From assembly GCA_963701075.1 (NCBI GenBank), contig OY969559.1, positions 192,001-256,000 of the forward strand: a stretch of DNA of 64,000 nt. Direction: 5' to 3'. A program made the position numbers and the translations under genes. Source of the stretch: an uncultured Nitrososphaerota archaeon. Lineage in GTDB: Archaea > Thermoproteota > Nitrososphaeria > Nitrososphaerales > Nitrosopumilaceae. The notes beneath the pieces were generated by a model. It had not been told where the DNA came from, did not search any database, and was given only the letters and a program-made list of their open reading frames with translations. Shown piece by piece: positions 1-64,000 of the stretch; position 1 is the stretch's first letter; the number at the start of each line of letters is the position of its first letter.

Positions 1-1
1 A

Positions 2-448
2 AAAATTGCTTTGGGAATAGAGAAATATCTCTATCTTGGTAACCTAAATGCCAAAAGGGACTGGGGTTATGCACCGGAATACGTTGAATGTATGTGGAAA
101 ATGCTTCAACAAAAAAAAGCAGACGATTTTGTAATTGCTACGGGTAAATCACATACCGTACTAGATTTTGTGAAAAAATCTTTTTCTCTTGTTGATTTAG
201 ACTGGAAAAAACATGTAAAAACAGACAAAAACCTTCTTAGAATTCTAGAAGTTGATATTCTAGAAGGGGATTCAAGTAAAGCAAAAGAAAAATTGGATTG
301 GAAACCTAAGACAAATTTTGATGAACTCGTAAAGATCATGGTACATGCAGACTTGGAACGATGGAAAAATTGGAAAAATGGCAGGTTGTTTCCTTGGGAT
401 GCAATGTCTTCTATTGATGAATATAAGACATTGGTCAGAAAAATATGA
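2..448 (+). CDS. gmd: GDP-mannose 4,6-dehydratase, C-terminal part (runs off window)
   Basis: LGNLNAKRDWGYA, DFVIATG and LxGDxSKA motifs typical of Gmd. Confidence 0.93.
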   Translation, partial: KIALGIEKYLYLGNLNAKRDWGYAPEYVECMWKMLQQKKADDFVIATGKSHTVLDFVKKSFSLVDLDWKKHVKTDKNLLRILEVDILEGDSSKAKEKLDWKPKTNFDELVKIMVHADLERWKNWKNGRLFPWDAMSSIDEYKTLVRKI

Positions 449-605
449 TCACATCCAGTCTCTTTATGCTTTACCAAATAGCGAAATGATATCACATATT
501 CTAGTATCTAAAATATTATTGTAAACTATATGGTATTGATTTTTTTGTATTTTAAATTTTGAAAGATCAAAAGCATCAAATAATGACAAATGTGTCTGAT
601 TTCAA

Positions 606-1787
606 ATGAAAATTGCCCTTGTATGTCCTGCATCAATCCCTGCGACTCAATTTGGGGGTCCATTAACTCTTTTTGTTGATCTTGCAAGAGAACTTGTTAA
701 ATTGGGAAACGAGGTCACCGTATATACGACAGACTTGGATTCTGCCAACAACATTCATACATTTAACAAAAATCTTCCTCGTCTTGAAATGTATGAGGGC
801 TTTGAGATAAATCGAACTCATGTATGGTTTGCACTCTATACTTTTTTTATAAACTCTGGAATGTATTATCAACTTAAGAAAGATAGACCTGATGTAATTC
901 ATACAATCGGGGTAAGAAGTTTTCAATCACTAATTTCGGCACTTGTGGCAAAGAGATACAAAATACCGCTAGTTGTATCAGATCAAAGCGGCTTGGCTAC
1001 ACAACCCGAAGAAAAAAAAGGAAATCTAGTAAAAAGAATATTGTATAAAGTACAATCTCCGATGGTAAAATTTATCATAAATCAGGCTACAAAGGTGAGT
1101 ACACCAAATGAATATGAAAAGAAAGTGTTTGCACAATTTTGCAACAGTTCAAAGGTTGTCATAATTCCAAATGGAATTAGCTTGGAGGCTTTGTATTCAA
1201 GGGTTATACCCTTTAAGCAAAAATATGGCATAACAGAAAATTTTATTCTCTTTGTTGGTAGATTCACAAAGATCAAAGGAATAGATACTTTACTGCAAGC
1301 ATTCGCATTGATTAGAGATGAACCTGAGATTAGAAACATAAAACTGGTAATCATGGGGGTTGATTTTGGATTTGAGCACGACATGATGAAAATGATTGAG
1401 GATCTTGAGATAAAAAACCAGGTATTGGTAATTAAAAAGCCTCCAAGGGAGGATGTCATATCAGCTTATGGTGAATCAGAGTTCTTGGTACTCCCTTCTA
1501 GATGGGAGCTTTCTCCAATAACTCCTCTTGAGGGTCTAGCCTTTAAGAAGGCGGTAGTCAGTACTAATGCCCATGGCATACCATACACAATAAAAAATAA
1601 AGAGTGCTGCACATTGGTAGACGCAGAAAACTACCAACAACTGTCCCAAGCAATACTTGATCTATTAAGAGATGAAAAGAAAAGAATCCAATATGGCCTG
1701 TCTGGATACAAATTAGTAAATGAAATTGCCAATTCAAAGACCATGGCCGCAAAGACTTTGGAACTTTATCAAGGATTATTGAAATAG
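606..1787 (+). CDS. Glycosyltransferase family 4 (GT-B)
   Basis: LFVGRF..KG and PSRWE..P...LE motifs. Confidence 0.9.
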   Translation: MKIALVCPASIPATQFGGPLTLFVDLARELVKLGNEVTVYTTDLDSANNIHTFNKNLPRLEMYEGFEINRTHVWFALYTFFINSGMYYQLKKDRPDVIHTIGVRSFQSLISALVAKRYKIPLVVSDQSGLATQPEEKKGNLVKRILYKVQSPMVKFIINQATKVSTPNEYEKKVFAQFCNSSKVVIIPNGISLEALYSRVIPFKQKYGITENFILFVGRFTKIKGIDTLLQAFALIRDEPEIRNIKLVIMGVDFGFEHDMMKMIEDLEIKNQVLVIKKPPREDVISAYGESEFLVLPSRWELSPITPLEGLAFKKAVVSTNAHGIPYTIKNKECCTLVDAENYQQLSQAILDLLRDEKKRIQYGLSGYKLVNEIANSKTMAAKTLELYQGLLK

Positions 1788-1835
1788 AATGTTAATTAAA
1801 TCACATTTTCTACATATCACAATAGATGAAGACTA

Positions 1836-3005
1836 ATGGATAAAAATAATGTATTTGGTAAAAAGTCAATCAAAGTACCCTTCTTTTCTCATCACATAAC
1901 AAAAGGCGACAAAAAAGCCATGATGAAGGCGTTGGATTCAATGTTACTTACTGATGGTCCCATACTTCGTCAATTTGAATCTGAATTTGCAAAATTTACG
2001 GGAGCAAAGTATGCCATAGGCATCTCAAATGCTACTGCAGCACTTCACTTATCATTGAAATCTATTGGAGTTGGAAAAGGAGATGAGGTCATTGTTCCTG
2101 ACATGACTTTTGTTGCCACCGCAAACGCTGTAAGGCTTTGTGGTGCAACTCCAGTCTTTGCAGATGTGGAAAAAGATGACATGAATATTTCTATAAATTC
2201 CATAAAAGAAAACCTGAGTTCTAGGACAAAGGCAATTTTACCAGTGCATTTTGCTGGCAAAGTTTGTAAAATTGATAAAATAAAAAAAATTGCTCAATCA
2301 AACAACCTCAAGATAATAGAGGATTGTGCTCATGCTATTGGTGCAAAATACAATGGTAAACATGTAGGAAATTTTGGGAGTGCAGGATGTTTTAGCTTCT
2401 ATCCGACAAAAAACATAACAACCATTGAAGGCGGAATGGTAATAACAAATAGTAAAGAAATTGGGGATTATGTCAGATCTGCAAGAAACCACGGTATAAC
2501 CAAATCGTTATCTCAGAGATACTCACATGGAAAGCCTTGGGAATACGATATACTCGAGTCTGGTTATAATTATAGGCTGGACGAAATCCGTGCTGCATTG
2601 GGCATAAATCAATTAAAGAGAATCCAGCGGTTGAATTTGTCAAGAAAAAAGGCATTTGAATATTATAATAAAAACCTAGAGACAATTCCTGGCATAATTA
2701 CTCCTGTCATTTCGGCAAAATATGACAATGTATATCACTTGTATATAGTTAGAATACAAAAAAATTTCGGAATTCCAAGAGATGTTTTATTTGAAAAATT
2801 GCGTGAACAGGGGATTAGTACGTCTGTACATTACAAACCTCTACATCTGTTTACAACATTTCGCAAATTGAAACGACATAACAAAAGTTTGAAAAATACA
2901 CAGGATCTGTATAATGAAATTATTTCGTTACCACTGTATCCTAACATATCTAGAAAAGAACAAGATATGGTTATCAAATGTATTAAGAATGCAATAGGCA
3001 AGTAA
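1836..3005 (+). CDS. DegT/DnrJ/EryC1/StrS sugar aminotransferase
   Basis: IIEDCAHA, FSFYPTKNITTIEGG (PLP lysine), GYNYRL. Confidence 0.93.
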   Translation: MDKNNVFGKKSIKVPFFSHHITKGDKKAMMKALDSMLLTDGPILRQFESEFAKFTGAKYAIGISNATAALHLSLKSIGVGKGDEVIVPDMTFVATANAVRLCGATPVFADVEKDDMNISINSIKENLSSRTKAILPVHFAGKVCKIDKIKKIAQSNNLKIIEDCAHAIGAKYNGKHVGNFGSAGCFSFYPTKNITTIEGGMVITNSKEIGDYVRSARNHGITKSLSQRYSHGKPWEYDILESGYNYRLDEIRAALGINQLKRIQRLNLSRKKAFEYYNKNLETIPGIITPVISAKYDNVYHLYIVRIQKNFGIPRDVLFEKLREQGISTSVHYKPLHLFTTFRKLKRHNKSLKNTQDLYNEIISLPLYPNISRKEQDMVIKCIKNAIGK

Positions 3006-3012
3006 AGGATAT

Positions 3013-4152
3013 TTGCCCAAAATGAGAAGAATCAAAATCCTCTTCTTTGAACAAATTTATACAAAATATGTTGTTCATCTAAGTAAGACAATTTCCTCTG
3101 ATGAGTTTAATGTTAATTATATTGCATGTCTATCCACCCAATATTGGGAGCAATCCAATGTTGCAGGTAAAAATCATAGAGAAAGTAAAATCAAAGCACT
3201 TTCAATTCCAATAAAGACTGGATCACGTGGTACACATTTTGAAGTTATCAGTCTTCATTTTCTGTGGTATTTGATAAAAGACAAACCCGACTTGGTTGTA
3301 ATAGATCCCAATCCTGCTTTTTCAGTGTTTTATCTCTTGCTTACAAAAATTCTTGGAGCAAAAATTCTCGGATTTACAACCCATATTCCAGACAAATCTT
3401 CGTTATGGGGCAAAATTTCTGATTTCATTTTAAAGTTTAATGATTTTCTTATTGATTCCTATGTAGTACCTAGCTCGGTTAAGAAGCAACTTATGATCAA
3501 ATTAGGAATAGATTCTAATAAAATCAATGTAATAGGGCATGCAATAGATGTTGAAAAATTCCAGATTGCTGAAAATGCAATTAAGAATAAAATTTCAACC
3601 CAAAAAAAAATTATTTTATTTGTAGGACGTTTTGTCTGCTATAAGGGAATTAAATATCTGGTTGAAAGTTTTCAGCTAGTAAATGAGAAAATAAATGGCG
3701 TATGTCTAGTTCTTATTGGAGATGGGCCAGAAAAACCATCAATTAACCAATTAATAAAAAATTTGAAATTGTCTGATGATGTTTTACAAATTGATAATAT
3801 TGCAAACTCTGAAATACCTGAATATTATGCAGAGGCTGATATTCTGGTTGTTCCTTCTATAGAACCAGAACCTTTTGGTTTGGTCTACATTGAGGGAATG
3901 TCTGCAGGAAAACCAATTATTACGTTTAATGTAGGCGGCGGAGAGCAAGATTTGATCTACAATCAAAAGAATGGGTTACTTGTGAATTCAAAAGATGTCA
4001 ATGGGCTTGCTAATGCTATCATAGATCTTTTAGAGGATGATAAAAAACGAAAACAAATGGGAATGAATGCAAGAAAATTTGTTGAAGAAAATTATGATAT
4101 TCACATTATTGCAGAAAAATGGAGAAAAATAATCAGGGACCTAGTCCAATAG
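3013..4152 (+). CDS. Glycosyltransferase family 4
   Basis: LFVGRF..KG; PS..EPFGLVYIEGM. Confidence 0.9.
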   Translation: MPKMRRIKILFFEQIYTKYVVHLSKTISSDEFNVNYIACLSTQYWEQSNVAGKNHRESKIKALSIPIKTGSRGTHFEVISLHFLWYLIKDKPDLVVIDPNPAFSVFYLLLTKILGAKILGFTTHIPDKSSLWGKISDFILKFNDFLIDSYVVPSSVKKQLMIKLGIDSNKINVIGHAIDVEKFQIAENAIKNKISTQKKIILFVGRFVCYKGIKYLVESFQLVNEKINGVCLVLIGDGPEKPSINQLIKNLKLSDDVLQIDNIANSEIPEYYAEADILVVPSIEPEPFGLVYIEGMSAGKPIITFNVGGGEQDLIYNQKNGLLVNSKDVNGLANAIIDLLEDDKKRKQMGMNARKFVEENYDIHIIAEKWRKIIRDLVQ

Positions 4153-4162
4153 CATGGAAATT
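4112..4162 (+). repeat. 51-bp perfect direct repeat, copy 1 (copy 2 at 5579-5629)
   Basis: cagaaaaatggagaaaaataatcagggacctagtccaatagcatggaaatt occurs identically twice. Confidence 0.95.
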
Positions 4163-4274
4163 TACCATACATGGATTTTTCAAGAAAATACAATCTAGTG
4201 AGGTTTTTGTATATCTTGATGATATTCAATATGAAAGAAATGATTGGGATAATGTACTTCTTACGCAGTATTAA
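4162..4274 (+). pseudogene. WbqC-family N-terminal remnant
   Basis: Manual translation LPY/(frameshift)GFFKKIQSSEVFVYLDDIQYERNDW resembles the N-terminus of the intact WbqC at 21381 (FPWLGYF..IKNSDVFVFLDNVKFE). Confidence 0.65.
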
Positions 4275-4315
4275 ACTGAATTATCAAATTTTGATTATTT
4301 TGTGAATCGGCAACA

Positions 4316-4463
4316 ATATCATCAAAATCTTTTGGTTTGAATTCCATTGGAGGATAAATTCCCCACGAACCAAAATATTCGTCATTTACCATCCAAGGAT
4401 CACATAGAATTTTTACCCTATTGTCTTCTACGATCACACATGCAGAATTTAAGTTAATTTCAT
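4316..4463 (-). pseudogene. MBL-fold metallohydrolase N-terminal remnant
   Basis: Manual translation MKLT/(shift)NSACVIVEDNRVKILCDPWM....GSWGIYPP; truncated before any HxHxDH motif. Confidence 0.55.
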
Positions 4464-4979
4464 TTACCGTTCACTTTTAATCCCTTAAAAATTCTTGAAA
4501 TACTTAAGGGTATGCCCTGAAAATCATTACTGAAATAATGATCTTAAACAATTTCCAACAAATTCGACTACATCGTTATTCTAGTCATAATGGAAGGTAT
4601 GATTTGTTCGAGTCCTTATAAAACAACTGTAAAACAGGGTTTGCACGGCAGTGCAGACTAACTAATTTATCATTAGGATATCCTAATCTTGTTTCATGAG
4701 AGACATTGAATTTCCAAAATTGCCCAAATTCGTATGGGGAACTATATGTGAAAAAAACTCGGGTCATACCAAGAATGAATGGGGAATATCCAATGGGGAT
4801 GAGAAGGAATCTAATATCAAATTCATTGTTGCATATGCGATCAAGGGAAAGTTGGCAACTGTAGATACTCGAGGGTTTTTATCTTCTCATTTACCAACAA
4901 AAATTTCCACTGACTAGATAATAACAAACAGTATGATTTGTTGAAAAGTCTTTAAGATCATAATCTAAATAATGATTTC

Positions 4980-5420
4980 GTGAAAAAACAATTCAAAATA
5001 ACTCCATTGAAAGTATACAAGGAATTTGGAAGATATTTTCCATTCTCAACTGTAGATGTCATAATTAGAAATAGTGACGGTTCGTTCATTCTCACCAAGA
5101 GAATCATTCCTCCTTATGTTAACAAATGGCATCTACCTGGAGGGTTAATCCGAAAGGGTGAAAAATTAAGCGATGCTGCAAAAAGGGCAGTAAAAAAGGA
5201 ACTAAATTTAGAAATAAAGATAGAAAAATTTCTAGGCACATATGAAAATCCTATTTCTACAAGACATGACATCTCTCATGTTTTTATTGCCTCTGTAGTA
5301 AAGGGGGAAATAAGAAACGATTTTCAAAGTAAAGGAATAAAATTCTTTAAAAAACCGCCTAAGAATACAATTCTATATCATATCAGAATATTACAAGATG
5401 CTAAACCGTTCTTGAAATGA
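4980..5420 (+). CDS. NUDIX hydrolase (GDP-mannose mannosyl hydrolase-like)
   Basis: WHLPGGLIRKGE....AAKRAVKKEL, a degenerate Nudix box. Confidence 0.8.
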   Translation: MKKQFKITPLKVYKEFGRYFPFSTVDVIIRNSDGSFILTKRIIPPYVNKWHLPGGLIRKGEKLSDAAKRAVKKELNLEIKIEKFLGTYENPISTRHDISHVFIASVVKGEIRNDFQSKGIKFFKKPPKNTILYHIRILQDAKPFLK

Positions 5421-5578
5421 CAATAAAAGGCAGAACAAATCATTATTCTAGTCATAACCAACTTTTTAGACACGGAAAAGGGAGGGTATCTTTTTTATCA
5501 GACAGAATAAAAATAGAATACCGTCATCATCCGTTCCAAATGCGAATCACTGCAAATGTGGAAGGCGAGGGAATTGTA

Positions 5579-5629
5579 CAGAAAAATGGAGAAAAATAAT
5601 CAGGGACCTAGTCCAATAGCATGGAAATT
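5579..5629 (+). repeat. 51-bp perfect direct repeat, copy 2
   Basis: Identical to 4112-4162; contains the ugd stop codon on the minus strand. Confidence 0.95.
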
Positions 5630-6925
5630 AAGGTCTTTTTTGAATTCATCTGGTTCAAAAATTCTTCTTGCATCAATAACATTAGGCTTTCTCATAGATT
5701 TTAGGAAATCTACTGGCTTTAGGTTCTTGTATTCATCCCATTCAGTTAAAATGATGGATAGATCAGAATTGTGAAGACAGTCTCTAATTGAATTAGCATA
5801 TGATATTTTTTGACCAAAAATATCTCTCACTTTAATTATTGCCATAGGGTCGTGAACTACAATTTTTGCTCCAAGTCTCAGTAGGTGTTCTATAACTTTC
5901 AATGATACAGCATTTCTAATATCATCCGTATCTTTCTTAAAGGCAAGACCTAAAATTGAAATTTTTTTATTTTTAATTGTTTGAAGTATGTCTTTTGCAA
6001 ATTCGATTATTTCTTTGGATTGATTTTCATTAACCTCATTAACAGCAGATAGTACTGAGAGCGGTACGCCTATTTTTTCTCCATAACTCAAAAATGCAGA
6101 TACATCCTTGGGTAAACAAGACCCGCCAAATCCAGGTCCAGCATTCAGAAATTCTTTTCCTATCCTTTTGTCTTCTCCGATTGCCTCTGCAACTAAATTG
6201 ATATCTGCACCAGGGATTTTTTGGCAAAGATTTGCTATGCTGTTAATAAAACTGATTTTAGTTGCAAGAAATGCATTGTTTGAATATTTTATTACTTCTG
6301 CAGTAGATTCATTACAATAGATAATTTTTGGAATCTTCTTTTTGTATAGGTCTTTATAAAAACTGGTGAGTATTTTCCTTGCCTTTTCAAATTTGCTTCC
6401 AATTACAATCAAATGCGGATTCTCTGTATCATAAATAGATCTTCCCTCTCTAAGAAATTCAGGATTTGTAGCTATGAATATACTCTTACCCATTTTTGAC
6501 ATCGAGTTGGATTCCACAATGCTAGATAAAGAATTAGTTGTTCCTGGGACTACTGTACTTTTAATGACTATTATTTTTTCTTCGTTGCTCTTTATCAACG
6601 CACTTCCAATCTGTTTACAAGCTTCATTTATGTAAGTGAGGTTGATCTCTCCATTACTATTTTGAGGAGTTCCCACAGTTACAAAAATTATAGTAGAATT
6701 TAATACAGCTTTTGCAAGATCAGTTGTAAAAATTAAATTTTTTCTGGCATCTTTAAGATCTCTCTTCAAATTTGGTTCATAAAATGGAGGGATTCCTCTT
6801 TTTAGATTATCTATTTTTTTGATATCATTATCTACTCCATAAACAACAATACCTCTTTTAGCACAAACTACTGAAAGAGACAATCCAACATAACCACAGC
6901 CAATTACTGAAATTTTATAATTCAT
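5600..6925 (-). CDS. ugd: UDP-glucose 6-dehydrogenase
   Basis: VIGCGYVG, NPEFLREG, GFGGSCLPKD, LGLAFK; likely start MNYKISV. Confidence 0.93.
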   Translation of the reverse strand: MNYKISVIGCGYVGLSLSVVCAKRGIVVYGVDNDIKKIDNLKRGIPPFYEPNLKRDLKDARKNLIFTTDLAKAVLNSTIIFVTVGTPQNSNGEINLTYINEACKQIGSALIKSNEEKIIVIKSTVVPGTTNSLSSIVESNSMSKMGKSIFIATNPEFLREGRSIYDTENPHLIVIGSKFEKARKILTSFYKDLYKKKIPKIIYCNESTAEVIKYSNNAFLATKISFINSIANLCQKIPGADINLVAEAIGEDKRIGKEFLNAGPGFGGSCLPKDVSAFLSYGEKIGVPLSVLSAVNEVNENQSKEIIEFAKDILQTIKNKKISILGLAFKKDTDDIRNAVSLKVIEHLLRLGAKIVVHDPMAIIKVRDIFGQKISYANSIRDCLHNSDLSIILTEWDEYKNLKPVDFLKSMRKPNVIDARRIFEPDEFKKDLNFHAIGLGP

Positions 6926-6969
6926 GTTCGTATTTTGATTGTGTTGTATAATAACCAATCAGTAAAAAA

Positions 6970-7824
6970 CTATTTTTTATTTTTGGCAATATTGTGTGAT
7001 TTTATGTTTTTATTCTTTAATTCATTGTTATGGATCTTCACCAGTGAATCAAAGTATCGTTCTGGTGTTCCTAAATCATATCTTCTACCCGCAAACTCTG
7101 TTGCATAGATTTTACTTCTTTCAAGTTTGTGTTTTAATGCATTTGTAAGCTGAACCTCTCCTCCGAAATCTTTTGACGTGTTTCTTATACTGTCAAAAAT
7201 ATCTGATGTTAAGATGTATCTACCCGAAACGATGTATTTCCATTTTGATGATTTCTTTTTTGGTTTTTCCATTAGATCTACAACTTCATATGAATTACCA
7301 TATTTTTTTACAGAAGCAATTCCATATGAGAGATAATCTTCTGATTTTTCTATGGCTATGACAGATTCATTTACTCTATCAAAAGTATTTAGTAACTGTT
7401 TTGTACATGGCACCGAAGAAAAAAATACATCGTCTCCTAAAAGTACTGCAAACGGTTCATTTCCTATGTGTTTTTCAGTTTTGAGAATTGCGTCACCTAA
7501 TCCTAGTGGATTATACTGGCGCACATAGTGAATTGTAACTTTATTTAAAAGAGAGTTAATTTCCTCTAGCAAGTTTTCTTTTTTAGATTTTTTAAGATGA
7601 GTTTCAAGCTCTGGTGAAAAATCAAAATAATCTTCTATAGCTCTTTTGCCTCTTCCAGTTACAATGATGATGTCTTCTATGCCTGATTGAATAGCCTCTA
7701 TTACCACATAATGTATGATTGGCTTGTTAATTATGGGCAACATTTCTTTTGGCTGGGATTTGGTAAGTGGTAGAAATCTAGTTCCAAGACCGGCTGCTGG
7801 TATTACTGCCTTTTTTACATGCAT
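6970..7824 (-). CDS. galU: UTP-glucose-1-phosphate uridylyltransferase
   Basis: KAVIPAAGLGTRFLP..K..PKEMLP; LGLGDAI; GEVQLT. Confidence 0.93.
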   Translation of the reverse strand: MHVKKAVIPAAGLGTRFLPLTKSQPKEMLPIINKPIIHYVVIEAIQSGIEDIIIVTGRGKRAIEDYFDFSPELETHLKKSKKENLLEEINSLLNKVTIHYVRQYNPLGLGDAILKTEKHIGNEPFAVLLGDDVFFSSVPCTKQLLNTFDRVNESVIAIEKSEDYLSYGIASVKKYGNSYEVVDLMEKPKKKSSKWKYIVSGRYILTSDIFDSIRNTSKDFGGEVQLTNALKHKLERSKIYATEFAGRRYDLGTPERYFDSLVKIHNNELKNKNIKSHNIAKNKK

Positions 7825-7889
7825 GTTAATTTTGTCTTAAATTTTATATCTTAAAAAGAATTTGAATGCGATATTGAACGTTATTTGTT

Positions 7890-8657
7890 CTATTTTTTCA
7901 TTATGAATCCGAATTGACCTATTTTAAGTGAAATTACTTTGTCCTTGTGATTATTTACAAAGTCATCAAAAGCAGTGTTTCTATTTACATCATCTGCAAG
8001 TATTATTCCTCCATTGGTAATATGTGGCCATGCTGTATTGAATTCAAACATCATGTTGTCAAAGGAATGTTCACTGTCATGAAAAAATACCTCGCATTTC
8101 TTTGTCTTGTTAAAGACTTCTGGCAATATCTCTCTTGATTTGCCAAGACTAAGAATCCATCTTTTTCGAAGCTTTAATGGGACTAGCCAGCCAACTTCAT
8201 CATTTTTCACTTCCACCTTGTCTACTTTTCTGTATGCAGTATTTTTCCAATATGGGACTGGTAGATCGACTGAATAAAGAGTACCAGTGTTATTCAAATC
8301 AAGTGCTTGAAGTATAAGAGTTGATGAAACACCATTTGCTACTCCTGTTTCTACTACATACTCCGGTTTTAGATGTCTAATGATAGAGTAAACTATTGTT
8401 TGAAAGGTAGGATTGAATGCTCCAGTATTGGTAAGATTTTCCAAAGATCTTGAGATGTAATCAATCAAGTCATGATTGTCCTTAATTTCTCTGTGAAATT
8501 TTAATAAAGATCCTTTTTCAAAACTGCACCCCTGCTCAATCTTTTCAATTATTGTTAGTGTAATTTGCTCCCGTTGGGATTTTGTAAGGTTCTTTCTTAA
8601 TAAAACTCTTAATGCAATATCAGGATGGGAAATGGCAAAAGATACAAATTTTTTCAA
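7890..8657 (-). CDS. Class I SAM-dependent methyltransferase (Methyltransf_24-like)
   Basis: VVETGVANGVS; FFHDSEH; GGIILADD. Confidence 0.85.
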   Translation of the reverse strand: MKKFVSFAISHPDIALRVLLRKNLTKSQREQITLTIIEKIEQGCSFEKGSLLKFHREIKDNHDLIDYISRSLENLTNTGAFNPTFQTIVYSIIRHLKPEYVVETGVANGVSSTLILQALDLNNTGTLYSVDLPVPYWKNTAYRKVDKVEVKNDEVGWLVPLKLRKRWILSLGKSREILPEVFNKTKKCEVFFHDSEHSFDNMMFEFNTAWPHITNGGIILADDVNRNTAFDDFVNNHKDKVISLKIGQFGFIMKK

Positions 8658-8718
8658 CTTCTTTAGGTATTTAACCCTGCTATTTTAATCATCATAAATT
8701 TCTGTATGAACAAGTAAA

Positions 8719-9510
8719 TTAATTTCTCAGAATTTTTTCAAATGCTTTACCTGTTCTGGCACATCTAAAGTATACCTGTTTGTAAACTATTTCATCATTA
8801 CTCCAGACATATACTTTATCAAAATATTTTAAAAGGAATTTTTCCATGTCATAATTTGAATAAAATTTTTGAAGTTTCTCTTTTTCAGTATTTTCCAATG
8901 GCTGCATTGTAACAGAACCTACAAAAAGAGAATCATCATCCATGCAAGAAGCAATCTTGCTCATTAAAATTTCAGCTTCACTCTCTTTTAGATACATTAT
9001 TGATGAATCCATTATTATTACATTGTATCGATCTCTTGGAAATGAATCCTTTGTTACATCTAATTTGTAATAGAAAATATTTTTAGATGAATATTTTTTT
9101 TTTGCAATTCTAAGTGCATCTTCATTTGCATCTATTGCATCTATACTGGAGGCAATATCTGAAAAAAGGAAATAATCAAAAAAACCATTACCGCAACCAA
9201 TATCCATAACTATGTCCCCTTTTCGTATTGCTTGTCTTGAGTAAAAACCGCGGTTAAGCCAACCGGGGAATTTGTTTTTATAAAATAATAAATGAGCTGG
9301 CCTCAAATCTGAAAAATGAGGCTCTTTATTAGATAACCAGAAATCTCTGATCAATTTTACATGTAATGTAAATCGTAGAAAATCTTCTGATAAATTTATG
9401 ACGCTGCAACTTGATATTGGTAAAAAGAGAACCCTTAGAAAAATTTTGAGCATTTTGATAATTCTCTTATTCTTATTCTTTCTAAGATAATTAATGATTG
9501 ATTCTTTCAT
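8719..9510 (-). CDS. Class I SAM-dependent methyltransferase
   Basis: VMDIGCGNG motif I. Confidence 0.8.
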   Translation of the reverse strand: MKESIINYLRKNKNKRIIKMLKIFLRVLFLPISSCSVINLSEDFLRFTLHVKLIRDFWLSNKEPHFSDLRPAHLLFYKNKFPGWLNRGFYSRQAIRKGDIVMDIGCGNGFFDYFLFSDIASSIDAIDANEDALRIAKKKYSSKNIFYYKLDVTKDSFPRDRYNVIIMDSSIMYLKESEAEILMSKIASCMDDDSLFVGSVTMQPLENTEKEKLQKFYSNYDMEKFLLKYFDKVYVWSNDEIVYKQVYFRCARTGKAFEKILRN

Positions 9511-9680
9511 TTAATTAATAACCTGTTTTCATTTATTTTAACAATTCATGAACATAAACATGTTCTTTAGCATGTTATTTATAGGCATAATATTTGTTTG
9601 ATTTTTTAATATCTTAAATATGTAAGTATTACTAATTGATTTCCTGAATCTTTTAATATGCTAAACCCGAAAAAATTTCT

Positions 9681-10613
9681 GTGGACTGGACAGATAAAAA
9701 AATTGTTGTAACTGGCGGTAGTGGTTTTTTAGGATCCCGCGTTGTAGATGCCTTACAGAAAAGAGGAGCAAGAAATATTTTTATTCCTAGATCTAAAGAT
9801 TGCGATTTACGTTTACAAGATAACTGTGCTATTATTACAAAAAATGCAGACATTGTTTTTCATTTAGCCGCTAAAGTAGGAGGAATTGGATTAAATCAGC
9901 AAAAACCAGGGGAATTGTTCTATGACAATCTGGTAATGGGAGTAAATTTAATGGAGGAAGCAAGAAAAAATAGAGTCACAAAATTTGTTGCACTTGGAAC
10001 TATTTGCAGTTATCCAAAATTCACACCTGTACCATTTTTGGAAGAATCTATTTGGAATGGTTATCCTGAAGAAACAAACGCACCTTACGGTTTGGCAAAA
10101 AAAATGTTACTGGTTCAATCTCAGGCATATAGACAACAATATGATTTTAGATCAATTGTGGTTTTTCCAACAAATCTATATGGCCCAAATGATAACTTTG
10201 AGGAAAATAAATCTCATGTCATTCCAGCACTAATTAAAAAGATTTATCTAGCGAAAAAGGAAAATGCGAGTTCTATTAATTTATGGGGAGATGGCAGCCC
10301 AACACGAGATTTTCTCTATGTTGATGATGCAGCAGAAGGAATAGTATTGGCTGCTGAAAAGTACGATAAAACTGATCCAGTCAACCTTGGCACGGGGGAA
10401 GAAATTTCAATAAAGTATTTAGCAGAGATGTTATTGAAGTTAATGAATGCCAACCTTTCAATAACATGGCAAACAGACAAGCCAAACGGTCAACCCAGAA
10501 GATGTGTTGATTCAAAACGAGCATTACAAGAATTTGGTTTTAAGCCAAAAATTAGTTTTGAGGAAGGATTGAAAAGAACCATAGCATGGTTTGAAAAAAC
10601 TCAAAGTGGTTAA
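9681..10613 (+). CDS. fcl: GDP-L-fucose synthase
   Basis: VTGGSGFLG, HLAAKVGGI, YGLAK, PTNLYGP.DNF, SHVIPALI. Confidence 0.93.
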   Translation: MDWTDKKIVVTGGSGFLGSRVVDALQKRGARNIFIPRSKDCDLRLQDNCAIITKNADIVFHLAAKVGGIGLNQQKPGELFYDNLVMGVNLMEEARKNRVTKFVALGTICSYPKFTPVPFLEESIWNGYPEETNAPYGLAKKMLLVQSQAYRQQYDFRSIVVFPTNLYGPNDNFEENKSHVIPALIKKIYLAKKENASSINLWGDGSPTRDFLYVDDAAEGIVLAAEKYDKTDPVNLGTGEEISIKYLAEMLLKLMNANLSITWQTDKPNGQPRRCVDSKRALQEFGFKPKISFEEGLKRTIAWFEKTQSG

Positions 10614-10739
10614 AATTACACACTATCAAATCTCGGCAATTAGGAAATTAACCTACAATATCAAGATTAGTCATTAGATTGTTAGGATCGTTTGTGATTT
10701 TAAAAATTTTCCATTGTTAAAACACGATGACTGGATTTA

Positions 10740-12230
10740 TTATTTTATTTTGTGTATAATGCTAGAAAGGACTGGATAAATCTTCTCAGCAGTATTCTTT
10801 GGAAAACCAGAGTATATCACGTCATGAATATCTCCATCTGTGAATAAATTCAAGCGGATATACACTATTAAAGAACCAAAGAAGATAGCAATTGAAGCAA
10901 TTATAAATTCAATATGAAATATCCACAAAATAAAACCCAATGCCATTGGGATAACTGTAAATATTGCATATTTTCTATATTCCAGCACCAAATTATGTTT
11001 TGAAGCAAATTTACTTATGAAGATGAATGTTACAATTGAACCAGCAATGTAAGCAAGAGCAGCACCATTACCTCCAAAAGAAGGAATTAGCACAAAATAA
11101 AGAATAGTACGTAGAATGCTTCCAATAAGTCCGAAATAAAATACAGATTTGTGATCACCTCTTCCATAAATAAAATGGTAAACTATTCCAGTTACGATAT
11201 CAAATGGAACTGCAATCATTAAGATGACTAGAATGCTTTGTCCAATGCTAAAGGTCTTGCCAAAGATTCCAAGGAAGTCATTTGAAAAGAAAAGAAGTGA
11301 AAGTGATATTGGAATAGTAAAAATAAAGCCTAGTTTTAATGTGTGTAATAAATACAAAACACGTTGTTCTGCACTGATCATGCCAGCAACTAAAGGTTGA
11401 GTAATTCTTTCAATTCCATTTACAATAAAAAGTGATAATGAATAAATTGACATAGGGATATAAAATAGTCCTGCGTCAGTAGGGCTCTTGTTTGCAAAAA
11501 TAATTATAACTCCAAGTTGTGATCCTATTTGACCCATTACATAAGGAAGCCAACTCGCAAGACTTGCATTAAAAAGTTGTTTGAAATTCGAAACTATATT
11601 ATGTGTAGACTTTAGAGGGGTTCCTTTTACAATTTTTAATACATAAAAAGCATAAAATGCTGTAGATACAAATAACATTGAAGCGTATGAAAGTATTGTT
11701 CCCATGCCAGGAGAATTCAGGAAATAAACAAAACCAAAAAGTAAAGGAAATCTAATCAAAGATCCAATGATTGACGGCAATAAAAGTTTCTTTGCATTGA
11801 GTGATGATACCAACGGTTCATACAAAATAAAGTTAAATGTAGTTGCAGCAATCATTGCAACAATTATCCATACATATTCATAGCCAATACCCATTAATCT
11901 TAAGATTTGTAGTTGTGGAATAAGGATCAATACAGATATGATAATAGTTCCTACTGACACAAACAATATCGACGAAGTGACAAACTGTTTGAATTCTCCC
12001 ATGTTTCCCAAAGAAAATGAGATTCCCAGGTATCGTCTGATTCCTGCTGATGCATTTACACTACTTATCGAGGTGACTAGTGTTACAAATGATGCTATTG
12101 CAGCAACTAAACCAATAGTATCTACATTAACTACTTTTGTTGCAAAAAGTAAAAAAGCATAGGCAAGTATGGCGGGTAACATATAACCCATAGAAGCATA
12201 TCCAATATTCTTTCCAACTTTATCATCCAA
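10740..12230 (-). CDS. Oligosaccharide flippase (Wzx/MATE-like)
   Basis: 496-aa polytopic membrane protein; LIP.FG..GAA.A motif; glycan-cluster context. Confidence 0.8.
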   Translation of the reverse strand: MDDKVGKNIGYASMGYMLPAILAYAFLLFATKVVNVDTIGLVAAIASFVTLVTSISSVNASAGIRRYLGISFSLGNMGEFKQFVTSSILFVSVGTIIISVLILIPQLQILRLMGIGYEYVWIIVAMIAATTFNFILYEPLVSSLNAKKLLLPSIIGSLIRFPLLFGFVYFLNSPGMGTILSYASMLFVSTAFYAFYVLKIVKGTPLKSTHNIVSNFKQLFNASLASWLPYVMGQIGSQLGVIIIFANKSPTDAGLFYIPMSIYSLSLFIVNGIERITQPLVAGMISAEQRVLYLLHTLKLGFIFTIPISLSLLFFSNDFLGIFGKTFSIGQSILVILMIAVPFDIVTGIVYHFIYGRGDHKSVFYFGLIGSILRTILYFVLIPSFGGNGAALAYIAGSIVTFIFISKFASKHNLVLEYRKYAIFTVIPMALGFILWIFHIEFIIASIAIFFGSLIVYIRLNLFTDGDIHDVIYSGFPKNTAEKIYPVLSSIIHKIK

Positions 12231-12570
12231 TTACAATCATCAACTTCTATAGCATATTTGGCTAGCAATTTATGTCATACAGCATTAATAACATTCTAAT
12301 CAGATATTTTACAGATTTTATTTAAGAAATTTTAGTTTGTTTACCAACTCGTTCCAAACCGCAATTTTGGCATAAATATTGGACATCTTTCTCATGCAAA
12401 GATCTAAAAATAGATCAAAATGATATTGAAAAATAACGAATTTCGGAGTTAGTCAACAAAGCAAAAAATTTCCTAGTTTCATATACTGGTATAACTAAAA
12501 TTTAACTCCCAAATACCTTGGCATACATGAGAGTGAAAATACAGATGATTGGTTTATAGTATCTAAATGA

Positions 12571-14103
12571 ATGATAAAATTCATGAGAGATAAGATCCTG
12601 TTTTGGATAGATGAAGATTTTATACATTATGGAATTTCAAAATATTTACAAGATAACTATGATTGTGATCTTTTTTCTGTAGTAGATTTACTTGATAAAC
12701 CTAAAAAATTCTTTGAGAAACAACAACTGGTTAAATTTCAAAAAGCATGGTATTACGATGAACATCTTCCATCAGATAATGAAAAACCTGATCTTGCATA
12801 TTTAAAATCCTTTGAAGAAAAATATGGAATAAGTTTATCACGCATGATTTATCTTGATAGGATGTTTTCATTACATAACAAATTTTATAAAGTAAAAAAT
12901 GATCAAATATTGTCACTGATTGAAAGAGCGTGTAGATTCTGTGAAGATGTACTTGATGAATTAAAACCTAATTTCTTTATAACAAAAATGACTAATATGC
13001 ATCACAATCATCTATTTTATGAGACTTGTAAAGCTCGAGGTATTCATGTACTGATGCTTGTACCAGATAAATTTGAACGTAGATGCATGATATCAAAAGA
13101 ATCAAATAAATTTGATTTAAATCCTAACAGTACAGATATTTCAAAAACAAGAACAATTTCAGAATTGCAAGATTTTGTGAAAAAATATAGTTCACAAAAA
13201 CAAACAAAAAAAGGAATTACAAATTTTCAAGCATATACGAAGAAAAAAATTTTAACATGGATTTTAAAATTTTTATTTTCTAAAAGTGAAAATTTCACTG
13301 ATCATTTTAATCGCTATGGTCAAACGAAAATTAGAATTCTCATGAATGCAGCCTCTAATATACTTCAGAGAAAAATCAGAAGTTCCTTCATAGATAGAAA
13401 TTTTATAACAAAAATAGATGAAACAACTCCTTTCATATATTATCCATTACACTATGAACCTGAAAGATTGTATCTCATAGATGTTCCACATTATGACAAT
13501 CAGATTTATGAGATTAAGAATATTGCAAAATCATTACCTATTGGTTATAAATTATTAGTCAAGGAACACCCGGCAATGGTTCTACTTAACTGGAGAGATG
13601 TACAATATTATAAACAAATCATGGATTTGCCTAATGTTCAGTTGGTTCACCCATCTATATCTACAGATGAGATTATAGCGAAATGCTCTCTGGTAATATC
13701 AATTGCAGGTTCTGCGGGTTTGGAATCTGCTTTTTATAAGAAACCGTCAATTGTGTTTTCTGATGTAATTTATTCAACTTTTCCATTTACATACCGTTTA
13801 AAATCAATAGAAGAACTCTCGCAAGCTATACGTCTATCTTTAGAAAGAGAGGTAAATCTCTCTGATCTTGATAGATACTTGAACATTCTTGAACAGAATT
13901 CATTTGAATTCGATATTGTAGAGATTCAATCTGGGTTCAATAATTGGTTCTATGGTGGCGGCGTGTTGACAGATGTGGAAATAGCAATACCAAAAATGAT
14001 ATCCTTTTTAGAGAATTATAAATCATCGTTTGACAAATTGGGCTTTGAACATGTGAAAAAAATCAAGCAATATAATGAAACCAATCAAAAAAATACTCTT
14101 TGA
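12571..14103 (+). CDS. Capsule-biosynthesis/GT-B protein, candidate nonulosonate transferase
   Basis: YYPLHYEPE, VKEHP and GSAGLES..YKKP motifs of Capsule_synth (KpsS/KpsC-like) proteins. Confidence 0.65.
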   Translation: MIKFMRDKILFWIDEDFIHYGISKYLQDNYDCDLFSVVDLLDKPKKFFEKQQLVKFQKAWYYDEHLPSDNEKPDLAYLKSFEEKYGISLSRMIYLDRMFSLHNKFYKVKNDQILSLIERACRFCEDVLDELKPNFFITKMTNMHHNHLFYETCKARGIHVLMLVPDKFERRCMISKESNKFDLNPNSTDISKTRTISELQDFVKKYSSQKQTKKGITNFQAYTKKKILTWILKFLFSKSENFTDHFNRYGQTKIRILMNAASNILQRKIRSSFIDRNFITKIDETTPFIYYPLHYEPERLYLIDVPHYDNQIYEIKNIAKSLPIGYKLLVKEHPAMVLLNWRDVQYYKQIMDLPNVQLVHPSISTDEIIAKCSLVISIAGSAGLESAFYKKPSIVFSDVIYSTFPFTYRLKSIEELSQAIRLSLEREVNLSDLDRYLNILEQNSFEFDIVEIQSGFNNWFYGGGVLTDVEIAIPKMISFLENYKSSFDKLGFEHVKKIKQYNETNQKNTL

Positions 14104-14370
14104 TTTTGTTTGTTACAACACACCACATCAATTAAATAAAAAGAGATGATTGAAGATCTATTATTCATCTTCTTTCTGGTTATTCAATTGTCAAATTCAG
14201 GTTAGAACGCCTACCACAAGTCGTTAAACTATACAGAGTCTTACGGAAGAACTAAACTGTTAAAGTATTTCAAACACAGATTATTATCATCACCATTTTG
14301 GCCTATCAAACGTAAAATGATTGCGAATGTTTAAAATAATGAAGACAAAACATTTCCAAGCTTTTGCTAA

Positions 14371-15000
14371 TCACTTTAATGCTATTCCTAAAGCACGTCT
14401 TGTTACATCCTTTGTGATATATCTAGTACCATGCCAAGATCCTAGAGTTTCTTCAAAACAGACCATGCTATTATCCAAATTATAGGGTTCGAATATTATT
14501 GATGATTCATCTTCATTTTTACAAATGTAAGTGCCACCGGGATCACCTTTTTGCCAGTTTTTAGAAAAGTATAGCATGATTTGTATCTTATGGGGGTAAT
14601 TTCCATCATAATCTATATGTGGAAGTTGGAATCCTCCTTTTGTATTTACTACGAAGGCAGAATGTAATGTCTTCGCTACTTTAATGCCTATAAAATTACT
14701 AAAGTTCTCAAGAAATTCCTTCGAACACATATATGTTTTAAAATCATTCCATTCTTTGCTCAAATGCAGTTCCTCTTTTAGTTCATCACTTCCATCCAAA
14801 AGAGGTTTCATTTTTGAAACACGTCTAAATTGATTTTGCTCCCATGAATTGTCTGGATTTGGAAATGTTTCGTATAATTTTTCGTAAAAAGGGCGGTGAA
14901 AAACCTCTTCAACAAAAGCAAATCTAAAGGGTTTATTGTTTTTAAAGGTCTCGGAATTCTTATACAGATTTTCCCAATTTATTATCTTTTGAGTGCTCAA
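14371..15000 (-). CDS. 2OG-Fe(II) oxygenase
   Basis: PHID...SWHG...RR facial-triad pattern. Confidence 0.8.
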   Translation of the reverse strand: MSTQKIINWENLYKNSETFKNNKPFRFAFVEEVFHRPFYEKLYETFPNPDNSWEQNQFRRVSKMKPLLDGSDELKEELHLSKEWNDFKTYMCSKEFLENFSNFIGIKVAKTLHSAFVVNTKGGFQLPHIDYDGNYPHKIQIMLYFSKNWQKGDPGGTYICKNEDESSIIFEPYNLDNSMVCFEETLGSWHGTRYITKDVTRRALGIALK

Positions 15001-15056
15001 TAGCTAGCAGTCATCTCTGGACTTAATAAAAACTTTACATATGTTATCAAAAATGA

Positions 15057-15503
15057 TTATGACAATTCCATCGCAGCTGTATTCATTTTGTAAAGAACTG
15101 CAGTAAGAAATGTCTTGTACTTTGTTTTTATTAGTGGAGTCAATATTTTATATTTTAATGTTAATTTTAAATTCGCTTTAATGGTAATCGTTGTTCCAGA
15201 ATCATTTTTTCCCAAAGTTAATTGAACTGATGTACCCTTAAGCGGTCCTTTAATTATATCACTTTGTATAATGTTCTTGTCTATCAATTTATGTGATGTA
15301 CGTTGCAATATTTCTTGAAATTTAATTGCTTCAAAAGTCAAGATCTCTTCAGTAATTGTTTCGTTTCCTTTTCTTTCTACAACTTTAATGCTTTTGACTT
15401 GATATGGTGGCAAATATTTTATTGCATTATCATAGTCTGTTGCTATTTTGTAAATCTTACTAGGATCAGCAGGCAAATTCATGGAGAATTCAATTAAAGT
15501 CAT
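15057..15503 (-). CDS. SRPBCC/START (polyketide cyclase-like) protein
   Basis: Size; IYKIATDY....YLP and GPLKG patterns. Confidence 0.65.
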   Translation of the reverse strand: MTLIEFSMNLPADPSKIYKIATDYDNAIKYLPPYQVKSIKVVERKGNETITEEILTFEAIKFQEILQRTSHKLIDKNIIQSDIIKGPLKGTSVQLTLGKNDSGTTITIKANLKLTLKYKILTPLIKTKYKTFLTAVLYKMNTAAMELS

Positions 15504-15595
15504 CAGGTACTACTTAAATGAGAATCATATAAATTTAGTCTTGATTATCGTTTGTGGAATCCACAAATTTTTTATCCATTGGTTTGGGTTTTTCA

Positions 15596-16585
15596 TTATA
15601 ACACATTTTCATTTAGAATAATTTGTTCTAGTTCTTCCTTAGTTAATTTTTTAACCTTGTCTGATGAATATTCTTGTTTTAGGTCTGATTTTTTTGCATC
15701 TATCATTTTTTCAAAATCATGGTTTTGGGTTTGTTGTTCGAATAGTATGTAATCATGTTCAGTTTCAAAGGTATTTCTCAGTTCTTCTTTACTTATGAGA
15801 CATTCATGATATTTTTCTCCAGGTCTGACTGGAATTCTTTCCACTTCGTTTTTCTTTTTCATTAATTCTACTATTGCATCCTTGATATCACCAACGGTGT
15901 AAGCTTTGAGTTTAGGAATAAATACCTCACCACCAGTACCTGTTTTCAGAGCACGCATGATCAAGTCCAGAGCTTGACTCATTGTTATATTAAATCGTGT
16001 CATTGTAGGATCAGTAATAGTAATTTTTCTGCCTTCTCTGATCTGATTGGAAAATACTTGAATGATAGAGCCACGACTTCCTAACACATTGCCGTATCTA
16101 ACACAGGAGAATTTGGTTTTATGATTCCCTTTGTAATAATTTGCCGATATGAATAATCTTTCCATTAACAATTTTGTTGCTCCATAAGTATTAAAAGGAG
16201 AAACTGCCTTGTCTGTTCCAATAGCTAAGGCATGTTCTACATTATTATCTAAACATGCTTCAATCAAGTTTTGTGCTCCGTATACATTTGTTTTTACTGC
16301 TTCAAACGGGTTATATTCTGCCACAGGAACATGTTTGAGTGCGGCTGCATGAATTACTATATTGATGTCTTCTAATGCCCTATGCAGTCTATTTTTGTCT
16401 CTAATATCTCCAATTAAAAATCGCAATCTATGATCCTTGAATTCTGAGTCCATCTTAACTTGTTTTAGTTCATCTCTGCTAAAAATTCTAATTGTATCAA
16501 CATTGTTTTCTAGTAATCTTCTTGTCAGTGCAGTACCTAATGAACCAGTGCCGCCTGTTATGAGAATCTTCTTTCCTTCAAACAT
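15596..16585 (-). CDS. UDP-N-acetylglucosamine 4,6-dehydratase (PseB/CapD family)
   Basis: ITGGTGSLG, FSRDELKQ, HAAALKHVP, GTDKAV, YGATK, RYGNVLGSRGS. Confidence 0.9.
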   Translation of the reverse strand: MFEGKKILITGGTGSLGTALTRRLLENNVDTIRIFSRDELKQVKMDSEFKDHRLRFLIGDIRDKNRLHRALEDINIVIHAAALKHVPVAEYNPFEAVKTNVYGAQNLIEACLDNNVEHALAIGTDKAVSPFNTYGATKLLMERLFISANYYKGNHKTKFSCVRYGNVLGSRGSIIQVFSNQIREGRKITITDPTMTRFNITMSQALDLIMRALKTGTGGEVFIPKLKAYTVGDIKDAIVELMKKKNEVERIPVRPGEKYHECLISKEELRNTFETEHDYILFEQQTQNHDFEKMIDAKKSDLKQEYSSDKVKKLTKEELEQIILNENVL

Positions 16586-16724
16586 AGTAGGTTCATTTAA
16601 AATGCAATACAATAATCTTCCGTTTTCTTGTCTCTAACGTTACTAATTATTCACTAACTAACCAAACGATTTACATGATTAGAAAATTACATACTGCATA
16701 TCATTTGAAAATCTATATTGTAGA

Positions 16725-17011
16725 TGGTACGGACCCCTCTAGAATAAGATCATCTCATTACATACACTTTTTGAACATTATTGGAGGAATCATACATGGT
16801 AAGAAGCAAATTCATGCCCCAGAAAAAGGCAAGAATAATCTTGGAGTCATTGAACACAAACATCAGTGCTGCAGAGCTGTGCCGCAAGCAAAATATCAGC
16901 CCGCCGACATTTTACCAGTGGAAAGAAAAATTCGTAGAAGGTACAGTACACTGTCAGAATTCTACCGTTTGTGGGAGATGAGAAATAAATGAGAGTAATT
17001 GTATGTAAAAT
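16725..17011 (+). mobile_element. IS3-family remnant (left end plus truncated orfA HTH), copy 1
   Basis: Begins TGGTACGGACCCC; ORF MVRSKF..KKARIILESL..SAAELCRKQNISPPTFYQWKEKF; 16727-17011 is the reverse complement of 20304-20588. Confidence 0.85.
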
Positions 17012-17193
17012 CATGCCAAAAGCGTTCTCCAAGACAGGGTCCACTCCGATCATTATTATAAAATTTAAATTTTGAATCTGTAAAACAGTAGTTATTGAAC
17101 TGCACATTACATCCATGTCATGTCTGATAATGTGAAAAAACTTTTTATCTAGGGGTTAGTAAAATTGGGATTACTAGGAAAACATAGCAGAAT

Positions 17194-17992
17194 ATGACTC
17201 AATTAAACTCTGATTTAATAAAAATGCATTTAGAAGAAATTAATCTTAAGGGCTATAGCATTATTGAAAATGTTATTACTTCAGATGAATGTAAAAAAAT
17301 TTCAGATAAACTTGATGCGTTTGAAGAAGATCAGCAAAAGGAATTTGGTCTTGAGCGTCTAAAAAAATTAACCGAAATTGGAATTATAAGAACTCTAATA
17401 GAAAAAGATGAATATTTCATGAATATTATTCTCAACCGAACCGTTTTGTCCATAATGAATACAATATTGGGTGATAAACGTATTTTACATCTTCAGAATG
17501 GTCTAGTCCTAGAACCACAGCTTGCACAAAATCAAATAGCTCGCTATCATAGAGATATGCCATTTTCAAATTATGCTGGAAATCCTATAGCAGTAAATGC
17601 CTTTTGGATGATTGATGATTTTACAAAAGAGAATGGTGCAACGTGGATATTGCCATATAGTCATAAGATGTTGGAAATTCCCAGTACTCAATTTATAGAA
17701 AAGCATAGCATACAAGCAGAAACCAAAAAAGGATCAGTAATGATTTTTGATAGTAGGTTACTTCACAAAGTCTGGATTTAACAATACAAAGAATAGAAGA
17801 AGAGCTATAAATCACTTGTACACAAAATCTTTTGTAAAACAACAGCTTGATTTTCCTAAAATAATGGCTGGAAAATATGATTTAGAAAGTGAGATGAGCC
17901 AGATTTTGGGATTCTGGTCAGTTCCTCCAAAATCTATTCATGAGTTTAGAAGTGATCCAGAGAAAAGAACATACCGAAGTGGTCAACAATAG
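17194..17992 (+). CDS. Phytanoyl-CoA dioxygenase (PhyH) family, frameshifted near 17770
   Basis: YHRD, DDFTKENGAT..LP.SH, then LH/KSGFNNT..RRRA continues in another frame; pseudogene or sequence error. Confidence 0.8.
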
Positions 17993-18386
17993 TAAATATT
18001 GGAATGTCATTAAATTTGATTTTAATCTATCTTTGTGATTATAAAACCTCTCTCAATAACTAATTGTTAACTTGCTTCTTATAATTTTCATATAGTGTGA
18101 TTTAAACAAGATAATACAATTTTTATACTAATCAAGTCTTAGATAAATATCCCTCAGATAAATTCTTAAGGAATTAATCTATGGTTAGCTTAAGACCATC
18201 TCTGAACGTAATTACAGATTCAAATCCTAATTTTTCATTGGCGTTCGTTATTGACAGCTTGTGTATTACAGTGAGATTTTTTGATAATACCTAATGATTA
18301 TTTGTAGATTTGAAGGTATTATTATTGTATTGTGATGCCTACAGCAATCTATAAGACTATCTAGAACTTCACTTAAGAAGATTAAT

Positions 18387-19331
18387 GTGCTGTATAGTTA
18401 TATTGGTAATAAGAGAATTTCCAAAATCACCTTGGGAACGGTCCAGATTGGAGTTAGGTATGGAATTGCTAACAAATCTGGAAAACCAAACTTTCAATCT
18501 GCACAAAATATTTTGCAGTCATCTGTTCTTATGGGAATAAATGCTTTTGATACTGCCGCCACTTACGGTAATAGTGAAGAAATTATTGGATCTTTTCTTA
18601 AAAAAATATCATTAGAAGAATATCCAATAATAATTACCAAGATTCCAAAAATTCAAGCTAAAAACGTCTCATTTGAAAATATCTATCAGCAGGTAAAATC
18701 ATCAGTGGTTAGTTCTGCTACAAGACTAAATTTGGACCAGATTCCAATTTGTTTGCTTCATGAAGCTGGTGATATGATATCTTATGATGGATTAGTTACT
18801 AAGAGTCTAGTAAAGCTTAAAGAAGAAGGATTTGTCAAAATGATTGGAGCGTCAATATATAGCCCTACAGAAGCAAAAAAATTTCTTGAGATAGATGAAT
18901 TTGAAGTAATACAGATTCCAATTAACATATTTGATACTCGTTTATTAAAACAAGGAATCCTTGATGAATTTAATCAAAGAAAAACTATTGTTTTTGCACG
19001 TAGCATTTTTCTTCAAGGACTTATTTTTCTCAAACTTGAAAAGCTGCCTTCTTTCCTTGCATCTGCAAGAATTCCTCTTGAACAATTTTATGATCTTTCA
19101 TCCGATTTGGGTATGAATCCTGCACAACTCGCGTTAACCTTTGTAAGAGACACACCGGGAATTACAAGCATGGTGCTAGGAGTTGAGACTGTAAATCAGT
19201 TAAATGAGAATGTTAAATTAATAGATTCGCCACATCTGTCTGACGGTGTGAGGTGTAAGATAATAGATATGTTTTGTGATACTCCTGAGGAAATAGTTAA
19301 TCCAAGTAAATGGAACATAAAGGAAGAATAG
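18387..19331 (+). CDS. Aldo/keto reductase
   Basis: LGTVQIG..YG, GINAFDTAATYGNSEE, GASIY. Confidence 0.88.
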   Translation: MLYSYIGNKRISKITLGTVQIGVRYGIANKSGKPNFQSAQNILQSSVLMGINAFDTAATYGNSEEIIGSFLKKISLEEYPIIITKIPKIQAKNVSFENIYQQVKSSVVSSATRLNLDQIPICLLHEAGDMISYDGLVTKSLVKLKEEGFVKMIGASIYSPTEAKKFLEIDEFEVIQIPINIFDTRLLKQGILDEFNQRKTIVFARSIFLQGLIFLKLEKLPSFLASARIPLEQFYDLSSDLGMNPAQLALTFVRDTPGITSMVLGVETVNQLNENVKLIDSPHLSDGVRCKIIDMFCDTPEEIVNPSKWNIKEE

Positions 19332-19333
19332 AA

Positions 19334-20124
19334 TTGAATGTTAAAGATCTCTTTAATTTAAAAAATAATGTTTCCGTTGTGACTGGTGGTGCTGGTCACT
19401 TGGGCCTTGCTCTCTCAGAAGCTTTACTGAAGCAGGTTCTGATGTTTACATTGTTAGTAGGAATGAAGAAAAATGTAAAAAAGCAGCAAAATCTATACAA
19501 AAATGTACTGGAGCAAATGTAAAAGGATTATCAGTAGACATTTCTTCCATGATATCAATCATAAAATGTTTCAATGAAATAGTAAAGAAATCAGGAAGAA
19601 TAGATGTACTTGTAAATAATGCTGCATTTGCTCCACTTAAAAAATTTGAGAAAATGTCTGATGAAGATTGGATTAGAGGAATAGATGGAACCATAAATGG
19701 TGTGTACAGGACAACAAAAGCAGCAATACCAATCATGGAAAAAAACAAGGGTGGTTCTATCATTAATATTTCATCGATGTATGGAACTGTCTCACCTGAT
19801 CCATCAATTTATGGAAATTCTGGATTCGATAATCCTCCAAATTATGGTGCAGGAAAAGCAGCTATTGTTCAATTTACCCGCTATTTGGCATGTCATATGG
19901 CAAAAAAAGGAATACGAGCAAATGCTGTTTCACCTGGACCATTTCCAAATCTAAAGGTACAAAAGAATAAAACATTCATTTCTAACTTGGAAAAAAAAAC
20001 TCCCTTGGGTAGAATCGGCTTACCTTATGAACTCAAAGGAATAACTGTGTTCTTAGCATCAAAGGCATCAAGTTATGTCACTGGACAAAACATACATGTA
20101 GATGGTGGATGGACTGCATGGTAA
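19334..20124 (+). CDS. SDR oxidoreductase, frameshifted near 19428
   Basis: VTGGAGHLG in the first frame; NNA, YGAGK, NAVSPG and VDGG in the second; one base appears missing. Confidence 0.85.
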
Positions 20125-20264
20125 ACAAATTTTTGATTTGTTCCATTTTTTCTATCCGAGATTTATTCAAATATGTATGATTGGTCTGGCTCTTACTCAC
20201 ATATCTATTAACAAAGATTCTTTATTACTTAGAAGATGATTTTTTATTTCTTATTAGTATTTTT

Positions 20265-20590
20265 TGGTGCGGACCCCCTGTTTTTAGTACCACTTTTTGA
20301 ATAATTTTACATACAATTACTCTCATTTATTTCTCATCTCCCACAAACGGTAGAATTCTGACAGTGTACTGTACCTTCTACGAATTTTTCTTTCCACTGG
20401 TAAAATGTCGGCGGGCTGATATTTTGCTTGCGGCACAGCTCTGCAGCACTGATGTTTGTGTTCAATGACTCCAAGATTATTCTTGCCTTTTTCTGGGGCA
20501 TGAATTTGCTTCTTACCATGTATGATTCCTCCAATAATGTTCAAAAAGTGTATGTAATGAGATGATCTTATTCTAGAGGGGTCCGTACTA
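20265..20590 (-). mobile_element. IS3-family internally deleted element (MITE-like), copy 2, with both ends
   Basis: Inverted copy of 16727-17011; ends TGGTGCGGACCCC (20265) and GGGGTCCGTACTA (20590) are imperfect inverted repeats. Confidence 0.85.
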
Positions 20591-20661
20591 ATAAATAGGT
20601 AATAAACTAATCTGCATTATCCTAAAAACCAATAGTTTTATTTCTCATTTTTCTTCAATAT

Positions 20662-21348
20662 GTGATGAAGAAAAATATTGCAGATTCTATCATTGTATAC
20701 TATTCTAATCTGTTTAAAAAATATGGATTGAGTAACAAAGCACTTGGTTGGCTAACTGGAAAACAATCTATTCGATTCAACATACTTACTCAAATTGGTA
20801 GCATGGATAATTCATCTGTTCTGGATGTAGGTTGTGGATTTGGTGATTTTTATGGTTATCTCAAGTATAAAAAAATACGTGCAAAATATCACGGTGTGGA
20901 TATTAATAATGATTTTTTAGAATTAACAAGAAAAAGATATCCGGGTACTATTTTTGAGTTAAGAGATATTCAAAAAGATCATTTTAAAAGAAAATTTGAT
21001 TGGGTTGTAGCAACGGGAATTACAAACCATGCTAGTACATATCCGCATCTAAAAAGTATCATAAAAGAAATGTTTAGTATTTGTAGAAAAGGAGTCGTTA
21101 TGGATTTTATAAGTAATTATGTAGACTATAAAGATAAAGATATTTTTTACACATCCCCCGAAATAATATTCAAATTTGCAAAGAGCTTGACACGTCGTGT
21201 TGTTTTAAGACATGACTATATGCCCTTTGAATTTTGTTTATATATATACAAAAATGATGTTAAAAATAAAAGAAATGTTTTTGACGAATATTATAGAAGT
21301 TTGCCAAAAACAATACAAAATGATTCATGGCTGAAATATCCTAAATAA
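20662..21348 (+). CDS. Class I SAM-dependent methyltransferase
   Basis: VLDVGCGFGD; GVDIN. Confidence 0.88.
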   Translation: MMKKNIADSIIVYYSNLFKKYGLSNKALGWLTGKQSIRFNILTQIGSMDNSSVLDVGCGFGDFYGYLKYKKIRAKYHGVDINNDFLELTRKRYPGTIFELRDIQKDHFKRKFDWVVATGITNHASTYPHLKSIIKEMFSICRKGVVMDFISNYVDYKDKDIFYTSPEIIFKFAKSLTRRVVLRHDYMPFEFCLYIYKNDVKNKRNVFDEYYRSLPKTIQNDSWLKYPK

Positions 21349-21380
21349 GGCCATATGAAAAAGTTAAATTCGCATCATAA

Positions 21381-22076
21381 GTGAAAATGTTAAAAATGAT
21401 AGTCAGTATATCTCAACCAACCTTATTTCCATGGTTAGGATATTTTAGTATCATAAAAAATTCTGATGTTTTTGTTTTTTTGGATAATGTCAAATTTGAA
21501 AAAAGAAGTTGGCAGATGCGAAATAAATTAAAAGCAATATCTGGTGATCAAGAATCTGAAGTATGGATAAGAATACCAACTAGATTAGAAAAAACTGATA
21601 CGATGATAAAAGATGTACTCATTGACAACACGCAAGATTGGAAACGTAAACACATCAATGCATTTAGAAGTAATTATGGTAAAGACTATGCCGAAATAGA
21701 TTTTTTACAGAAAATGTATGAAAAGGATTGGGAAAAATTAGCAGAATTTAACATCACTTTTATTCGTGAATGTTGCCAATTTTTGGGAATCAGAACTAAA
21801 TTAGTCAGGGCATCGGATTTATCAGTGGAAGGAAAAAAAAGCCAATTATTGTTAAATATATGTAAGAATTTTTCTGCAACTGAATATCTAAGTACTGTAG
21901 GTTCAAAAGAATATCTAGAAAATGACAAGAATATGTTTGAAATAGAAAATATTAAAATCTCATATCATGAATATGTACATCCAATTTATAGACAGAAAGG
22001 AAATACATTCATAGAAAAGATGAGTATCCTCGATTTGTTGTTTAATGAAAAAGAAAACTCTATGAAATTTATCTAA
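21381..22076 (+). CDS. WbqC-family protein
   Basis: QP..FPWLGYF, FLDNV.F....WQ.RN, HP.Y.Q, MSILDLLFN. Confidence 0.9.
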   Translation: MKMLKMIVSISQPTLFPWLGYFSIIKNSDVFVFLDNVKFEKRSWQMRNKLKAISGDQESEVWIRIPTRLEKTDTMIKDVLIDNTQDWKRKHINAFRSNYGKDYAEIDFLQKMYEKDWEKLAEFNITFIRECCQFLGIRTKLVRASDLSVEGKKSQLLLNICKNFSATEYLSTVGSKEYLENDKNMFEIENIKISYHEYVHPIYRQKGNTFIEKMSILDLLFNEKENSMKFI

Positions 22077-22088
22077 ATATTTGGTAGA

Positions 22089-23003
22089 TTATTCCATGAC
22101 AGCATAACCAAAACCTGTTTTTCCATACTCATTACCATTGTATAACATGTATTTTGTTCCATTATGTTTAAACACAAATGAGTATTCCATCATTTCTGAA
22201 TCCCACTCTGTTGAAGAAACATCTATTCCTACCTGCTCATCCTTTCTTTCCCAATGTATTCCATCCCTTGATTCTGAATATCCTATTCTATACTGCTTTG
22301 TCGCATGTGAGTACCACATTTTGTAAATTCCATCTTCTTTCAATATACATGCTTTTCCAATTCTTGTTTCATTTTCTTTAAAGTCGACACAAATTACACC
22401 ATTTCTTTCCCAATGTATTCCATCCCTTGATTCTGCATATCTAATATGATAAGGAATCTTAAACTCCCCGTTATTTCTTTCCCAATGTGTACCGGAAATA
22501 TACCACATTCTCCATAAATTATCTTCACGAATTACCCATGGCGATGCTGCAAAATATGGATCTATTGTATTACGATCAATAATGGGACCATCACTATACT
22601 TTTTGAAACTTACTCCATTATCATGACTGATGGCAAGTCCAATTGACCATCTAAAAGGAACTGTCCCACCCAAGTTCCAACCTACGTAATAAAGATATTT
22701 TTTATCCTCATAAGTTACTAAACTACCTGTCATTGCCCCGTTATCATCAAAAGTTCCCAATTTTCCTAATGGTACAACAGGCTCCTCACTTATCTTCAAA
22801 ATTTTTCTAGGATCCTTAATGTCTATTTCCAAATATCCTATAGAAGCTCTATTTTCTGAATCACGTCCACTAAAATATATTCGGTATAAATCATCTTTTA
22901 TTCTATCAGCTATTGGTAAACTTGCATATGATTTCATCCATTCAAATTCTCCCTTTGACTCAAAAATTAGACCTTTTTTAACCCACTTCATACAACACCC
23001 CAA
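22089..23003 (-). CDS. Beta-propeller glycosidase-like protein
   Basis: Repeated Y.ESRDGIHWER and S.DNG..F Asp-box-like motifs. Confidence 0.7.
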   Translation of the reverse strand: MGCCMKWVKKGLIFESKGEFEWMKSYASLPIADRIKDDLYRIYFSGRDSENRASIGYLEIDIKDPRKILKISEEPVVPLGKLGTFDDNGAMTGSLVTYEDKKYLYYVGWNLGGTVPFRWSIGLAISHDNGVSFKKYSDGPIIDRNTIDPYFAASPWVIREDNLWRMWYISGTHWERNNGEFKIPYHIRYAESRDGIHWERNGVICVDFKENETRIGKACILKEDGIYKMWYSHATKQYRIGYSESRDGIHWERKDEQVGIDVSSTEWDSEMMEYSFVFKHNGTKYMLYNGNEYGKTGFGYAVME

Positions 23004-23006
23004 CTA

Positions 23007-23678
23007 TTAGATATTTTTCAACTTATCGCTTGTGATTGGAAGTAATTTGGTACTGTCTGTAGTATATACTTCCTTTTCTTTAGTGTCTTTCAAAATAACT
23101 GCACCTGCACCAATAACGCATTCTCTTGCTATACTAATTCCATCTCTAATAGTAGAATTAACTCCTAAAAAACAAAATGGGCCGATCTTAACATTTCCTG
23201 ATATAACTACATGTGATGCAATAAAACAATGATCTCCAATAGTAGAATGATGACCTATGTGATTTCCACTCCAAATTATTACATCGTCACCTATTTTTAC
23301 AAAAGGCTGAATGACATTATTTTCCAATATGAAACAATTCTGCCCTATATCTAATTTGCCCCAAGTAATTGCCTTTGAATTAACATAACTCAATAAGTTA
23401 TAACCCTTGGATTTTACATCATCAAATATTTTTGCTCTCAGTTTATTGATTTTCGAATATACAACAGCTATGAACATCAAATATTGGTCTGGTGGATATT
23501 TTTCTTCTATATTTTCAAAAGGTATTATAGGTAAACCAAATAATTCTTTTTTATCGATAAACTCTTTGTTTGCAGTAAATGCAACAATCTCATATTGGCT
23601 ATCATGTGTAAGATAAAAATGTACTACCTCTGCAAAACCTGAAGTTCCAAATATGATTACTTTTCTCATAAATCTCAA
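23007..23678 (-). CDS. Sugar O/N-acetyltransferase, NeuD/PglD hexapeptide family
   Basis: IIFGT.GFA N-terminus; hexapeptide repeats with IGHH. Confidence 0.88.
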   Translation of the reverse strand: MRFMRKVIIFGTSGFAEVVHFYLTHDSQYEIVAFTANKEFIDKKELFGLPIIPFENIEEKYPPDQYLMFIAVVYSKINKLRAKIFDDVKSKGYNLLSYVNSKAITWGKLDIGQNCFILENNVIQPFVKIGDDVIIWSGNHIGHHSTIGDHCFIASHVVISGNVKIGPFCFLGVNSTIRDGISIARECVIGAGAVILKDTKEKEVYTTDSTKLLPITSDKLKNI

Positions 23679-23754
23679 TAATCCATTGTTATGTATTTAA
23701 TATTGTCCTTTTACATAAAATAACTTCCAAACCTAACTGAATCGAAAAAGTGAC

Positions 23755-24966
23755 TTGTACAAGAAATATAAAACAAGTTTATTATTAACCCAGTGTTCAA
23801 ATGTGACTATTAGAATTTTAGGAATAGAAAAATCTGAAAAACTAATCTATGATTTAGGAAGATATTTAACAAGGTCAAAAATCATGCAGATGAATATTCC
23901 AACTGGTTACAGAAATTTTCTTATATCTCATAATGATATAGAGTTTTTTAAATCACAAAAGACAGCTGATCAAGTTAAAAAAATAAATCAAATTAAAGAT
24001 AATTTTGATCTATGTATTGTTTCAGGATGGGATGCTGCAACAATTGCATATCTGTCAGGATTGAAATACATTATTTTCTTCATGGGTGATGATATTAAAA
24101 TACCTCCATTTGTAAAAAACTCTAAACCTGATTTTCTTAATGAGCCTGTTAACAAATACAACTTTCTCCAAAGAAAATTCTATAAACATATTCTTAATAA
24201 CGCACTAGCCTGTGTTACTGGCTCCGAAGAGATGATCAGTTATTTAAAAAAATATAGAAAAGATGCATATAGGATCGATGGATTTGTAGCAAATACCTCT
24301 TTGTTTAATCCTACAGTTAAACCGATAGATCTTAAAAAAAATACATTTACATTTTTTAGTCCGCAAAGAATTGGACTTGAGAAAGGTACGGATGTTCTAT
24401 GGAAGGCCATCTCTTTATGTAAATCTGACTTTGAAGTCATTCAGGTTGAATGGTTTGACGAAAAATCTCCAGAAGCAAAGAGAACAAGCAATGAATTATT
24501 AAAAATAAAACCTTCTAAAGTTCGTCTAATACCGTTGATAAAACTTGTGGATATGCCAAAATACTATGCATTTGCAGATGCAGTACTTGGAGAAATGAAA
24601 ACAGGGCATTTGAATTACACAGAATGTGAAGCAATATTATGTAAAAAACCAGTTATAACCTATAATGATCCTAAGTGGAAACATCTTGCTGCTGGAAAAG
24701 AAATTTCTTCTCCTTTTCTACCTACATCCCAAGATCCTTTGCAAATAGCTGAATTGATAGACAAAGTAGTTGAATCTAGAGATTTTCGCGAAAAATTAAT
24801 TGAAACAGAATATGATTTTATAATGAAAATGGCAGATCCTGTGAAGAAAGCAGAAGAATGGGATGATTTTTTTGAAATTGTATATAAACAACAAAAATCA
24901 ACTAAAAAAAATATACCTTTTTTTATAAGATGGTTTCGAATGATCTTTTTCTATATCTGTCAATAA
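23755..24966 (+). CDS. Putative glycosyltransferase (GT-B-like)
   Basis: KGTD; YAFADAVLG...EAI.CKKPV pattern. Confidence 0.6.
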   Translation: MYKKYKTSLLLTQCSNVTIRILGIEKSEKLIYDLGRYLTRSKIMQMNIPTGYRNFLISHNDIEFFKSQKTADQVKKINQIKDNFDLCIVSGWDAATIAYLSGLKYIIFFMGDDIKIPPFVKNSKPDFLNEPVNKYNFLQRKFYKHILNNALACVTGSEEMISYLKKYRKDAYRIDGFVANTSLFNPTVKPIDLKKNTFTFFSPQRIGLEKGTDVLWKAISLCKSDFEVIQVEWFDEKSPEAKRTSNELLKIKPSKVRLIPLIKLVDMPKYYAFADAVLGEMKTGHLNYTECEAILCKKPVITYNDPKWKHLAAGKEISSPFLPTSQDPLQIAELIDKVVESRDFREKLIETEYDFIMKMADPVKKAEEWDDFFEIVYKQQKSTKKNIPFFIRWFRMIFFYICQ

Positions 24967-25016
24967 ATTCAACTGATTGTAAATAAAACCTGATAAAATA
25001 ATAATTAAATTACAGG

Positions 25017-25712
25017 TTATCTATTTTTCATTAAATAAGGTTTTTTTCTTAAAAGCTCGAGAATGTCATCAGTATAAAATATGCCATTTTTATATAATTC
25101 AGCAAAAATTCCTCTAATGAATTCTAAATCATAAGGAACCTCTACAGTCCAATGAAATTTTCCTAAATCATATCCTGTTTGGATTTCTAAAATTCTGAAT
25201 CCATTTTCAGGATTTATGATATATGGTGTTACATGTTCTCTCTCTGCTGGTGATTTTGCATTTAACCACGCTTTCTCTAATGCTTCAAATGTAAATCCTT
25301 CCATTCCAATACCGAGTACTGTATTAGCAGCAGGTCTAACATAATCCACCTCTGATGTTTCAAATGATTTTACTATCTGAGAGCACAAATGAGGATCTAT
25401 AAGTGGAGAATCAGCAGTTATTCTAAATATCTCATTTAATTTGTATTCTTTTGATGCCTGATAATATCTATCTAGCACATCATTAGTCGATCCCCTATAA
25501 TATTTAACATCACATTCATTCGAAATTTCTATAATCTTATCATCAATGTCTCGTTGAGTAGTTGCTACTATGATTGGAATACCAATCTTCTTTGAACGCT
25601 CTATTACGTGCCATAACAATGGTTTTCCTTCTATTATTTGTAATACCTTAGAGGGAAAACGTGAAGAATCAGTTCTAGCTTGAATTATTCCAGCTTTCTC
25701 ATTGATAGTCAA
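25017..25712 (-). CDS. SpsF-like nonulosonate cytidylyltransferase
   Basis: IIQAR..SSRFP.KVL, GS.NDVLDRY, RITADSPL.DP, REHVT. Confidence 0.88.
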   Translation of the reverse strand: MTINEKAGIIQARTDSSRFPSKVLQIIEGKPLLWHVIERSKKIGIPIIVATTQRDIDDKIIEISNECDVKYYRGSTNDVLDRYYQASKEYKLNEIFRITADSPLIDPHLCSQIVKSFETSEVDYVRPAANTVLGIGMEGFTFEALEKAWLNAKSPAEREHVTPYIINPENGFRILEIQTGYDLGKFHWTVEVPYDLEFIRGIFAELYKNGIFYTDDILELLRKKPYLMKNR

Positions 25713-25855
25713 ATATCTACTCTTTTATTGTATCGTATTAGAATTTTTTGAATATGTCATGAAAATGGGCTTTTGGATTTTTTTATTATTAGAAATTAGT
25801 TATATAACACATACACGTTTTGTTGTTAATTCCTTAATGTAATATCTTTATTATT

Positions 25856-26947
25856 CTATTTTGAAAGCAAATTAACAGTCTTTATGATAAAATCAACATC
25901 ATGATCAGTTAAATTTGGATGAACTGGTATTGTAACTATCTCATTTGCAGATTTCTCAGTATTGGGCAGAGATATTTTCGAATTATAAAAACTCATGGAA
26001 TGAACAGGCCTATAATGTAATCCAATTTCAATTCCATGTGAATTTATTTTTTTAATAAATTGATTTCTATTTTTTACTCTTATCCAATACAAATGATAGC
26101 TACATTCCTTACTTAGTGGAATTTTTTCCGAAGTTTTTAATTCAGAATCATATCGTTGAGTGATGTGGAATCTTTTTAAATTTAATGAATCTAGTTTTTT
26201 TAACTGTTCTATTCCTATTGCTGCAGAAATTTCATCCGAGTAGTAATTATACCCAAGAGAAGTTACATCATAACTTGTACCTTTTCTGTTGTCTATACCG
26301 CACCATCTAAGAGAATTCAATTTTTTTCGTAGAGTGTGACTATTTCTAGAATTGATTGTTATTGCTCCACCTTTGGGCATTGAAAGATTTTTCACAGGGT
26401 GAAAACTAAAACAAGTTAATTCACTTATTGCACCAATCTTTTTGGAATTATAACTACTGCCACAGGCATGTGCCGCATCTTCTATTATGTGTACATCTCT
26501 CTCTTTTGATATATTTATTATTTTATTCATATCACATGGATATCCACCAAAATGAACAGGAACTATTGCTTTCGTATTTTTTGTAATTTTTGTCTCAATG
26601 TCTGCCGGATCCAAACATAATGTATCTGGATCTACATCAACAAAAATTGGAATTCCGCCATTATATAATATTGAATGGACAGTAGTAACAAAAGTTAGAG
26701 AAGGAACTAAAACTTCTTTTTCATTAATATCTAGAATTTTTAATGCTAAGTGAAGTGCCGCCGTTCCACTGTCAACAGCTACGCATTCTCTCGAATGTGT
26801 GTATTTTCTAAAATTATTCTCAAACTCTAAAACTTTTCCTAGTCCTGCACCTGAAGCCCAATTATGACTTTTCAGAGTTTTTACTGCAGCGTTAATTTCT
26901 TTATTGTTAAATGAAGGAGAAAAAAGTTTTATTGCATAATTTTTCAT
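25856..26947 (-). CDS. DegT-family aminotransferase (PseC-like)
   Basis: IEDAAHA; FSFHPVKNL. Confidence 0.9.
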   Translation of the reverse strand: MKNYAIKLFSPSFNNKEINAAVKTLKSHNWASGAGLGKVLEFENNFRKYTHSRECVAVDSGTAALHLALKILDINEKEVLVPSLTFVTTVHSILYNGGIPIFVDVDPDTLCLDPADIETKITKNTKAIVPVHFGGYPCDMNKIINISKERDVHIIEDAAHACGSSYNSKKIGAISELTCFSFHPVKNLSMPKGGAITINSRNSHTLRKKLNSLRWCGIDNRKGTSYDVTSLGYNYYSDEISAAIGIEQLKKLDSLNLKRFHITQRYDSELKTSEKIPLSKECSYHLYWIRVKNRNQFIKKINSHGIEIGLHYRPVHSMSFYNSKISLPNTEKSANEIVTIPVHPNLTDHDVDFIIKTVNLLSK

Positions 26948-26973
26948 GTGTTAATCTCCTAATATTGTATTAG

Positions 26974-27717
26974 TTATTTCTCTTTTGATATTATTAAAGA
27001 TTCAATTCTTTTTGCATGTTTAACTAATAATGAGAGTTCATCAAAGGATATTGAAAATGGCGCATCGGGGCCTTTAGATATGTCTAATTTTACATGTTTT
27101 TCTACAAATAATTCATGTGCATTAAGATATTTTTTTATGGCTAAATATACCAAAGGAATTGTAATTCCTAATGTGTGATCTGAAAAAAAATCATGTTTCA
27201 AATTTTCTTTCCAATCAATTTCATTATCTGTAGCAGGATATTCCGCTACACAATAACAAAATTGATAATTTTGCCCTTGAAATAATCCCTGAATTTTCTG
27301 ATAATCAATTCCATATCCGGTACTGATAAAAACACGTTTTTTTGTTTCCGCCACTTTCTTAATTGTTTCATATGCAAATTTGTGTTTTAACGCTGCGGTG
27401 TAAGAGGCAATTTTATACACTTCGGTATTTATTGATTCTAAAACATCAACAGCTTCTGGATTGAATACGCTACAAAACCACTTTATCCCAATCTTATCAG
27501 CATATTTCTTTAACTCTCTTGCATTGTCTTCAGTTAGTTCTGCTTTTTTAACAAAATCCCAATGTTCAAATGATGGATTATAGAGATCAGCTGCTCGCCA
27601 CATTTGGAATTTAATATAGGACGCACCACTTTCTTTTGCTTTTTCAATACAAAGTTTCGCTAGTTCTACATCTCCTTCCCAATTAGATCCAATTTCAGGA
27701 ATTATATTTATTGACAA
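26974..27717 (-). CDS. NeuB/PseI-family nonulosonate synthase (short form)
   Basis: EIGSN..GD, IKFQ, YKIAS, STG, C.A.YP, SDHT, EKH; no C-terminal SAF domain visible. Confidence 0.88.
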   Translation of the reverse strand: MSINIIPEIGSNWEGDVELAKLCIEKAKESGASYIKFQMWRAADLYNPSFEHWDFVKKAELTEDNARELKKYADKIGIKWFCSVFNPEAVDVLESINTEVYKIASYTAALKHKFAYETIKKVAETKKRVFISTGYGIDYQKIQGLFQGQNYQFCYCVAEYPATDNEIDWKENLKHDFFSDHTLGITIPLVYLAIKKYLNAHELFVEKHVKLDISKGPDAPFSISFDELSLLVKHAKRIESLIISKEK

Positions 27718-28141
27718 TAATTTACATCAGAACTGAATCTAGCATATATTAATTCATTGCTGATTTCTGCACTGGATAGTTAGAGAGATAAATCATTGAC
27801 TAAAACAAATTGTAAAGAAACGGTTGATTTTTGGATGTCAGAAAATACGTGCCTACTGCACCACGATTCATAGATGTCATAGCCTATCCCCTTAGAGTTA
27901 TCTCCGCCTACTGGACAGGTCTGCTGGTGCTTATTTTGCTTGTAGGATTCAGCTCCTACTTTGATCTATAGTGATAAGTTCTAAATGGAGAGATGAGATG
28001 GTAGTAGAAAAAATCTTGGTTATGTGATCATTACCATATGGTATCGTCATAAGCAGTAGATTAGACAGAACTCTTCCTATTTCTATGAAATTACTTAAAA
28101 AGATGAAAATTTAACATGTAGTGATTTTGTTGTCTTTTGAG

Positions 28142-28507
28142 TCAATTCTTAATTTTTGATTCTACAACGTAGCGATATTCTGGAAAATTTGTATCCTCGT
28201 ACTCTTTTTCAAATACTTCCAAAAATAAGCTATCTTCTAACGCAGTAAGTAGATGTGCTTCCTTAGATGGCGTATCAATGATTTCATTTGCTAAAAAAAC
28301 TTGAATTCTCTCACGTCCTGTATTGATATCCTTGCCTCTGTATTCGATTTTTCCTAAGATAACAATATGCTTAGTGGGGATCTTGTGATAATGCCCTCCC
28401 CTTGAATATCCCTTTCTTAATTCAAGTAGATGTACTTTCTTATTATTAGAAGATAAAAAGAAAATCTTTCCCCTTACATCTTCAACTTCTTTTTCTATTT
28501 TCATCAA
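28142..28507 (-). CDS. Cupin-fold sugar epimerase/isomerase-like protein
   Basis: D.RG; RGGHYH; EAH. Confidence 0.7.
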   Translation of the reverse strand: MMKIEKEVEDVRGKIFFLSSNNKKVHLLELRKGYSRGGHYHKIPTKHIVILGKIEYRGKDINTGRERIQVFLANEIIDTPSKEAHLLTALEDSLFLEVFEKEYEDTNFPEYRYVVESKIKN

Positions 28508-28646
28508 ATACTGATTTTGTTATTACTATTTTAACACTCTAATAAAGATTCTCAAGGAATTGCTGCACATGAAAGTAATTTCTACATCATTAAATTCCAG
28601 AATAAAAAACGAGATTATGGAATACATTGAAAGGAATTTGAATCCA

Positions 28647-28708
28647 TGACAGTGTCTGAATTTTCATTAATTATAATAACTAAACTTGCAGCGCATATTT
28701 ACTGGCTT
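28647..28708 (+). repeat. 62-bp diverged copy of 41858-41919 (3' end of nucleotidyltransferase gene plus flank)
   Basis: 57/62 identical by manual alignment. Confidence 0.85.
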
Positions 28709-28755
28709 GTTTCAAATAAAATCATTTGGTTGTTTAACAAATTCCACTACATATT

Positions 28756-30228
28756 TTAAAACTTGAAGTAAATGAATTGTTCTGGATTTCCATCATAGAA
28801 GAAGAGAATTAAAAGCATTATTCCTACCAAGAAAAACATCCAGTAATGAAGTTTGTAGTTGGATATTCTTTCAGTTAGATTTCCTTTTTTATATGATATA
28901 AAATGTAAAATCAGAAATACTGACAATACAGCTATTGGGAATTTATTTAATGTGATAAATTGCATTGTTTCCGAAATGTGGAAGTCCAATAGAAGATATT
29001 TTCCCATAGCATATGTCATGTAGTTAAAATTTCCAACTCTAAACGCAATCCATGCGAGGAAGACAAAATATTGTGTTATCAATATGGAAATTATAATTCC
29101 AATCTTTGTTTGGAAAAATGAATGATTCCTAAGACTAGGAAACCTGTTTGACACGAACTTGTGAATTGCAAGATATGACCCATGTAATAGGCCCCAGATC
29201 ACGAAATTCCAGGCAACTCCATGCCATAGACCACCCAAGAACATAACTGCGATTAAATTGAGATATGTTCTTGCTTTTGATTTCTTATTTCCGCCTAAAG
29301 GTATGTAGAGATAGTCTCTAAGCCAAGATGACAATGAAATGTGCCATCTTCTCCAAAAATCTGATGGGGATATAGCAAAGTATGGTTTGTTAAAATTAAT
29401 TGGTATCTTAAAGCCCATTATTAAAGAAGCTCCGATTGCAATGTCAGTATAACCTGAAAAGTCAGAATAAATTTGAATTCCAAAGGCTATCGTACCCAAA
29501 ATAATTGTAAATGAATCATGACCCACGGGGTTTCTAAAAATGTCGTTTACCATCGGTGCTATGTTATCTGCAAAAAACATTTTCTTGAAAAAACCCATGG
29601 CCATTATTGTAATTCCCAACTTGAGGTTGGTTTTTTCTATTAAGATCTGTCGAAGTTTTGTTCCTGATTGGTAATTTTCCATTTTCTCTCTTAGTTGAGG
29701 CAAAAAGTCTTTTGCCCTTAAAATAGGGCCTGCAACTAATTGTGGAAAAAATGAAACAAAGATGGCATATTCTCTAAAGGACTTGACAGGTTCTAGTTGA
29801 CCTCGAAAAATCCCAACGGTATATGTTATTGAATGAAATGTGTAAAAGGATATGCCAATAGGTAGTGCCAGATTCAGAAGTGGAATTTGAGTCTCCAAGT
29901 TAAGGTGTTGCCCCAAAATATTGAATTGGGTTACAGCAAAATCATAGTACTTGAAGAAGCCTAAAAGACCTAGATTACCAGCCAGGCTAAGAACCAGCCA
30001 GATCTTCTTTTTTCTTGTACTATCAGCTTTCCAAATTGCCTTGCCAAAATAAAAGTCCCAAATTGTAGTAAATATTAAAAGTGTGATCAAATAATTACTA
30101 GAATAATAAAAAAAGAAATAACTTGCAATTAAAATAAAAGTATGTTGGAATTGTCTGTTCTTTATCATTACAAGAACGCTTAATACCGTTATGAAAAAAA
30201 TTATGAAATCGATTGTATTGAAAAGCAT
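28756..30228 (-). CDS. MBOAT O-acyltransferase (AlgI/DltB/PatA family)
   Basis: LPIGISFYTF, FFPQLVAGPI, DFSGYTD, FWRRWHISLSSWLRDYLYIPLGG, GLWHG. Confidence 0.95.
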   Translation of the reverse strand: MLFNTIDFIIFFITVLSVLVMIKNRQFQHTFILIASYFFFYYSSNYLITLLIFTTIWDFYFGKAIWKADSTRKKKIWLVLSLAGNLGLLGFFKYYDFAVTQFNILGQHLNLETQIPLLNLALPIGISFYTFHSITYTVGIFRGQLEPVKSFREYAIFVSFFPQLVAGPILRAKDFLPQLREKMENYQSGTKLRQILIEKTNLKLGITIMAMGFFKKMFFADNIAPMVNDIFRNPVGHDSFTIILGTIAFGIQIYSDFSGYTDIAIGASLIMGFKIPINFNKPYFAISPSDFWRRWHISLSSWLRDYLYIPLGGNKKSKARTYLNLIAVMFLGGLWHGVAWNFVIWGLLHGSYLAIHKFVSNRFPSLRNHSFFQTKIGIIISILITQYFVFLAWIAFRVGNFNYMTYAMGKYLLLDFHISETMQFITLNKFPIAVLSVFLILHFISYKKGNLTERISNYKLHYWMFFLVGIMLLILFFYDGNPEQFIYFKF

Positions 30229-31301
30229 TATGGATACGTCTCGGCTTCAATCATTTTAGTGACATCTTTACAGTACATTGTATCATTATCATTGAATGCT
30301 ATGTGGTTAAGATCATGCCAGACATTCAGATTTTCATACTTGTCAAAGAGTGAATAAAATTCTATATCATGATTGTCGGCTAATCTGTTCACGATGACAT
30401 CAAAAGACTTTCTATATTGCGCTGGCATGGCATCCAAATAAATCTCGTTTTGCGGCGTGGTAAACACAATTACTTTTATGTTGTTTTGATGTAATTTTGT
30501 AATAATCTCCTCTAATGCGATAAAGTTCTCATTTTTGTCTGGCGGCGGAATTTCCCTAAATTGTGATGCAACTTGGTTAAACTGGACTTGATTTATGGAT
30601 GCTTCCTGATTCTCTAGTTCATTCTTACTTGCAGTGATCGTATCGCCTTTTCCAATTGAAAAGAACGGAGAGTTTGGATAATGCGGGCCTTGGAGTTTTT
30701 CTTCCAAATTATGAGTTAAAAAAATATCTTGTATTGAACTTAGGGTTAATATTTTCGGTGATTGTAGAAAATCCAGATCATACTGAAGTGGAGACATCAA
30801 TTCTGAAAAAATTCCTGCAAAGAATTCATGTGGATCAGGCAGTATGCTTGTTGGCGTGTTTAGTGAAGAATCTGTGGCTGGATTAAGACTTACAAAATCT
30901 CTGTCTGCTACACCGTAGATCACTATTGTTGGATGTTCTGAAATAATCATGTTTATCGTATCTAGTCTTTCTATTGGATGATCGCTGCCTACAGCTAGAT
31001 TGTAAATCGTATAATTTTGATTTGCCTCTAGCAGATATTCCTGAATTGTAGTGGTATTTAATGGCATTACATGACTAGAACCTAGTATGAAAATTTTTTT
31101 TTCAGCAGTACTAATTTTTTCAGAGTAAAAATTCTTTTCCATTAAATAAGTATCAGGATCTGTTATTATCAGATGACCGTCTACTGTTTTGTATTGGATA
31201 CTAAAAAGTACAATAAAAAATATCGAAAAAGCAATCACAAATGCAGAAAATGTCGCAAGAATTATTTTTTTATTCTTAACTTGTTCTGAGGGCAAATACA
31301 T
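30228..31301 (-). CDS. Membrane-anchored SGNH/DltD-like partner of the MBOAT
   Basis: N-terminal TM helix, ILGSSH, YNLA and terminal DLNH; abuts the MBOAT start. Confidence 0.7.
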   Translation of the reverse strand: MYLPSEQVKNKKIILATFSAFVIAFSIFFIVLFSIQYKTVDGHLIITDPDTYLMEKNFYSEKISTAEKKIFILGSSHVMPLNTTTIQEYLLEANQNYTIYNLAVGSDHPIERLDTINMIISEHPTIVIYGVADRDFVSLNPATDSSLNTPTSILPDPHEFFAGIFSELMSPLQYDLDFLQSPKILTLSSIQDIFLTHNLEEKLQGPHYPNSPFFSIGKGDTITASKNELENQEASINQVQFNQVASQFREIPPPDKNENFIALEEIITKLHQNNIKVIVFTTPQNEIYLDAMPAQYRKSFDVIVNRLADNHDIEFYSLFDKYENLNVWHDLNHIAFNDNDTMYCKDVTKMIEAETYP

Positions 31302-31398
31302 GAGTGAATTTTCATAATCTGCTACTCTTCAAATAGTTTTTCGTTAATGTAGTTTTTATCACCTATTCCTAAGATGTAAGTGTAGCCTCAATAGATAA

Positions 31399-31497
31399 GA
31401 CATCTTGGCATCTAAAAAGGCTGGAATTTCAACAATCAAAATGGAAACAGACGGTAGCTTGCTAGAGATTGTAAATAAAATCGTAGATCGTTCCTAA
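31399..31497 (+). pseudogene. Possible C-terminal remnant of a GmhB-like HAD phosphatase
   Basis: Manual translation DILASKKAGISTIKMETDGSLLEIVNKI resembles the D..A...AG..TI tail. Confidence 0.3.
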
Positions 31498-31515
31498 AGT
31501 GTGGGAATGATTTTC

Positions 31516-32529
31516 TTATGTTAATTTTTTCTTTATAAAATCTATAGAATTGGTGGGAGTTGGATCCGTTCTTTTTAATATGGCATGATATATGCTGGCA
31601 TAATCTAAGAGATACACCAGATTGATTATCTTTGAAAATATGCTTCCAGAAACAGAATGTATTTCTTTATAGTCAATATGGTTAATATCAAAATAACACT
31701 TGATTACTCTCCACAGGTTCTTGGTCTTTACATAATCATCTTTTCCCTGTATCAATATTGGTTGCACATTAGATGGTCTCTCCCACGAAACTATTCCATT
31801 ATGGCACGCTTCTATAACGTCTTCGGCAAATGCATGCATCTTGGAATTTTCCTGCAAAGAGTTTTTAAATCTAATAGCTACGGCCTGCAACCCGGCCGGA
31901 TAGTAAATCAAAGGTATTTCAGACAACCACAAGGCAAGCTCAATTGATGGGTTGGTTTTGTTCAGGTTGGATGAGGATATCTGTCTATGAGTTTTCTTTA
32001 AAGATGAAATTGATTCCATGATATCTGATTTCTTTGTGGGCATTACTGGACCTAAGACTTTGAGAATGGAATACAGATAGACAGGAAAGGAGGCTCGTGG
32101 AGAGTTTAGCATAGGAATATTTCTGTGCTCGATTCTATTTTTTTTGCAGTATTCTTCCAGTTTTCCTCCAGAAGAAAATCCTACAAGCTTACAGCCAGCT
32201 TTTTTTGCCTTGTCTATTACTGTAAGTGTCTCTTTAGTATCACCAGATACGCTTGTTGCAACTACAAGAGTATGAGAATCTATAGTCCTTGGAAGGTGAT
32301 AGCCCTTGACCACACAGACATGCATTCTAGTTTTTGATAGAATGGATGATAGCGTGTCCCCAATTACGCCAGAGCCTCCCATTCCAACAAAAACAATATG
32401 GTTGATTCCTTTGAAATCAGCCACATCATAATCTGTACCATAGAATTTTTCTGCAAGTTCTGGCCATCTGTCATAAACTTTGTACATTCCGCTTTTGTCA
32501 TATTTGTTTATAGTATCAATATCAAGCAA
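31516..32529 (-). CDS. Bifunctional phosphoglucose/phosphomannose isomerase (SIS domains)
   Basis: GMGGSG, SVSGDTKET, SSGGKL, SPRAS, QENSK, E.CHN. Confidence 0.9.
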   Translation of the reverse strand: MLDIDTINKYDKSGMYKVYDRWPELAEKFYGTDYDVADFKGINHIVFVGMGGSGVIGDTLSSILSKTRMHVCVVKGYHLPRTIDSHTLVVATSVSGDTKETLTVIDKAKKAGCKLVGFSSGGKLEEYCKKNRIEHRNIPMLNSPRASFPVYLYSILKVLGPVMPTKKSDIMESISSLKKTHRQISSSNLNKTNPSIELALWLSEIPLIYYPAGLQAVAIRFKNSLQENSKMHAFAEDVIEACHNGIVSWERPSNVQPILIQGKDDYVKTKNLWRVIKCYFDINHIDYKEIHSVSGSIFSKIINLVYLLDYASIYHAILKRTDPTPTNSIDFIKKKLT

Positions 32530-32623
32530 TTATTGTTGTGAAGATATGGTTGTAATATAATGATTATGAGATTTGTAGAGTTTATAATTTAAAAAAAGAA
32601 ATCAAAAAATAATCTCCATGAGT

Positions 32624-33787
32624 TTATTTGTTTTTATCACTACAGCAAGCGTACATTTCCATGATTTTACCATACATAAGATCTTGATTAAATGAATCAG
32701 CAAGCAATTTGCTTCCATCTTGTCCCATCTCCAAAGCCAGGCTAGGGTTTTCTATCAATTTTAAAAGATGTTCTGCCCATGCTTTTTCGTCGTAGGGGTC
32801 CAACACAAACCCATTTTTTCCATCAGATACGATATCTGACATTGGTTTGATGTTTGATACAAGTACCGGTTTTTTCTGAGAAAATGCTTCTAGAATCACC
32901 AATCCAAAACCTTCGCACAAGCTTGGAAATACTAGTGCATTAGAAGTTGCAATTATCTTCATTTTTTCATCAAGTGGTGCATATCCCAGAAATTCTACGT
33001 TAGACTCTAAACCCAACTTGTTTGCCAATTCTTCAAGTGATCTTCTGTGTGGCCCATCTCCTACTATTACAAGCTTGACATTTGGTTGTCTTTTTTTTAA
33101 AATTCCTATTGCTTTTATGACAACTTCAAGATTCTTGTAAAAGACAAGCCTTCCCACATGAACAAATTGAAGAGGATTAGATATCTCATTAAGAACTGGG
33201 CTTGCATCTACAGAGTTGTGTATTACATGGATGGGTCTTTTTTCACCAAACTTTAACAGGTCCTCTTTTGTCGCATCGCTTACCGTGTGAACACACTCAT
33301 GTTTTAGCTTGACCATTAGCTTTTCAAATAATGGAGCCAGTATGACGTTTAGCTTGGATACATTTGCCTGGTCTCCCCACTTTTTCCAGTAGTTTTTGCC
33401 ACATAGAGAAAAGATGTCATGCACTGTCAGAACATGGGGAATTGAAAATAGAGTAGATAGTATTGAGCCTGCCAAAGCAGGTGAAAAGTTGTTGGAGTGT
33501 ATGATATCTATATTATTTTTCTTGATTACTTTAGAGCATGCAATTACAGCATTTACAACATAACGTATGTTGTCGCCAAAGCTTGGAGGCAGCCCCCCTT
33601 GATATTGCAGCGTTGGCTTGACAAAAATTATGTTCAAGTTTTTGTCGTAACTCTCGCCTTTTATCTCGTTTGTAATTATCCAGACTTTATGACCATTTTT
33701 TACAAGCATCTTAGCTAGCATGCTAAAAACATACTCTCCACCTCCCTTTGTAGTAGAGAAGAACTGGGACAGGAGAAGAATATTCAT
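32624..33787 (-). CDS. Glycosyltransferase family 4
   Basis: GGGE; VGRL..YKN; PSLCEGFGLVILEA. Confidence 0.9.
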   Translation of the reverse strand: MNILLLSQFFSTTKGGGEYVFSMLAKMLVKNGHKVWIITNEIKGESYDKNLNIIFVKPTLQYQGGLPPSFGDNIRYVVNAVIACSKVIKKNNIDIIHSNNFSPALAGSILSTLFSIPHVLTVHDIFSLCGKNYWKKWGDQANVSKLNVILAPLFEKLMVKLKHECVHTVSDATKEDLLKFGEKRPIHVIHNSVDASPVLNEISNPLQFVHVGRLVFYKNLEVVIKAIGILKKRQPNVKLVIVGDGPHRRSLEELANKLGLESNVEFLGYAPLDEKMKIIATSNALVFPSLCEGFGLVILEAFSQKKPVLVSNIKPMSDIVSDGKNGFVLDPYDEKAWAEHLLKLIENPSLALEMGQDGSKLLADSFNQDLMYGKIMEMYACCSDKNK

Positions 33788-33883
33788 GAGTTTGATTTAT
33801 CGACTTGATTTATGAATTTGTACCTATGGATCTAATGACCCAGTCATAGGATTGATTTGCGTATACATGGCAGGAAAAGACCT

Positions 33884-34897
33884 TTATTCTTGCATTCCAC
33901 GTTTCTTGAGAAACCTAATAAACTCTACTACGACCCTGCCAATACCATGGCGCTTTCTTACCTTATTTGATACCTCGATGTATTTTCCTAGTCGCTTGGA
34001 AAATCCTTGCTCTGATTCGAAAACCAAACGAATGTCAGTCAATACCAACTTTTCATCTCCAGTCTTTGGCTCAAAGGGCCTGACCCTTGAGAGGTCTTGA
34101 TCATAGTATGGATCCCCCTTCAATATTGTATCATGGTATCGTTTCACAAAATATCGTATCTCTTCATTGTCTTCAGTATATGGCCTGCTAGCTGTTCCAT
34201 GATGGTATAGCTGAGCATGCGGGGTATAGATTACAGAATATCCTTTCTCCCGCAATCTCAAACAGAGATCAACATCGTTGAACGAATAGGCAAATTTTTC
34301 ATCAAATCCTCCAATTTTATCAAAGAAGCTCTTTTTTATCATCATGCAAGCTCCCGTTACTGCGCTACATTCTCGGACAGTTTGCACAAGCCCCTTGTAG
34401 CCTTGATCGTTTCGCGATAGACCCTCAAAGGCATGTATTGCTATCCCTCCAACACCGATTAGCACGCCTGCATGCTGTATGGTATCGTTTGGATAAAACA
34501 GCAGAGCCCCAACGGCACCAACTGTAGGTTTTACAGAATGCTCAAGCATGCTTTCGATCCAAGTTTGTGAAATTACTCTAGTGTCATCGTTTAGAAATAT
34601 GATATGTTCTCCTTGTGCATTTGTTACCGCAAAGTTATTGATACGAGAAAAGTTGAATGGCTTGTCATAGGAGAGTACCTTGTGTTTTAGGCTGCCCAGA
34701 TATGTTTTTGTCTCTTCTTTTCTGCTGCCGTTGTCAATTATTATGATTTCATAATTTTTGTATGATGATTTGGTCTCAATGCTTTCAATGCACGCTTTTA
34801 GTAATTTGGGGTTGTCCTTGGTTGGTATAATGATACTAACTAGCGGCTTAGAGTCTTGAGAGGCCATTTTGAAGACTCTTGTCCTTTCTTTTTCCAA
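33884..34897 (-). CDS. Glycosyltransferase family 2
   Basis: VSIIIPT, IDNGS, FNFSRINN, FLNDD, QHAG, AVTGAC, NDVDLCLR. Confidence 0.9.
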   Translation of the reverse strand: MEKERTRVFKMASQDSKPLVSIIIPTKDNPKLLKACIESIETKSSYKNYEIIIIDNGSRKEETKTYLGSLKHKVLSYDKPFNFSRINNFAVTNAQGEHIIFLNDDTRVISQTWIESMLEHSVKPTVGAVGALLFYPNDTIQHAGVLIGVGGIAIHAFEGLSRNDQGYKGLVQTVRECSAVTGACMMIKKSFFDKIGGFDEKFAYSFNDVDLCLRLREKGYSVIYTPHAQLYHHGTASRPYTEDNEEIRYFVKRYHDTILKGDPYYDQDLSRVRPFEPKTGDEKLVLTDIRLVFESEQGFSKRLGKYIEVSNKVRKRHGIGRVVVEFIRFLKKRGMQE

Positions 34898-35362
34898 GTC
34901 TTTATATCGTTTCTTTTGGATGCTGTACGCCTTGATTCTGAAATGAGTTATAGTCGATCATATCCGGACAAGCAAAGTCAAGACTGTACCTGCAATCAGC
35001 CTGATTCTCCAACCTGCCTATGATCTAGCAGCTCAAAAGAAAAACTCTTGGTATCGTTTACCATGTGCGCAAATGCAGCAGAAAAAACAACATTATACAC
35101 CTTGTTAGGCGCTTTGTTTTCCATCAGTACCGAGCCTTCAAACCATCCAAACTGGTTTGTAGTTTCCTGAAAACTTGGGAAGTACCGTGGAATTATCATA
35201 ATTGTATAGCGTTGCATTTATTGAAACTCCCTGCAAGTCTCTCCCTGATCCAGCCTGAACTCTTCTAGAGGTATAGTCTTTGTTACCTGGTTATCATCAA
35301 ACGCTCCAAGCTGGAAATAGTAGACGTTTCCCTGTACCACAAAAGGTGAGCCAAAGGCTCGC

Positions 35363-35650
35363 TTAATGACGGGCTTCTAATTGGGCAAGGCGGGCTTTCA
35401 TTTGTTCTACATCTTTGATAATGTCTAACTTCTCGGACAGGGCATCTATTCTAGTATGAATAGAACGTATTTCTGTTGTTAGACGTTTGTCTAACTCATC
35501 CACGCTGTTATGGAGTGCATCTATTCTGGTGTTGATGGCCTTGAGTTCGCCTGACATTTCACCCTTGAGTGCCTTTATCTCCCCCTTGATTTCATTTAAC
35601 TGAGGTAAGAGAAAAGTTTCAAGTTCTTTCATCAAGCCCTTTATTGCCAT
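35363..35650 (-). CDS. Small coiled-coil protein
   Basis: Heptad repeats (INTRIDAL, IHTRIDAL). Confidence 0.7.
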   Translation of the reverse strand: MAIKGLMKELETFLLPQLNEIKGEIKALKGEMSGELKAINTRIDALHNSVDELDKRLTTEIRSIHTRIDALSEKLDIIKDVEQMKARLAQLEARH

Positions 35651-35689
35651 AATTTTGATTGGGTTTTAGGTCTAATAATGTTTTAGTCT

Positions 35690-35858
35690 GTCCGCTTGCG
35701 GACTTGATAAATGATACGCTTCGTGCCAATTCACCCTGTCCCTTCGGGACACCCCTCTTGGCACCGCTAAGAAACTTTTGGAAAAAGTTTCATCAAAAGC
35801 AGACACCTTTGCTCGTCCTCTGGCTACGACCATTCGCTTGAGCTCAAGGTCTGCCAAG
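35690..35858. ncRNA. Candidate structured RNA or REP-like element
   Basis: Stems gtccgc/gcggac, gtgccaa/ttggcac enclosing tgtccc/gggaca, gaaactttt/aaaagtttc, gcagac/gtctgc; GC-rich in an AT-rich context. Confidence 0.5.
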
Positions 35859-35937
35859 CTATATGCCATCCAGATACATATCGATGATTAATCTAGTTGG
35901 ATTCTAATCAAGCCCAACAAGTTCCTTCCATGACATA

Positions 35938-36187
35938 TCATAGTTTTGATCCATTGTTTTTAAGCAAGTTAGATGTAAACCTAGATTTTAACCTGGTCTT
36001 TCTCCGCTGGACTGCATAGTCATGCTCTATCTTTGTTTTGACAATACCACCCCACCACTCTTTTGATATGATAGGTCCTACATCTAGGCGATACAACTAG
36101 CTTGTACTGTGTGCCATACCCATGCCTTCCCTTGGAACTGGTCTGTGATACCACCCCAAGCAAGATGGAAGTTAGTAGGATTTTCAT
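35938..36187 (-). pseudogene. Possible Cdc6/Orc1 C-terminal winged-helix remnant
   Basis: Manual translation GVVSQTSSKGRHGYGTQYKLVVSP/(shift)DVGPIISKEWW resembles the Orc1/Cdc6 wing (S.GR.G). Confidence 0.4.
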
Positions 36188-36217
36188 TATAACCAAATAA
36201 TTTAAACCAAGAATTCT

Positions 36218-38053
36218 TCAATCACAATCAAAATCTTCGCCATCTAAGACTTTTTCTTCTGGGGCATCAGCAAAGTATGTTCTCATAATTTTGCGCTCAG
36301 CTCCCACTATTGCATAAACTAGGCTCATCACAGAATCTTTTGGATGGTTAAATTCCTTCTTTGCCCTCTGTCTAGGGTCCACAACATCCCCAAATTCTAA
36401 ATCTTTTCGCGTAAGCTTGGTAAAATCTTCAATTAGAAAGTGTGTTTCGTCTTTTTTTGCGTATGGTATTATGAATTTAGGGCCAGATACTGTTTGTCCT
36501 GATGTTGTTGTATAAGTAATCTTGGTATTCAGCAGATCGATGACGCGTTGAATGGAATAAGTTTTGTCAATGCGAGCCATAAATGCACGCTGCCCATGTT
36601 CGTCGTGGTCTTCTGCAAAAATTGGCGCAGTGATGCTTTCATTACTTTCTGTTCTGCACCCAATGAATTTTTTCGAGCCAGCGCCGGGAAATTTCCCTCC
36701 GTTGCTGTCGGTGAATCCATCCTGGATCATTTTAATCTGGTTTGCTCCATAGCCCAGGTCACCAACTCCAATATCACAATGTGAATAGTGGAATAATTTG
36801 GCAATGAGCTTGGCCTGTTCAAGTTGATTCTCTGCAGGACGTTTGTCAAGAAATGCCAGAAAATACCGCCTCTCCCCGTTCGGAAGTCTCCATTTTATTA
36901 CAATTGAGATTACGGTACTAGATGAAGAACCAGAGCCAAAGTCTACACCCATGGAAACCCTGATTGTATGGCCAAATATTCTTTTGAGCTCTGCAATCTC
37001 CTCCCAGGTAAGAAGCGCAATATACTGGTACGAATTCATACATTGTAGTACCATATTTCGCGTTACAGGTCGTGCCATCGATCTGTTAAATTGTCCCATG
37101 ATATGGTTTGGATAAAATGATGGATCTGGGTTTTCGTTTTTCTGATACTCGATTGAAAAAATTGGCGAGACTTTGTACAGATTTATCGCGTCAGACATGG
37201 TAATGGGGTTTGTCGGAATCATTGTTTGTGGAATATGATACCCATGACAGATTGTGTTGTTTGGATTTTGCGCAATCCATTTACCGGTCATCAAGTCTTC
37301 CAAGTATTTTCCAATCACAAGACCGTGTTCGTCGAATTGTAACTTACTTCGCCACTCTGGCTCATCTGGAACCCATTCAAATTGTGTGCTGTTATTCCAG
37401 AAATTTTCATATGCAGAGCCAGATTCCCCTCCGATGCCACACATTGTAAGTTCACCTTTTGTAGCTGCCATGGTTTGAATCACCTTTTGCGCCACGTGCA
37501 TAGGCTGCTCCTGTGACTCGTCTAGGATAACATGGTGCAGAGATTTTCCCTCTAAATTTTTAAAGTTGTTATTTGATATCATGCAATAGATTCGGCTTCC
37601 ATTTCGGAAAGACTGCTCGTCAATGTTGCTAGTTTTCCAAAGATATTTCATCAAGCCTGGATTTTGCAAAAAAGAGCCGTGCAATTTCTGGCGCGAAAAA
37701 GCTGCAAGACTTTTGTTGTTGAATGTTACATACGCAAGTTGCACACCAGGCCTTGTCAGTGCTTCATACGTTAGGACATCTGTGATGTATGTTGACTTGT
37801 AAATCTGCCTGCCACCAAGAATCATCTTAACAGGATGCGGATCCTGATAAATTTCGGTCCAAAATGGAGTGATGGCAAGATTTCTAAGGTTACCTTCTGA
37901 CATGGGCTTCATCTTGGGAATAAATTCCAAAATGTTTTCTTGTACTTGGGGTAATGATTTTGCTGACTTGGATTGTTTTTGAAGATCCTTTATGATTTTT
38001 TCAAGTTCTCGCTCTGCGAGTTTATTATGCTCAGTTTGCCATTTGAGAACCAA
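36218..38053 (-). CDS. Terminase large subunit-like ATPase/nuclease
   Basis: GRQIYKST (variant Walker A), VILDESQ (Walker B), C-terminal MGVDFGSG, VGDLGYG and HPKD RNase H-like acidic motifs. Confidence 0.75.
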   Translation of the reverse strand: MVLKWQTEHNKLAERELEKIIKDLQKQSKSAKSLPQVQENILEFIPKMKPMSEGNLRNLAITPFWTEIYQDPHPVKMILGGRQIYKSTYITDVLTYEALTRPGVQLAYVTFNNKSLAAFSRQKLHGSFLQNPGLMKYLWKTSNIDEQSFRNGSRIYCMISNNNFKNLEGKSLHHVILDESQEQPMHVAQKVIQTMAATKGELTMCGIGGESGSAYENFWNNSTQFEWVPDEPEWRSKLQFDEHGLVIGKYLEDLMTGKWIAQNPNNTICHGYHIPQTMIPTNPITMSDAINLYKVSPIFSIEYQKNENPDPSFYPNHIMGQFNRSMARPVTRNMVLQCMNSYQYIALLTWEEIAELKRIFGHTIRVSMGVDFGSGSSSSTVISIVIKWRLPNGERRYFLAFLDKRPAENQLEQAKLIAKLFHYSHCDIGVGDLGYGANQIKMIQDGFTDSNGGKFPGAGSKKFIGCRTESNESITAPIFAEDHDEHGQRAFMARIDKTYSIQRVIDLLNTKITYTTTSGQTVSGPKFIIPYAKKDETHFLIEDFTKLTRKDLEFGDVVDPRQRAKKEFNHPKDSVMSLVYAIVGAERKIMRTYFADAPEEKVLDGEDFDCD

Positions 38054-38552
38054 GTTTTTTCAAAACCTCCTGTGCAAGTTTCACCATACTAATATCCGCA
38101 GTTGGCGAGTTTGCTATTGCTAGTTTCAAAGCGGTTAGTTTTGCTATAGTATCTATTGTTTTTCTTATTTGATCGCATGTAGAATCAATCGTAAATTCAT
38201 TTTGAGGAGTAGAAAGACGATTTTTTTGAAAATCGTACAAGTCGTATAATTTTAAGATCAGTTCATCTAGTGCAACAGTAGCGCCTTCGATATTTATTTT
38301 ACATTCTTCGATAAAACCCCTCTCGTTCACCGATCGTTTAATTGCAGCAAATTTTTTAAGAATCCTTCTTACAGTCTTTATATCATATCGGGTAAGTCCA
38401 GCTATTGTTCTAGGTGATGTTGTACCTTTTGAAAACCAGCCCCAAACCTTTTCTTCCATTTCAACTTGTGTTGCTGCACTAGGCCTTCCACGTCCATTAT
38501 GTTGTGAACTGGAATCGCTCTGTTCATTAGATCTTTCCCCCTCTAACATCAA
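38031..38552 (-). CDS. HTH plus coiled-coil protein, putative terminase small subunit
   Basis: GRP motif, HTH SPRTIAGLTRYDIKTVRR, helical C-terminus; overlaps the start of the TerL-like gene. Confidence 0.55.
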   Translation of the reverse strand: MMLEGERSNEQSDSSSQHNGRGRPSAATQVEMEEKVWGWFSKGTTSPRTIAGLTRYDIKTVRRILKKFAAIKRSVNERGFIEECKINIEGATVALDELILKLYDLYDFQKNRLSTPQNEFTIDSTCDQIRKTIDTIAKLTALKLAIANSPTADISMVKLAQEVLKKLGSQMAN

Positions 38553-39068
38553 AACTTCCTGCAGAATCCAGGTTTTTATGTATTAATTGCAAAATTTCGA
38601 TTCGAAAAATTTGACAAAAAATTCATGTGATCAAAAAACTTTTCTGACAACTTAATTTTGCAAATGCATCAAATGATCGCCCGCCAAAAATTAAAAATGC
38701 AAAAACAGACCATTTTAGACCATTTAATTGGCCAAATCGGGTTTGATTGCATACCTTTAGATCTTGATGCAGATAAATTTGTCGTGTTTAAATATTTAAG
38801 TAAATGATGTTTCAGATTTTAATCTCTGTTGCAAAAAAATAGTTTGTAAAAATATTTCCTACAAATTTTTGATAGTAAAAATATATCACAAAATTTTTTT
38901 GTTGAAAATCCAAACAACAATCAATTCTTTTGTAAACTTGTGTCTAGTTAATTGCCCCACCGGCTTTAATCAATACACCACCAGAATCAAAAGTGGAAAA
39001 AACTCGCAAATTAACAGAAGCTCAAGAAGTGTAAGATCAGTCTTTTATGCAAATTTTGCACCTACCCG

Positions 39069-39320
39069 TCATTCTCTAATATCAAGAATCTTCATGATGT
39101 CCTGTAGCCGTTGCGGATTTAGAGCGTACTGCATTCCGTATGAAGGATGCTGCAGGACAAGATTTTCCTTTACAAGTTTCTTGAGACCCTTTTCAATATT
39201 GCCTCTCTCATGTGATGGACACCCTGTCCTCAAATCCTCTAACGAAATGTGCCTTGCACCGACAACCCTGTTTCTGTACATCTTTTCCAAGATGAAAAAC
39301 AAGATGCGCTCGTGCTTCAT
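39069..39320 (-). CDS. Small protein of unknown family A (paralog of 56375-56677)
   Basis: HISLE.L.TG.PSH..G.I.K.LKKLVKENLVLQHP.SYG.Q.ALNP.RL shared by both copies. Confidence 0.75.
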   Translation of the reverse strand: MKHERILFFILEKMYRNRVVGARHISLEDLRTGCPSHERGNIEKGLKKLVKENLVLQHPSYGMQYALNPQRLQDIMKILDIRE

Positions 39321-39398
39321 GCCCTTGCATGCGCATGGCAGATATTTAACAATTATTTACTAAATTACATACATATGGTAAATTTAATATAGTAATTT

Positions 39399-39887
39399 AT
39401 GGCAATATATCACATGATACGTACAACGTCAAGTGCCAAAGCAATGCCGGATGGACCGCTTGAAAGCATGTTTCCCGTGGCAAGCTCAAAGATACTGGAT
39501 TTTCTTTCAACGCACAAACTGTGGGACTATTCTGTATCTGATATTGCCAAATACTCTGGAGTGTCATTTAAAACTGCCCTGGCTGAGATCAGAAAGCTAG
39601 CAAGCCAGGATGTTGTAGAGCAGACAAGAACTGTTGGCAATGCCATAATGTACAAGTTCAACATGGAATCAAAGCAAGCATATCATATTGACAAGCTCAT
39701 AAATGAAATTGCCACAAGGAGAATCAATGAAACCATCAAGCCCGTACATAAGAAAGCCTCGAGGATCACTACAAAGAATGCAAAGGCTGAGATTCAATCC
39801 CATCTGGACAAGGCAGAAAAGATTAGGGCAGAGCACCCCGATTTGTATGAGGCCCTAGCAAAAGATAATAAAAAACTAATCAAGTAA
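39399..39887 (+). CDS. Winged-HTH protein (paralog of 56772-57128) with a C-terminal extension
   Basis: KILDFL....WDYS.SDIAK.SG.SFKT; TR.VG.A.MYK wing. Confidence 0.8.
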   Translation: MAIYHMIRTTSSAKAMPDGPLESMFPVASSKILDFLSTHKLWDYSVSDIAKYSGVSFKTALAEIRKLASQDVVEQTRTVGNAIMYKFNMESKQAYHIDKLINEIATRRINETIKPVHKKASRITTKNAKAEIQSHLDKAEKIRAEHPDLYEALAKDNKKLIK

Positions 39888-39926
39888 CTTTCTTTGTAAG
39901 ATATTTTGCTCTTTTGAGAACTCGGC

Positions 39927-40475
39927 CTATTCCATATTAGATCTTCTGCTAAAATGATCAACTCGGTTTACTTCCTTGAGTTCTGGATATAGTTTTAGTG
40001 CGCCTTTTGCCACCATCATACCGTCCGATGTAAGGTAGTACCCAGATTTTGTTTTTCCTACATATTCAGATTCCATTAGTTCTCTTAACATAGAGTCTTG
40101 AGGAATATCAATTGCCGAATCTTTTGAGATTGCTTTTCGTATAAGGAAATAAACCAGTATTTCTTCTTCTCTTGAGGCCGTGGGATAATGCAGCGTTTTG
40201 ATAATCATCTTTTGAATATTTTCAGGAAACGATGTTAATCCTGCGCGTTCCTTCATTCGTACAATTTTAACATTGCCCAGTGCAGAAATGTCCACAATAT
40301 TTTCTTGCAGAATAGATTGAACTTCACCGATATGATCTAAAACCTTTTGCAATGTTCTAAAATTTAGGCGAGTTTTTTGTGCTAATTTGTTCTGAGTAAA
40401 TGACTCACCGCTTTTTAGAGTTTCAAGAGTCTTTTCTACTGCGGTAGCAAAATCAGTTCGCATTCTAGATTTCAT
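39927..40475 (-). CDS. Tandem winged-HTH protein
   Basis: FTQNKLAQKTRLNFRTLQK HTH; second wHTH ending YYLTSDG. Confidence 0.65.
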   Translation of the reverse strand: MKSRMRTDFATAVEKTLETLKSGESFTQNKLAQKTRLNFRTLQKVLDHIGEVQSILQENIVDISALGNVKIVRMKERAGLTSFPENIQKMIIKTLHYPTASREEEILVYFLIRKAISKDSAIDIPQDSMLRELMESEYVGKTKSGYYLTSDGMMVAKGALKLYPELKEVNRVDHFSRRSNME

Positions 40476-40537
40476 ATGTATACTTGTTATGTTGTATACT
40501 TATATAATGCTTATTGTATAATTATACATAACCAGCC

Positions 40538-40852
40538 ATGGTATTACAAAATTATGAAATTGCAGTACTGCTAAAGATGTACGATGAACGCATTATGGGC
40601 AAAAGTGGTTATACAAGCCTCCAAAAAGTAAGAAGCAAAATCAATTGGCAAAAAATAGCCGCAGCATACAAGATTAAAAAAAGCTTTGATGATGTTTCAA
40701 GAAAATTGGTTAAAAGAAAGTTGTTATCTGATGATGGAAAAAGCATGGAGGTATTATACCTAGACAAACTAGGCGTTGATTTTGTGGTTGCATATATTTC
40801 AGAAAACCCCACCGCTTTCAGTGATTTAGAAGCAAAATTGTCAGGTTACTGA
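40538..40852 (+). CDS. Small wHTH-like protein, distantly similar to family A
   Basis: LLKMYDERIMGK..YTSL versus LEKMYRNRVVG..HISL; divergent from 39927. Confidence 0.6.
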   Translation: MVLQNYEIAVLLKMYDERIMGKSGYTSLQKVRSKINWQKIAAAYKIKKSFDDVSRKLVKRKLLSDDGKSMEVLYLDKLGVDFVVAYISENPTAFSDLEAKLSGY

Positions 40853-41025
40853 TTCTGTCCAATCTGCGGTGATGGCAAGTATCTCGTTTTCTCCACTAGA
40901 AACGCATATAATAATATTTTTTGGCCTAAATTAGGCACAAAAGGAAGAAAGCAGAGGATGAAATACAGGATGTAAAGTTTTACTCTTCTAATTAATTGCC
41001 ACAAAGGCCTTAATCGAGATCTTGC

Positions 41026-41409
41026 TCAATAAGGATCTTCGGCCGTTGCCTCTTTTATCCTAACAAAATCCTTGATATTCTTGGTCCATACTTTGGCATC
41101 ATATACTGATGCGGTAGCAGCTATGATGGCATCCGGAATCTCAACCTTGTATTTTCTTCTAAAAAGGCCTGCTTGTTGTGCTATCTCATTTGTCAGTAGG
41201 ATTTTCGTAAAAAGAGAGGTGAGACCTCCTACTTTGGAGATGCCAGAGTCTGTTCCACATTCTCTTCCAGCATACAGCTCGGCTTCAGTAAGAACTGAGA
41301 TAAAACCATCTATCTCCCTTTTGGCAACGCGCTCAATTACACCAACAGCTCTTGCGTTACCTCTTAGGCAGTCTATCAAGATAGATGTGTCAAAAATTAT
41401 CTTTGCCAT
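41026..41409 (-). CDS. vapC: VapC PIN-domain toxin
   Basis: FDTSILID, SVLTEAEL, PDAIIAATA, TKNIKDF. Confidence 0.92.
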   Translation of the reverse strand: MAKIIFDTSILIDCLRGNARAVGVIERVAKREIDGFISVLTEAELYAGRECGTDSGISKVGGLTSLFTKILLTNEIAQQAGLFRRKYKVEIPDAIIAATASVYDAKVWTKNIKDFVRIKEATAEDPY

Positions 41410-41687
41410 TAGAGACCGGACCTTTTGAGTCTCTTGCCCCAGCCTCTTCTAATCTCCTTTACATACTCTTTGCCGCTTTCATCAATCTTCCAACTCCCCG
41501 CACTATCCCTTAAAATCTTCAATCTACTCTTTTTCTCATCAGAATCTATCGTGCCTGCAAGTCCCTCGGCACGGCCTAGTTTCTCATTAATTAATTTAGA
41601 CAGGTTTTTTGTGTTTCCGTATCTTTCTACAGTCTCTTTTACAAGTCTCTTGTAAAGATCATCATTTAGGTTTACGGTTGTCTTCAA
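41409..41687 (-). CDS. vapB: VapB-type antitoxin (RHH)
   Basis: KTTVNLNDDLY; AGSW....KEYVKEIRRGW tail; coupled to vapC. Confidence 0.8.
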   Translation of the reverse strand: MKTTVNLNDDLYKRLVKETVERYGNTKNLSKLINEKLGRAEGLAGTIDSDEKKSRLKILRDSAGSWKIDESGKEYVKEIRRGWGKRLKRSGL

Positions 41688-41857
41688 GTTATCACCATTT
41701 AACCATTTAGCCGCCTAAATATTTAAAGTTGATCAAATGCTGTCAGCCATAAAGTCACAAAGGACTCAGTCCACTTTTCTGTTAATGCGTCTCTTTTGGG
41801 CAGAGAGGATTATTTTGTTTGGATCTTTCCTGAAATAATGACATAAATCCCATCGCT

Positions 41858-41919
41858 TGACAGTGCCTGAATTTTCATCAATTATAATAGCTAAACTTGC
41901 AGTGCATATTTCCTGGCTT
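41858..41919 (+). repeat. 62-bp segment also present at 28647-28708
   Basis: Manual alignment, 5 mismatches. Confidence 0.85.
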
Positions 41920-42490
41920 TGGCCAGAAAATCCACAATGTCGTTCTCCCTGGCCAGCTTATCCAAGTAAGCGTTATCAATAGAATCTGAGAATATTTTCA
42001 GCAATGCAACACTTTCTTCCATATCCCGTTGAGTATTGCTCTTCCAGAACTTGGCAGAATACAGCCTGTTCTGTATTAGATCTTCTGGTGCTGCCACCCT
42101 AAGCTCGTAACCCTTCACCTTGAATTTCCTCAGCTTGGTAAGATCACCACTGTAGACTGCAGGTATGACTTGAATGACAATGTTTAGGTCACTATTGAAC
42201 CACAACATATTTCCTTTTTTTCCAAACTCAAATTTATTGAGCAATTTTTCAGTCATTGCCTTATTGTCTACTAACAAGTCAATGTCTGAGGTAGCAAATG
42301 TTCCTGCAGTATAGAGATCTATTGCTTCCCCACCTACTAGAATTGCACTGGCTGCAATTTCTTTTAGTTTTGTAGTAAGAAATCCTAGGAAGAGGATCCT
42401 CCGTTTAAATGGATCTCTTTCGTCTTTTAGCTCCTTGTATTGTGTAGATGTCCTAAATCGAGAGCGTTTTTGAGCTACCACGTTTATCAC
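41891..42490 (-). CDS. Pol-beta-superfamily nucleotidyltransferase (AbiEii/DUF6036-like)
   Basis: LVGGEAI..Y..G..ATSDIDL; PEDLI..RL. Confidence 0.8.
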   Translation of the reverse strand: MINVVAQKRSRFRTSTQYKELKDERDPFKRRILFLGFLTTKLKEIAASAILVGGEAIDLYTAGTFATSDIDLLVDNKAMTEKLLNKFEFGKKGNMLWFNSDLNIVIQVIPAVYSGDLTKLRKFKVKGYELRVAAPEDLIQNRLYSAKFWKSNTQRDMEESVALLKIFSDSIDNAYLDKLARENDIVDFLAKARKYALQV

Positions 42491-43038
42491 TATGTCTTTA
42501 GAATAAAGGTACCATCTTGCAGTTCAAATAGTTCACTGAAGGCTATTTCTGCTGATCTAACAAGTACGGCAAGCTCCCCTTGCACCCTTTTGGACATTAT
42601 CTTGTCAATATTTTGCTTCTCATCTACATTTCTAAATTTTGATCTATCTAATTGATCAAGTTTAACAATTTTTTCCATTCGCTCAGCTTGCATCTCAGTA
42701 GACATCCACTTTTCCAAATCAACTGGCCTGGATCTCTCTTGTTTTAATGACCGCAAAAAGTTAGATGCCGCTCTTCCTGCCACATTTGAAAGTTTATAGA
42801 ATGTTTGGTTACGTTCCTTTATTTGAGATTCAACAATTCTAAACTCTAATAGTTCTGTTAAACAGCGATATGTTGCGGCTGGGTCTAGTCCTTTAATCAT
42901 GGCAATCTGATAGGCCGTAATAGGCTGCTTTGCATCTGCTAGTGCATCTATTGTCAAAAATCTAGTCCTTCCCCCAAGTAAGATTTCGGCTTTCATTTGT
43001 GTACCTAAGACTAACATCTCTCCAGATCTATATAACAC
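42490..43038 (-). CDS. Winged-HTH protein, putative antitoxin of the NTase
   Basis: ITAYQIA...GLDPAATYRCL..L; stop overlaps the NTase start. Confidence 0.7.
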   Translation of the reverse strand: MLYRSGEMLVLGTQMKAEILLGGRTRFLTIDALADAKQPITAYQIAMIKGLDPAATYRCLTELLEFRIVESQIKERNQTFYKLSNVAGRAASNFLRSLKQERSRPVDLEKWMSTEMQAERMEKIVKLDQLDRSKFRNVDEKQNIDKIMSKRVQGELAVLVRSAEIAFSELFELQDGTFILKT

Positions 43039-43195
43039 CTTAGATTTTAAATCTATGATACTTCAAACATTCTGGTGATTCTAAGTTATAGTGAGATGTA
43101 GATATCATAATTACGTGCTCAAGAAGAACAGTCTTTTCTAGTAATATTGAAAAAGTAACACAATGTGTCTGACAGTACCCAAGAGAGTCTAGAAT

Positions 43196-44128
43196 TTGGT
43201 CCTAAATCTTAACGTAAACCATACCATTTTGTGTGCCGTAATAATTGTGGTTTTTTATACAATATTTATCCTGTTTTCAGACGCTGAAAAATTTTCTTCC
43301 CAATTAATCAAGATTGATGTATTGTTTGTGCCGTTGATTATTGCAGTACATGTTATTTCCTTGCTTGTTTGCAGTGTGCGACAAAAAGTGCTGCTTGACT
43401 CATTAGACATCAAATTATCTCTAAGACAAAATATTTTATTTCAATTTGCAGGCTATTCCATGTCAATTACCCCAGGCGGCATAGGCGAGCTGATAAAGTC
43501 CCATTTCTTGAAAAAAATCCATTCAAAAGACTATACAAAAACAATTCCTGTTGTTTTTGCAGAAAAGTACTACAACATGCTGGCCTCTGCCCTTGTAATT
43601 ACGGTTATGCTGTTTTTTAGGAATAATTTTGAGATAGAGATAACCGTATCAGTCATCTGGATTTTATTAATAGCGGCGCTTGTCATCATAAGAAACAAAA
43701 AGGTCTTTCCCATGCGCAAAATTCCCCAAGTGTGGGTTTTAAAGAACATACTAGAGAGTGTCTCAAGTTTTTCCAATACATTAGTTTCCCTGTCAGAAAA
43801 AAAGATCTTCATAAAGTGTTTTTTCTTGGGAACGGTTGCAGTCTTTGCAGATGCAGTTGCAATCTACCTTTGTTTTTTGGCTTTTAATATCAATTTTAGT
43901 TTCATAGATTCCACCTTATTTGTCATTACTTCATTAACGGTAGGCGCAATATCTTTTCTGCCTGGCGGGGTAGGGGTAACAGAGCTTAGCATGACAGGGT
44001 TGTTGGTTAAATCAGGCATTATTGTTTCTGCTGCATTGGCTCTTACAATATTCATTAGATTTATGATCACATGGTCAACTGTTGTAATTGGCTTTATTAC
44101 GCTTAGATTTGCAATGAAAAGTAAATAG
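43196..44128 (+). CDS. Lysylphosphatidylglycerol-synthase TM / flippase-like membrane protein
   Basis: ITPGGIGEL.K; LPGGVGVTE; IFIRF. Confidence 0.85.
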   Translation: MVLNLNVNHTILCAVIIVVFYTIFILFSDAEKFSSQLIKIDVLFVPLIIAVHVISLLVCSVRQKVLLDSLDIKLSLRQNILFQFAGYSMSITPGGIGELIKSHFLKKIHSKDYTKTIPVVFAEKYYNMLASALVITVMLFFRNNFEIEITVSVIWILLIAALVIIRNKKVFPMRKIPQVWVLKNILESVSSFSNTLVSLSEKKIFIKCFFLGTVAVFADAVAIYLCFLAFNINFSFIDSTLFVITSLTVGAISFLPGGVGVTELSMTGLLVKSGIIVSAALALTIFIRFMITWSTVVIGFITLRFAMKSK

Positions 44129-44152
44129 TCATCCAGTTGTGATTTCTAAGAC

Positions 44153-44365
44153 TCAATTTAGAACTTCGATGATCAGTTTTTCGTCGTTTTTAGAATCTTC
44201 TTCTAAAGACTCTAGAACAAGTTCTATGGCTTCAGTCATATTCTTCTTTAATTCTTCGATTGTTTCACCTTCACTTATGGCCCCTGGCAACTCAAGACAT
44301 TGTCCAGTATAGCCTCCTTCAGGAGCCTTTTGAAGTCGTATGGTAAACTTGTGTTTTTCTGTCAT
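44153..44365 (-). CDS. hicB: HicB-family antitoxin (orphan)
   Basis: EGGY...C.ELPGAISEGETIEE...N..EAI. Confidence 0.88.
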   Translation of the reverse strand: MTEKHKFTIRLQKAPEGGYTGQCLELPGAISEGETIEELKKNMTEAIELVLESLEEDSKNDEKLIIEVLN

Positions 44366-44507
44366 GGTATAGATTATGATTCTGTCATATTTCTAGTTGC
44401 CTCAAAGGTTCTGTCAAATTCCCGTACTCTAGCAGATATTAAAATCGGTTCAAGTCAAACAAGCAAGCTTGGGGCTAACACTAGATCAGTATTATCAATT
44501 TTTCAGC

Positions 44508-44702
44508 CTATGCCTGAGATACCAATTCTTTTGGGTTCTTGTTGAACTTTGAAACAATGTACTGTACTTTGTCATCGCCTTCTGGCAGAGGATTTGCGCA
44601 CCTACCGCATTTTGGAAGGGTTACTATTGCATCGTAATCAATCTCACCAATGAACCTGTCACACTGGGAGCAGCGGACCGATTTTTTGTCATATATGTTC
44701 AT
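44508..44702 (-). CDS. Small zinc-ribbon protein
   Basis: CSQC...CGRC. Confidence 0.65.
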   Translation of the reverse strand: MNIYDKKSVRCSQCDRFIGEIDYDAIVTLPKCGRCANPLPEGDDKVQYIVSKFNKNPKELVSQA

Positions 44703-44876
44703 GGCGTACTATAATACGTCATCTCCCCTAATAAGGCAGATCACCATTATCACGTACGGGACTGCCAAGTTACCTTCTGGAAATAATCAGATTCTGTCCA
44801 AATGATAAATCTGAATCAACAGCAGGATCCAGTTTGAAGAATATGATGGCAGGTTCTTGAAATTATATGGCTGGTA

Positions 44877-44901
44877 GGTTCGTCAACTTGGTGGCTCATC
44901 C
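44877..44901 (+). mobile_element. Solo end of the TnpB-element family
   Basis: ggttc-gtcaacttggtggctcatcc versus ggttctgtcaacttgatggctcatcc at 51783. Confidence 0.7.
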
Positions 44902-45105
44902 AAAGGACTTTTTGCCGTTTTACAACCACCAGATCATATTTCCAAATCAAGACTGGATCTATTTCGAGATAGCAGCAATAGTAGGATTTGTAACCATTTT
45001 AACAACAAGAAAGTCACAGAGGATTCAGGCAAGTGCCTAAAGGATTGACTATTGGTGCTGTTACCTGTGTACTACGTTAAAATATCTGCAAGTCCATTAG
45101 ATAGC

Positions 45106-45273
45106 ATGCAAAAGGCAGAGAAGAAAAGACCTGTAATTGATGCAAATGGTTACGATCTTTCAAAAAAGGTTATGAAAGTGACTGAAGAAAAAACATTTCT
45201 TGAGGAAATAAAACAAATTATGGCTGAAAATCCAAGATTATACAACGCTTTAGCAGAAGATAAGTTTGATTAA
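45106..45273 (+). CDS. Small putative Doc antitoxin
   Basis: C-terminal helix IKQIMAENPRLYNALAED; converges on the Fic/Doc gene. Confidence 0.45.
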   Translation: MQKAEKKRPVIDANGYDLSKKVMKVTEEKTFLEEIKQIMAENPRLYNALAEDKFD

Positions 45274-45686
45274 ACTGCAAATACTTTTCTTCTAAGATAA
45301 TCCTCAACCTCTGGAATTATTGTGTCATCTCCTTCTGATTTCAACATAGTTTTTTCCAAGAGGTAGAACATCTCCTTTTCTTCTTCCCTAGTCTTTAGCG
45401 ATAGCGTAAATCCATTCTTACGAAGAAAATGAATTGTAATTGCTAATGCTGTTCGTTTGTTTCCATTGGAAAATGGCTGTTGCCATACTATCCCGCCAAG
45501 TATATGTGCTGCTTTTTTTATTATGCGTTCTCTTTTGTCTTTTATATCATTAAATGAATTAACTTGGTTGAAAACGGCAAAAAGTCTTTCTGTAACGCAT
45601 CCAAATGGTTCATTTCTATGTGTGCAAATGTGCTTGTCAACACGAATTACATTATTTATCATATTGTCGGAAAAAATCTCATTCAT
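45270..45686 (-). CDS. Fic/Doc-family toxin-like protein
   Basis: KAA.I...I..QQPFSNGNKRTA, with Gln in place of the motif His. Confidence 0.85.
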   Translation of the reverse strand: MNEIFSDNMINNVIRVDKHICTHRNEPFGCVTERLFAVFNQVNSFNDIKDKRERIIKKAAHILGGIVWQQPFSNGNKRTALAITIHFLRKNGFTLSLKTREEEKEMFYLLEKTMLKSEGDDTIIPEVEDYLRRKVFAV

Positions 45687-45782
45687 TGCGTATTTACATA
45701 TGCAAGTACAATTTCAATTGTTCTACCCGAATAGATCAATGGTCCCAAATACTTTAGTGTTGGAAGTATATCAGTTAGCATA

Positions 45783-46007
45783 ATGAAGGTTGAAGATCTC
45801 TTCAAAGACTATACTGAGTTTGACTCTAGAAGTCAGCTTTTACGTAAACTAGAAGGAAGTATGAAAGCAGCTGTACTCAATACAATAATTGCTCGCCTAG
45901 TATTGGAGAACAAGATAGTTGTAAATGATGATCATTCCTTAACATGGATTGATACGGAAGGAAACGGAAAACTAAACAAGCACTTTGACACGGCTATTCC
46001 TCTCTAA
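45783..46007 (+). CDS. Small wHTH-like protein (paralog of 48131-48424)
   Basis: VE......S.SQL.R.L......L..ENKI......L.WI shared pattern. Confidence 0.65.
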   Translation: MKVEDLFKDYTEFDSRSQLLRKLEGSMKAAVLNTIIARLVLENKIVVNDDHSLTWIDTEGNGKLNKHFDTAIPL

Positions 46008-46153
46008 GGATACACAGGTTGTCTGGAGACAAATCCATGACTGATAGTACCTAAATTTTGCTCTGGCATATAGACGCAAATCAAAATAACTAGAGGGTGC
46101 TAAAGGCGGACATCAGATGATAAAAAAGAAGACCCCTCCCAAAAGGCCGAGAA

Positions 46154-46510
46154 ATGCAAAAAGTACAGGTACAAACAATGCTAAAGGTACTGCAGCTGAG
46201 AAAAAAGGGCACAAGAAAAAGCCAACATATGGACCCTGACAGGCTTGCGCTCTCAAAAAATGACATTTTAGAGTTCTGCGACAGGGTGCTAAAAAAATGG
46301 CAGCAGGATCCGGCACAAAACTCTAGAAACATTCCGGCAATGTTTGCAGTAAGAGCCGGCGTACTCTTCTCCGACGAGGTATCGCTTAGTGCAATCTGGT
46401 CTGAGATAATATCATGGGTGTATCAATTGTTATATGAAAATGCACAGGCACAGGCAAGACACGAGAACCAAGAGTGGGCCAAAGTGTTCTCCAAGATAAA
46501 AAGCGATTAG
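46154..46510 (+). CDS. Hypothetical protein; its 3' end is repeated twice downstream
   Basis: Open 118-aa frame ending ARHENQEWAKVFSKIK. Confidence 0.6.
   Translation: MQKVQVQTMLKVLQLRKKGTRKSQHMDPDRLALSKNDILEFCDRVLKKWQQDPAQNSRNIPAMFAVRAGVLFSDEVSLSAIWSEIISWVYQLLYENAQAQARHENQEWAKVFSKIKSD
46454..46499 (+). repeat. 46-bp direct repeat, copy 1 (inside gene 46154)
   Basis: gcaagacacgagaaccaagagtgggccaaagtgttctccaagataa. Confidence 0.92.
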
Positions 46511-46541
46511 ATGCCAACACCGCCTATATGAAGAATCAATA

Positions 46542-46958
46542 TTACTTTAAAATTTCAGCTTTTATCTTTGTCAGCAGATCCTCAGCAAATTGCAGATTCT
46601 TTCTCAGATCAGCTTCCTTGAACTCCATTCCTTGCAAATATCCAGCCAAATGAAGTTCAGATGCCATATCCAGATATTTTCCATTTGTACGTTTGTCTAT
46701 TAGTCCTCTTTGCAGCAAATTATCACGTATGAGAAATTGTAGTGCCAACCTGCCTGTGAATTTTGGTGAGCCAGGATATTCTATCTTTTTTATACCATGG
46801 TGATAAAGCAATCCTTCAAGTGCTGTTTCTACTGCTCGAAATATCTCCTCTGCAGCAGGAAAAAGCCGCTTATTTTGAAAATTGTTCTGTGCAGACTGCA
46901 GATATTCTTCTGCTTTCTTCATACTCCATCTAACTAAATCTTCTCGGCTTTTCACCAT
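46542..46958 (-). CDS. HEPN-domain protein
   Basis: KAEEYLQSA...F..A....F.A.E.AL..LL helical pattern; follows the MNT gene. Confidence 0.75.
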   Translation of the reverse strand: MVKSREDLVRWSMKKAEEYLQSAQNNFQNKRLFPAAEEIFRAVETALEGLLYHHGIKKIEYPGSPKFTGRLALQFLIRDNLLQRGLIDKRTNGKYLDMASELHLAGYLQGMEFKEADLRKNLQFAEDLLTKIKAEILK

Positions 46959-47550
46959 ACAAAACCTCTCCATTTGCATGAATCCCTATTATCAAGGGAT
47001 CGTTTTCTAATCTCTGCAAGTATTCCTTGACAGACATGACTATTGGATAAATCACAATACCATAATCTATGCTTATTTTCATGTTGACAAAGTCAAGAAG
47101 ATCTTTTTTTATTACTTCATTTCTGTTCTGTGAAAGTACAAGTATGTCTATATCGCTTGGTTCCCTTACAATGTCGCTTCTTATCCTACCTTTTGCAAGA
47201 CTACCAAATAGTATAACCGCTTTTATCCTGTAATTTTTTACTGTATGTCTGACCACCTTGCGTGCTATCTCCATGTAGACGTCTTGCAGGTCTATGAACA
47301 GGGTCTTCAGAGATTTGTAGAGAAAATGATTGCGGTTTATCTGATACATCTTGGCCTTGCCAACCCTTTCCATCGTAACTAACCCAGAATTGACGAGATC
47401 TCCCATCTGCCTATTTATCTCCGAGACAGAAGAGCCTGCATCTTTAGCCAACTCTATCTCGAGAATTTTCCTGTCTGGCTTTTCGATTAATACCGATAAA
47501 GCATTAACCTTTGTTTTGCTGCCTAATATTCTATCCAAATACATTGTCAT
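46930..47550 (-). CDS. wHTH-fused minimal nucleotidyltransferase (MNT) antitoxin
   Basis: N-terminal wHTH; ILFGSLAKG...SDIDILV. Confidence 0.88.
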   Translation of the reverse strand: MTMYLDRILGSKTKVNALSVLIEKPDRKILEIELAKDAGSSVSEINRQMGDLVNSGLVTMERVGKAKMYQINRNHFLYKSLKTLFIDLQDVYMEIARKVVRHTVKNYRIKAVILFGSLAKGRIRSDIVREPSDIDILVLSQNRNEVIKKDLLDFVNMKISIDYGIVIYPIVMSVKEYLQRLENDPLIIGIHANGEVLYGEKPRRFS

Positions 47551-47562
47551 ACACTTCTTTTG

Positions 47563-47593
47563 GTTTTCCGAAATATATTTCTGTTTTCCGAAA
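47563..47593. promoter_or_regulatory. Candidate operator upstream of MNT-HEPN
   Basis: gttttccgaaa occurs twice, 20 bp apart. Confidence 0.45.
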
Positions 47594-47656
47594 ATAAATA
47601 CTTTCTGCATCTAGACTCTACATAAAATGATTTATCATACGAGAACGCAGGCACAA

Positions 47657-47702
47657 GCAAGACACGAGAACCAAGAGTGAGCCAAAGTATTTTCCAAGAT
47701 AA
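47657..47702 (+). repeat. 46-bp direct repeat, copy 2
   Basis: 3 mismatches to copy 1; weaker similarity extends on both sides. Confidence 0.9.
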
Positions 47703-47799
47703 AAAATGATAAAACCTAGATTAATTTTATCGATCATTAACCAAACTGATCCTTCTATTGTTCAGCTAGTCGTATCTTGTTGATATAAGCAGGTTTTAC

Positions 47800-48129
47800 G
47801 TGCCAATGAAGAAGAGGGCAAGTGACGTAATTGGCAGTATTGAGTTTAGAAGATTCTATGACAGTATTGCTCAAGATGATCCCAAAAAGAAGGAATTTCT
47901 TGATGCATTCAAAATTCTAAAAGAAGACTGTTTGCGAGGCAATAAGATACCACATGATCGTTGGCCTCTTACATATGCCAGAAAATATGGAATCAAGAAC
48001 CTCTGGAGATATCCCCTACGATCAGGCTGGAGAATTGTGTACACGATATCAAGCCAAAAAAGGGGTTTTGTTGTTTGTATTCTTGAGGTCTTTTCACACC
48101 AAGAATATGAGAAAAGATTTGGCTACTAG
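47800..48129 (+). CDS. RelE/ParE-superfamily toxin-like protein
   Basis: NLWRY.L..GWRIVYTI; H..YE..FGY tail. Confidence 0.7.
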   Translation: MPMKKRASDVIGSIEFRRFYDSIAQDDPKKKEFLDAFKILKEDCLRGNKIPHDRWPLTYARKYGIKNLWRYPLRSGWRIVYTISSQKRGFVVCILEVFSHQEYEKRFGY

Positions 48130-48130
48130 T

Positions 48131-48424
48131 TTACAGTAATGATTTGGAAGTTTTCAGGAGTTTTTTTAGTTTAATGTTGTCTGCAAATATCCAGACTATG
48201 GCCCTGTCCTTGTCGTACATTATTTTGTTTGATTCCTCCAGATAATCAAGAACTGCCTTGAATGTTGGGTATTGCACCTGCCTTGGCAGTGCTCTCCAGA
48301 GACTGTTCTTGGAAGGATATTGCGAGATTTTAGAAAGCATTTGTTCCACCATCTTGATAGTATCAAGCGTAGGGTTGGATGCATTTGCTTTGAGTTTTTT
48401 ATTTTTTAATATTACTTTACTCAT
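48131..48424 (-). CDS. Small wHTH-like putative antitoxin
   Basis: PTLDTIKMVE...SKNSLWRALP.QVQYPT...LDYLEESNKI; converges on the RelE-like gene. Confidence 0.7.
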   Translation of the reverse strand: MSKVILKNKKLKANASNPTLDTIKMVEQMLSKISQYPSKNSLWRALPRQVQYPTFKAVLDYLEESNKIMYDKDRAIVWIFADNIKLKKLLKTSKSLL

Positions 48425-48569
48425 CTGGTTTATAATGCGCTTCCATGTATATATGTAATACTATAATACGTATACGTATAGTACATCTAAATTATACATG
48501 ATAGAAGGTGTGATGTCTTGTCTTGATAAAAGACAACATGAAAAATGGCTGCTTTTTGGCAGATCGAAA

Positions 48570-48614
48570 GCAAGACAGAGAACCAAGAGTGGGCCAAAGT
48601 GTTCTCCAAGATAA
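48570..48614 (+). repeat. 46-bp direct repeat, copy 3
   Basis: Identical to copy 1 except for a 1-nt deletion. Confidence 0.92.
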
Positions 48615-48662
48615 GAAACGAGAGATAACCGCATTGAAAGTTCTGCAGGTTTTCAGATTACA

Positions 48663-49073
48663 TCAATTTACAGTCGATTCCAGTATCTTGAGCATCTCAT
48701 CTGCTGTGACAATCTTTGTGCCCTTAAATTTCCCAATGTCAAGCAAATGTCTGTCGCCTGAAACGATATAGTCTGCATGAACTGCAAGCGCAGTGGCAAG
48801 AATCACGTCATCGTCAGGGTCTTCGAGCACCACTTTTATGCCAGAACTTGGGCGTACAAATCTTACCGTATTGTTGAACGCTTTGAGAAAATCTACAATA
48901 TCCCCTTCCCTTACATAATGTTCAAACTTTTTTCTGGCTATAACGCCAAGAAAATCAGAGCGAATCTTTCTTGATGAGACCAGGACAAACTCTTTCTCTA
49001 TTGATTTGAACCACAGTTTTCTTGGTTTGCCTCTTGTGATTAAAGCAGAAATCAGAATATTGGTGTCAGACAC
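48663..49073 (-). CDS. PIN-domain toxin (PIN_3-type)
   Basis: DTNILISAL; DPDDD..L..A....ADYIVSGDRHLL. Confidence 0.92.
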   Translation of the reverse strand: MSDTNILISALITRGKPRKLWFKSIEKEFVLVSSRKIRSDFLGVIARKKFEHYVREGDIVDFLKAFNNTVRFVRPSSGIKVVLEDPDDDVILATALAVHADYIVSGDRHLLDIGKFKGTKIVTADEMLKILESTVN

Positions 49074-49093
49074 AACATATGTACCCAGATCTC

Positions 49094-49390
49094 TTAGCGC
49101 TTCCTCTTCTCTGTCCTATATTCTTCTATCTCGCGCTGGATCTCATCTTCTGACAGTTCGCCGTATTTTTCTATTCTGGAATCAATCCTCTTGTACAGTT
49201 CCTTCAAATCCTTCATCACGTCTGGGATCTCCATCTTCTTCATTATGACTGAATCCTTGTATCCGTATACGAGTAGTTTTGTCTTTGGCCCAAGCCCGAG
49301 CTTCTTTCTGAGCGCTTGTGGTATGACAACCTGTCCCTTCCCGCTCACTATTGTAATATCCCCTTCCTCGTAAGTTATAGCATTCTTCAT
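49094..49390 (-). CDS. AbrB/MazE/SpoVT antitoxin
   Basis: VSGKGQVVIPQALRKKLGL. Confidence 0.92.
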   Translation of the reverse strand: MKNAITYEEGDITIVSGKGQVVIPQALRKKLGLGPKTKLLVYGYKDSVIMKKMEIPDVMKDLKELYKRIDSRIEKYGELSEDEIQREIEEYRTEKRKR

Positions 49391-49491
49391 AGCATATTCT
49401 TACTTTCTTACCATAAATAATTGACGGTATCCCTACTGGTCCTGACTGGTTTCAAACAAGTTTTAAACCCAGTCACTTTAAGTGAAAATGT

Positions 49492-50787
49492 TTGGCAGAC
49501 AAGAAGAAAAAGGCGCCAGAGCCAAAAAAGCAAGAGTCAAAACCCAATGTTGGCAGGTCAATCAAGCCACATCTTCTTTCCTGGGCAGTCTTTGTACCAA
49601 CTGTTGTCATAGTTTTTATCAGCTTGATACCGGTGGTCTTTCCCGCACTGATAGCAAGGACAACAAGCCAGTTTCAGGCAGCAGTCTTTAACCCAAATGT
49701 AATCAATCCGTTCCAGCCAGGAGTGCTTGCAGTGCCGCTGATTATAGTAAATATAATCATACTTGCAGTAGGCATTGCATATTACAAGAGGTCAAAGTGC
49801 AAGACATATTTTAAAAAAATTGCAAACTTTGAGGTATCACAGAAACAGGCATTAATTGGCGTAATTATCATACTTGCAGTCTTTGCAGCACTGACTGTAG
49901 GAACGTTATCAACTGAAGAGACATGGGGAGATTATAAATCTGTCAAAGAGAGAGTCCAGGGATGGGACATATCGCAGTTTGGCAAAAGCTTTGAGCCGCA
50001 TTTTAGATATCTTTTACTTTCTACCTCACTGCATGTATTTGGTAACATCAGAGTACTTCCATTTATCGTAAGCATAGCCCTGCTTGTTCAGACATACTTT
50101 TTTACAAAAAAGATCACAGGAAAAAGATTTGCAGGAATTGTCTCCATGGCATTGGTGCTTCAAAGCGATATCTTTGTAACATACAGTACCACAGCAAGCT
50201 ATGAGAATTCCTGGATACTGCTATATCTTTTCTCGCTGTATATGGTTTTAAAGTTCTGGCCGCCATCTCCGATACCATATATTCTCTCAATATTTTCAAA
50301 GCCCCTCACGCTTGCATTTCTCCCAATGAGCCTTTATTTTATCGCAAGATCTTCGCTTCCAAAAAAGTCCAAGATTTACTCTCTTGGTACATATGGTGTT
50401 ATCATAATCATAATTGCAGCAGCTACTGCTACATCATACAAGACAGACTTTACCGCGGGCGGCGCCATATCACTTGATGCCTCCCAATTCTGGCAGGGCT
50501 TTGCAGCAATGGCAATACAGATGAGGTTTGACTATATTGTGATACTATTTCTTTTACCATTAACGGTAATGCTCTTTTTTGCATCAAGAAGGGGAATACA
50601 GCATGCAGATTCTATTATGATATTTATGCTTGTCATACTATTGATATCTCCTTTCCTGACAGGGTTTACACGTCAGACAAATGAGCCCTACAGGTTCGTC
50701 TCGCTTTCAGTGTTTTTTGCAATAGGTGTTGGAGTACTGTTGTCTGACAAAGCTAGGAAACAGAACGAATTATTGTCCAGTACGTAG
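49492..50787 (+). CDS. Polytopic membrane protein (GT-C-like?)
   Basis: Many hydrophobic helices; late EPYRF loop. Confidence 0.6.
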   Translation: MADKKKKAPEPKKQESKPNVGRSIKPHLLSWAVFVPTVVIVFISLIPVVFPALIARTTSQFQAAVFNPNVINPFQPGVLAVPLIIVNIIILAVGIAYYKRSKCKTYFKKIANFEVSQKQALIGVIIILAVFAALTVGTLSTEETWGDYKSVKERVQGWDISQFGKSFEPHFRYLLLSTSLHVFGNIRVLPFIVSIALLVQTYFFTKKITGKRFAGIVSMALVLQSDIFVTYSTTASYENSWILLYLFSLYMVLKFWPPSPIPYILSIFSKPLTLAFLPMSLYFIARSSLPKKSKIYSLGTYGVIIIIIAAATATSYKTDFTAGGAISLDASQFWQGFAAMAIQMRFDYIVILFLLPLTVMLFFASRRGIQHADSIMIFMLVILLISPFLTGFTRQTNEPYRFVSLSVFFAIGVGVLLSDKARKQNELLSST

Positions 50788-51202
50788 TTACCTTGTCTCC
50801 TGGTGCTACAGGATATCCGTCATGGTATGCAGCTGCCAGACCTATTTTTCCGCTTGGCGTACTTGCAGATATTATGTTCAGCGTCACTATGGTCGGAGAC
50901 GTGTGTACTGTAGTATCGTTTACTTGGAGGATCTCAAGGTTTTGCCCTCCAGCATTTATTAGATTTCTCTTGAACATGCCTATGTTTTCGTTTATCTGTT
51001 CGTTGAGCTGATCCGGATAATATATGGTAACACGCGGTGTCTCAATATATGCAACCAAGTTTCCTGACGAGTCCTGTACCTCTATCTGTGCATAAATTCC
51101 AAGTACCGATTGCTTCGAAGGACCTGTAGTCTGCGCAAAGGAATTTCCAGTTGACAGTACCAGAACAGAGCCTATCACCAGAACAAGCAGCAGTACGCGC
51201 AT
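50753..51202 (-). CDS. Secreted hypothetical protein
   Basis: Signal peptide MRVLLLVLVIGSVLVLSTGNSFAQ. Confidence 0.65.
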   Translation of the reverse strand: MRVLLLVLVIGSVLVLSTGNSFAQTTGPSKQSVLGIYAQIEVQDSSGNLVAYIETPRVTIYYPDQLNEQINENIGMFKRNLINAGGQNLEILQVNDTTVHTSPTIVTLNIISASTPSGKIGLAAAYHDGYPVAPGDKVTTYWTIIRSVS

Positions 51203-51278
51203 AGTTTTTTTGGAATTGTTTTGGACTAATAAGCTTCTCGAAGAATATGGCAAATATTGTCTTTTCAATGTAGTGAAA

Positions 51279-51503
51279 TTACAAGAGAGTGATAAATTCC
51301 TCAACTGTCAATTCCGCCTCTTCCAATATAGCCTTCAACGTACCTTTGGCTATCTCTTTATGATTTGGTACTGTCAGTCTTTTATGCGGATGTTCTCTAT
51401 GTCTTAAAATTATATGACTTCCAGTTTGATGATCTGTATCGTACCCAATTTTTGATAATACCTTGATTACTTTTATGGCTGAAACTATTGGAATTTTAGG
51501 CAC
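51279..51503 (-). CDS. hicA: HicA mRNA interferase toxin
   Basis: QTGSHIIL; TVPNH.EI..GTL..IL. Confidence 0.93.
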   Translation of the reverse strand: MPKIPIVSAIKVIKVLSKIGYDTDHQTGSHIILRHREHPHKRLTVPNHKEIAKGTLKAILEEAELTVEEFITLL

Positions 51504-51705
51504 TTACTTCAACCAATTCTTCTTCTACATTTGGGAGAGGCTCATTATGTTTTTTTAGGCTTTGCAAGTATCCACGTACTGCATCCTTGATGTTAGTCAA
51601 AGCATCTTCTCGTGTCTTGCCCTGCGAGATACAACCTGGTAAGGATGGACATTTTGCTACAAATATGCCGTCCTCATCTTGCTGTATCAATATTCGATAT
51701 TTCAT
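51496..51705 (-). CDS. hicB: HicB antitoxin
   Basis: DEDG.FVA.CPSLPGCISQG.TREDAL.NI. Confidence 0.93.
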   Translation of the reverse strand: MKYRILIQQDEDGIFVAKCPSLPGCISQGKTREDALTNIKDAVRGYLQSLKKHNEPLPNVEEELVEVSA

Positions 51706-51782
51706 TACTATTGTCCTTTGTGTTTTTTATTTACTTAAACGTTAACTTCTAGTATTTTATTATGTCTTTGACTAGTCAAATA

Positions 51783-53058
51783 GGTTCTGTCAACTTGATG
51801 GCTCATCCTACAAGTAAACTCGGCGCAATCTGCTCCACATCTTTGGACTGCTTCATCGCTTCATCTTGCACTGCGTCAGGCTCGAACCGTGCTGGTTCTT
51901 TCTGTTTCAGCATTGCCAAGCCTCTAGCCAGAATGTTTCTGCTGGCGTTTTTGTCCCTGTCTATTATAACACAACAGGTCGGACATCTCATCATTCGATG
52001 CTCTTCGGGTATCATTTTTGACCCACATACCGCACACTTCGATGAAGTCCCATTTGGTTTTACATAAATCACTTCAAGGCCGTTACAATCAACTGACTTG
52101 TATTTGATCATCTTTTGCAACTTGAATCGTGACCACGAGTTTAGTCTGAATCTAAACCTTTTTCCCTGACCGTTTCCTTTTCTGTACAATTTTCTTATTC
52201 CAGTGAGATTCTCCATTATGACCTGCCTGCCCTGTGATACAATCTCACTTGATTTCTGGTGCAGGAATGTATCTTCTCTGTTCTTTTGTTTCTTGCCATA
52301 TTTTTGTTTGAGTCTCTTCTGTATTCTGGCATCGTTTCTTGTAAAGTGCGACAGTACATCTCTGTATTTTGCCTTCATTGATGCAATATCAGACATGTCT
52401 AGTACCATGGTGGTGCTGGTTTCGTCCGTGCCAGTTGCGTTCTCAAGGTTCATGTCAATTCCAATGTATCCAGCCGGTTCCTTTCTTGATATCCCTCTTG
52501 TATAAGATATGGATAATTTTTTACCAGTTAATGTAATCTCTCCTAGTTTCAGACCTGGTTGTAGTAGAACATTATAGACATGGTGATTGAGAGGGATGTA
52601 GACAAACTGTCTTGGTCTAACCGGAAACTTGAGGTGGTTGTGGACTAGCTCGTATCTCTGGTTATCAATTACAAGTATGCGTCTTTTCATGAATGGTATC
52701 TTTACACTTGCATTCTTCTTTTTAGCTCGACGATAGTTTTTGAGCATGGCACAAGCCTTCCAGATTGCAGTGTAGACATATCCAGAATACATCATCTTGT
52801 TGAATTTTGGGTAGACAAGACTACGCAGTTTGAATCGTGAAGTGATACCATGTTTGATACCAAGCCTTATTGCCTCGTTTACAACAGACCTGAAATCCTC
52901 CATCACTGGCACAATCTCAGTACAGCTATGATTCTGTGTTGCACACTTGACTGATAACATTGTAGGCTTTTGATATCTCTGATCTTCTTAAGAAGGAGGT
53001 AATTGTGATATGTCGCAAGTTTACAATGTCTGCCACGAGCCATCAAGTTGGCAGAACC
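51783..53058 (-). mobile_element. 1276-bp non-autonomous TnpB element with 22-bp TIRs and 8-bp TSD
   Basis: ggttctgtcaacttgatggctc (51783-51804) and gagccatcaagttggcagaacc (53037-53058); gtcaaata at 51775-51782 and 53059-53066. Confidence 0.92.
51803..52960 (-). CDS. tnpB: TnpB RNA-guided endonuclease
   Basis: RuvC GIDMN, IMENL and DRDKNASRNI; zinc finger TSSKCAVCG..CPTC. Confidence 0.93.
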   Translation of the reverse strand: MLSVKCATQNHSCTEIVPVMEDFRSVVNEAIRLGIKHGITSRFKLRSLVYPKFNKMMYSGYVYTAIWKACAMLKNYRRAKKKNASVKIPFMKRRILVIDNQRYELVHNHLKFPVRPRQFVYIPLNHHVYNVLLQPGLKLGEITLTGKKLSISYTRGISRKEPAGYIGIDMNLENATGTDETSTTMVLDMSDIASMKAKYRDVLSHFTRNDARIQKRLKQKYGKKQKNREDTFLHQKSSEIVSQGRQVIMENLTGIRKLYRKGNGQGKRFRFRLNSWSRFKLQKMIKYKSVDCNGLEVIYVKPNGTSSKCAVCGSKMIPEEHRMMRCPTCCVIIDRDKNASRNILARGLAMLKQKEPARFEPDAVQDEAMKQSKDVEQIAPSLLVG

Positions 53059-53100
53059 GTCAAATAACATTATTAATGGAACTAAATAGAATTCCAACGA

Positions 53101-53173
53101 AGCCCGGTAGTGTAGCGGTCAAGCATAGGGGCCTTTGGAGCCCTTGACCCCAGTTCGAATCTGGGCCGGGCTA
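53101..53173 (+). tRNA. tRNA-Gln(TTG)
   Basis: agcccgg/ccgggct acceptor stem, ggggc-ct-ttg-ga-gccct anticodon arm, gttcgaatc T-loop. Confidence 0.95.
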
Positions 53174-53227
53174 CTTTTAAAATCAAATTCCTCAAAATAT
53201 CATCACATGTAGTTCATGTGCGGCACA

Positions 53228-53449
53228 TTAACTGGCGGCATAAGATGCGGCAAGATAGTTATTCCAACCAGAACCGGTACAACAAACAAGAGTACAGGTA
53301 TTGTAGCAAGAAGTATTCCAAGCAAGAGACAGACTTCTGGCCTTTTTTGGATCATCATCACGAATAACAAAATATGCAACTATTCCTCCCAGTACGTTAA
53401 ACACAATAGGCAACAGGAACCATAGACTGCTTCTTCTTCTAATTTGCAC
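53228..53449 (-). CDS. Small membrane protein, possibly frameshifted
   Basis: RSSLWFLLPIVFNVLGGIVAYFVIRDDDPKKA, then loses hydrophobic character. Confidence 0.5.
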   Translation of the reverse strand: MQIRRRSSLWFLLPIVFNVLGGIVAYFVIRDDDPKKARSLSLAWNTSCYNTCTLVCCTGSGWNNYLAASYAAS

Positions 53450-53502
53450 GGTATAGATAACACGTTTTTTACATTTAAACCATGTCTGCAGGCACGCCCG
53501 GT

Positions 53503-54196
53503 TTACAGATGCATCTTTGCTAATGCGTGTTCTAGTGATTTGTGTATCACATAGAACGGCATGCTGTCACTTACACTTTGTGTTCCTGAATATGGGTTGC
53601 ATATTTCATATCCAGCAAATCCATTTGCATTCTGGTGGAATGTAGCCAGTGCTTCTGCAAGGCAGACTGGATTTGTCATTACTGGAGAGGTTACATCTCC
53701 ACCTGCCGACTTGCTGCCAACTACTTCAACTTGAGATACATCATTGACGACGACTACACCGGAGAGTAGGTTATTGATTCCACTAGAAGTAGATGCTATA
53801 CTGTTTGGCAACAGCACTGGAGTCGTGTTAGTATACAATGTCAATGTAGTTCCAGATATGGTATAGTGAGCTGTCTTGTCTACCCAGGCGTAGTTACTGT
53901 TAACAGATCTTTGGAATTGAATTACGTAGACTACATCCAGGATTGGACTGGTTAGTTAGTTCCTGCACTAGACCAATATACGAATATGTCTCGTTATGCT
54001 GTGTCAGCACTTTTTCAGTCATATTAACTACTTTGGAGTTGATAGACTGGTCTATGGGTTGCAAGACACAGACTGTCTTCTGTGTTACCTGGGCATGAGC
54101 AGTCATTGCGGGTATCACACATGTATCTACTGAAAAGAGAACCATCAGAGATATGGCGGCCAGTATCACCGGTTTCCAGCTTGCAAACTCAGACAA
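53503..54196 (-). pseudogene. Secreted protein split by a frameshift near 53955
   Basis: Signal peptide in 53900-54196; removing one ctaa of ctaactaac joins it in frame to 53503-53844. Confidence 0.55.
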
Positions 54197-54362
54197 GTGG
54201 GACCTCCGCCAGCTTTAGATTGTTTTTTGATACGTAGAAATCAACTATAATATCAAGTTCATTTGAGATGGTTCTCTTTTCAAGATCAGACAGTTGCCTC
54301 AATTTCTTAAAGACTGCTTCCTTGAGTGTAGCCGTTGTGAATCCTTTGGCTTTCTTGCCCAT
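54189..54362 (-). CDS. Small RHH-like DNA-binding protein (57 aa, not in ORF track)
   Basis: MGKKAKGFTTATLKEAVFKKLRQLSDLEKRTISNELDIIVDFY. Confidence 0.65.
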   Translation of the reverse strand: MGKKAKGFTTATLKEAVFKKLRQLSDLEKRTISNELDIIVDFYVSKNNLKLAEVPLV

Positions 54363-54465
54363 ACAGTAACTTTACTGTATATTGTAATATAAAAATCTAC
54401 AGTAATTTTACTGTACGTATATCCAAAGTTAATCTTAAATGAACAAATACGGTAACTTTACCGTA
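54362..54465. promoter_or_regulatory. Three 18-bp palindromic operators between divergent RHH genes
   Basis: tacagtaactttactgta (54362), tacagtaattttactgta (54398), tacggtaactttaccgta (54448). Confidence 0.8.
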
Positions 54466-54653
54466 TGGCAAGAAAGGACTGGGTCAGCGCAAACATCCCT
54501 GTGGGACTGGCAGAGAGACTGGACGAGTTTCTAAAGACAGAGGATTCCTACAAGATGGGCTTTACCAGTAGAAACCAGATAATTGTAGATATAGTCAAGG
54601 ACTTTTTGCAGACGTGGGAATCCAAAGGCGAGAAACGTAGATCAAAAGGCTAG
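54465..54653 (+). CDS. RHH (CopG-like) regulator
   Basis: WVSANIP..L...LDEFL....GFTSRNQII...VKDFL. Confidence 0.75.
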   Translation: MARKDWVSANIPVGLAERLDEFLKTEDSYKMGFTSRNQIIVDIVKDFLQTWESKGEKRRSKG

Positions 54654-54664
54654 GGGCACATTTA

Positions 54665-55426
54665 CTATATCTCAAGTCTTGAAAGCAATTTTGTTGCTAT
54701 ACTAAAAAATACCACAGCAAGAACAGTCAGAACAATCATCTCGTACCCAGTGGTACCAGTAAAGTTGCCAAATATTCCAGCACGCACCACATCGACAAGA
54801 TATGTCAGTGGATTGAGATAAAATGCCGTTGCAAGAATTGGAGGAGCACCCTGTGCAGGATAAAATGCGGTACTTACAAATGCAAAAAACAAAAATGCCG
54901 TATTGATTACCACATTGAACCCCTCGCTTGATTTTAGCCTGGTGGATATGATGGATGCAATGGAGCCAAATAGTATGGCACCAGTCATTGAAGCAAAGAC
55001 AACAAGAGGTATGGTCAGTACATTAAACTCTACTGACTTGAAAAATATGGGATACCCAATTGCTGTTATCAATCCAGCAGATACAAGCCCAATGATTCCA
55101 ATTGTATATACATTTGACAGGATATATTGCGCGCGGGTAAATGGACCGACCAAAATCTGCTCAAACATTCCATGCCTTCGGTCATTCCAGATTATGATAC
55201 CGGAGATCAGGGTGCTGTTCATTATATTAAAGCCAATCATGCCAGATGCGATAAATGCAGGATAGTTGAGACTCTTTGAGCCAAACGGGACACTGTGAAT
55301 CAGTGCAGTATATGCAAACCCTGCAACGAAAATATAGATGACAGGAAATATCACCTGCCATATCACAAAGCCCATGTTGAGCGATATGGTAAGATTTCTA
55401 TTTACCAGACGAAATATTGGATGCAT
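54665..55426 (-). CDS. ABC-2 type transporter permease
   Basis: DRRHGMFEQIL..P; NPLTYLVD. Confidence 0.92.
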   Translation of the reverse strand: MHPIFRLVNRNLTISLNMGFVIWQVIFPVIYIFVAGFAYTALIHSVPFGSKSLNYPAFIASGMIGFNIMNSTLISGIIIWNDRRHGMFEQILVGPFTRAQYILSNVYTIGIIGLVSAGLITAIGYPIFFKSVEFNVLTIPLVVFASMTGAILFGSIASIISTRLKSSEGFNVVINTAFLFFAFVSTAFYPAQGAPPILATAFYLNPLTYLVDVVRAGIFGNFTGTTGYEMIVLTVLAVVFFSIATKLLSRLEI

Positions 55427-56348
55427 TGGAATTTTTCACCACTGTAAGAAAGATCTCCTCGAGGCTTGTTGGGACCACACTCAAGTCCTCTATTGGGATA
55501 TTGTTTGATTGTAATACCTGCAAAATTTTTACCAAAACCTGCTCCGAGTCTGCAGAATGTATTGTAATAACAGTACCTTCATCATGGGAAACCTCATAGT
55601 TTCCAACCCCCTGCAATATACCTGAGATCTCTTGCATGTGTCCTATGCGAATCTTGATTGTCTTTTCCCTTCCAAACTTGTTTTTGAGCTCGTCCGGGGT
55701 ATCAACAGCAATAATTTTTCCCCGGTTTATTATGGCAATCTCGTCGCATAGATATTCTGCCTCCTCAAGTATGTGTGTTGTAAAAAATATCGTCAACCCA
55801 TCGCGCACCTTTCCCTTGATATAGTCAAGCAGTCCCCTTCGTGCAGATGGGTCAAGCCCTGCTGTTGGCTCGTCTAAAAACAAGAGATCCATGTCATGCA
55901 TAAACTCTCGTGCAACCTGGACCCGTCTTCTCTGTCCAATAGAGATATCATCATTCTTCTTTTTTCTTATATCCTGCAGGTCAAAAGCCGTGAGAAGTTC
56001 CTCCACCCTGTCGCGTCTTGTCTTGATATCGATATCCCACATCATGCCATACTTCTCAAGGGATTTTTCTACAGTAAGTGTTGGTTCGTAGCTTGGCTGC
56101 TGTAACACCACGCCAATCTTTTTTCGCACATCAAGAGGGTGTCGCGATGCATCAATTCCAAGAATAGTGATAGTACCGCTGCTTGGAGGAATCAATGTAG
56201 TCAAAAGTTTCATGGTGGTTGTCTTGCCAGCACCATTTGGCCCCAAAAATCCAAATATCTTGCCAGACTCTACTGACAAATCAATGCCATCAACTGCTGT
56301 GACATTTCCATATGATCTAAAAAGAGATTTTGCCTCGATGCAGAGCAT
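55398..56348 (-). CDS. ABC transporter ATP-binding protein
   Basis: GPNGAGKTT, ISIGQ, FLDEPT. Confidence 0.95.
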   Translation of the reverse strand: MLCIEAKSLFRSYGNVTAVDGIDLSVESGKIFGFLGPNGAGKTTTMKLLTTLIPPSSGTITILGIDASRHPLDVRKKIGVVLQQPSYEPTLTVEKSLEKYGMMWDIDIKTRRDRVEELLTAFDLQDIRKKKNDDISIGQRRRVQVAREFMHDMDLLFLDEPTAGLDPSARRGLLDYIKGKVRDGLTIFFTTHILEEAEYLCDEIAIINRGKIIAVDTPDELKNKFGREKTIKIRIGHMQEISGILQGVGNYEVSHDEGTVITIHSADSEQVLVKILQVLQSNNIPIEDLSVVPTSLEEIFLTVVKNSNASNISSGK

Positions 56349-56374
56349 TTAATGACTTTCTTTCTCCTACTAAT

Positions 56375-56677
56375 TTATCTACTGAAATTCAGACTTTTTG
56401 TTAAATGCGGTTTCATTTTTGAATTTATTCTCTTTGGCTGAGCATATTGATAGACTTCTTGCAGCCGTTTAGGGTTTAATGCAAACTGCGGACCATAAGA
56501 CGTTGGATGCTGTAAGACCAGATTTTCTTTTACCAGTTTTTTTAATTTCTTATCGATATCACCCTTTAGATGAGAAGGAAACCCAGTTTTCAAGTTCTCA
56601 AGCGAGATGTGTTTTTTGCCTATCCTGTTATCATAATATAACTTTCTTAGAATGGCACTGCTTACATCATCCAGCAA
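56375..56677 (-). CDS. Small protein of unknown family A (paralog of 39069-39320)
   Basis: Near-colinear similarity to the 39069 ORF. Confidence 0.75.
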   Translation of the reverse strand: MLDDVSSAILRKLYYDNRIGKKHISLENLKTGFPSHLKGDIDKKLKKLVKENLVLQHPTSYGPQFALNPKRLQEVYQYAQPKRINSKMKPHLTKSLNFSR

Positions 56678-56771
56678 TGATTTTATGAGACAGCCTAGGC
56701 ATTTAACTATTATGTAATTATTTACCTAACAATAGGTAATTATATTAATAATATTAACAATAATACTAGAC

Positions 56772-57128
56772 ATGGTAAAAAGGGCTCTTTCGAAGAACAA
56801 GACATTACAAAACGGCCCACTAGAGAGCGTGTTTCCAGGAAGTACATCAAAGATTCTAGATTTCCTCGCAACTTTCAAAGATTGGGACTATTCCATATCA
56901 GACATTGCCAAGAATTCTGGAATCTCTTTTAAGACGGCATTGAACGAAATAAGAAATCTAGAACGGCAAGATGTAGTTTCCAGAACAAGGATTGTAGGAA
57001 AGGCCATAATGTATAAACTAAATCTAGAATCAAAACAAGGGTCCTACATTGACAAGCTAATATTTGAAATTGCCACAAAACGAGCTCTTGAAACAAAGAA
57101 TAGCGGCAAAGCTAAGATAACAGTGTAG
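56772..57128 (+). CDS. Winged-HTH protein (paralog of 39399-39887)
   Basis: GPLES.FP...SKILDFL.T...WDYS.SDIAK.SG.SFKTAL shared. Confidence 0.8.
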   Translation: MVKRALSKNKTLQNGPLESVFPGSTSKILDFLATFKDWDYSISDIAKNSGISFKTALNEIRNLERQDVVSRTRIVGKAIMYKLNLESKQGSYIDKLIFEIATKRALETKNSGKAKITV

Positions 57129-57246
57129 ATCGCCCAGATTAAAAGATCAACTTTTTTGTTACTAGAAAGTTGTCCAAGTATGAAATACAGTAGATCGCGG
57201 TAGGTCAAAAATTCTTATTAATACACAGATCTTAATTGAGTTTGAT

Positions 57247-58645
57247 TTGTCCGAATTTGATTCATTGATGAATAAACTTCTTGAGCAAAAACCAGAGATC
57301 TCAAGACAAGATATAGAAGAGATGATCCAAAAAAAGAAAGAAAAGATAGGCGCAGGTTATCTTACAGACCAAGGTGCCCTCTTTCTTATTGCGTCAGACC
57401 TTGGCGTATCATTGAGCGAGCCGTTAAAGGTCGAGATGGGCCTCAAGGACCTCTATGTTGGTGCAAAGGAGATTACACTTGAGACACGAGTGATGAATAT
57501 CTATCCAGCAAAGCAATTCTCAAGAAAGGACGGTACCCAGTTTCTTTTGCGTAACATGACAGTATATGACGGAGACTCTAGAGCAAAGGTAAAGCTATGG
57601 GATGAAAAGGCAAACCTTCCCGGAATAGAGAATCTCAAGCCAGGGGACCTCGTTAGGATAATCAAGGCATATGTAAAATCTGACATGAAGGGCAATCCGA
57701 TAATCAACGTCGGTTCAGGTTCCACAGTAGAGCCAAACAGCACACAAAGCAAGATCCCAGGCCTTGATGCAATAACAGACAACGTATCAAACGTAAAGGA
57801 GAACCAACAGAATCTAGTGGTATCAGGAATTTTGGATGGAAACATCCGCACTACAGAGTTTACTAATTTCAAGGGAGAGCCAAGCAAGGCATTGCAGCTT
57901 CGACTAAAGGGCAATGACGGTACAATAATTCGCGCCGTACTGTGGAACAAGGACGAGAACTCGGTTCCAAAGGTAGTCTCTCCTGGTGCAAAGGCAAGAT
58001 TGATTGGAGTTAACACAAAGATGGGCCAGATGGGACTTGAGCTTCATGGAGATGAGGGAACTGTACTGGAGATAGAGGGAGGAAAAGAGATAGAGAAAAT
58101 GGTTGTAAGAATTTTGTCTGCCGCAAAGAGTGAGTCGGGAAGCAGGCTGCTTGTTGTAACAGCACAAGACAAAAAGCTTAGTAAATATCGTAGATGCCTC
58201 TTCAATCACATCAAACCTCAGTGTTGGCGATGTCATCGAACTCTTGCCATCAAAGATATACGGGAACTCTGTGACAATTGAACAAGATTCCCCTGTAAAA
58301 AAAATTGATGATCAAAAGATGCCGACGTTATCAGATGTCAGGACAAAGATAAGAGATGTCAAGCCATCAGATGGAATCTATTGCGTCGAGGCCATAATTT
58401 TAAAAGCTCCACAAAAGCGCGAGGTACAAACAAAGACAGGCGAGTCCATCTCACTTTCCGAGACATTCATAGAAGATGACACAGGACAGATATGGCTCAA
58501 GGGCTGGCGCACACAAGCAAGGCTGCTAGAACAGTTCACCCAAGGTGAGATAATCAGCGTTACAGGTGTTACTGCAAAGCCAGGTCTTGAGGGAAGAACA
58601 GAGATATTTCTTACCGCATATTCAGTCGTTACAAAAAAGAACTAG
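57247..58645 (+). CDS. rpa: Replication protein A (multi-OB-fold SSB), frameshift near 58180
   Basis: GYLTDQGALFLIA.DLG N-terminus; OB folds with F.RKDG, LWD and DDTG; one extra base splits the ORF. Confidence 0.85.
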
Positions 58646-61418
58646 TTAGTCCCAGAATCCTCGCGTAGTAACATACTGTCTTTCTGCTTCGTATATCTGT
58701 CGGTAAAGTTCTTCTTCGCCTACCATGTTTCGCAGTATCCTTGCCCCAGTGTCTGCACCAACACCATATCCTGACAACACAACAAGTGCAGTACTTCCAA
58801 AATTTTCTAACAGCGATGAAACCTTCCACGCGCGATTGAACTTGTGGTCCTCCTCTGCGGTTATTTTTTTTCCTGCCGCCTTTTTTTGTACTATTTTTGA
58901 TAGGTCATAGTCAGAGTAAAACGTAGCAGAGACCTGCCTTGACTTGCAGTGCGGACAGACAAGCGCCCCCTTTACTTCACGGGTTTCTACCACTTTTTCC
59001 CACTTGCCGCAACGCATACAGACAAGCCTATGTTTTGTTTTGACAAGCCGTGCTTTTACCAAGTCAAGCACCCCCTTGTCCAAGTTTGCAGGAGACGAAT
59101 AGTATTTTGTGGTGTGATCAAGTATTGGCTCTGCAAGTTTTGAGAAACTATCAGCCTCAAACCACCGCAATGTTATGGTATCATTTCGTATACTTTCAAG
59201 AGTTTTAGCTGTTCCCTCCAAGTCATACTTGTCGTGGAAGAGCTCCCGCAGGGCTTCCTTTGCAAGTACAGTGGCAGAATATCTTTCATAGAGAAACCTT
59301 GCAGATTTTCTGTCATATACTGCCTCCCTGCCTACGATTCCAAATTTTTTTGCAACACACCAAGTTCTCCAGTTTACGTTATGTGTACCAGAAAGCGATG
59401 CACGAACAATTGACTCCAATTCATACTTGTCTTTTAGTACGGAAAGCACCGAGTCCTCGTTGATTCTCCCATTTGATGATATCATGATTCTATATGCATC
59501 AGACCTTGAATCAACAAGATATCCACTCTTTGCAGAAAGCATTGCAGAAAGAAGTGTGGCAAGTGTTGCGTTGATCCTAGTTCCAAAGCACGCATGAATT
59601 ACTATGGTGTTTCTAGCACGCTGCGATTCCACAACAATTGTTTTCTCGTCTGGAATTGCATCCATCTTTAGACTCTCAATTATCTTGTTTGCAAGAGGCT
59701 CAAGCTTTGTCTTGGTGCGATATAACCCCACTTTTCTTGCAGTGGCAAGATCAACTGGTATGTTCTCTCCCTCCCAGTATGGAACATTTATTCCAGCAGA
59801 CTGGACTGGTTCTACGTTTATCTTAAGTGAACTGTCATCAACGTTTAAAATTCTCCATTGCATCCCGCGCAACACAAAGACATTTCCTGGGTCGCCGTGG
59901 TCACCTACAAATCTCTGGTCAAGGCTTCCGATCATTTTTTTGGATACAGTATCGAGCACCTTGAATTTCAAAATATCAGGAATTGTGGACAGGTTTTCAA
60001 AAAAATACCTAAACGAGCGTCCCCTTTTTTTGAAGACCATCTCTTCTTTATCAAAAAATACAATCGAGCCGTTATGCAGTATATCTAGCACACCAAACAG
60101 GTCATCAAGTGTTGTATCTCTAAACGAATAGGCTTGGTTTATCATCTTTAGCGCAAAGTCAATTGGAACAGTTCCAAACTGCATTGTCATGCCAACCAAG
60201 TGGTGCGCCAGCACATCTAGTGCGCCATCATGAACTATTTGGTCCTCGATTGATTTTTCCCTGACACGTTCCAGTATAGCAAGTGCTTCAAACTCGTCGT
60301 CGGCATTGTTAGTTACAATCAGTCCCTTTGCAGACAAGCCCCTGCTGTGCTTGCTTCTGCCAATTCTTTGCACAAGTTTTGATACCTGCCTTGGTGAACC
60401 ATAGTGTATCACAAGTTCCACAGAGCCAATGTCAAGACCTCACTCAAGCGATGACGTGCAAACCACGATTCCAGGCCTTCCCTCCCTTAGAGTCTCCTCA
60501 GTTTCCTCCCGTACCTGTTGTGAGAGAGAACCGTGGTGCATATCTATTCGCAGACTGGACCTCTCCTTTAGGACGGATGCTAGATATTCTGACTCGCCAC
60601 GGGTATTTGTAAACAAGAGTACTGGCGAGTCTGCATAATTTTTGGTAACGTAATCTATGATGGAATCAACAACATCGGTTATGGTCCCGTCGATATACCT
60701 TACCTCAACGTCATACTTTCTAATTGAGCGGTCCTCAATTATCTTGCATCTTCTTTTTGTTCCTACCACAAACTTGGCGGCTTCTGATGTATTTCCCACT
60801 GTTGCAGAAAGACCAACCCTTGTTACAGGAAATTTTGTGTTTGTCTGCAGCCGCTCAAGGCTCAGCGATAGCTGTGCACCGCGCTCATTTCCCAGCAGCT
60901 CGTGCACTTCGTCTATTACAATCCACTCTCAGCTCGTCAAGTGCCTGTAACATTGCTGGCTGTGTCAGTAAAATTATGATTGTCTCAGGAGTTGTTATCA
61001 GTACGTCTGGTGGTTCAAGTGCAATCTTTTTCCTAACTGACTGCGATGTATCCCCATGACGAATCTGAATTGTAAGGCCCTCATTTTCCGCATACCCAAT
61101 TACTCTACGAAAGACATCCCTGTTTAGTGCCCGGAGTGGAGTGACATATAGTGTCTTAATCTTTCCATGTTTTTTTGACTTGGCAACCCTATCAAAGATT
61201 GGAATCACGGCAGTCTCTGTCTTGCCAGAGCCTGTTGGCGCAATAACTAGTGAATCAATCTTTTGATATATTACAGGAACAGCTTTTTTCTGGATCTCAG
61301 TTAGGTGCTCAAAACCAAGATTGCGAAACTTGTTCTCTAACTCAAGCGGTAGATGATGTAGATGAGTCTGATTCTTTTGCTTGTCTTGTTCTAGATCGCT
61401 CGTATACCATTGCACCAA
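58646..61418 (-). CDS. lhr: Lhr-like DEAD/DEAH helicase, broken by a frameshift (~60930) and an in-frame TGA (60440-60442)
   Basis: APTGSGKT, TPLRAL, TTPE, DEVH, LSAT, HHGSLS, SSLE*GLDIG, QRIGRS, C-terminal Zn finger. Confidence 0.88.
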
Positions 61419-61479
61419 CTATGCCAGCACCAAATAAGATAACTGTGATAATTGGTATCTGATCGAAAATTCCTGCCAT
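61342..61479 (-). CDS. Small single-TM protein (45 aa)
   Basis: MAGIFDQIPIITVILFGAGIVGAMVYERSR; overlaps the lhr 5' region. Confidence 0.4.
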   Translation of the reverse strand: MAGIFDQIPIITVILFGAGIVGAMVYERSRTRQAKESDSSTSSTA

Positions 61480-61668
61480 GAGTCACGTTACAACCACAGT
61501 GATAAATATCTTAGCTCAAGCAAGCAACTTGCACAGATTTATTCTAATTCAGTTCTCTTGAGATCATAATTTTATGATCTGGATGAGAGATCAGGATTAA
61601 GATATTAAGCTGCGATGAAATGTAAATGAAATGATTTTGTTAAATAGAAATCTTCGGTAAAGAAACCT

Positions 61669-61752
61669 GTCAGGGTCGCCAAGTAAGGTATGGCGTGTGT
61701 CTGAAAAACACATTTTCCCCCGGATACGTGGGTTCAATTCCCACCCCTGACG
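61669..61752 (+). tRNA. Atypical tRNA: GAA anticodon, long variable arm, G discriminator
   Basis: gtcaggg/ccctgac acceptor; gcc/ggc D-stem; tgtgt-ctGAAaa-acaca; 15-nt variable region; gtggg-ttcaatt-cccac. Confidence 0.8.
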
Positions 61753-61810
61753 GGTTTATCACAATATGGATTTAGAGTCTAATTAATGTTTTAGTCTGCT
61801 GAAAATTTGT

Positions 61811-62458
61811 TCAAGCTATTTCTACAATCCCTTCTGGTTCTATCTTGTATGCAACCTCTTTTTTCATGCCAAATGCAGGCAGTACCTGTGCAGAAAACTT
61901 GTTTCCCTCTTTTGATAGCCTGATCTTTTTGTGAGTAAAGATGCTAATTGACTTGTCAAGGTTCTCCCTGTCTTGCTCGCCTGACCTTCTGACAACGTTG
62001 GTTATAACAACTGGAATCTTGTTTTGGATGCAAAGCAAGCTGAGTGAGTGCATGTATTCCATGAATTTTACGTGTTTTTCAAGCGAGTTTGATTCTTTAG
62101 AGTACTCGAACGAAAAAAGATCTGTAATATTGTCTATTATGACTAGTCCCGGATTTACCTGAGATATGTTTTTGAGATGATTGATTTGCTCGGCGATATT
62201 TGTCACTCGCGCAACAATTATGTTGTCTAAAAGACTTGGCGCAAGTTGTCTGGCATGCATTAGCTGAAGTATTCTTTCAGGTCTAAAGCTGCCGCTTGTG
62301 TCCTGATAAATTATTTTTTTATTCATAGCATTGGTACAAATCTGCATTGCAAGTTGCGTCTTTCCGCTTCCACCAGGTCCAAAGATGTCAGTTATGATGC
62401 CAGCAGCTATTCCCCCACCCAATAGATTATCAAGTCTTGGTAGACCAGTTGAGATCAA
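61811..62458 (-). CDS. RadB-like RecA/RadA paralog
   Basis: ISTG...LD.LLGGG, GPGGSGKTQL, FRPERI; lacks the RadA N-terminal domain. Confidence 0.85.
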   Translation of the reverse strand: MISTGLPRLDNLLGGGIAAGIITDIFGPGGSGKTQLAMQICTNAMNKKIIYQDTSGSFRPERILQLMHARQLAPSLLDNIIVARVTNIAEQINHLKNISQVNPGLVIIDNITDLFSFEYSKESNSLEKHVKFMEYMHSLSLLCIQNKIPVVITNVVRRSGEQDRENLDKSISIFTHKKIRLSKEGNKFSAQVLPAFGMKKEVAYKIEPEGIVEIA

Positions 62459-62557
62459 ATCGATTGTCTAGAAAATACTGGAAATTAAATGGTATAAGTG
62501 ATGATCGGGAAGGCTTTTATTTACGATTTCAAGCACTGGTGACAAGTGAATTATTGA

Positions 62558-62803
62558 TTGTCGCAACCACCGACTCAGAAACGACCTCTAACAACGCTGC
62601 AAAAAGGTGTTAACAAAAAGGTTACGGTCAGACTCAAAAGCGATATAGAGTACAAAGGAAAAATGAACAATGTTGATTCCTACATGAATTTAATCATGAC
62701 AGATGCAGAGGAGGTCAGTGGTGGCAAGGTGGTTGCAAATTATGGTAGAGTTATCGTAAGAGGCAATAATGTACTTTTTATCAAATTAGAAAATGAGCTG
62801 TAA
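62558..62803 (+). CDS. Sm/Lsm RNA-binding protein
   Basis: G....D.YMNL...DAEE; VRGNNV. Confidence 0.93.
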
Positions 62804-63981
62804 TGACCCTGACAATGAAAGAAGCGGGTAGGAACTATCTATTTACTTCAGAATCGGTCACCGAGGGTCATCCAGACAAGGTGTGCGATCAAATTTCAGA
62901 CGCAATTTTGGACGAGTTTCTAAAACAAGACCCTGATTCAAGAGTTGCAGTTGAGACCATGACAACTACAGGAATTGTTGTGGTGGCAGGCGAGGTCACA
63001 TCAAAGGCAAGATTTGACATTCAAGATGTAGTCAGAAAAACAATCAAGGAGATAGGCTATAACGATCCCCAGTATGGTTTTGATGCTGACTCGTGCAGTG
63101 TTCTAGTTTCCATTCATTCCCAAAGTCCTGACATCTCAAATGGAATCTCTGCCAATGAAAACAAGGAGCAGGGAGCAGGAGACCAGGGACTGATGTTTGG
63201 CTATGCAACAAACGAGACTGCAGAATTTATGCCGATGCCAATAATGCTTGCTCACAAGCTTACCCAGCGTCTTGCAGAGGCAAGAAAGAAAAAGGAACTT
63301 CCATGGGCAAGACCTGACGGAAAATCACAGGTTACCATAGAATATGAAGATGGCAAGCCAAAAAGGATCGAGGCCATTGTTGTTTCAACACAGCATTCTC
63401 CTGACATTACAAACGAAGAGATAAAAAAAGAAATTATTGAAAAGGTGATCAAACCAGTCTGCGGCAATCTATGGAATGATAAAATAAAGATCCACGTAAA
63501 TCCAACTGGAAGATTCGTAATTGGCGGACCTCCAGGAGACGCAGGACTTACGGGAAGAAAGATAATTGTGGACACATATGGTGGCATGGGAAGACATGGC
63601 GGAGGGGCATTTTCCGGAAAAGATCCATCAAAGGTAGATAGATCCGCGTGTTATATGTGCAGATACATTGCAAAAAATATTGTAGCGGCAGGACTTGCAG
63701 ACCGCTGCGAAGTCCAAGTTGCATATGCAATAGGGGTAGCACAACCAGTTTCCCTCATGGTCAGCACATTTGGCACAGGCAAGATCCCAGAAGAGCAGAT
63801 TGAGAACCTAGTTAGAAAACATTTTGACATGAGACCTGCTGCAATCATATCTCAACTGAAATTAAAGAACCCAATTTACAGAAAGACTGCAGCATATGGA
63901 CATTTTGGAAGGGACGAGCCAGAATTTACTTGGGAAAAGACAGACAAGGCTGACACACTAAGAAAGGCGGCAGGCCTGTAG
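62803..63981 (+). CDS. metK: S-adenosylmethionine synthetase (bacterial/eukaryotic type)
   Basis: [35 protein letters not shown]. Confidence 0.97.
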
Positions 63982-64000
63982 CATTTCTCCATATTTTGTA

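Follow-up and report, generated by a model that had tools for sequence, protein, structure and literature searches.

In this study, we found that a soil ammonia-oxidising archaeon carries what is very probably a non-autonomous transposon of the IS6 type, whose sole cargo is a TnpB/omegaRNA module and which would be moved in trans, taking its guide from the target-site duplication (TSD) and using ANTGY as its TAM. The element occupies positions 51783-53058 (1276 bp) of the window, by which we mean the whole stretch of 64,000 nucleotides that was analysed. It is bounded by terminal inverted repeats (TIRs) of 22 nt at 51783-51804 and 53037-53058, located with a repeat finder and in the sequence itself, which agree at 21 of 22 positions (95% complementary), the sole mismatch being T versus C at TIR position 8. 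The former, GGTTCTGTCAACTTGATGGCTC when read inward, lies on the 3' side of tnpB and is the right end in tnpB orientation; the latter lies on the 5' side and is the left end. A perfect TSD, GTCAAATA, stands on both sides (51775-51782 and 53059-53066). The only long ORF within the element is an intact tnpB of 385 aa on the minus strand (51803-52960), preceded on the same strand by a 5' leader that reaches from the left-end TIR to the tnpB start (52961-53036) and is conserved in an alignment of four copies. Its TGA stop codon (51803-51805) overlaps the right-end TIR by two bases. An earlier, sequence-only reading of this DNA had described a 1276-bp element with 22-bp TIRs containing one mismatch, an 8-bp TSD, TnpB as the only product and a stop codon running into the TIR, and the sequence, the repeat finder and the ORF list all bear out this description.

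The protein matches the TnpB models of Pfam (PF07282, 55.3 bits with a cut-off of 26.3) and NCBIfam (TIGR01766, 45.8 with a cut-off of 32), and scores 96.2 against NF040570 (guided_TnpB), slightly below the cut-off of 100. Alignment to solved TnpB and Cas12f chains gives positions to the three RuvC acidic residues and the Zn finger seen in the sequence-only reading: the triad is D169 (IGIDMN), E250 (IMENL) and D336 (IDRDKNAS), and the C4 zinc finger is C309/C312/C326/C329 (CxxC...CxxC). Both features that define the TnpB family, a RuvC-like D-E-D triad and a C4 zinc finger, are thus present. A protein-mode search of the plasmid collection returned three weak matches at 25-30% identity, none of them informative.

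The genome contains four full-length copies of the element (A-D, copy A being the one in the window), which are 88-91% identical and each have different flanks. All four carry the 22-nt TIRs, and the variable 8-bp TSDs expected of further copies were recovered as well, with GTCAAATA (8/8), GACAATAA (8/8) and CAAGATTA/TAAGATTA (7/8) around three of the four copies and perfect examples in relatives; copy C has none. Allowing at most one mismatch, the TIR occurs nine times in the genome, and the reversed-pattern control does not occur at all. Furthermore, contigs from public DNA runs leave the window sequence precisely at 51781-51783 on one side and 53058 on the other, passing into the flanks of other copies. 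Because the TIR count exceeds its control in this way, the four full-length copies have differing flanks and the DNA-run contigs break at the element ends, the anatomy is not due to chance. The element has moved into four or more sites of the genome. We also considered a composite transposon made up of copy D and a solo TIR (168583), and rejected it because the flanks do not match. As to the empty site of copy A, a single GTCAAATA stands at the equivalent spot upstream of tRNA-Gln in one relative (G151), and an exact pre-insertion allele was not found among the relatives, since the hicAB cassette next to it varies as well. Nor was a clean empty-site joint found in the contigs of four DNA runs, which broke inside the repeat. 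One joint in run X5 represents a different hicAB/tRNA-Gln arrangement in another strain.

The ends of the element point to the IS6 family, as had been proposed from the sequence, and the element encodes no transposase of its own. Its TIR (GGTTCTGTCAAC) has the GG tip and, for the cTGTt motif of the IS6 description, CTGT, with CAAC at the 'caaa' block and a length of 22 nt compared with 15-20 in the accessible part of that account (PMC7986276). The genome, a single contig that is 95% complete, has no Y1 or serine transposase, with 0 matches each to Y1_Tnp and Resolvase in searches where the positive controls were detected. It has one complete IS6-family element, which lies outside the window (G000:C1:1816906-1819183, 2278 bp), is flanked by a perfect 8-bp TSD (TGTTTGAA), has TIRs 17/22 alike and also carries passenger ORFs. 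Its transposase, of ~385 aa with an N-terminal zinc-binding part, matches PF13610 (67.4 bits, cut-off 27) and NF033587 (130, cut-off 125). A further IS6-like 3' end, at 1820112, is decayed and has a TIR that is 20/22 identical. In relatives, IS6-like transposases 65-78% identical to the resident one lie between TIRs that differ little from those of the TnpB element. These include an element in G005 (TIRs 21/22 and 19/22, TSD ATAAAACA), a 2478-bp element in the unpublished genome G077 (TIRs 20/22, TSD TGACACTG), transposase stops adjoining TIRs 20/22 and 21/22 identical in G094 and G302, and transposases 65-72% identical beside the same TIR at the metagenome loci L103, L117 and L119. The right-end TIR of copy A is the same in copies B and D and agrees at 19-21 of 22 positions with the ends of autonomous IS6-like elements. 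The ends of the 28 closest IS6-like transposase loci escaped a first TIR finder, a limit of that method, and were later recovered by a TIR pattern search. The DDE transposase with the same ends that the sequence-only reading called for is therefore represented by related ends in this genome and by near-identical ends in relatives.

At none of the 39 tnpB-bearing and 50 transposase-bearing loci were tnpB and an IS6 transposase found within one TIR pair, and these ends are tied to an IS6-family transposase by association. Even so, mobilisation in trans by an IS6-like DDE transposase is well supported by these comparisons because the copies have variable TSDs, Y1 and serine transposases are lacking, an IS6 element is resident and relatives have near-identical TIRs. 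Cross-mobilisation by the resident element at the present day is unproven because its TIRs match that of the TnpB element at just 16/22 and 14/22 positions. It is scarcely credible that we are dealing with an ordinary IS200/IS605 element of the IS1341 type, served by a Y1 or serine TnpA, whose TIRs and duplication are coincidental. Such tnpB-only elements are common and the protein does match TnpB models, but coincidence would have to account for TIRs on all four copies, differing 8-bp TSDs around three of them and the same TIRs flanking IS6-family transposases, in a genome without a Y1 or serine recombinase.

Among 27 TnpB loci taken from relatives, 11 have a GGTTCTG-type TIR pair (at least 14/22), five of them with perfect 8-bp TSDs (L015, L034, L024 and, both from G077, L031 and L037); at L016 the TSD is 7/8. 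Further TnpB loci with these ends are L091/L129, L094 and L097, together with copies L183, L185, L187 and L188 of G094. No convincing TIR pairs were found in 13 further TnpB relatives except at one shared insertion site (L171-L173, 13-16/22), and some of the 13 have left-end-like AGTTCTAC starts. Since the copies of the G094 sister subfamily are 96-97% identical and have perfect TSDs, the TnpB/IS6-type system appears to be currently active in the genus. The four copies in the present genome could nevertheless be fossils of a family that is immobile in this lineage, with tnpB persisting by chance or through recruitment by the host. We consider this possible but doubtful: the ORF is intact in three of the four copies, with a dN/dS of 0.20-0.27 between copies A, B and D, the catalytic residues are intact, two TSDs are still perfect and the G094 copies are as similar as just described. 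Against this stand the 9-12% differences between copies, which may mean that activity is ancient, the state of copy C, with its frameshift, a TIR shortened by a 1-bp deletion and no remaining TSD, the diverged TIRs of the resident transposase element, and many relatives at 52-79% identity in which neither a left end nor a TSD is recognisable.

The 3' end of tnpB also seems to encode an RNA. A covariance model places a candidate omegaRNA scaffold of 113 nt at 51783-51895 on the minus strand, overlapping the last ~30 tnpB codons and running to the transposon tip, where the terminal GAACC would pair with an upstream GGUUC. The match at the element scores 128 bits, and the model has 36 matches in 61 sources. 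In 35 distinct sequences, 16 of 26 pairs show compensatory changes and 93.9% of cells are paired, in an alignment that was fitted to the model and hence favours the structure; none of 500 shuffles matched this covariation, and slid controls reached at most 8 pairs. Diversity among the four copies is 0.025-0.05 in the scaffold versus 0.124 in the CDS, and the last 60 tnpB codons have roughly half the dS of the others. A scan with Rfam matched only tRNA and no family for the scaffold. Taken together, the model predicts a conserved structured RNA at the tnpB 3' end that ends at the transposon tip, which fits an omegaRNA. Because this RNA ends at 51783, the predicted guide begins with the TSD: from geometry alone, it would be encoded by the 20 nt of flank at 51763-51782 (minus strand), which open with the 8 nt of the TSD copy at 51775-51782. 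The proposal that the omegaRNA ends in the TIR and its guide begins with the TSD thus agrees with the predicted structure.

This RNA raises another explanation of the repeats, namely that they mainly serve the GGUUC/GAACC helix and that the element spreads through TnpB-induced breaks and repair, with no DDE transposase. The right-end tip AGAAC(C/T), which pairs within the RNA model, is indeed kept in 13 of the 13 further relatives, even those without a detected TIR pair. The left end, however, has the same 22 nt without an evident RNA role, TSDs of 8 bp are the hallmark of staggered strand transfer by DDE enzymes, and transposase-carrying elements use the same ends, so that we regard this explanation as very improbable.

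Flank comparison gives a candidate TAM, AATGT on the minus strand, at 53067-53071, on the left-end side immediately 5' of the TSD. Five of six close-subfamily insertions have ANTGY there (copies A, B, C and D and L094), the exception being G273, where ATTGT is 2 nt out of register. In the second subfamily, that of G094, TA lies directly 5' of the 8 bp in four of seven insertions (L183, L185, L186 and L187), or five of seven if the TSD of L184 is taken as 7 bp, and L188 and L190 have TTG there. The motif is strand-asymmetric and does not recur at the mirrored place in the opposite flank; the sample of insertions behind the TAM reading is small. Since the candidate TAM of copy A overlaps the conserved promoter region of tRNA-Gln, its assignment as a TAM is ambiguous.

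The same anatomy would be seen if ANTGY or TA reflected an insertion preference of the IS6-like machinery, for AT-rich DNA just upstream of archaeal BRE/TATA promoters, and TnpB influenced neither site choice nor persistence. The BRE/TATA region of a divergent host promoter falls on the motif in both copy A and copy B. Copy A lies ~35 bp upstream of tRNA-Gln, with its ACATT inside a promoter block, ACATTAT(T/A)AA(A/T)GGAAC, that is kept in 8 of 8 relatives examined, and the motif of copy B adjoins the TATATC box of a divergent gene. G223, G248 and G268 have TIR-like remnants very near this spot upstream of tRNA-Gln, and the IS6-like elements of G005 and G077 share one position beside GGAACTGT with different TSDs. 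We nevertheless consider a mere site preference the less likely reading. DDE target preferences are normally symmetric, whereas the motif is on one flank only; it varies among TnpB subfamilies with IS6-type ends (ANTGY, TA or TTG); and copy C has it within the 3' end of a coding region. Moreover, ANTGY is found at none of the six TSD-adjacent flank positions of three complete IS6-like elements, one of which (G005) has TGT directly at the TSD.

The following model can be proposed. An IS6-like DDE transposase would bind the shared TIRs and mobilise the element in trans, and by analogy with IS26 transposition would be of the copy-in (cointegrate) type. The last ~113 nt of the element, comprising the tnpB 3' end and the TIR, would be transcribed as the omegaRNA scaffold, and transcription would continue into the flank, giving a guide of the 8-bp TSD and the next ~8-12 nt. 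In an unoccupied allele, the guide sequence would be preceded by the DNA that lies 5' of the other-end TSD in the occupied allele, and ANTGY, common to close relatives at that site, would be the TAM. TnpB would cut such empty alleles, whereas the occupied right-end junction would be protected by TIR sequence in the TAM position and the left-end junction by having just 8 nt that match the guide. The logic of self-targeting and TAM, once thought bound to differ from that of IS605, need not do so given a candidate TAM 5' of the far-end TSD; we infer that self/non-self logic may be the IS605 logic shifted by 8 bp.

TnpB is generally held to re-cut the scarless donor joint after excision of IS200/IS605 elements. 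This role is not simply transferable to a target-duplicating DDE transposon, which would never excise if it behaves like IS26. A broader proposal is that a copy-in IS6-type DDE transposon and an RNA-guided nuclease have become coupled in these archaea, with the TSD as guide seed, an outer, subfamily-specific TAM and a TIR tip that doubles in the omegaRNA; we advance it tentatively, at a little below an even chance. If it is true, the variable 8-bp TSD becomes the guide seed, the TAM is situated beyond the duplication, in the far flank, and is not the same in all TnpB subfamilies with the same transposase ends, and the 5-nt tip of the transposase-binding TIR also serves as the helix that closes the omegaRNA. 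By its cutting of empty alleles, TnpB would in that case filter or copy the insertions of a transposon that never excises, a reason for its presence different from rescue of an excised IS605 donor site. To our knowledge, excision is not known in IS6-type transposition, and for this reason a homing benefit for the element is conjecture. The family offers a compact natural test case, with an intact 385-aa TnpB, a 113-nt candidate scaffold whose ends are defined, a predicted TSD-first guide, subfamily-specific candidate TAMs and an identifiable partner transposase, and it adds small archaeal TnpBs, possibly with new TAMs, to the candidate genome-editing enzymes.

TIR-flanked TnpBs associated with DDE transposases, and solo copies moved in trans, were already published in 2023, and the element is a clear example of a partnership reported in outline. 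The view that TnpB is hosted only by IS200/IS605 and IS607 is accordingly out of date. Altae-Tran et al. (PMC10691335), in the part of the paper drawn on here, describe six DDE-associated branches, DDE-1 to DDE-6, each of which has inverted terminal repeats, and solo TnpBs that share these ends and presumably move in trans. The sequence-only reading had left room for its architecture being in the literature already, and in that paper it largely is, with IS630 (DDE-6) the only partner family named in that part of the text. Similarly, the sections used of a 2026 review (PMC13565253) give ISL2, IS630 and IS1031 as partners and not IS6. Our literature search for TnpB together with IS6, which left most subscription journals and ISfinder outside its range, found no paper linking the two. 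Like the published branches, the element has TnpB inside inverted repeats common to a DDE-transposase element, a tnpB 3' end within 250 bp of the transposon end and solo copies. DDE-5 has a TA motif 8 bp upstream of the transposon end, a geometry also found here, and appears among the plasmid-represented branches in a sentence on rearranged catalytic sites (PMC10691335, same part); unlike it, the present TnpB is canonical D-E-D, chromosomal and archaeal.

The element resembles IS6/IS26 in its 8-bp direct repeats, its short TIRs with GG tip and CTGT and its partner transposase (DDE_Tnp_IS240/NF033587). Classic members, as given in the accessible part of PMC7986276, are 0.7-0.9 kb with one transposase of 213-254 aa; just one member with a passenger gene (ISDsp3) is mentioned there, and TnpB not at all. 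In contrast to this compact format, the TnpB element has no transposase and its autonomous relatives range from 2.3 to 2.7 kb (2278 bp, 2478 bp and about 2.7 kb), with extra ORFs wherever the interior was examined. With the IS1341-type members of IS200/IS605 the element shares a TnpB cargo and, as candidates, an omegaRNA overlapping its 3' end and a guide from the flank. It differs from them in having TIRs and TSDs, as IS200/IS605 elements have subterminal hairpins, no TIRs or TSDs, a Y1 TnpA acting in cis or in trans (a serine TnpA in IS607) and a TAM abutting the left end (PMC13565253, sections used).

A further parallel is with Fanzors, which are likewise TnpB-family nucleases in TSD-making DDE transposons with an RNA scaffold ending at the boundary, as far as the consulted parts of PMC3627910, PMC10711439 and PMC13565253 describe them. 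In the Fanzor cases reported there, the TSD is short and fixed (TA, TTAA), its 5' copy being part of the TAM and its 3' copy lying in the scaffold (PMC10711439, PMC13565253). Here, in contrast, the TSD is 8 bp and variable, which leaves it no role other than guide and means that the TAM has to be outside the duplication. The family could show how an OMEGA module adapts to TSD-making transposons in prokaryotes, a step that Fanzors have taken in eukaryotes.

Inspection of the window sequence together with a repeat finder revealed a 22-nt terminal inverted repeat (TIR), with arms at 51783-51804 and 53037-53058 matching at 21/22 positions, and both arms are bounded on the outside by GTCAAATA (51775-51782 and 53059-53066). 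The 1276-bp element contains a single long ORF (51803..52960, minus strand, 385 aa), which scored 55.3 bits against Pfam PF07282 (cut-off 26.3), above the cut-off of NCBIfam TIGR01766, and 96.2 against NF040570 (guided_TnpB), slightly below the cut-off of 100; judged by its sequence, this ORF is TnpB. When the protein was aligned with solved chains of TnpB and Cas12f, D169, E250, and D336 as well as a CxxC...CxxC zinc finger could be placed, and the sequence-only reading of an intact TnpB in an element with TIRs and an 8-bp target-site duplication (TSD) was thus correct. The tnpB stop codon overlaps the TIR by two bases. A hicAB pair lies 78 bp outside the left TSD, and a tRNA-Gln gene 35 bp outside the right TSD.

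The source genome (G000) is a 1.92-Mb single contig with 38.6% G+C, in which the window occupies G000:C1:192001-256000. It contains four full-length copies of the element, 88-91% identical, and, as the same reading had anticipated, these carry TIRs with differing TSDs: GTCAAATA in copy A (the window copy) and GACAATAA in copy B, both 8/8, and CAAGATTA / TAAGATTA in copy D (7/8). Copy C has no TSD, a frameshift near codon 267, and one TIR with a 1-bp deletion. For copies A, B, and D compared with one another, dN/dS is 0.20-0.27. The TIR occurs nine times in G000 at no more than one mismatch, and a reversed-pattern control gave none. Furthermore, in contigs from public DNA runs the match to the window breaks off precisely at the TIR tips, beyond which the contigs carry flanking sequence of copies B, C, and D. 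The nearest public matches to the TIR are in Nitrosotalea and Thaumarchaeota MAGs.

Several other TIR-like sequences were observed in G000. A solo, perfect 22-nt TIR at G000:C1:168583-168604 (L009:1505-1526) adjoins a second hicAB pair between rmlA-like and rmlD-like genes, 1.5 kb from copy D; neither an inverted partner nor a TSD was found for it, and another GGTTCTGT start, oriented alike, is found near 169088. At G000:C1:144460-145744, a paralog sharing only 33% identity with the window TnpB has a left end resembling that of the element, GGTTCTGTCAAGTTTATTGCTC, and a right end that is degenerate, and the TIR finder detected no TIR pair at the other G000 paralogs (68107, 270845, 297557, and 1209709). 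In the window, a third HicB-like ORF (44153-44365, minus strand) is preceded, 42 bp upstream, by the 15-mer GGTTCTGTCAAATTC, which resembles the TIR start with two mismatches. As no partner arm was found near 44153-44421, this 15-mer probably reflects chance or an operator-like GTCAAAT word. A perfect 14-bp palindrome upstream of hicB, TTTGACTAGTCAAA (51767-51780), may be a HicB operator; it shares bases with both the left TSD and the predicted guide.

The region 51243-53066 and the corresponding loci of relatives (L162-L169) form a variable spot between a gene for a 183-aa secreted protein and tRNA-Gln. It holds hicAB and the TnpB element in G000, a PIN/RHH (vapBC-like) pair in G121, and only short spacers, with neither cassette, in G243, G141, G151, G248, and G268; in G223 and G094 a homologous hicAB cassette lies downstream of tRNA-Gln instead. 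TIR-like remnants (…CTTGACAGAAAC in L166 of G223, …GCAGAACACC in L165 of G248, and …TTGACAGTACC in L168 of G268) stop at most a few bases from the conserved promoter block of tRNA-Gln, and these sequences suggest that IS6-type elements have inserted repeatedly at this promoter-proximal spot.

Searches of G000 for Y1 transposase and serine recombinase gave no match to either, with positive controls of both searches matched. G000 encodes one intact IS6-family transposase (PF13610, 67.4 bits versus 27; NF033587, 130 versus 125) and three fragments of such genes. The intact gene resides in a complete 2278-bp IS6-like element (G000:C1:1816906-1819183; L011/L042) with ends GGCTCTGTAAAGTTATCGGCTC and GGCTCTGTACAATCAACGGCAC, mutually 17/22, and a perfect 8-bp TSD, TGTTTGAA. 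The transposase (~385 aa, with a zinc-binding N-terminal part) has its stop inside the right TIR, and a 221-aa membrane/coiled-coil ORF and a small RHH-like ORF lie upstream of it. Downstream of the element are two small ORFs without Pfam match and several decayed transposase 3' ends. A decayed IS6-like 3' end at 1820112 matches the TnpB TIR at 20/22. The ends of the resident element match it at only 16/22 and 14/22, and those in relatives are much closer. A complete IS6-like element in G005 has TIRs 21/22 and 19/22 identical to the TnpB TIR and the TSD ATAAAACA; in G094 and G302 the transposase stop adjoins TIRs 20/22 and 21/22 identical; and three metagenome loci (L103, L117, and L119) have the TIR of the TnpB element beside transposases 65-72% identical. 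The unpublished genome G077 contributes one further complete element (2478 bp, TSD TGACACTG). The transposase family was matched in 82/151 family genomes, and its compact multi-copy members likewise give 8-bp TSDs (G065, 1631 bp). Since tnpB and transposase never occurred together at any of 39 tnpB-bearing and 50 transposase-bearing loci, the TnpB elements are non-autonomous. The earlier proposal that an IS6-like DDE transposase mobilises the element in trans has good support, and we regard it as very probable. The IS6-like element adjoins a RadA-like gene in two genera (L045/L146 of G005 and L043 of G077), in both at the same position beside GGAACTGT with differing perfect TSDs; these look like independent hits on one hotspot.

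TnpB relatives (E <= 1e-40) were present in 13/151 family genomes, and 11 of the 27 TnpB loci fetched from relatives have a GGTTCTG-type TIR pair (at least 14/22). Perfect 8-bp TSDs flank five of these 11 (L015, L034, L024, L031, and L037, the last two from unpublished G077), and L016 has a TSD of 7/8. Further loci are L097 and L094 (TnpB 74% identical), both with TSDs of 7/8. At L091/L129, where TnpB is only 31% identical, the right-end TIR equals the 19-nt search pattern exactly (21/21 in L129) and the TSD is ATTAACTG. The complete genome G094 carries a second TnpB subfamily whose copies are 96-97% identical with perfect TSDs, which indicates present-day activity of such elements in the genus. 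In 13 further relatives the TIR finder yielded no convincing pair, a shared site excepted, and the right-end tip is kept in all 13. At that site, common to G324, G263, and G350 (L171-L173), a TnpB element 57% identical, with ends GGTTCTGC..., is flanked only by a TTAA-like 4-bp repeat and no 8-bp TSD.

Among the four copies, the last ~140 nt are less diverse (0.025-0.05) than the CDS (0.124), and this 3' block is nearly invariant even between TnpBs only 45-59% identical. RNAalifold predicted an outer helix in which a conserved GGUUC pairs with the terminal GAACC of the TIR. In 12 seed sequences, 5/26 pairs had double changes, matched by 0/500 shuffles, and a covariance model built from them gave 36 matches in 61 sources. 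In the 35 distinct sequences, whose alignment was fitted to the model and thus favours the structure, 93.9% of cells were paired, with compensatory changes in 16/26 pairs (81 cells), a level reached by 0/500 shuffles; slid controls paired at 23-40% and reached no more than 8 pairs. We read this block as a putative omegaRNA scaffold ending at 51783, in which case the guide would be the minus-strand flank beyond 51783, beginning with the TSD. The predicted, covarying structure thus leads to the same omegaRNA end in the TIR and the same guide start as proposed from sequence alone.

In an empty allele, the guide target (TSD plus downstream flank) would be preceded by the DNA lying 5' of the left-end (tnpB 5'-side) TSD in the occupied allele. 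The five nucleotides there are AATGT in copy A and L094, AGTGC in copy B, ATTGT in copy C, and AATGC in copy D, so that ANTGY is present in 5/6 close-subfamily insertions; the exception, G273, has ATTGT 2 nt further out. On the other flank, the corresponding position lacks ANTGY. Among insertions of the G094 subfamily, L183, L185, L186, and L187 have TA directly before the left-end TSD, as does L184 if its TSD is 7 bp, and L188 and L190 have TTG (TA in 4-5/7); TA is also found in L129, L097, L024, and L031 (G077). Such a motif could alternatively reflect site choice by the insertion machinery, as ANTGY in copies A and B falls on the BRE/TATA region of a divergent host promoter and TIR-like remnants lie upstream of tRNA-Gln in G223, G248, and G268; however, the motif is confined to one flank and depends on the TnpB subfamily. 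Because it is one-sided and varies with the subfamily, we lean towards the motif being the TAM.

IS200/IS605 and IS607 elements have neither TIRs nor TSDs (PMC13565253), and the IS6 family is defined by 8-bp repeats, GG-tipped TIRs with cTGTt, and compact elements of 0.7-0.9 kb (PMC7986276). The parts of that IS6 review drawn on here give one passenger-carrying member and never mention TnpB. Six branches of TnpB associated with DDE transposases have been described, each with inverted terminal repeats, along with solo TnpBs whose ends are near-identical and which are presumed to move in trans; the partner named in the relevant text is IS630 only (PMC10691335), and a 2026 review, in the section used, lists ISL2, IS630, and IS1031 (PMC13565253). 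Our literature search found no paper tying TnpB to IS6-family elements. Fanzor transposons have a short fixed TSD that is interpreted as part of the TAM or lies within the scaffold (PMC13565253, PMC10711439), whereas the TSD of the window element, being 8 bp and variable, can only be guide. The architecture falls within a class that earlier work has already outlined, and the window element adds to it a named partner family and a proposed guide-seed function for the TSD, together with a candidate TAM set off by 8 bp and a TIR tip that also serves in a predicted RNA helix.

What the first reader, a model, noticed from the sequence alone, without database searches (positions are those of the whole stretch)
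61669..61752. tRNA with a Phe anticodon (GAA) on a Ser/Leu-type long-variable-arm body
Seen: an 84-nt cloverleaf with perfect acceptor, anticodon and T stems, loop CU-GAA-AA, a 3-bp D-stem, a 15-nt variable region (tcc/gga stem) and discriminator G. Known: tRNA-Phe has a short variable loop and A73. In archaea long arms belong to Ser/Leu (and Sec), SerRS ignores the anticodon, and G73 is typical of tRNA-Ser. Inference: a mis-decoding tRNA (Ser at UUC/UUU), a non-ribosomal aminoacyl donor or a tRNA-like RNA. Perfect stems argue against decay.
Basis: partly seen in the sequence, partly recalled or inferred. Interest (0 to 1): 0.75.

Follow-up and report, generated by a model that had tools for sequence, protein, structure and literature searches.

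The report
Serine-type tRNA carrying a phenylalanine anticodon
This is a real tRNA gene from a conserved, patchily spread family in ammonia-oxidising archaea that joins a serine-type body to the phenylalanine anticodon GAA, so it may place serine at phenylalanine codons.

Summary
Window 61669-61752 (+) is an 84-nt tRNA with every stem perfectly paired, a 15-nt variable arm, discriminator G and anticodon loop CUGAAAA.

- **Not an error or the only tRNA-Phe.** A normal tRNA-Phe (A73, G37, short variable loop) lies elsewhere in the genome.
- **A conserved family.** I found over 45 related genes in 15 or more of 63 genomes of the genus, in three other genera of the family, in named Nitrosopumilaceae records and on two predicted viral contigs. 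Stems covary and GAA is almost invariant. Rare members carry GTC, GAG, CAG or CAA.
- **Serine-type body.** It has G73, G30-C40 and a Ser-like D arm. It scores 73 bits on my Ser model, 56 on my Leu model, and the normal tRNA-Phe scores only 48 on the family model. Its loop is the host tRNA-Ser(GGA) loop with one change, G35A.
- **Accessory cassette.** The gene sits in a roughly 300-bp insert that is missing from the same site in the 57 other genus genomes that hold the locus.

Best reading: SerRS charges it and it reads UUC/UUU weakly as serine. Charging and expression are untested. It is an archaeal counterpart of bacterial allo-tRNAs and nematode nev-tRNAs.

The parts
61669..61752 (+). 84-nt class II tRNA: acceptor 7 bp, D arm 4 bp with a 9-nt loop, anticodon loop CUGAAAA (GAA, A37), 15-nt variable arm, T arm GTGGG/TTCAATT/CCCAC, discriminator G73, no encoded CCA
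   Evidence: covariation
61640..61646 (+). TATA-like box TTAAATA at -29..-23 from the tRNA start; putative archaeal promoter (inferred)
   Evidence: Read. Canonical tRNA genes of the genome have similar AT boxes at similar distances. Relatives carry TTTTAT(G) about 23-30 nt upstream.
61663..61668 (+). Leader AAACCT, which can pair with G73 plus the trailer GGTTT (61752-61757) and so lengthen the acceptor helix of the precursor by 6 pairs
   Evidence: fold of 61636-61800; 4 or more such pairs in 20 of 38 family members against 0 of 38 canonical tRNAs of the genome.
61775..61794 (+). Downstream block GAGTCTAATTAATGTTTTAG, conserved about 23 nt after the tRNA in most paralogues of the genus; role unknown (terminator region, or a TATA-like promoter that would read antisense)
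61514..61847 (.). Insert that holds the tRNA. Relatives have about 34 nt here between the Lhr-like and RadB-like genes. The last ~37 nt are the diverged 3' end of the RadB-like gene, so the net gain is about 300 bp.
   Evidence: the upstream 155 nt were found in no other genome of the genus
58646..61418 (-). Flanking Lhr-like helicase gene, read as three overlapping ORFs (context, not part of the element)
61811..62458 (-). Flanking Rad51/RadB-like ATPase gene (context)

Best explanation
The gene encodes a functional elongator-type tRNA of an accessory family in Nitrosopumilaceae. The family derives from tRNA-Ser; its anticodon loop equals that of the host tRNA-Ser(GGA) with G35 changed to A.

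Shown: it is a real gene with a conserved cloverleaf, an almost invariant GAA anticodon, a Ser-type body, conserved flanks, presence/absence polymorphism and viral relatives.

Inferred: it is transcribed from its own promoter and processed to a 7/5 tRNA. The genome's single standard SerRS then charges it, because that enzyme reads the long arm and G73 and ignores the anticodon. The tRNA enters the ribosome and reads UUC/UUU, inserting serine for phenylalanine. It would compete poorly with the canonical tRNA-Phe, because it has A37 instead of the G37 that archaea modify to wyosine derivatives, and because it is present in one copy. The expected result is low-level Phe-to-Ser substitution. Partial charging by PheRS through the GAA anticodon is possible. 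The cassette is gained and lost as a unit of about 200-330 bp, possibly by way of viruses.
For: Real and conserved:
- Rfam tRNA 57.8 bits.
- Covariation in 13 of 21 pairs.
- 48 catalogued rows, of which 43 parse as GAA plus one (L026) misparsed but GAA by eye; discriminator G in 45 of 48.
- In the genus, a pattern that leaves the anticodon free gave 18 hits; of the 17 with an anticodon arm, 16 read GAA and 1 GTC.
- In metagenomes, with the middle anticodon base left free, all 19 archaeal-type hits were GAA; the other 14 of the 33 hits were high-GC bacterial tRNA-Ser(GGA).

Ser-type body:
- On the family model, tRNA-Ser(GCT) scores 74.7 bits, Ser(GGA, with intron) 63.5, Leu(CAG) 57.1 and canonical Phe 47.8.
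- On my small Ser and Leu models the window tRNA scores 73.3 against 55.9. Ser exceeds Leu in 40 of 41 family loci.
- The D arm has 4 bp and a 9-nt loop as in tRNA-Ser, not the 3 bp and 13 nt of tRNA-Leu. G30-C40 is present.
- Variable-arm sequences vary freely with compensating changes. This fits recognition of shape by SerRS.
- The review PMC9976931 (passages read) gives G73, G30-C40 and the long arm as archaeal Ser determinants, the anticodon as unused by SerRS, and G73 as an antideterminant for H. volcanii LeuRS.
- There is one SerRS with the N-terminal arm domain.
- The host Ser(GGA) loop is CTGGAAA against CTGAAAA here.

Not the housekeeping tRNA-Phe: the canonical gene is present in G000 and in 57 of 63 genus genomes at 92-100% identity.

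Accessory:
- 57 other genus genomes hold the locus, and at least the 10 inspected have an empty site at it.
- Contigs in two metagenome runs bridge the site without the cassette.
- At a second locus the cassette is filled, decayed or empty in different genomes.
- Copy number ranges from 0 to 7 per genome.
- Two viral contigs carry a member beside a head-morphogenesis gene.
Against: - There is no evidence of transcription, CCA addition or charging; no RNA run holds the stretch.
- The base of the variable arm differs from the host's canonical tRNA-Ser. The canonical form is 1 unpaired nt, 4 bp, a GCAA loop and 2 unpaired nt. Many family members have 2-3 unpaired nt on each side, which on the 3' side resembles tRNA-Leu.
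- The GAA anticodon supplies three of the five Phe determinants listed for an archaeon (G34, A35, A36; A73 and G20 are missing), so PheRS may also charge it.
- Keeping up to 7 copies of a Phe-to-Ser mistranslator, with GAA conserved across genera, needs a benefit that I cannot name.
- The lone-sequence fold prefers another helix in the anticodon/variable region.
- The extended leader-trailer helix could hinder normal end processing.
- About 9 of the 48 rows look decayed.
Confidence: 0.45

Rival explanations
1. A structured RNA kept for something other than decoding. Examples are a decoy or substitute in a conflict over anticodon-loop cleavage of tRNA-Phe, a recognition or recombination element of the cassette, or a toxic tRNA held in check by an antisense transcript. 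In each case the CUGAAAA loop is a recognition site rather than an anticodon.
For: - The loop is nearly invariant while everything else drifts.
- The family-specific leader-trailer helix is seen in 20 of 38 members against 0 of 38 canonical tRNAs.
- A conserved downstream block, read on the minus strand, resembles the promoters of canonical tRNA genes and lies about 28 nt from the tRNA end by my count.
- Distribution is patchy, copy number is variable and relatives sit on viral contigs.
Against: - All universal tertiary and T-arm elements of elongator tRNAs are kept: U8, A14, G18G19, U33, GTTCRA and the same T stem as the host tRNA-Ser/Leu.
- No partner gene is shared by the loci.
- The antisense promoter is read by eye only.
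Confidence: 0.22
2. An extra tRNA-Phe with a class II shape. PheRS charges it through G34-A35-A36, and changes at the base of the variable arm keep SerRS away, so UUY is read correctly as Phe.
For: - The anticodon is the major Phe determinant; yeast tRNA-Tyr given a GAA anticodon is charged by PheRS (PMC9976931, passages).
- The variable-arm base differs from canonical tRNA-Ser.
- Conserved GAA and many copies would then be harmless.
- Three members have the G37 of canonical tRNA-Phe.
Against: - G73 is kept in 45 of 48 rows where tRNA-Phe has A73. Position 20 is U, not G. A37 is kept in most rows.
- The canonical tRNA-Phe scores lowest on the family model.
- Family members with CAG, GAG, CAA and GTC anticodons keep the same body, which argues that charging is independent of the anticodon.
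- The viral contigs are not enriched in Phe codons: 3.1-3.6% against 4.2% in the host.
Confidence: 0.15
3. The GAA anticodon is corrected after transcription (A35 changed so that it pairs like G), so the mature tRNA reads UCY as an ordinary tRNA-Ser.
For: One 151-nt contig in a run labelled RNA-Seq (a guessed label) matches the G000-type cassette and reads G at 61704, the middle anticodon base. Editing of position 35 is known in marsupial mitochondrial tRNA-Asp (PMC9976931, passage).
Against: That contig has 13 differences of many kinds, so it comes from another strain. Its depth is 2.1, and the tool warns that such a difference may be an error. The run may in fact be DNA. No A-to-I editing at position 35 is known to me (recalled).
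Confidence: 0.04
4. A neutral, decaying copy of a tRNA-Ser gene, or an assembly error.
For: About 9 of 48 family rows are visibly decayed, and two more decayed copies lie at the second locus. G000 shows split genes that suggest indel errors.
Against: - The window copy has 21 of 21 pairs intact.
- GAA recurs in independent assemblies, in metagenomes and on viral contigs.
- Compensatory changes occur in all four stems.
- Neutral decay from GGA would give many anticodons, with GGA the commonest. No GGA member was found in the 63 genomes.
Confidence: 0.04

Closest known systems
Bacterial allo-tRNAs (PMC5389517: abstract and passages read; review PMC7609411: passages)
   Same: Both have a long variable arm and a Ser-type identity combined with many non-Ser anticodons. 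Both are found mostly in soil and sediment organisms, with patchy distribution, frequent decayed copies and links to mobile elements. Their natural role is unknown, and in E. coli they insert Ser at non-Ser codons.
   Different: Allo-tRNAs are bacterial and are defined by an 8/4 or 9/3 acceptor/T-stem layout. This family is archaeal, has the canonical 7/5 layout, and is dominated by one anticodon, GAA.
Nematode nev-tRNAs and other V-arm tRNAs with class I anticodons (PMC3333845: abstract from the listing; review PMC4033280: passages)
   Same: Both are class II bodies carrying anticodons of class I amino acids. Both form a conserved lineage-specific gene family, are predicted or shown to be charged according to the body rather than the anticodon, and (for nev-tRNAs) are expressed at low level.
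   Different: nev-tRNAs are eukaryotic, are charged with Leu and carry mainly Gly(CCC) and Ile(UAU) anticodons. The 2014 review lists no archaeal or bacterial case.
Human tRNA-Ser-AGA-2-3 G35A variant (PMC12993449 and PMC8599886: abstracts from the listing)
   Same: It has the same single change, G35A in a UCN-reading tRNA-Ser, which gives a Phe anticodon. It causes measured Ser misincorporation at Phe codons.
   Different: It is a population variant of one gene, not a conserved family that is spreading. Its anticodon is AAA rather than GAA.
tRNA-Ser(CAG) of CTG-clade yeasts (recalled; Ascoidea case PMC6041473: abstract from the listing)
   Same: It is a Ser-charged tRNA reading a Leu codon. 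One family member here (G074, same cassette type) carries CAG, and others carry GAG or CAA.
   Different: In the yeasts the codon is reassigned or dual-coded genome-wide. Here the canonical tRNAs remain.
Virus-encoded tRNAs (recalled)
   Same: Two predicted viral contigs carry a family member inside a structural gene module.
   Different: Viral tRNAs normally keep matching body and anticodon. Only 2 contigs were found with the strict pattern, and none in named phage genomes.

Membership tests
tRNA (Rfam RF00005) | Cloverleaf with conserved D- and T-loop nucleotides, scoring above the gathering threshold | tested here: met
   57.8 bits against a threshold of 29, over the full model length; ARAGORN agrees
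tRNA-Phe | GAA anticodon | tested here: met
   Loop CTGAAAA
tRNA-Phe | Discriminator A73, with G20 in the archaeon studied; class I short variable loop; G37 | tested here: not met
   G73, U20, a 15-nt variable arm and A37. The genome's canonical tRNA-Phe has A73, G37 and a 5-nt variable loop. The determinants come from PMC9976931. The canonical Phe scores 47.8 bits on the family model.
tRNA-Phe | Charged by PheRS | not testable with these tools
   Needs an aminoacylation assay
tRNA-Ser (archaeal, standard SerRS) | Long variable arm, G73 and G30-C40 | tested here: met
   G30-C40 in 11 of 14 aligned members; determinants from PMC9976931
tRNA-Ser (archaeal, standard SerRS) | Overall body closer to tRNA-Ser than to tRNA-Leu or tRNA-Phe | tested here: met
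   Ser model 73.3 bits against Leu model 55.9. Ser exceeds Leu in 40 of 41 loci. The models are small, with 4 sequences each.
tRNA-Ser (archaeal, standard SerRS) | A serine anticodon (NGA or GCU) | tested here: not met
   GAA
tRNA-Ser (archaeal, standard SerRS) | Variable-arm layout of the host's own tRNA-Ser (1 nt, 4 bp, GCAA loop, 2 nt) | tested here: not met
   The window has 3 nt, 3 bp, a CCC loop and 3 nt. The family ranges from 13 to 22 nt.
tRNA-Ser (archaeal, standard SerRS) | Charged by SerRS | not testable with these tools
   One SerRS gene with the Seryl_tRNA_N domain is present
tRNA-Leu (archaeal) | A73, a large D loop, and a variable-arm loop ending in AG | tested here: not met
   G73, a 9-nt D loop and variable loop sequences
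allo-tRNA | 8/4 or 9/3 acceptor/T-stem layout | tested here: not met
   7-bp acceptor and 5-bp T stem, both supported by covariation
allo-tRNA | Ser-type long-arm body with non-Ser anticodons | tested here: met
   GAA, GTC, GAG, CAG and CAA on one body type
tRNA-Sec (archaeal) | UCA anticodon, 9/4 layout and a 6-7 bp D stem | tested here: not met

The most novel reading that the evidence does not exclude
Ammonia-oxidising archaea and their viruses exchange a small self-contained cassette consisting of a promoter, a tRNA and a conserved 3' block. Its product is a serine-charged tRNA aimed at hydrophobic codons: UUY mainly, and CUN or UUG in variants. This would be a natural, horizontally transferable sense-codon recoding or mistranslation module. 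It could be used in virus-host conflict or stress, and it could be kept in check by its extended precursor helix and by a convergent antisense promoter, much as a toxic RNA is paired with its antidote.
Probability: 0.15. Interest if true: 0.9.

Novelty: new variant of a known kind. Interest (0 to 1): 0.7.

Why it matters
Long-arm tRNAs whose body and anticodon disagree are known from nematodes, other eukaryotes and soil bacteria. Six full-text searches found no archaeal report, and the 2014 review lists none.

Here the mismatch is conserved across several genera of a globally important group of nitrifiers, and one anticodon is under clear selection. That points to a function rather than an accident.

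It is also directly testable, because some holders are complete genomes. If the tRNA is serylated and used, these organisms tolerate or exploit Phe-to-Ser ambiguity, and a piece of the genetic code is moving on a 300-bp cassette. For annotation, these genes are being called tRNA-Phe by anticodon alone.

Tried and rejected
- **Expression.** No RNA holder is listed for window 61200-62300. The only run labelled RNA-Seq has a guessed label and gave one 151-nt contig. I draw nothing about expression from this.
- **Partner gene.** Pfam scans of neighbours at 12 or more loci found ordinary genes and nothing shared: helicases, RadB, TatC, SMC, multicopper oxidase, proline and aspartate dehydrogenase, DnaJ-ferredoxin, HIT, MscS, TrmB and a cyclase-like protein. 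No integrase or transposase appeared.
- **Named phages.** There was no DNA match to the cassette and no protein match to the viral head gene.
- **Do the viral contigs avoid Phe codons?** No: 3.1-3.6% against 4.2% in the host.
- **Origin of the 155 nt upstream of the tRNA.** They were found in no other genome of the genus.
- **Terminal inverted or direct repeats of the insert.** By eye I saw only a 6-nt TCAAGC at both ends, which is not convincing.
- **Is the opposite strand a tRNA?** No. ARAGORN searches both strands and calls only the + strand, and the reverse complement lacks D- and T-loop motifs by eye.
- **Selenocysteine or leucine tRNA.** Both were rejected on layout and discriminator.

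Full report
**What is there.** Window 61669-61752 (+) reads as a complete tRNA. ARAGORN calls tRNA-Phe(gaa) at 61668-61753. Rfam's tRNA model matches 61669-61752 at 57.8 bits, E 1.6e-11. My parse gives:
- acceptor GTCAGGG/CCCTGAC (7/7)
- U8 C9
- D stem GCCA/TGGC (4/4) with the 9-nt loop AGTAAGGTA
- G26
- anticodon stem TGTGT/ACACA (5/5)
- loop CTGAAAA
- a 15-nt variable region with a TCC/GGA stem
- T arm GTGGG-TTCAATT-CCCAC
- discriminator G, with no encoded CCA

One caveat applies. Folded alone, the sequence prefers a 7-bp helix between the 5' half of the anticodon arm and the 3' half of the variable arm (-32.2 kcal/mol, z = -3.3). The cloverleaf there therefore rests on comparative evidence.

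**The genome.** The window lies in a 1.916-Mb single-contig genome with 38.6% G+C. Many of its tRNA genes hold introns. Named records that hold the same tRNA family are labelled Nitrosarchaeum, Nitrosopumilus, Nitrosopumilaceae and Thaumarchaeota. The only public runs that hold this stretch are soil, wetland and peat metagenomes.
- The genome has an ordinary tRNA-Phe at G000:1364452-1364528, with loop CTGAAGA, a short variable loop, A73 and an encoded CCA.
- That gene is present in 57 of 63 genomes of the genus at 92-100% identity. This includes 12 of the 15 genomes that hold the odd tRNA. The 6 without a match are G031, G065, G023 and G074 (54-84% complete) and G079 and G085 (90% and 99% complete).
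- Serine isoacceptors TGA, GGA, CGA and GCT are all present.
- The odd tRNA is therefore an extra gene.

**It is a family, not an accident.**
- BLAST and then a covariance model (R1, built on 14 members) found relatives in the genus.
- The catalogue has 48 rows, four pairs of which are identical in sequence. There are 34 rows from 15 genomes of the genus (G027 7, G013 4; G020, G033, G034 and G066 3 each; G079 and G085 2 each; seven genomes with 1). There are 7 rows from handles of four other genera, 5 from named records and 2 from viral contigs.
- Later calls added one more GAA gene (G066), a CAG member (G074) and two decayed copies (G031, G036).
- The anticodon is GAA in 43 parsed rows plus L026, which my parser mis-registered. 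The others are GTC (L064), GAG (L076), CAA (L219) and one damaged 6-nt loop (L077).
- The discriminator is G in 45 of 48 rows.
- All 21 pairs are intact in 21 of 48 rows, and about 9 rows look decayed.
- On the 14-sequence alignment, 94.9% of cells pair and 13 of 21 pairs show changes on both sides. No shuffle of 500 reaches this, and slid registers give 37-46% paired.
- The six loop positions T33 to A38 are invariant, while mean column identity is 75%.

Two searches that left the anticodon free agree with this.
- A 3'-end pattern gave 18 hits in the 63 genomes and 0 for the reversed control. Of these, 16 hold GAA and 1 GTC; the last is a contig that begins inside the tRNA, past the anticodon arm.
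- A metagenome scan with the middle anticodon base free gave 33 hits. Nineteen are low-GC archaeal-type genes, all GAA. Fourteen are high-GC bacterial tRNA-Ser(GGA), matched by chance at the trailer.

At a stringent threshold, the family-level model search found GAA members in G122, G156, G115 (two) and G105 (two), which belong to three other genera. BLAST found only T-arm-sized matches in 24 genomes of other families of the order. Counts that include G028 and G034, and two rows of alignment A1 and model R1, rest on genomes marked unpublished.

**Which amino acid would it take?**
- On the family's own model, the host tRNA-Ser(GCT) scores 74.7 bits, Ser(GGA, with its intron) 63.5, Leu(CAG) 57.1 and the canonical tRNA-Phe 47.8.
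- I built two small isotype models: Ser from 4 intron-free tRNA-Ser, and Leu from 4 tRNA-Leu.
- The window tRNA scores 73.3 on the Ser model and 55.9 on the Leu model. Ser exceeds Leu in 40 of 41 family loci; the exception is L223, by 1.9 bits.
- As a control, tRNA-Ser(GGA), which was not used for training, scores 82.3 against 53.5. Canonical tRNA-Leu score 59-66 on the Ser model.
- The D arm matches tRNA-Ser (4 bp and a 9-nt loop), not tRNA-Leu (3 bp and 13 nt).
- The variable-arm loops vary freely, whereas the host tRNA-Leu keep TTAG or TCAG.
- The passages I read in PMC9976931 state three things. G73, then G30-C40, plus the long arm are the determinants for bacterial-type and archaeal SerRS. 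The anticodon plays no part. G73 is an antideterminant for H. volcanii LeuRS.
- The genome has one SerRS with the N-terminal arm domain.
- After removal of its intron, the host tRNA-Ser(GGA) loop is CTGGAAA. The family loop is the same with G35A.

Evidence against a clean Ser identity:
- The host tRNA-Ser have a uniform variable arm of 1 nt, 4 bp, a GCAA loop and 2 nt. The family has 13-22 nt, often with three unpaired bases on the 3' side as in tRNA-Leu.
- GAA supplies three of the five Phe determinants reported for an archaeon; A73 and G20 are missing. Dual charging cannot be excluded.

**An accessory cassette.**
- In 57 other genomes of the genus the Lhr-like and RadB-like genes match. In the 10 whose locus I inspected, they sit next to each other. 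In 7 the spacer is about 34 nt, G034 has fewer, G036 has 137 nt, and G033 has a truncated cassette. In G013 the two flank matches abut or overlap, so no spacer can be measured. G000 alone has 334 nt there, a net gain of about 300.
- The nearest relatives, with flanks 94-95% identical (G006), have the empty site.
- Contigs in two metagenome runs join 61513 to 61868 with 54 other letters between. Another contig in one of these runs has the filled form with GAA.
- G033 keeps a truncated cassette at the same site. A 772-nt contig of G076 carries the filled form, while another contig of that bin has the empty form.
- At a second locus, behind a small zinc-ribbon gene, the cassette varies between genomes. 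It is intact in G066, G013, G079 and G001. It carries CAG in G074. It is decayed in G031 and G036. In G020 it is replaced by 29 nt.
- Paralogues share more than the tRNA. They share an upstream TATA-like box with a conserved leader, and a conserved block about 23 nt downstream.
- The leader pairs with G73 and the trailer for 4 or more pairs in 20 of 38 members, against 0 of 38 canonical tRNAs. The window has AAACCU/GGGUUU.
- No integrase, transposase or common neighbour was found.

**Viral relatives.**
- Two IMG/VR contigs of 37-39% G+C carry a member that scores 77.8 and 75.1 bits on R1. It lies beside a gene with head-morphogenesis hits.
- A strict pattern found no other viral contig, and named phages gave no match.
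- Long-arm GAA tRNAs with discriminator G also turn up singly in Micrarchaeota, Nanoarchaeia, Acidimicrobiia and other viral contigs. A similar long-arm GAA gene in a Bacteroidales record appears to end in A instead. All of these score low on R1 (41-58 bits), so they are probably independent.

**How it most likely works.**
- Shown: a conserved tRNA gene with a Ser-type body and a selected GAA anticodon, gained and lost as a small cassette.
- Inferred: it is transcribed from its own promoter, processed normally, serylated by the one SerRS, and reads UUC/UUU weakly. Weak reading follows from A37 in place of the G37 of the canonical tRNA-Phe, which archaea modify to wyosine derivatives (recalled). 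The result would be low-level Phe-to-Ser substitution, perhaps mixed with Phe charging.
- I put this at 0.45.

The main rival, at 0.22, is an RNA kept for a non-decoding role, in which the loop is a recognition site. This fits the invariant loop, the precursor helix and the conserved downstream block. Read on the minus strand, that block resembles the genome's tRNA promoters and would start an antisense transcript at the tRNA's 3' end. That reading was made by eye only.

**The GGA contig.** One contig, in a run whose RNA label is a guess, matches the G000-type cassette with 13 differences and reads G at 61704. This would make the anticodon GGA. At depth 2.1 it may be an error. If real, it shows a near-identical cassette with a serine anticodon, which fits a serine-charged body.

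**Comparison and novelty.** The closest known things are:
- bacterial allo-tRNAs, which have Ser-type long-arm bodies with many anticodons but an 8/4 or 9/3 layout
- nematode nev-tRNAs, which are class II bodies charged with Leu
- the human tRNA-Ser G35A variant that puts Ser at Phe codons
- yeast tRNA-Ser(CAG)

I found no report of an archaeal case in six full-text searches. A 2014 review lists none for archaea or bacteria. Subscription journals and supplementary files were not searchable. I class the finding as a new variant of a known kind, with interest 0.7.

Noticed in passing
window 58646-61418 (-); G000:C1:1892673-1893468 (-): The Lhr-like helicase next to the tRNA reads as three overlapping ORFs. 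The PheRS alpha subunit gene is split over two frames with a TAG. Either these are real pseudogenes or the assembly has indel errors. The PheRS case makes errors the more likely explanation.
   Followed up: partly
G000:C1:858379-858479 (-): ARAGORN's 'tRNA-Ser(cga) with intron' has discriminator A and reads better as tRNA-Leu(CAA) with an intron. ARAGORN and Rfam also find no Trp, Glu(TTC), Gln(CTG), Arg(CCT/CCG) or Leu(TAA) genes. These are probably hidden by unusual introns.
   Followed up: no
window 61775-61794 and the same block in L002, L005, L022, L052, L071, L354: A block of about 19 nt (GAGTCTAATTAAAGTGTCG type) is conserved about 23 nt after the tRNA. On the minus strand it resembles the BRE/TATA region of canonical tRNA genes. 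By my own count, not made by any search, that TATA-like box lies about 28 nt from the tRNA 3' end; lineages with other downstream sequences have AT-rich boxes at a similar distance. It may be an antisense promoter.
   Followed up: partly
L117, L125, L080, L082, L091, L226/L229, L276: Long-arm tRNAs with a GAA anticodon, mostly with discriminator G (the Bacteroidales gene appears to end in A), occur singly in Micrarchaeota, Nanoarchaeia, Acidimicrobiia, Bacteroidales and other viral contigs. They score low on the family model, so the Ser-body/Phe-anticodon combination seems to arise repeatedly.
   Followed up: partly
L076 (G027:C55), 771-860 and 3001-3089: Two family members on the same strand, one GAA and one GAG, flank a multicopper oxidase gene.
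   Followed up: no
L146 1730-1818 (-), Methyloceanibacter record: A bacterial tRNA-Ser-like gene whose anticodon loop seems to have only six bases. ARAGORN gives no amino acid for it.
   Followed up: no
window 62803-63981 (+): The SAM synthetase here has the three S-AdoMet_synt domains of the bacterial/eukaryotic type. I recall, from memory only, that archaea usually have a separate archaeal type.
   Followed up: no
L061 2795-2915 and the same gene in L024, L028, L066, L404, L409-L411: A conserved ORF of about 40 aa ending in a CPDCGGDW zinc-ribbon motif lies just upstream of the second cassette site, behind an Lrp/AsnC-like small gene.
   Followed up: no
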